The position numbers and the translations under genes are program-made. A stretch of 5,707 nucleotides of DNA from a virus (taxonomy: Duplodnaviria; Heunggongvirae; Uroviricota; Caudoviricetes), in the IMG/VR virus record IMGVR_UViG_2744054447_000008; one strand, 5' to 3'. The notes below the pieces were generated by a model, which was not told the origin of the DNA, searched no databases, and saw only the letters and a program-made list of their open reading frames with translations. Numbering within the stretch: the first letter of the stretch is position 1; each line of letters starts with the position of its first letter. Of the stretch, positions 1 to 5,707 are shown piece after piece.

Positions 1-162
1 CCAGAGCCTGAGCCATTTGAAAATAACATTATCATTGACGCCATTTTCACGTGCAATCTGTGCAACACAAGCTCCAGGTTGTGATGCCAGTTCCACCATA
101 CGAAGTTTGAATTCATTCGAATAGTTTTTACGAGGTTCTTTTCGCCAGTCCTGTAATTCCAT
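1..162 (-). CDS. IS transposase helper protein (OrfA/TnpA-like, HTH_Tnp_1 type), N-terminal 54 codons; gene continues past window start
   Basis: Hand translation of the minus strand from ATG at 162..160 gives MELQDWRKEPRKNYSNEFKLRMVELASQPGACVAQIARENGVNDNVIFKWLRLW, open to position 1. The pattern YSxEFKlxxVExxxxPGxxVAxIARxxGVNxNxxFKW is the helix-turn-helix signature of IS3/IS66-family orfA proteins. It falls below the 60-aa cutoff of the supplied ORF track because it is cut by the window edge. Confidence 0.6.
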   Translation of the reverse strand, partial: MELQDWRKEPRKNYSNEFKLRMVELASQPGACVAQIARENGVNDNVIFKWLRLW

Positions 163-166
163 ACTT

Positions 167-219
167 AGATGTCCGTCTATATCAGATGGGCGTCTAAGTT
201 ACCAATTCTCGTCTGATGG
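167..219. repeat. Direct repeats AGATGtcCGTCTA (167-179) and AGATGggCGTCTA (184-196), with a rearranged third copy CGTCTGATGG (210-219)
   Basis: Two 13-bp copies match at 11/13 positions, offset by 17 bp, immediately upstream (minus-strand sense) of the transposase-helper start codon. Confidence 0.35.
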
Positions 220-314
220 CTACATACGGCGGTCAGTTTACGCTTACGCTTCAGTTATCGCTATGCGATTCAAGTCACAAAATAAATCCATCCTAAATAC
301 AACCAGTTATATCT

Positions 315-358
315 AAAACAACCAATAAAACAACTTTTGTTGTTGACGATAAAACAAC
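315..358. repeat. Array of three AAAACAAC octamers (315-322, 327-334, 351-358) with an inverted copy forming AACAAC-TTTT-GTTGTT (329-344)
   Basis: Octamer starts are spaced 12 and 24 bp apart. A 6-bp inverted repeat with a 4-nt spacer spans 329-344. The region is AT-rich and non-coding, and TTGACG at 343-348 overlaps the right arm. Confidence 0.35.
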
Positions 359-564
359 TATAGTTTTAAATAAGTTCATCGCAACAACACAACGATACGG
401 CAACTACCTGATTCACCGTTGCGATGACCGCTTAGATCCGCAGTTTGAATTTCAGCAGGCTTCGGGGAGTGCGAGGGGTGAAACGGACGCGTGAACGTCG
501 GTGTGACCAGCTGAAATTAACTCAACATTTCATACCTTAGTCGCTTCAACGAGGCGGCTTAGTT

Positions 565-855
565 ATGACAACCGGCGGCCATCCACCGCCTGAATACGCG
601 CAGAAGTCTCTATATGTTCAGCAGCCCAGCTTACGGGCAGGAGTTTTTATGGTTCATCAACATTACGGAACGCAGACCGTTAATCGCGGTGCGGTCATGC
701 CAGGAATGCTGGTCAAACACAAAGATGGTACCTGGACTGCATCAGCTAATTTACGCGGACGGCTTTATCTGCATCGCGGCATCGAGCGCACTTATACCCG
801 TGATTTGCTCGTGGAAGTTTTTCTCGACGGACGCGGCAACGGCCTGAATCACTAA
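565..855 (+). CDS. Hypothetical protein occupying the position of lambda kil, immediately upstream of gam; no recognisable homology
   Basis: 96-codon ORF with a GAGG motif (551-554) 10 nt before the ATG. Codon usage is dominated by common enteric codons (ctg, gcg, cgc, ggc). Its stop lies 75 bp before the gam start, inside the short gam-leader stretch that I recall as conserved with lambda. An overlapping 77-aa ORF in another frame (614..847) is the alternative. Confidence 0.4.
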
Positions 856-930
856 TCCCCTTTCCTGTTTACCTAATCAGCCCGGCATTTCGCAGGCGAT
901 ATTTTCACAGCCATTTTCAGGAGTTCAGCC

Positions 931-1227
931 ATGAACGCTTATTACATTCAGGATCGTCTTGAGGCTCAAAGCTGGGCGCGTCACTACCAGCAGATCGCCC
1001 GTGAAGAGAAAGAGGCAGAACTGGCAGACGACATGGAAAAAGGTCTTCCACAGCACCTGTTTGAATCACTCTGCATCGATCATTTGCAACGCTGCGGGGC
1101 CAGCAAAAAAGCCATTACCCGTGCGTTTGATGACGATGTTGAGTTTCAGGAGCGCATGGCAGAACACATCCGGTACATGGTTGAAACCATTGCTCACCAC
1201 CATGTTGATATTGATTCAGAGGTATAA
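931..1227 (+). CDS. gam: Gam, host RecBCD nuclease inhibitor (short GamS form, 98 aa)
   Basis: Translation [44 protein letters not shown]...[12 protein letters not shown] matches lambda Gam as I recall it, apart from a few substitutions. AGGAG at 919-923 sits 7 nt before the ATG. An in-frame stop at 874-876 rules out a long N-terminal extension. Confidence 0.93.
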
Positions 1228-1232
1228 AACGG

Positions 1233-2018
1233 ATGAGTACAGCACTCGCAACGCTGGCTGGGAAGCTGGCTGAACGTGTCGGCATGGATTCTGTCGACCC
1301 ACAGGAACTGATCACCACTCTTCGTCAGACGGCATTTAAAGGTGATGCCAGCGATGCGCAGTTCATCGCATTGCTGATCGTCGCCAACCAGTACGGCCTT
1401 AATCCGTGGACGAAAGAAATTTACGCCTTCCCTGATAAGCAGAACGGCATCGTTCCGGTGGTGGGCGTTGATGGCTGGTCCCGCATCATCAATGAAAACC
1501 AGCAGTTTGATGGCATGGACTTTGAGCAGGACAATGAATCATGTACGTGCCGGATTTACCGCAAAGACCGCAATCATCCGATCTGCGTTACCGAATGGAT
1601 GGATGAATGCCGCCGCGAACCATTCAAAACTCGCGAAGGCAGAGAAATCACGGGGCCGTGGCAGTCGCATCCCAAACGGATGTTACGGCATAAAGCCATG
1701 ATTCAGTGTGCCCGTCTGGCCTTCGGATTTGCTGGTATCTATGACAAGGATGAAGCCGAGCGCATTGTCGAAAATACTGCATACACTGCGGAACGTCAGC
1801 CGGAACGCGACATCACTCCGGTTAACGATGAAACCATGCAGGAGATTAACACTCTGCTGATTGCCCTGGACAAAACATGGGATGACGACTTATTGCCGCT
1901 CTGTTCCCAGATATTTCGCCGCGACATTCGCGCATCGTCAGAACTGACACAGGCCGAAGCAGTGAAAGCTCTTGGATTCCTGAAACAGAAAGCCACTGAG
2001 CAGAAGGTGGCAGCATGA
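1233..2018 (+). CDS. bet: Bet (Red-beta) single-strand annealing recombinase, 261 aa
   Basis: Translation [82 protein letters not shown]... is the lambda Bet sequence with very few differences. The start is 5 nt after the gam stop, with AGAGG at 1218-1222. Confidence 0.97.
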
Positions 2019-2695
2019 CACCGGACATTATCCTGCAGCGTACCGGGATCGACGTGAGAGCTGTCGAACAGGGGGATGATGCATGGCACAAATTACGGCT
2101 CGGCGTCATCACCGCTTCAGAAGTTCACAACGTGATAGCAAAGCCCCGCTCAGGAAAGAAGTGGCCTGACATGAAAATGTCCTACTTCCACACCCTGCTG
2201 GCTGAGGTTTGCACCGGTGTGGCTCCGGAAGTTAATGCTAAGGCGCTGGCGTGGGGAAAACAGTACGAGAACGACGCCAGAACCCTGTTTGAATTCACTT
2301 CCGGCGTGAATGTTACTGAATCCCCGATCATCTATCGCGACGAAAGTATGCGCACCGCCTGCTCTCCCGATGGTTTATGCAGTGACGGCAATGGCCTTGA
2401 GCTGAAATGCCCGTTTACCTCCCGGGATTTCATGAAGTTCCGGCTCGGTGGTTTCGAGGCCATAAAGTCGGCTTACATGGCCCAGGTGCAGTACAGCATG
2501 TGGGTGACACGAAAAGATGCCTGGTACTTTGCCAACTATGACCCACGAATGAAGCGTGAAGGCCTGCATTATGTCGTGGTTGAGCGGGATGAAAAGTACA
2601 TGGCGAGTTTTGACGAGATGGTGCCGGAGTTCATCGAAAAAATGGACGAAGCACTGGCTGAAATTGGTTTTGTATTTGGAGAGCAATGGCGATGA
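2015..2695 (+). CDS. exo: Exo (Red-alpha) 5'-3' dsDNA exonuclease, 226 aa
   Basis: Translation [94 protein letters not shown]... matches lambda Exo. The start ATG overlaps the bet stop (ATGA at 2015-2018). Confidence 0.97.
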
Positions 2696-2874
2696 CCCAT
2701 CCTCACGATAATATCCGGGTAGGCGCGATCACTTTCGTCTACTCCGTTACAAAGCGAGGCTGGGTATTTCACGGTCTTTCTGTTATCCGAAATCCGCTGA
2801 AAGCCCAGCGGCTGGCTGAGGAGATAAATAATAAACGGGGGGCGGTATGCACAAAGCATCTCCTGTTGAGTTAA
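2692..2874 (+). CDS. Small early-left protein, lambda orf60a-like (60 aa), function unknown
   Basis: Translation [60 protein letters not shown]. The ATG at 2692 overlaps the exo stop (ATGA), and the position after exo matches lambda. The ORF track's alternative start at 2686 would add two residues. Confidence 0.7.
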
Positions 2875-3038
2875 GAACGAGTATTGATTTGGCACATAGC
2901 CTTGCTCAAATTGGAGTCAGGTTTGTGCCAATACCAGCAGAAACAGACGAAGAATTTCATACGTTAGCCACATCCCTTTCACAAAAGCTGGAAATGATGG
3001 TGGCGAAAGCAGAAGCAGATGAGAGAGACCAGGTATGA
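2847..3038 (+). CDS. Small early-left protein, lambda orf63-like (63 aa), function unknown
   Basis: Translation [63 protein letters not shown]. It overlaps the 3' end of the preceding gene by 28 nt in another frame. Position and length fit lambda orf63 from memory. Confidence 0.7.
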   Translation: MHKASPVELRTSIDLAHSLAQIGVRFVPIPAETDEEFHTLATSLSQKLEMMVAKAEADERDQV

Positions 3039-3118
3039 CAACCACTGAATGCATTTTTCTGGCAGCGGGCTTCATATTCTGTGTGCTTATGCTTGCCGAC
3101 ATGGGGCTTGTTCAGTGA
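3035..3118 (+). CDS. Candidate 27-aa hydrophobic (single transmembrane-like) micropeptide, overlap-coupled at both ends
   Basis: Hand translation gives MTTTECIFLAAGFIFCVLMLADMGLVQ. Its ATG overlaps the orf63-like stop (ATGA at 3035-3038), and its stop overlaps a GTG that opens the orf61-like frame (GTGA at 3115-3118). A purine-rich GAGAGAGA tract lies 8 nt upstream. It is mutually exclusive with the long 3049-start form of the next ORF. Confidence 0.3.
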   Translation: MTTTECIFLAAGFIFCVLMLADMGLVQ

Positions 3119-3330
3119 CACCTCAGCAAGAAAATGCCCTTCGCAGCATTGCCCGTCAGGCTAATTCTGAAATCAAAAAAGTCAGACAGCAGTTTCCGGA
3201 TAAAAACGTCAATGACATTTGCCGTAGCGTACTGAAGAAGCACCGCGAAACGGTAACGCTGAAGGGATTCACACCGACTCATTTAAGCCTGGCAATCGGC
3301 ATGTTAAACGGCGTCTTTAAGGAACGATGA
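3049..3330 (+). CDS. Small early-left protein, lambda orf61-like; start uncertain (ATG 3049 for 93 aa, or GTG 3115 for 71 aa)
   Basis: The C-terminal part VTPQQENALRSIARQANSEIKKVRQQFPDKNVNDICRSVLKKHRETVTLKGFTPTHLSLAIGMLNGVFKER looks like a real protein. The N-terminal 22 residues from the 3049 start (MHFSGSGLHILCAYACRHGACS) are poor and overlap the hydrophobic micropeptide frame. GGGG at 3103-3106 would serve as a ribosome-binding site for the GTG at 3115. Confidence 0.55.
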   Translation: MHFSGSGLHILCAYACRHGACSVTPQQENALRSIARQANSEIKKVRQQFPDKNVNDICRSVLKKHRETVTLKGFTPTHLSLAIGMLNGVFKER

Positions 3331-3350
3331 ACATGAAAAGCAAAATTATC

Positions 3351-3376
3351 AGGGAGCTACAGGCTCCTTTTTTATT
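3351..3376 (+). terminator. Candidate intrinsic (rho-independent) terminator inside the operon
   Basis: Stem GGAGC (3353-3357) pairs with GCTCC (3363-3367) around a 5-nt loop, extendable by two weak pairs, followed directly by TTTTTTATT (3368-3376). It lies 20 bp after the orf61-like stop. Confidence 0.4.
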
Positions 3377-3428
3377 GTTCGCATTCACCCTCAAGCGTAT
3401 TAACCAACAGTTCAGGGATTAATGAAAG

Positions 3429-3650
3429 ATGGCAGACATCATTGATTCAGCATCAGAAATAGAAGAATTACAGCGCAACACAGCAATAAAAATGCGCCGC
3501 CTGAACTACCTAGCTGTATCTGCCACTCATTGTTGTGAGTGTGGCGATCCGATAGATGAACGAAGACGCCTGGCCGTTCAGGGTTGTCGGACTTGCGCCA
3601 GTTGCCAGCAAGATCTGGAGCTTATCCGCAAACAAAGGGGGATTAAGTGA
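3429..3650 (+). CDS. TraR/DksA-family C4 zinc-finger protein (RNA-polymerase secondary-channel binder type), 73 aa
   Basis: Translation MADIIDSASEIEELQRNTAIKMRRLNYLAVSATHCCECGDPIDERRRLAVQGCRTCASCQQDLELIRKQRGIK. The CxxC-x17-CxxC spacing and the CE(x)CGxPI(x)ExRR core match TraR/DksA-type zinc fingers (compare F-plasmid TraR ...CEACGNPIPEARRKIFPGVTLCVEC...). Confidence 0.85.
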   Translation: MADIIDSASEIEELQRNTAIKMRRLNYLAVSATHCCECGDPIDERRRLAVQGCRTCASCQQDLELIRKQRGIK

Positions 3651-3976
3651 TGGCTAACCTGCAACTTGCTGTTAAAAGTGAATACTTCGATGCCATGATT
3701 CGCGGAGAGAAAACGGAAGAGTATCGCTTGTGTAATGACTACTGGAATAAGCGAATTATGTTCCGGGAATATGACCGCCTGATTATCACAAAGGGATATC
3801 CGAAGCGCGACGATTCCAGTCGCAGAATTGATGTTCCGTATGACGGATATGAAGTGAAGACAATCACACATCCGCACTTTGGCGATAAACCGGTAAAGGT
3901 GTTCGCTATAAAGGTGAATATCAGCACTGAATATCAATCCGCACAACACAAGGTCAAGAATGTTCAGAGTGATTGA
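3650..3976 (+). CDS. ASCH-domain / DUF3850-like protein (PUA-like fold), 108 aa
   Basis: Translation MANLQLAVKSEYFDAMIRGEKTEEYRLCNDYWNKRIMFREYDRLIITKGYP... The N-terminal SEYFDAMIRGEKTEEYR matches the ASCH GxKxxExR motif exactly (GEKTEEYR). The ATG overlaps the preceding stop (TGATG at 3648-3652); an in-frame GTG at 3647 is the alternative start. Confidence 0.7.
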   Translation: MANLQLAVKSEYFDAMIRGEKTEEYRLCNDYWNKRIMFREYDRLIITKGYPKRDDSSRRIDVPYDGYEVKTITHPHFGDKPVKVFAIKVNISTEYQSAQHKVKNVQSD

Positions 3977-4199
3977 CCCTAACACCTGGTACGTCGACCA
4001 CCACGGCACTCCCTGCAAAATCCTGCGTTCTACCCACAACAAAGTTCACTACATCCGAAAAGGCAGAACATGTATCGCCAGCATGTTCCGCTTTAATCAT
4101 GACTTTGAACCTGTGAATAAAGCTGATGCAGATCGGATAGCAGAAGAGATCGAAACGGCAGAACACATTAAGAAGTTACGTGACATGCGCAGGAAATAG
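3960..4199 (+). CDS. Hypothetical 79-aa protein, His/Cys-containing N-terminal half and charged helical C-terminus
   Basis: Translation MFRVIDPNTWYVDHHGTPCKILRSTHNKVHYIRKGRTCIASMFRFNHDFEPVNKADADRIAEEIETAEHIKKLRDMRRK. AGG at 3951-3953 sits 6 nt before the ATG. It overlaps the preceding gene's end by 17 nt and is co-oriented with the operon. I recognise no family with confidence. Confidence 0.55.
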   Translation: MFRVIDPNTWYVDHHGTPCKILRSTHNKVHYIRKGRTCIASMFRFNHDFEPVNKADADRIAEEIETAEHIKKLRDMRRK

Positions 4200-4338
4200 A
4201 AAAATTGATAAATTCAATACTGCATTTCTCAGCATTAAATTTATCTCTATGACCAGTCAAGAGATGTACCTGCCATGAGCTTAATATCATGTCAGATATA
4301 TCGGTCACAAACTCCCTCAGCAGCTAAGAGGAGGACAA
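4200..4338 (+). promoter_or_regulatory. AT-rich intergenic region upstream of xis with an 8-bp inverted repeat and a strong ribosome-binding site; candidate operator or promoter region
   Basis: GATAAATT (4207-4214) and AATTTATC (4238-4245) are inverted repeats flanking two GCATT copies. TAATAT at 4282-4287 resembles a -10 element, but I found no well-spaced -35. GAGGAGG at 4328-4334 lies 4 nt before the xis ATG. Confidence 0.25.
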
Positions 4339-4575
4339 ATGTCTCGACTAATCACTTTACAGGACTGGGCTAAAGAAGAATTTGGGGACTTAGCACCAAG
4401 TGAGCGAGTTCTGAAAAAATACGCGCAAGGGAAAATGATGGCCCCACCCGCTATAAAAGTTGGTCGCTACTGGATGATTGACCGAAATTCCCGTTTTGTA
4501 GGAACGCTTGCAGAACCGCAACTCCCAATAAACGCAAACCCAAAACTCCAAAGGATAATCGCTGATGGCTGCTAG
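4339..4575 (+). CDS. xis: Excisionase (Xis-type recombination directionality factor), 78 aa
   Basis: Translation MSRLITLQDWAKEEFGDLAPSERVLKKYAQGKMMAPPAIKVGRYWMIDRNSRFVG... aligns by eye with lambda Xis (MYLTLQEWNARQRR...PPPVKDGREYLFHESA): the LTLQ(D/E)W and PP-hydrophobic-K-x-G-R-aromatic blocks are shared. It sits immediately upstream of int and overlaps it by 11 nt, and has a strong ribosome-binding site. Confidence 0.8.
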   Translation: MSRLITLQDWAKEEFGDLAPSERVLKKYAQGKMMAPPAIKVGRYWMIDRNSRFVGTLAEPQLPINANPKLQRIIADGC

Positions 4576-5707
4576 ACCCCGATCTCACAAAATCTCTATA
4601 CCCAATTTATATTGCAAATTAGATAAGCGAACCGGAAAGGTATATTGGCAATACAAACATCCACTATCCGGTCGTTTTCATAGCTTAGGAACTGATGAGA
4701 ATGAAGCAAAACAAGTTGCTACTGAAGCAAATACCATTATTGCTGAACAACGTACCAGACAAATATTAAGCGTCAATGAGCGTCTGGAAAGAATGAAAGG
4801 CAGGCGCTCAGACATTACGGTGACAGAATGGCTTGATAAATATATTTCTATCCAAGAGGACAGGCTGCAACATAATGAACTAAGACCCAACTCCTATCGG
4901 CAAAAAGGCAAACCCATTCGTCTTTTCCGTGAGCATTGTGGAATGCAACACCTCAAGGATATTACCGCACTTGATATTGCCGAAATAATTGATGCTGTAA
5001 AGGCTGAAGGTCATAACAGGATGGCGCAAGTCGTGAGAATGGTGTTGATCGACGTCTTCAAAGAAGCACAACACGCAGGACATGTTCCGCCAGGATTTAA
5101 CCCAGCGCAGGCAACAAAACAACCGCGAAATCGAGTAAACCGCCAAAGATTGTCACTGCCCGAATGGCAGGCAATATTTGACAGCGTAAGCAGACGGCAG
5201 CCCTATTTAAAATGCGGCATGCTACTTGCTCTTGTTACTGGACAACGTTTAGGCGATATCTGCAATTTGAAATTCTCTGATATATGGGACGACATGTTGC
5301 ACATTACTCAGGAAAAAACCGGTTCAAAACTTGCTATTCCGCTTAACCTGAAATGCGATGCTCTGAATATTACCCTTCGTGAAGTTATATCTCAGTGCAG
5401 GGATGCTGTTGTTAGTAAATATCTGGTCCATTACCGTCACACTACCTCTCAAGCAAACAGAGGAGACCAGGTTTCTGCAAATACTCTGACAACGGCTTTT
5501 AAAAAGGCCCGGGAAAAATGTGGCATAAAATGGGAGCAAGGAACTGCGCCCACATTTCATGAGCAGCGATCTCTGTCAGAACGGTTATATCGGGAACAGG
5601 GTCTGGATACGCAAAAGTTGTTAGGCCATAAATCCAGAAAAATGACCGACCGATACAATGATGATCGTGGTAAAGACTGGATTATCGTAGATATCAAAAC
5701 AGCATAG
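4565..5707 (+). CDS. int: Lambda-family tyrosine integrase (site-specific recombinase), 380 aa
   Basis: The N-terminal arm-binding region (RPRSHKISIPNLY...RTGKVY) resembles lambda Int (RRRSHERRDLPPNLY...RTGKEF). The catalytic region carries LVTGQRLGDIC, the HEQRSLSERLY box, LLGHKS and the tyrosine in DRYNDDRG, matching lambda's AVVTGQRVGDLC / HELRSLSARLY / LLGHKS / YRDDRG. AAGGA at 4551-4555 precedes the start, and the TAG stop is the last three bases of the window. Confidence 0.95.
   Translation: MAARPRSHKISIPNLYCKLDKRTGKVYWQYKHPLSGRFHSLGTDENEAKQVATEANTIIAEQRTRQILSVNERLERMKGRRSDITVTEWLDKYISIQEDRLQHNELRPNSYRQKGKPIRLFREHCGMQHLKDITALDIAEIIDAVKAEGHNRMAQVVRMVLIDVFKEAQHAGHVPPGFNPAQATKQPRNRVNRQRLSLPEWQAIFDSVSRRQPYLKCGMLLALVTGQRLGDICNLKFSDIWDDMLHITQEKTGSKLAIPLNLKCDALNITLREVISQCRDAVVSKYLVHYRHTTSQANRGDQVSANTLTTAFKKAREKCGIKWEQGTAPTFHEQRSLSERLYREQGLDTQKLLGHKSRKMTDRYNDDRGKDWIIVDIKTA

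Follow-up and report, generated by a model that had tools for sequence, protein, structure and literature searches.

What occupies the kil slot in a lambdoid prophage in which the DNA directly upstream of gam no longer resembles that of phage lambda? We addressed this question for a 5,707-nucleotide stretch of a Caudoviricetes virus (IMG/VR record IMGVR_UViG_2744054447_000008; hereafter the window), for which a preliminary description had noted a 96-amino-acid (aa) open reading frame (ORF; 565–855, + strand, beginning with ATG) and a competing 77-aa ORF with a CQEC motif in another frame, and had proposed that either could be a replacement cargo gene at a mosaic junction or that the stretch could be a non-coding remnant beside an insertion sequence (IS). 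Both ORFs are indeed present. On the evidence assembled here, it is very probable that a lambdoid prophage has its kil gene at 649–855 (+) and that this gene encodes a KilR-family division inhibitor that has been exchanged as a cassette with lambda Kil (Table 1).

Table 1 Features of the window around kil and along the downstream operon
Feature	Coordinates	Strand	Remarks
ISEc23-like IS66-family element, end	1..247	-	tnpA start at 162, runs off the window
Operator-like repeats overlapping the putative pL	315..371	+	
In-frame extension of the 96-aa ORF	565..648	+	most likely untranslated leader
77-aa ORF (CQEC)	614..847	+	spurious
Shine–Dalgarno AGGAG	639..643	+	5 nt before ATG 649; from reading the sequence
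kil (KilR family, PHROG 294)	649..855	+	68 aa; TAA stop at 853–855
Left cassette junction (phage D2)	649..651	+	kil start codon
Right mosaic junction with lambda, AATCACTAA	847..855	+	last His codon and stop, common to both kil types
Lambda-like kil–gam intergenic region (gam leader)	856..930	+	94.6% identity to lambda
gam, 98-aa form	931..1227	+	Pfam PF06064 Gam, E 3.7e-63; 96.3% DNA identity to lambda
bet	1233–2018	+	
exo	2015–2695	+	
xis	4339–4575	+	
int	4565–5707	+	

Coding frame and start of the gene upstream of gam

For the comparison of reading frames, 14 loci from other genera were recovered and 13 were taken as orthologues; a 100% identical locus cut at a contig end (L005) was omitted from the orthologue set. 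In all 13 cross-genus orthologues, the frame that is open from 565 in the window is preserved, and the protein begins at the methionine equivalent to position 649 (M[VIL].., followed by a conserved HYGTQ), whereas the 614–847 frame is interrupted by two to five stops in every one of them. Variable columns are distributed over the three codon positions as 19:13:58 (12 orthologues of window-gene length), and a comparison of the window gene with its 11 same-length cross-genus orthologues gives a pN of 0.08–0.14 against a pS of 0.56–0.81 in the kil frame. In both remaining frames of the kil region pN exceeds pS, with values of 0.25–0.31 against 0.09–0.15 for the 614–847 frame. The strong purifying selection in the kil frame excludes the idea of a non-coding remnant, and the stops found in every orthologue mark the 77-aa CQEC ORF as spurious.

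Within the 96-aa ORF, only 649–855 behaves like coding sequence. The in-frame sequence upstream of Met 649 is unrelated between genera, an in-frame stop lies four to five codons before the conserved methionine at 3 of the 13 loci (L007, L011 and L018), and the orthologues carry Shine–Dalgarno-like motifs (GGAG, GAGGG or AGGGG) ahead of that methionine. In the window, the region from AGGAG to ATG 649 is predicted to be open or unstructured, and a predicted hairpin (−16.3 kcal/mol; z −2.2) takes up both ATG 565 and its weak GAGG. This hairpin is the only structure that stands out in a leader (372–660) that is otherwise not unusually structured (z −0.16). Distant full-length members of the family are 64–73 aa long, and position 1 of the family profile aligns with their residue 1. 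Start conservation, selection and ribosome-site evidence therefore converge on 649–855 as the gene, with a product that is most likely 68 aa long and would be initiated in vivo at ATG 649, and with codons 1–28 of the longer ORF most likely serving as leader. The preliminary description thus had the correct frame and most likely the wrong length, and its characterization of the 96-aa product as Gly/Arg-rich was a mild overstatement (G 12/96, L 10/96 and R 8/96).

It seems improbable to us that a 96-aa protein is made from ATG 565, either as the sole product or as the long one of two isoforms with an N-terminal 28 residues that add function. An ATG at 565, a distant GAGG and an uninterrupted frame would permit such a product, and gene callers often predict forms of 95–96 aa or longer (one such call, P0001, has 472 member sequences, and the copy in phage Perceval is annotated as 139 aa); however, the 28-residue extension is kept only among close Escherichia coli relatives, ATG 649 is the start that has AGGAG at optimal spacing, the 68-aa form is the one called by RefSeq, and phage D2 joins the 565–648 stretch to unrelated sequence at ATG 649 (see below). 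Moreover, the stop codon that closes the upstream extension (TAG 538–540) comes and goes between near-identical relatives: the window has it and Perceval lacks it, which accounts for the 139-aa versus 96-aa annotations and indicates that the length of the extension is unstable. We consider the database gene calls of 96 aa and more to be probably over-extended. Three rare database variants of Kil (P0032, P0086 and P0088) contain a short internal stretch in another frame, after which the frame is restored (for example, ...PECWSN..., which is in the ‘CQEC’ frame); these stretches are compensated frameshifts or assembly errors.

Family membership, predicted fold and likely target

The DNA of 649–855 is 100% identical to a RefSeq coding sequence whose product, WP_000233576.1, is named ‘phage encoded cell division inhibitor protein’; searching the literature for WP_000233576 returned no paper. 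Residues 1–68 match PHROG 294 (‘Kil protein for bacterial septation inhibition’) with E values of about 1e-38 to 1.3e-37, and it is to this family that KilR of the E. coli K-12 Rac prophage is assigned, with lambda Kil being assigned to PHROGs 3924/2461. The similarity to K-12 Rac KilR extends across the whole core (36% identity, E 3e-12, BLASTP), and the subfamily profile aligns with KilR at an hhalign probability of 97.4% (E 1e-11). The NCBIfam model of KilR (NF008465, ‘FtsZ inhibitor protein’) matches residues 29–96 of the 96-aa translation (E 4e-17) with a score of 61.9 bits, which is below the curated cut-off of 92 and therefore points to a sister subfamily rather than to a KilR equivalog. 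Judged by these sequence comparisons, the gene represents, within the KilR/phi80-Kil family, a subfamily that is sister to Rac KilR, and the kil position is therefore filled by another, non-homologous kil. As had been noted earlier, the window ORF has no resemblance to lambda Kil (BLASTP gives no alignment up to an E value of 100; hhalign probability 0.15%); the gene is a functional analogue of lambda Kil and not a homologue. Of the proposed replacement cargo, the replacement of lambda kil holds and the notion of an unknown cargo falls, since the family is a known one.

Other searches were less informative. PF27398 is listed for the Kil family in the precomputed table of the database, and a local Pfam scan returned no match for the 96-aa ORF; in a sequence search of the PDB, no structure matched the family profile at E up to 10. 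The 77-aa ORF had no family match in Pfam, NCBIfam and PHROG scans other than a Pfam match to PHD_P300, which we dismissed as chance (13 bits only).

Many complete E. coli genomes contain loci that match 247–1300 at 100% identity, and in these the equivalent of 649–855 is annotated by RefSeq as WP_000233576.1. A single place covering at least 80% of the 1–1300 query, and thus including both the kil region and gam-bet, was found in 1,819 of the 5,426 complete E. coli genomes; the kil-gam-bet arrangement is therefore present in about one third of them. Free phages carry the stretch at 97–99% identity, annotated as Kil, ‘FtsZ inhibitor protein Kil’ or ‘phi80 Kil homolog’. By tblastn, the family occurs in 146 phage records, with Salmonella, Klebsiella, Enterobacter and Cronobacter among the hosts of these phages, and identity to the window Kil is 84–85% in HK225 and mEp237, 41% in phi80 and 36% in many Stx2a phages, in which the homologues are annotated as KilR or host killing protein. 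A protein that is at least 99% identical is encoded in 12 phage records, including 4A7, 1W and PhiR47_2 (100% in those listed), and Perceval encodes an identical Kil protein. The Kil family is small and narrow: when 1.84 billion cluster representatives were searched exhaustively with HMMER, only 74 matched at E up to 0.001. In a separate observation, the core of the Kil profile (positions 9–50) matched nine separate stretches of a 5,454-aa protein (P0153; E 1.4e-6), which may be a giant repeat protein of similar small beta-barrel units.

The AlphaFold2 (AF2) model of the 68-aa protein has six beta strands (pLDDT 82; mean of 54 for the last 8 residues), and the fold is predicted to be a small SH3-like beta-barrel that ends in a short, flexible C-terminal tail. 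This model fits what has been published for KilR, a beta core whose termini are unstructured (PMC12482147). Rac KilR (YdaD; 73 aa) is an FtsZ inhibitor (Conter et al. 1996, as cited in PMC3961180) and also a disruptor of MreB (PMC12482147). It is toxic, causing filamentation with Z-ring disruption at low expression and cell rounding with MreB mislocalization at high expression; extra FtsZ suppresses its effect, and its toxicity, unlike that of lambda Kil, is not relieved in ftsA* delta-zipA cells (PMC12482147). The window Kil shares with Rac KilR the PHROG, the size class, the predicted beta core with flexible C-terminal tail, and a location ahead of recombination genes in a lambdoid early-left operon, and differs from it in being linked to lambda Red (gam-bet-exo) rather than RecET, in belonging to another subfamily (below the NCBIfam cut-off), and in having a tail that is three residues shorter and unrelated in sequence. 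The Kil proteins of phi80, HK225, mEp237, SEN34 and Klebsiella and Enterobacter lambdoid phages are members of the same family, their genes always lying in the pL operon, with HK225 and phi80 differing from the window in the neighbouring recombination module; the Bievrevirus phages Perceval and 4A7 (annotated Kil or FtsZ inhibitor) carry identical copies that do not differ from the window Kil. Lambda Kil, in turn, is a 47-aa protein described in PMC3961180 and PMC11762379 as a ZipA-dependent FtsZ inhibitor, and in the title of PMC11762379 as having a predicted helix-turn-helix core, whereas the window Kil is predicted to be all-beta. The two nevertheless occupy the same slot directly upstream of gam, have the final His codon and stop in common and are interchangeable (as in phage D2), and host filamentation is the expected outcome of both; unlike lambda kil, the window kil has no cIII upstream.

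By homology with KilR, the 68-aa subfamily would inhibit FtsZ, and the comparison of the tails bears on how far the likeness may extend. The 12-residue C-terminal tail of KilR is absolutely required for toxicity, in a manner that depends on its length and not on its sequence, and a variant lacking three C-terminal residues (delta-3C) keeps filamentation and loses rounding (PMC12482147). The tail encoded in the window is DGRGNGLNH (9 residues) as against GRDGLPVKAESW in KilR (12 residues), and the two sequences are unrelated. As the tail is three residues shorter, an MreB-linked effect may be weaker or absent. A more radical divergence, in which the KilR-like fold has been retained for another target or role (division only, MreB only, or a superinfection- or defence-related role like that of DicB) and FtsZ inhibition is not the main activity, would be in keeping with the identity of only 36% to KilR, which is the sole tested member, with the NCBIfam score under the cut-off, with the differences in sequence and length of a functionally critical tail, and with the outcome of our literature search, in which no paper with a direct test of the 68-aa Kil subfamily was found. 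We nevertheless regard such a change of role as unlikely, because the gene holds the same operon position as other kil genes, is exchanged one for one with lambda kil and has a core that is strongly conserved across genera; moreover, given the length-dependent and sequence-independent action of the KilR tail, divergence of the tail is no evidence of lost function. A KilR-family division inhibitor remains our preferred reading of the gene.

Cassette edges, operon context and the insertion sequence

Alignment to lambda bears out both the lambda-like sequence from about 850 onward and the divergence upstream of it that had been noted in the preliminary description. Identity to lambda is at a random level over 565–648 (30%) and 649–846 (35%), and rises to 94% at 847–930 and to 96% at gam (931–1227), with the switch falling at 847–855. 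The sequence common to both begins with TCACTAA (849–855), which means that both kil types end in a His codon followed by TAA, and megablast matches to Stx phages with a lambda-type kil begin at window position 849. The left edge is revealed by phage D2 (OM475427), a sibling of Perceval and 4A7, which is identical to the window through GGAGTTTTTATG, that is, the kil start codon; this window-type leader gives way, in the recombinant D2, to the C-terminal end of the cIII coding sequence of lambda (M-RKLRDGWK...), after which come a kil of the lambda type and gam. As D2 carries a lambda-type kil between identical boundaries (649–651 and ~849), we interpret the two non-homologous kil types as having been swapped as a clean cassette. 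The edges of this cassette are codon-exact, being the start codon (649–651) on the left and the last codon with the stop (847–855) on the right. The D2 stretch concerned is 1635–1960 of our locus L019, with Ns just past the junction. The D2 record names the leftover ORF from the 565 ATG ‘prophage Kil protein’, a label that is a propagated mis-annotation.

Exchange at this position is in line with a survey of lambdoid mosaicism, in which three clusters of Kil proteins that replace one another in the early-left region were distinguished (two with low mutual identity and a third similar to neither) and in which Kil clusters were repeatedly co-transferred with recombination genes (PMC9836094). In other genera, other recombination modules are found beside the present kil type (RecE in HK225 and Agt/GamL in phi80), and Gam is encoded within the 1.5-kb downstream flank at only 2 of the 13 orthologous loci. 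The genes kil1 and kil2 of UTI89, known from a filamentation screen, were considered as possible members of this subfamily and rejected, as they adjoin cIII and are of the lambda type. In the window, kil lies on the same strand as, and upstream of, gam-bet-exo-...-xis-int, with several small lambda-like ORFs between exo and xis. The RefSeq annotation of an identical locus also supports gam at 931–1227, and, as relatedness to lambda ceases upstream of 847, only this 98-aa form is possible in the window. The RefSeq record of lambda still annotates a 138-aa gam that overlaps kil; the window constitutes a natural variant that supports the short (98-aa) form.

The IS reported nearby is also present. 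Its terminal repeat ends at ~246–247, about 320 nt upstream of ATG 565, its tnpA is 98–99% identical to IS66-like tnpA copies, and the match of IS-free relatives to the window begins at 247. In the IS-free relative L001, the insertion point has the terminator downstream of an S24-family (cI-like) repressor gene on one side and clustered repeats on the other. The exact IS/kil junction is absent from the 5,426 complete E. coli genomes, in which matches covering 1–259 are IS copies in other contexts. The stretch itself is unchanged in IS-free prophages and free phages. That the 77-aa CQEC ORF is a real, possibly overlapping gene, or that the entire stretch next to the IS is a non-coding remnant, is a reading with next to no probability, which the comparative data have already refuted: the ORF is open in the window and P0032 has a short stretch in its frame, but the frame is broken in the orthologues, shows pN above pS and has no family matches, and the stretch is under purifying selection in the kil frame and intact where the IS is missing.

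In the AT-rich repeat region that follows the IS, a pair of 17-nt direct repeats (325–341 and 349–365) and three occurrences of an AAAACAACY motif (at 315, 327 and 351) overlap a putative pL (TTGACG at 343–348, a 17-nt spacer and TTAAAT at 366–371). This promoter assignment comes from manual reading together with the operator-like repeats; a scan with the sigma-70 consensus returned no plus-strand promoter, the putative pL included. Matches to the motif exceed expectation (12 against 4.5), and in the intact relative L001 there is a single further exact copy, in the cro/cI intergenic region. On the basis of the sequence, the repeats look like the OL/OR sites of an uncharacterized S24-family repressor. 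Repeats of the types AAAACAACY and AACAAC..GTTGTT are clustered beside the putative pL, with a counterpart in L001 at 2040–2110. The genes N, cIII, ea10 and ral are all absent between the putative pL and kil. Because the insertion point lies before the operators, the IS leaves the kil-gam-bet-exo operon its likely promoter, and it would separate this operon from the repressor gene.

With respect to RNA elements, Rfam returned a single sub-threshold match in the whole window, with none in the leader. This match covers 154–364 (+), from the end of the IS into the operators, and is to the full-length model of the sRNA AfaR (E 0.009); its 32 bits fall short of the gathering score of 100, and it was rejected as probably chance or shared IS-end sequence. 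RefSeq annotates an sRNA, KilS, in the kilR leader of K-12 (L003, K-12 Rac, 4406–4503); neither the Rac kilR leader nor the KilS region resembles the leader of the window kil at the DNA level.

Implications for the kil slot of lambdoid phages

In the reading that we favour, kil is the first gene of the early-left operon, following the putative pL (~315–371) and a leader of ~270 nt and lying directly upstream of gam-bet-exo. On prophage induction, the KilR-family protein would, by homology with Rac KilR, block assembly of the FtsZ ring and possibly the organization of MreB, such that the host would form filaments during phage replication and recombination. The gene takes the slot of the unrelated 47-aa Kil of lambda, both types being exchanged as a cassette.

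Much of this is already known: the protein is in RefSeq with a functional name and is widespread, and the swap of kil types is documented. The importance of the locus beyond correct annotation is small, and lambda kil giving way to a non-homologous kil is an instance of documented lambdoid mosaicism; the codon-exact cassette edges are a useful by-product of the analysis. The subfamily is nevertheless very common, and a direct test of it was not found in the literature. As KilR delta-3C keeps division inhibition and loses rounding at the tail length encoded here, the subfamily could act on FtsZ only. We therefore raise, as a tentative and rather doubtful conjecture, that the 68-aa proteins are a natural FtsZ-only KilR, or have a shifted target range, and that the kil slot is a hot spot for inhibitor swaps. 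If this is true, lambdoid phages would swap division inhibitors of differing specificity at codon-exact boundaries in the kil slot.

Follow-up and report, generated by a model that had tools for sequence, protein, structure and literature searches.

A 27-codon frame between orf63 and orf61 of lambda-like prophages is a likely coupled gene for a small hydrophobic peptide

Introduction

Is the short stretch between the orf63-like and orf61-like genes of lambda-like prophages a spacer, the beginning of orf61, or a gene in its own right? Lambda is the reference temperate phage, and the exo-xis block in which this stretch lies tunes the lysis-lysogeny decision and the induction of Shiga toxin (Stx) prophages. 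The block is reported to lower host survival (PMC6213356), and as a whole it affects host survival, lysogenization, and induction (PMC6213356, PMC3824215, PMC9239242). The lambda region is transcribed as strongly as N, and ribosome profiling is reported to show translation over "orf61" (PMC4195576, PMC8614690, PMC9239242). A review of the region describes ribosome-profiling ORFs of 7 and 31 aa there and no 27-aa ORF.

Here, we analyzed a window of 5,707 nt from a caudoviricete record (IMG/VR IMGVR_UViG_2744054447_000008), which comprises the early-left (pL) recombination and exo-xis segment of a lambda-like Escherichia coli prophage, oriented along pL transcription. A sequence-only reading of the window had singled out a hydrophobic ORF of 27 codons at 3035-3118 (here, the mini-ORF) and proposed that it is a translationally coupled gene, not a chance ORF, with a product long enough for one membrane-spanning helix. 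It also raised the possibility that such a peptide may modulate host membrane proteins or lysis timing.

Results

A 27-codon ORF fills a gap in the pL operon

The relevant features, in window positions, are as follows.

931-1227, plus strand: gam
1233-2018, plus strand: bet
2015-2695, plus strand: exo
Ending at 2874, plus strand: orf60a (DUF1317)
2847-3038, plus strand: orf63-like gene, the putative upstream coupling partner (DUF1382; Pfam PF07131, E = 9e-29)
3021-3028, plus strand: Shine-Dalgarno (SD)-like purine-rich tract GAGAGAGA, within the 3' end of orf63 and 6 nt 5' of ATG 3035
3035-3118, plus strand: mini-ORF of 27 codons encoding MTTTECIFLAAGFIFCVLMLADMGLVQ, with a hydrophobic core at C6-A21
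3049-3114, plus strand: N-terminal extension of the 93-aa "orf61," read in the +2 frame relative to the mini-ORF; without coding constraint
3115-3330, plus strand: orf61-like gene in its 71-aa extent, the putative downstream coupling partner
3327-3422, plus strand: ORF of 31 codons
3429-3650, plus strand: orf73 (DksA/TraR zinc finger)
3' of orf73, in order: an ASCH-like gene, a 79-aa ORF, xis, and int

Stop/start overlaps of 4 bases are the norm in this operon, occurring at bet-exo, exo-orf60a, orf63-mini-ORF, mini-ORF-orf61, orf61-31-codon ORF, and orf73-ASCH-like gene. Once the mini-ORF is counted, the largest gap from bet to position 4199 is 6 nt; without it, an unexplained gap of 76 nt is left in that stretch. 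The mini-ORF runs on the plus strand from ATG 3035 to TGA 3116-3118 and encodes 27 aa. At the 5' junction (3035-3038, ATGA), its start overlaps the orf63 stop codon TGA 3036-3038. At the 3' junction (3115-3118, GTGA in the window and ATGA in most relatives), its stop lies over the orf61-like start, with GTG 3115 in frame with the 71-aa orf61-like protein (3115-3330). The ORF, both overlaps, and the alternative 93-aa ORF from ATG 3049 are in every detail as the sequence-only reading had described them. Position 3115 was occupied by A or G only, and both preserve Gln27 (CAA or CAG) together with a valid start codon (ATG or GTG).

The tract GAGAGAGA gave a calculated anti-SD duplex of -5.6 kcal/mol at a spacing of 6 nt, similar to the values for its operon mates bet, exo, and gam. 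The SD-like element of orf61 itself is GGGG at 3103-3106, which is weak (-4.7 kcal/mol), and the orf61 start in the window allele is GTG. When the 77-nt interior of the mini-ORF was shuffled, 30% of the shuffles remained open in the mini-ORF frame, so that its openness is weak evidence by itself. A 16-mer as hydrophobic as that of the mini-ORF was found in 0.06% of the open shuffles, and the 16-residue stretch was the most hydrophobic among the 97 window ORFs of at least 20 aa.

The fold of 3000-3160 was less stable than that of shuffles (z = +1.65), and an Rfam search of the mini-ORF region returned no family. A scan of 2600-3700 on both strands found no sigma-70-like promoter, a weak negative given that only the consensus was scanned. 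These results lend no support to an antisense gene or to an independent toxin-antitoxin locus here. An RNA element as the source of conservation was ruled out, with no Rfam match in the region and a fold that did not rise above shuffles. A programmed -1 frameshift joining the peptide to Orf61 was also rejected, as sequence inspection revealed no slippery heptamer within the ORF.

Two further observations concern the rest of the window. The start of the 31-codon ORF (3327-3422) overlaps the orf61 stop by another ATGA, and a terminator-like hairpin at 3351-3369, the only intrinsic-terminator-like hairpin in 2600-3700, lies inside it and corresponds to the published t2 (PMC4195576). This ORF had no synonymous excess (5:9) and is probably the 31-aa ribosome-profiling ORF "orf2313." Located 5' of gam, a weak match to the Rfam AfaR sRNA (154-364, plus strand; 32 bits against a gathering score of 100, E = 0.009) is probably due to chance.

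Variation follows the mini-ORF frame

Our sample comprised 227 usable loci from IMG/VR and phage records, RefSeq genomes, and other contigs. The IMG/VR loci were anchored on the orf61 protein and a DNA pattern 3' of the ORF, and the ORF interior was not preselected. Some contigs are present twice in the sample, and we therefore counted distinct alleles and not sequences; the 227 loci represent 30 DNA haplotypes. Given that all known copies share at least 91% DNA identity, conservation alone is uninformative, and the sample of substitutions is small (28 alleles).

Sixteen of the 28 variant alleles in the interior (3038-3114) fall at codon position 3 of the mini-ORF. In the mini-ORF frame, these alleles gave 15 synonymous and 13 nonsynonymous changes, where 26% synonymous changes are expected (binomial P = 0.0017). 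The two remaining sense frames had synonymous-to-nonsynonymous counts of 5:23 and 7:21, the antisense frames had counts of 6:22, 6:22, and 12:16, and the orf61-like gene in the same data gave 25:27 (P = 0.0009). This pattern indicates purifying selection that is specific to the mini-ORF frame and equal to that on the accepted orf61-like gene. The sequence-only reading had set the hydrophobic frame against the frame from ATG 3049, and the comparison across related phages places the synonymous excess in the former (15:13 versus 7:21). It had also named indels breaking the 27-codon frame as evidence against a gene; we found no indel inside the 84-nt ORF in the 227 loci, except in L108, a prophage that is decayed throughout. 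The flanking orf61 gene does have indels, with two independent cases (an added A in lambda and a 4-bp deletion in phage ev207).

The peptide was identical in 198 of the 227 loci. Alleles present in at least nine loci comprise seven synonymous changes and one replacement (T3A), and the frame is intact in the most divergent E. coli allele (L115), which differs by three synonymous changes and the replacements A21S and D22G. Replacements were somewhat concentrated in the polar ends, with 7 in 10 codons there and 6 in the 16 codons of the core. Of the latter six, five led to hydrophobic residues, which did not reach significance as a test of hydrophobicity preservation (P = 0.09). Among the 176 phage records with the mini-ORF stretch, the peptide was 100% identical in 138; 26 others had a single change, and 11 had two. 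These 138 identical peptides and the synonymous excess show that the peptide is not free to vary in the way that a sequence-independent regulatory leader or upstream ORF (uORF) would allow.

In orf63 (2875-3034), the 99 loci compared had 7 synonymous and 15 nonsynonymous changes and thus no signal of purifying selection, which may be due to diversification or allele shuffling. The NMR structure of lambda orf63 has been solved.

Module exchange occurs at the mini-ORF start

The joints in lambdoid mosaics typically lie at gene boundaries. In 30 loci (e.g., L092 and the RefSeq locus L119), the A of ATG 3035 is the very first base of homology to the window, and orf63 is replaced by a gene for a 185-aa phage N6-adenine methyltransferase (567-1124 in L092; 1-504 in L119). 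The methyltransferase stop re-forms the ATGA over the mini-ORF start (…GGGAGGCTGCATGA…), and the mini-ORF is conserved as a unit across this junction. In place of GAGAGAGA, these loci carry a canonical GGGAGG 4 nt 5' of the ATG, with an anti-SD duplex of -10.3 kcal/mol. The joint treats ATG 3035 as a gene boundary, with a ribosome binding site placed for this ATG and not for ATG 3049. The frame-specific synonymous excess, the lack of indels, and this junction at the ATG with its own Shine-Dalgarno together favor the earlier proposal of a coupled gene over a chance ORF.

In another mosaic (L111), a 250-aa gene (741-1493) with no Pfam match on record stands in place of orf63, the mini-ORF, and the first orf61 codons, and orf61 starts 8 nt after another gene. 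Given that L111 has orf61 without the mini-ORF, the mini-ORF is dispensable for orf61, and the two have no obligatory linkage.

The orf61 gene very probably begins at the mini-ORF stop

The classical lambda orf61 (61 aa, complement(30839..31024)) starts 16 nt 5' of the mini-ORF in another frame, at the equivalent of window ATG 3019. The lambda mini-ORF, complement(30925..31008), lies within this annotated gene and encodes an identical peptide. The A run at window positions 3175-3180 is A7 in lambda, HK630, and DE3 and A6 in the window, phage 434, and most relatives; lambda "orf61" is thus a frameshifted, truncated reading of a gene that runs to 3330 when intact. In the literature, lambda Orf61 "appears truncated," a remark that comes without a cause in the text that carries it. 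The independent deletion in phage ev207 is at 3198-3201. Lambda-type sequence with the A7 frameshift also occurs in assemblies named as Shewanella, Bradyrhizobium, Pseudomonas, Kitasatospora, Oceanobacillus, and others (L009-L022), where several of the contigs have low coverage and a length of ~48.4 kb; it is almost certainly contamination with lambda control DNA.

In Stx phages (Phi24B, 933W, and many more), a 93-aa orf61 is annotated from the ATG equivalent to 3049, so that the Phi24B gene vb_24B_7c starts 14 nt inside the mini-ORF. The records of phages 434 and 21 and current RefSeq PGAP annotation instead start orf61 at the 3115-equivalent codon and leave the preceding 76 nt unannotated, and the PGAP call is 71-73 aa in five RefSeq genomes. 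In the P0013 allele, the gene likewise starts at the 3115-equivalent Met, after a different upstream gene.

The N terminus of the 93-aa version had been judged to be of low quality at the outset, and the PGAP start at 3115 agrees with this judgment, as do the following results. In the 93-aa frame, 3049-3114 gave synonymous-to-nonsynonymous counts of 0:11 in a first set and 7:21 in a larger set, with no protein-level constraint. The sole SD-like match for ATG 3049 is 13 nt away and hence not usable. The AF2 model of the 93-aa version had pLDDT values of 44-55 for residues 1-20 and 85-90 from about residue 30, and it was confident only from about residue 23. Residues 1-23 of Phi24B Orf61 also model inconsistently and were excluded from published models (PMC8614690). 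In the phrog_303 profile, the 71-aa protein matches positions 23-93 of 101, suggesting that the profile was built from over-extended calls. Residues 1-22 do not behave as part of the conserved Orf61 family protein (phrog_303, vb_24B_7c). The PGAP name for the orf61-like protein, "cell division protein ZapA," is weakly founded given that the Pfam match is below threshold (E = 0.008, 17 bits versus a cutoff of 23.8); in the literature, the protein is modeled as homeodomain-like.

The predicted peptide is hydrophobic, with a short core

The peptide has a GRAVY value of +1.62. Its uncharged core (C6-A21) of 16 residues has a mean Kyte-Doolittle hydropathy of 2.81 and a sum of -3.4 kcal/mol on the Hessa scale; the best 21-residue window takes in Asp22 and sums to about -0.1 kcal/mol. 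The core is bracketed by Glu5 and Asp22. The peptide contains neither Lys nor Arg and has a net charge of -2, so that the basic flanking residues of the positive-inside rule are missing. A core of 16 uncharged residues is also short of the canonical bilayer span of about 18-21 residues. Given that the core is below this span and that the positive-inside rule is not followed, "single-pass membrane protein" is a working model only. The suggestion of a membrane helix made by the sequence-only reading stands insofar as the peptide is hydrophobic enough to partition into a membrane, but with a 16-residue core and no basic flanks it would not be a textbook transmembrane helix. Pfam and PHROGs hold no family for the peptide, and a tblastn search against all phage records found no divergent relatives.

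The module is common in E. coli

A stretch of 116 nt around the mini-ORF was present in 3,145 of 5,426 complete E. coli genomes (58%), at 4,271 places with at least 91% identity, and identical copies occur in E. coli chromosomes (e.g., strain 4/1-1). The orf61-like family is nearly restricted to E. coli, and the mini-ORF module is narrow and young. The most divergent members of the orf61-like family were uninformative: L108 is decayed, L109 and L242 are disrupted by insertion sequences, L110 is at a prophage edge, and L111 lacks the mini-ORF. IS3-family elements lie in or beside the block in several E. coli prophages (L109, 305-1517; L242, 1-741; L115, 1-270); one of them splits orf61, and another clips the first mini-ORF codons and gives rise to a 32-aa database variant. 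The exact peptide is found in databases as a sporadic "hypothetical protein" (UniRef A0A0A2SGE8_ECOLX, ~981 contigs), and full-text literature searches with the peptide sequence or the UniRef identifier found no mention of it.

Discussion

Our analysis indicates that the mini-ORF is likely a real coding gene. If so, its product is probably a membrane peptide, and on balance we favor the reading in which the pL (exo-xis) operon includes the 27-codon frame as a genuine gene, translated, coupled to its neighbors, and giving a product that probably resides in the membrane. Ribosomes that end orf63 at TGA 3036-3038 would restart at ATG 3035, aided by the GAGAGAGA tract at 3021-3028, read the 27 codons, and stop at TGA 3116-3118 atop the (A/G)TG start of the 71-aa orf61. 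Termination over the orf61 start could then promote initiation of orf61, which has only a weak SD of its own. Through this restart-and-termination mechanism, the mini-gene would both yield a peptide and hand ribosomes to orf61. Soon after infection or induction, the peptide would most likely insert into the inner membrane, forming a short helix that may oligomerize, and would act there on a host or phage membrane component.

We considered that the mini-ORF could serve solely as a uORF, whose translation itself carries ribosomes from orf63 to orf61 while a functionless peptide is degraded. The 4-base overlaps at both ends, the GTG start and weak SD-like GGGG (-4.7 kcal/mol) of orf61 in the window, the lack of homologs or a family for the peptide, and the nonsignificant hydrophobicity-preservation test would all fit such a relay. 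However, a relay predicts no amino acid constraint, whereas the synonymous enrichment matches that of orf61 and the peptide is identical in 138 of 176 records. The extreme hydrophobicity would also be improbable by chance (0.06% of open shuffles), and in the L111-type mosaic, orf61 lies 8 nt after another gene without this relay. We consider this explanation unlikely. Equally, we doubt that the stretch is a noncoding spacer with a chance ORF, conserved through the recent near-clonal spread of the module or as a DNA or RNA signal. Three-base periodicity (16 of 28 alleles at codon position 3) and a synonymous excess specific to the mini-ORF frame argue against a spacer, as does the lack of indels in 227 loci compared to two independent ones in the neighboring gene. 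The mosaic junction at the ATG moreover supplies a canonical SD at the right spacing, and no RNA structure, Rfam family, or promoter-like site on either strand points to a signal. On the side of a spacer are the identity of at least 91% among all copies, the 30% of equal-length shuffles that are open in frame, the 76 nt left unannotated by RefSeq PGAP, and the ribosome-profiling review without a 27-aa ORF.

It is very improbable that the stretch is the N terminus of a 93-aa Orf61 starting at ATG 3049 (or, in lambda, of a 61-aa orf61 from ATG 3019). In its favor, the frame runs from ATG 3049 into the conserved domain without a stop, it is annotated in this way in many records, and the extension is included in the phrog_303 profile. 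Yet 3049-3114 bears no mark of protein constraint (0:11 and 7:21), ATG 3049 has a single SD-like match, at a distance of 13 nt, and the pLDDT of residues 1-20 (44-55) lies below that of the domain (85-90), in line with the removal of residues 1-23 from published models (PMC8614690). The 3115-equivalent start used by PGAP, phage 434, and phage 21, and the P0013 allele that starts at the same Met after a different upstream gene, also speak against it. An antisense ORF of 61 aa (2917..3102), which has wobble positions in common with the mini-ORF, could in principle be the conserved frame, and it has a weaker synonymous excess of its own (12:16, P = 0.015). Such a shadow is to be expected where the third positions of a sense frame are aligned, and the same effect is seen opposite orf61. 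Given further that the antisense ORF opposes the pL transcript, has no promoter-like site, and does not survive the mosaic junction intact (in L092, it has 44 aa and another C terminus), we regard this explanation as hardly credible. Our preferred reading therefore remains that of a coupled gene for a peptide that is probably located in the membrane.

A gene at this position would bear on published genetics. In the orf61 deletions of lambda and Phi24B, "the nucleotide sequence of orf61" was replaced by an 87-nt scar (PMC6213356). Both annotated genes cover the mini-ORF, so these deletions should have removed it too. If the gene is real, phenotypes attributed to orf61 are not assignable to Orf61 without separating alleles, given that the deletions, and possibly the frameshifts, destroy the mini-gene. 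Given that the lambda Orf61 domain is already truncated, we infer that the mild phenotypes in lambda could stem from the mini-gene. An effector role would have its strongest case in lambda, where this domain is cut short by the frameshift and the 27-aa gene is intact. That the peptide, and not Orf61, is behind part of the phenotypes of "orf61" deletion or frameshift (lysogenization, host survival, and induction) is a tentative idea, and on present evidence we would not expect it to hold.

If the gene is real, the maps of lambda and Stx phages miss a conserved early gene, the surrounding stretch of which is carried by 58% of complete E. coli genomes. Both the 61-aa and the 93-aa models of orf61 would then be misdrawn, their first 22 or more residues not being protein. 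The misdrawn start may account for the unreliable N-terminal models and, more speculatively, might bear on the insoluble products of orf61 overexpression. Should the effector reading also be true, the product would be an early, acid-flanked, short-span membrane peptide, of a kind undescribed for phage developmental control. The mini-ORF would also illustrate how coupled micro-genes are hidden by the cutoff of ~30 codons used by gene callers. It is of interest because it resides in lambda and in the prophage complements of most E. coli and because it would overturn the orf61 gene model.

The product of the mini-ORF joins a familiar class, that of small hydrophobic proteins overlooked by gene callers. 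KdpF, AcrZ, MgtS, and YohP are small hydrophobic inner-membrane proteins of E. coli. Like them, the mini-peptide has fewer than 50 aa and one apolar segment, is encoded within an operon, was missed by gene callers for its size, and is predicted to act from the membrane beside a larger partner. Unlike them, it has a core of 16 residues, no Lys or Arg, a charge of -2, and none of the usual positive-inside anchoring, and it has no sequence relationship to them (no Pfam or PHROG match). Type I toxin peptides (Hok, TisB, DinQ, ShoB, and Ibs) are 19-50 aa long, are often prophage borne, and can depolarize the membrane, and the mini-peptide resembles them in size and extreme hydrophobicity. In contrast to these toxins, the mini-ORF is an internal cistron of the pL operon that overlaps its neighbors on both sides and does not stand alone, it has no promoter-like site and no stable mRNA fold that would hide its start, and its product lacks the polar or charged tail of many type I toxins. 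We rejected a type I toxin-antitoxin architecture on these grounds, with no promoter-like site in the consensus scan, no Rfam family in the region, and no structure sequestering the ribosome binding site (z = +1.65).

The closest parallels in geometry are the ATGA-coupled cistrons bet-exo and exo-orf60a of the same operon, with which the mini-ORF shares the identical 4-base arrangement at both ends and an SD-like element inside the upstream gene. With only 27 codons, unlike classic coupled cistrons, it could just as well be seen as a relay linking two larger genes. Compared to lambda orf61 and vb_24B_7c, as studied in the Wegrzyn and Donaldson laboratories, the mini-ORF is the same DNA in a different frame and with a different product, and the conserved Orf61 domain of those genes begins only at the mini-ORF stop.

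Follow-up and report, generated by a model that had tools for sequence, protein, structure and literature searches.

Gene Content of the Locus

The window, by which we mean the whole 5,707-nucleotide stretch of viral DNA analysed, carries the arm of a lambdoid pL operon followed by xis and int, which together make up an icd-site integration module of the phage-21 type (Table 1). Three small genes, here called P1, P2 and P3, lie on one strand between the Red module and xis, at the coordinates and with the two overlaps that a preliminary description had given them. The stop codon of P1 (TGA, 3648-3650) has one base in common with the start codon of P2 (ATG, 3650-3652), producing a TGATG overlap, and the last 17 nt of P2 (3960-3976) are also the first 17 nt of P3.

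Table 1. Genes and other features of the window
Feature	Position	Strand	Remark
kil	565-855	+	lambdoid pL-operon arm
gam	931-1227	+	
bet	1233-2018	+	
exo	2015-2695	+	left boundary gene of the interval that holds P1-P3
orf60a (DUF1317)	2686-2874	+	conserved proximal exo-xis gene
orf63 (DUF1382)	2847-3038	+	conserved proximal exo-xis gene
orf61 homologue, intact, 93 aa	3049-3330	+	conserved proximal exo-xis gene
31-aa ORF	3327-3422	+	conserved; contains terminator-like hairpin
Terminator-like hairpin and T-run, between orf61 and orf73	3351-3379 (hairpin 3351-3369)	+	8-bp stem
P1, lambda Orf73 orthologue, 73 aa	3429-3650	+	
P2, stand-alone divergent ASCH (PUA-like) domain, 108 aa	3650-3976	+	
Junction-specific stretch between ASCH and DUF4222 cassettes	3941-3955	+	
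P3, DUF4222 (RgdR-family) protein, 79 aa	3960-4199	+	
xis, phage-21-type excisionase	4339-4575	+	100% identical to phage 21
int, phage-21-type integrase	4565 to window end (5707)	+	99% identical to phage 21

The block has close published relatives. A query spanning 3300-4340 (1,041 bp) is 99.9% identical to phages ev207 (NC_049949) and PhiR63_2 and 97.6% identical to phage 21 (OL657228), and phage records already annotate the three genes as a zinc-finger or DksA-like protein, an ASCH-domain or hypothetical protein, and a DUF4222 protein. The first 930 bases instead match other lambdoid phages: bases 247-930 match PhiR34_1 and Turner, unlike ev207 or phage 21, and bases 1-246 had no near match in the phage collection. 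The window is thus a mosaic relative and probably a resident prophage.

The left end has some further peculiarities. No long ORF is present in bases 1-560, the place of ea10/ssb and cIII in phage 21, and a separate cIII ORF is absent from the window's ORF list. An Rfam match to AfaR at 154-364 falls below threshold (32 bits against 100, E 0.009) and is probably due to chance. At 96 aa, the ORF of the Kil homologue exceeds the kil annotated in lambda and in phage 21 (47 aa); its match to phrog_294 covers residues 20-96.

In lambda, the corresponding region between exo and xis (orf60a-orf63-orf61-orf73-ea22-ea8.5-orf55) belongs to the same operon, with the same gene order and strand, and in both genomes it is an early, non-essential accessory region. 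The lambda region has been investigated by the Wegrzyn, Donaldson and Gourse/Court groups. The order kil-gam-bet-exo-orf60a-orf63-orf61-[31-aa ORF/t2]-orf73 is common to the two, with protein identities of 89-100% for the genes from orf60a to orf73. Beyond orf73, lambda continues with ea22, ea8.5 and orf55, whereas the window continues with the ASCH gene, the DUF4222 gene and the phage-21-type xis and int. The proposal that all three genes occupy lambda's variable ea22/ea8.5 slot thus holds for P2 and P3, which replace ea22, ea8.5 and orf55, but not for P1, since lambda has orf73 at that place. Indeed, orf73 has been counted among the five conserved exo-xis genes and not among the variable ones (PMC8614690). 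It is unannotated in the lambda RefSeq record, where the 73-aa ORF lies between ea22 and orf61.

The orf61 gene also differs between the two genomes. The intact protein of the window covers 93 of the 101 positions of phrog_303. The corresponding coding sequence of lambda (comparison region L003 3213-3525, minus strand) is split between the annotated orf61 (61 aa) and an ORF of 60 aa in a different frame, and lambda's orf61 thus gives the impression of having undergone a frameshift.

All three proteins of the block match PHROG families (P1, phrog_54, E 2.5e-25; P2, phrog_625, E 2.5e-51; P3, phrog_285, E 6.3e-37), and their homologues span several Enterobacteriaceae genera at 63-95% identity. 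Because of these strong matches and this spread, we conclude from their sequences that P1, P2 and P3 are genuine conserved genes.

P1 Is an Orthologue of Lambda Orf73

P1 aligns with lambda Orf73 without gaps, with 66 of 73 residues identical (about 90%), 69 of 73 similar and seven substitutions. It passes the Pfam threshold for PF01258 (zf-dskA_traR; 36 bits against a gathering score of 24.9), in agreement with its earlier classification as a TraR-type protein, and marginally misses the cut-off of NCBIfam TIGR02419 (C4_traR_proteo; 55.1 bits against 59.7, E 8.7e-15). Its sequence matches in the PDB are TraR and YbiI, with both of which the CxxC-17-CxxC arrangement aligns.

Like F-plasmid TraR and lambda Orf73, P1 is a 73-aa protein with an N-terminal DxxDxA motif, a C4 zinc finger and an acidic C-terminal helix. 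The DxxDxA motif (D3-I-I-D6-S-A8) is the one that reaches the active-site region of RNA polymerase (RNAP) (PMC9239242, PMC8614690). Two finer details are specifically those of lambda Orf73: in the globular domain both proteins have ExxRL, a variant of ExxRK, and both have the same six cysteines, namely those of the zinc finger and two extra ones, which have been proposed to limit transcription activation.

Purified lambda Orf73 binds RNAP, inhibits ribosomal-protein promoters and, without ppGpp, rRNA promoters, and works alone in vitro; it slows host growth, and phage yield after induction rises about 4-fold (PMC9239242). By near-identity to this protein, P1, a TraR/DksA-family C4 zinc-finger protein, is predicted to bind the RNAP secondary channel without contacting DNA. 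It would shut down rRNA and ribosomal-protein promoters and raise phage yield. As far as the first gene is concerned, then, the undescribed host-takeover function once suggested for this block has already been described, in lambda (PMC9239242).

P2 Is a Divergent ASCH Domain

The reading frame of P2 could open at GTG 3647, giving 109 aa, but its true start is ATG 3650, because all homologues begin MANLQ; RefSeq and the phage 21 record both annotate this start. P2 belongs to a large family (1,253 clusters at 50% identity, E up to 1e-3) and has diverged too far to reach the Pfam threshold of either ASCH or DUF3850. It scores 14.3 bits against Pfam ASCH (PF04266), below the gathering score of 21.2. 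Of the 27 members of one alignment, 13 match ASCH, none with an E-value better than 0.035; in a diverse alignment of 42 members, four match ASCH (best E 0.003) and two match DUF3850 (PF12961, best E 0.0017). NCBIfam searches with P2 and P3 gave no match, and PDB sequence and profile searches with both proteins, run with single sequences and with alignments A1, A3 and A5, gave nothing meaningful.

The predicted model of P2 shows the ASCH beta-barrel, whose first two strands are separated by a helix as in YqfB, TthASCH, EOLA1, the TRIP4 ASCH domain, ZmASCH and the DUF3850 structure 3iuw, and a fold search with it returned ASCH structures first, followed by YTH, EVE and PUA relatives. P2 also carries the GxKxxExR motif defined for ASCH proteins (PMC6803910), in a GKER-type octapeptide (G19-E-K21-T-E-E24-Y-R26) placed between helix 1 (H10-17) and strand 2 (E23-27) of the model; in EOLA1 the motif lies at the equal place and even has equal numbering. 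All four defining residues (G19, K21, E24 and R26) are unchanged across 27 close homologues. In a more diverse set of 42 (37-76% identity), K21 still never varies, and conservation of the other three is at least 90%. The preliminary assignment of the second gene as ASCH-like is therefore upheld by fold and motif, at a sub-threshold Pfam score. Judged by its model and its octapeptide, P2 is a minimal, divergent ASCH domain with a catalytic-type GKER motif.

What such a domain might do is suggested by a 2026 preprint, in which 19 of 19 tested ASCH proteins, GKER-type members included, removed N4-acetylcytidine (ac4C) from tRNA, the Lys and the Glu/Thr being essential for the removal (10.64898/2026.02.27.708502). 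Our best guess is that P2 would be a small nucleoside- or RNA-directed amidohydrolase or a modified-base binder and, because those 19 proteins removed ac4C from tRNA, the concrete candidate activity would be ac4C deacetylation, with host tRNA or free ac4C as the substrate. Elongator tRNA-Met of E. coli carries N4-acetylcytidine.

P3 Belongs to the DUF4222/RgdR Family

The third gene had been thought to lack a recognisable family. On the contrary, P3 matches Pfam DUF4222 (PF13973) over profile positions 2-53 of 53, with 68.5 bits against a cut-off of 27 (E 3.6e-19), and the family has one studied member: RgdR (ECs1581), from the cryptic prophage CP-933C (Sp7) of enterohaemorrhagic E. coli (EHEC) O157:H7 (PMC3378721, PMC10877973). 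A search with the RgdR sequence confirmed its DUF4222 domain (82 bits, E 2.1e-23). Like P3, RgdR is small and prophage-borne and has a C-terminal helical region after the DUF4222 domain. By these profile matches, P3 is a DUF4222/RgdR-family protein.

The two proteins are nonetheless distant. RgdR has 99 aa against the 79 of P3, and they are 24% identical over 68 aligned residues. The RGD motif of RgdR is absent from P3, and the alignment begins beyond that motif (residues 20-22 of RgdR). RgdR is an activator of the LEE1 promoter and a repressor of motility, and its binding to DNA is no more than weak and non-specific; its RGD motif is important for activating type III secretion (PMC3378721).

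P3 had also been called His/Cys-rich, a weak description: it has six His and two Cys in 79 aa, and C38 alone aligns with a Cys of RgdR. A metal site was considered and rejected, as the residues are not conserved in RgdR. The AlphaFold model of P3 (pLDDT 88.6) predicts an SH3/Tudor-like barrel of five strands, with a long and charged helix at the C-terminus. A fold search of BFVD with this model returned only uncharacterised small phage proteins and DUF1653, a comparison weakened by the non-specific fold matches that SH3-like barrels give. We infer that P3 may be a small, pleiotropic modulator of host transcription, acting through protein contacts or nucleic-acid contacts of low specificity.

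The Block Lies Downstream of the Predicted Terminator t2

The hairpin between orf61 and orf73 is near-identical in lambda and phage 21, and its sequence is listed as the predicted terminator t2 in lambda and phage 24B; the lambda genes beyond it (orf73, ea22, ea8.5) have lower mRNA levels (PMC4195576). A search with an E-value limit of 1 found no Rfam RNA family in 3300-4400. No convincing plus-strand promoter was found inside the block either, the sole promoter-like site near P3 being on the opposite strand. An internal promoter for P3 was rejected: promoter-like matches are no commoner than in shuffled sequence.

We infer that the block is probably expressed when N-antiterminated pL transcription reads through t2. 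From the position of the block downstream of t2 it would follow that P1, P2 and P3 are made as delayed-early products by N-modified polymerase, and their compact overlaps would couple their translation.

The 31-aa ORF spans the t2 hairpin. Its protein is 100% identical in lambda and is annotated in phage 21 as a 'putative secreted protein', and ribosome profiling cited in a review points to translation of a 31-aa peptide from this part of lambda (PMC8614690). Translation of this ORF across the terminator stem could affect termination.

The Three Genes Are Mostly Found Apart

The preliminary description had read the tight coupling of the genes as a sign of joint action and had named, in advance, co-occurrence of the trio in other genomes as the test. 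Each gene proved far commoner without the full trio. Among 5,426 complete E. coli genomes, orf73-like genes were found at 4,707 places in 3,310 genomes, ASCH genes at 1,851 places in 1,487 (about 27%) and DUF4222 genes at 2,475 places in 2,347 (about 43%); the contiguous trio, counted when at least 80% of its 771 bp was present, occurred in 593. In 567 records the best match to the trio was at least 99% identical, which suggests that these near-identical copies represent one successful prophage lineage.

IMG/VR gave a similar picture. We compared 159 loci anchored on P2 or P3, taking the 80 best matches of each and not a random sample. Because the loci are the best-matching ones, the fractions that follow for the trio are upper bounds: the full trio was present in 19 of the 80 ASCH-anchored loci, and 23 of these 80 had DUF4222 downstream of ASCH. 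Among the 80 best DUF4222-anchored loci, 64 had orf73 followed directly by DUF4222, with a gap of about 50 nt and no ASCH gene. Elsewhere ASCH occurs as orf73-ASCH-orf55 before a lambda-type xis/int, as ea22-...-ASCH, or with no Red module upstream, and the arrangement ea22-...-ASCH-DUF4222-xis21 was seen as well.

In other species, for which one genome per species (GTDB) was scanned with alignment A1, DUF4222 was nearby in 0 of 13 flanked ASCH loci, and just one of the 13 had a TraR-like gene, at a distance of 1.1 kb. In five GTDB loci (L164, L165, L167, L169 and L177) the ASCH homologue lies in a nin-like region, beside a gene that by eye resembles NinB and with further putative late-regulatory genes. 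Because other-species ASCH genes sit in such a region, the ASCH cassette appears to move between the two accessory regions, exo-xis and nin, that lambdoid genomes have. In Citrobacter the pre-xis slot is likewise taken by DUF4222 genes, without ASCH and beside NinX or beside TraR and a 41-aa ORF. In both Citrobacter loci examined a DUF7694 gene follows DUF4222 with an overlap (L178, 4233-4574; L179, 4236-4577); DUF7694, which is absent from the window, is a possible recurrent partner of DUF4222.

Co-occurrence of the trio across independent lineages was thus not found in the IMG/VR, E. coli or other-species loci. The only recurrent linkage was ASCH-DUF4222-xis21-int21, which stands behind at least two different upstream contexts (L004 and L024 types). 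Since these four genes travel together, a pairwise link between P2 and P3 keeps some small room.

The Overlaps Are Best Read as Cassette Joints

The breaks in homology coincide with the gene borders. Loci with ASCH only match the window up to 3940, their core starting at 3647 or 3651, and loci with DUF4222 only match it from 3956 to 4189. Between these limits the ASCH frame crosses 3941-3955 and runs on to a stop codon at 3974-3976, and so the 17-nt overlap arises. The conserved core of P2 (3650-3940) is only about 95 residues long. Most homologues have 93-96 aa and lack the C-terminal tail (residues 98-108; 11-15 extra residues), which is lineage-specific and, in the model, predicted to be disordered; the 17-nt overlap is therefore a consequence of the joint. 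The genes are mostly found apart, the breaks fall at gene borders, and DUF4222 is missing beside all 13 other-species ASCH loci; for these reasons the best reading of the overlaps is as cassette joints and not as a sign of joint action.

The 139-nt spacer between DUF4222 and xis contains an AT-rich inverted repeat with a 16-bp stem (4207-4245), which scores as terminator-like on the minus strand. With DUF4222-only homology ending at 4189, the repeat belongs to the xis21/int21 side of the joint.

Discussion

These results make it probable that the block is the distal, pL-transcribed part of the exo-xis region in a lambdoid prophage of the phage-21/ev207 type, and that it consists of three independently exchangeable genes, not of a co-evolved unit. 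The trio would be one of several cassette arrangements found in the exo-xis slot. As a piece of DNA it is ordinary, having already been sequenced and annotated.

Four other readings deserve consideration. In one, P2, P3 or both would serve counter-defence, P2 by binding or destroying a modified-nucleotide alarm signal or P3 by inhibiting a defence protein. Both genes lie in an early-expressed, highly variable accessory slot, P2 homologues hop between two such regions, and domains of the PUA/ASCH clan recognise modified bases; a PUA-Cal-HAD defence system, moreover, is triggered by m6-dAMP (10.64898/2026.01.15.699771). We consider this reading unlikely all the same, as P2 and P3 are both very widespread and conserved, unlike typical fast-evolving anti-defence genes, no conserved anti-defence marker was seen in their neighbourhood at the examined loci, and no literature link to counter-defence was found for either. 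PADLOC models were also unmatched, a weak test given that the library comprises defence and not anti-defence genes.

It is similarly improbable that the distal exo-xis slot is a toolbox of small proteins for reprogramming host expression at several levels, in which Orf73 acts at the RNAP secondary channel, DUF4222 would bind the RNAP surface through its Tudor-like barrel, by analogy with the interaction domains of UvrD, CarD and Mfd, and the phage ASCH protein would be an eraser that strips ac4C from host tRNA or a sponge for modified-nucleotide alarm signals. If this were true, the slot would provide the first eraser of RNA modification to come from a phage and, in addition, a new class of phage factors that bind RNAP.

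P3 might alternatively act in the lysogen and not in lytic development, as an RgdR-like regulator of virulence or motility, a case of lysogenic conversion. The effects of RgdR on LEE1 and motility, exerted from a cryptic prophage (PMC3378721), and the presence of DUF4222 in 2,347 of the 5,426 complete E. coli genomes are consistent with such a role. P3, however, is encoded in the pL operon, which is repressed in the lysogen, and no plus-strand promoter-like site was found upstream of it. RgdR itself sits in a different, P4-like element beside a primase and, given the low identity of the two proteins and the missing RGD motif in P3, we regard a lysogenic role as quite unlikely. Finally, the view that the trio is one co-expressed module of undescribed host takeover, for instance a complex on RNAP or RNA, with overlaps selected for stoichiometry, is very unlikely, because most occurrences of each gene are outside the trio, copies of the trio are close to clonal, the breakpoints lie at gene borders with the longer overlap arising from a lineage-specific, disordered tail, other-species ASCH loci lack DUF4222, and lambda Orf73 functions alone in vitro (PMC9239242).

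The reading of P1, P2 and P3 as exchangeable cassettes has practical consequences. What looks like operon-type coupling has arisen as a by-product of the shuffling of cassettes, and the trio therefore has no priority as a functional module. Published phages, and E. coli prophages by the hundred, have near-identical DNA with identical annotations; of the three genes, just one, lambda's own orf73, has a known mechanism. The ASCH and DUF4222 genes are nevertheless very common in E. coli, and for the ASCH protein ac4C deacetylation by way of the GKER octapeptide would be a cheap and concrete hypothesis.
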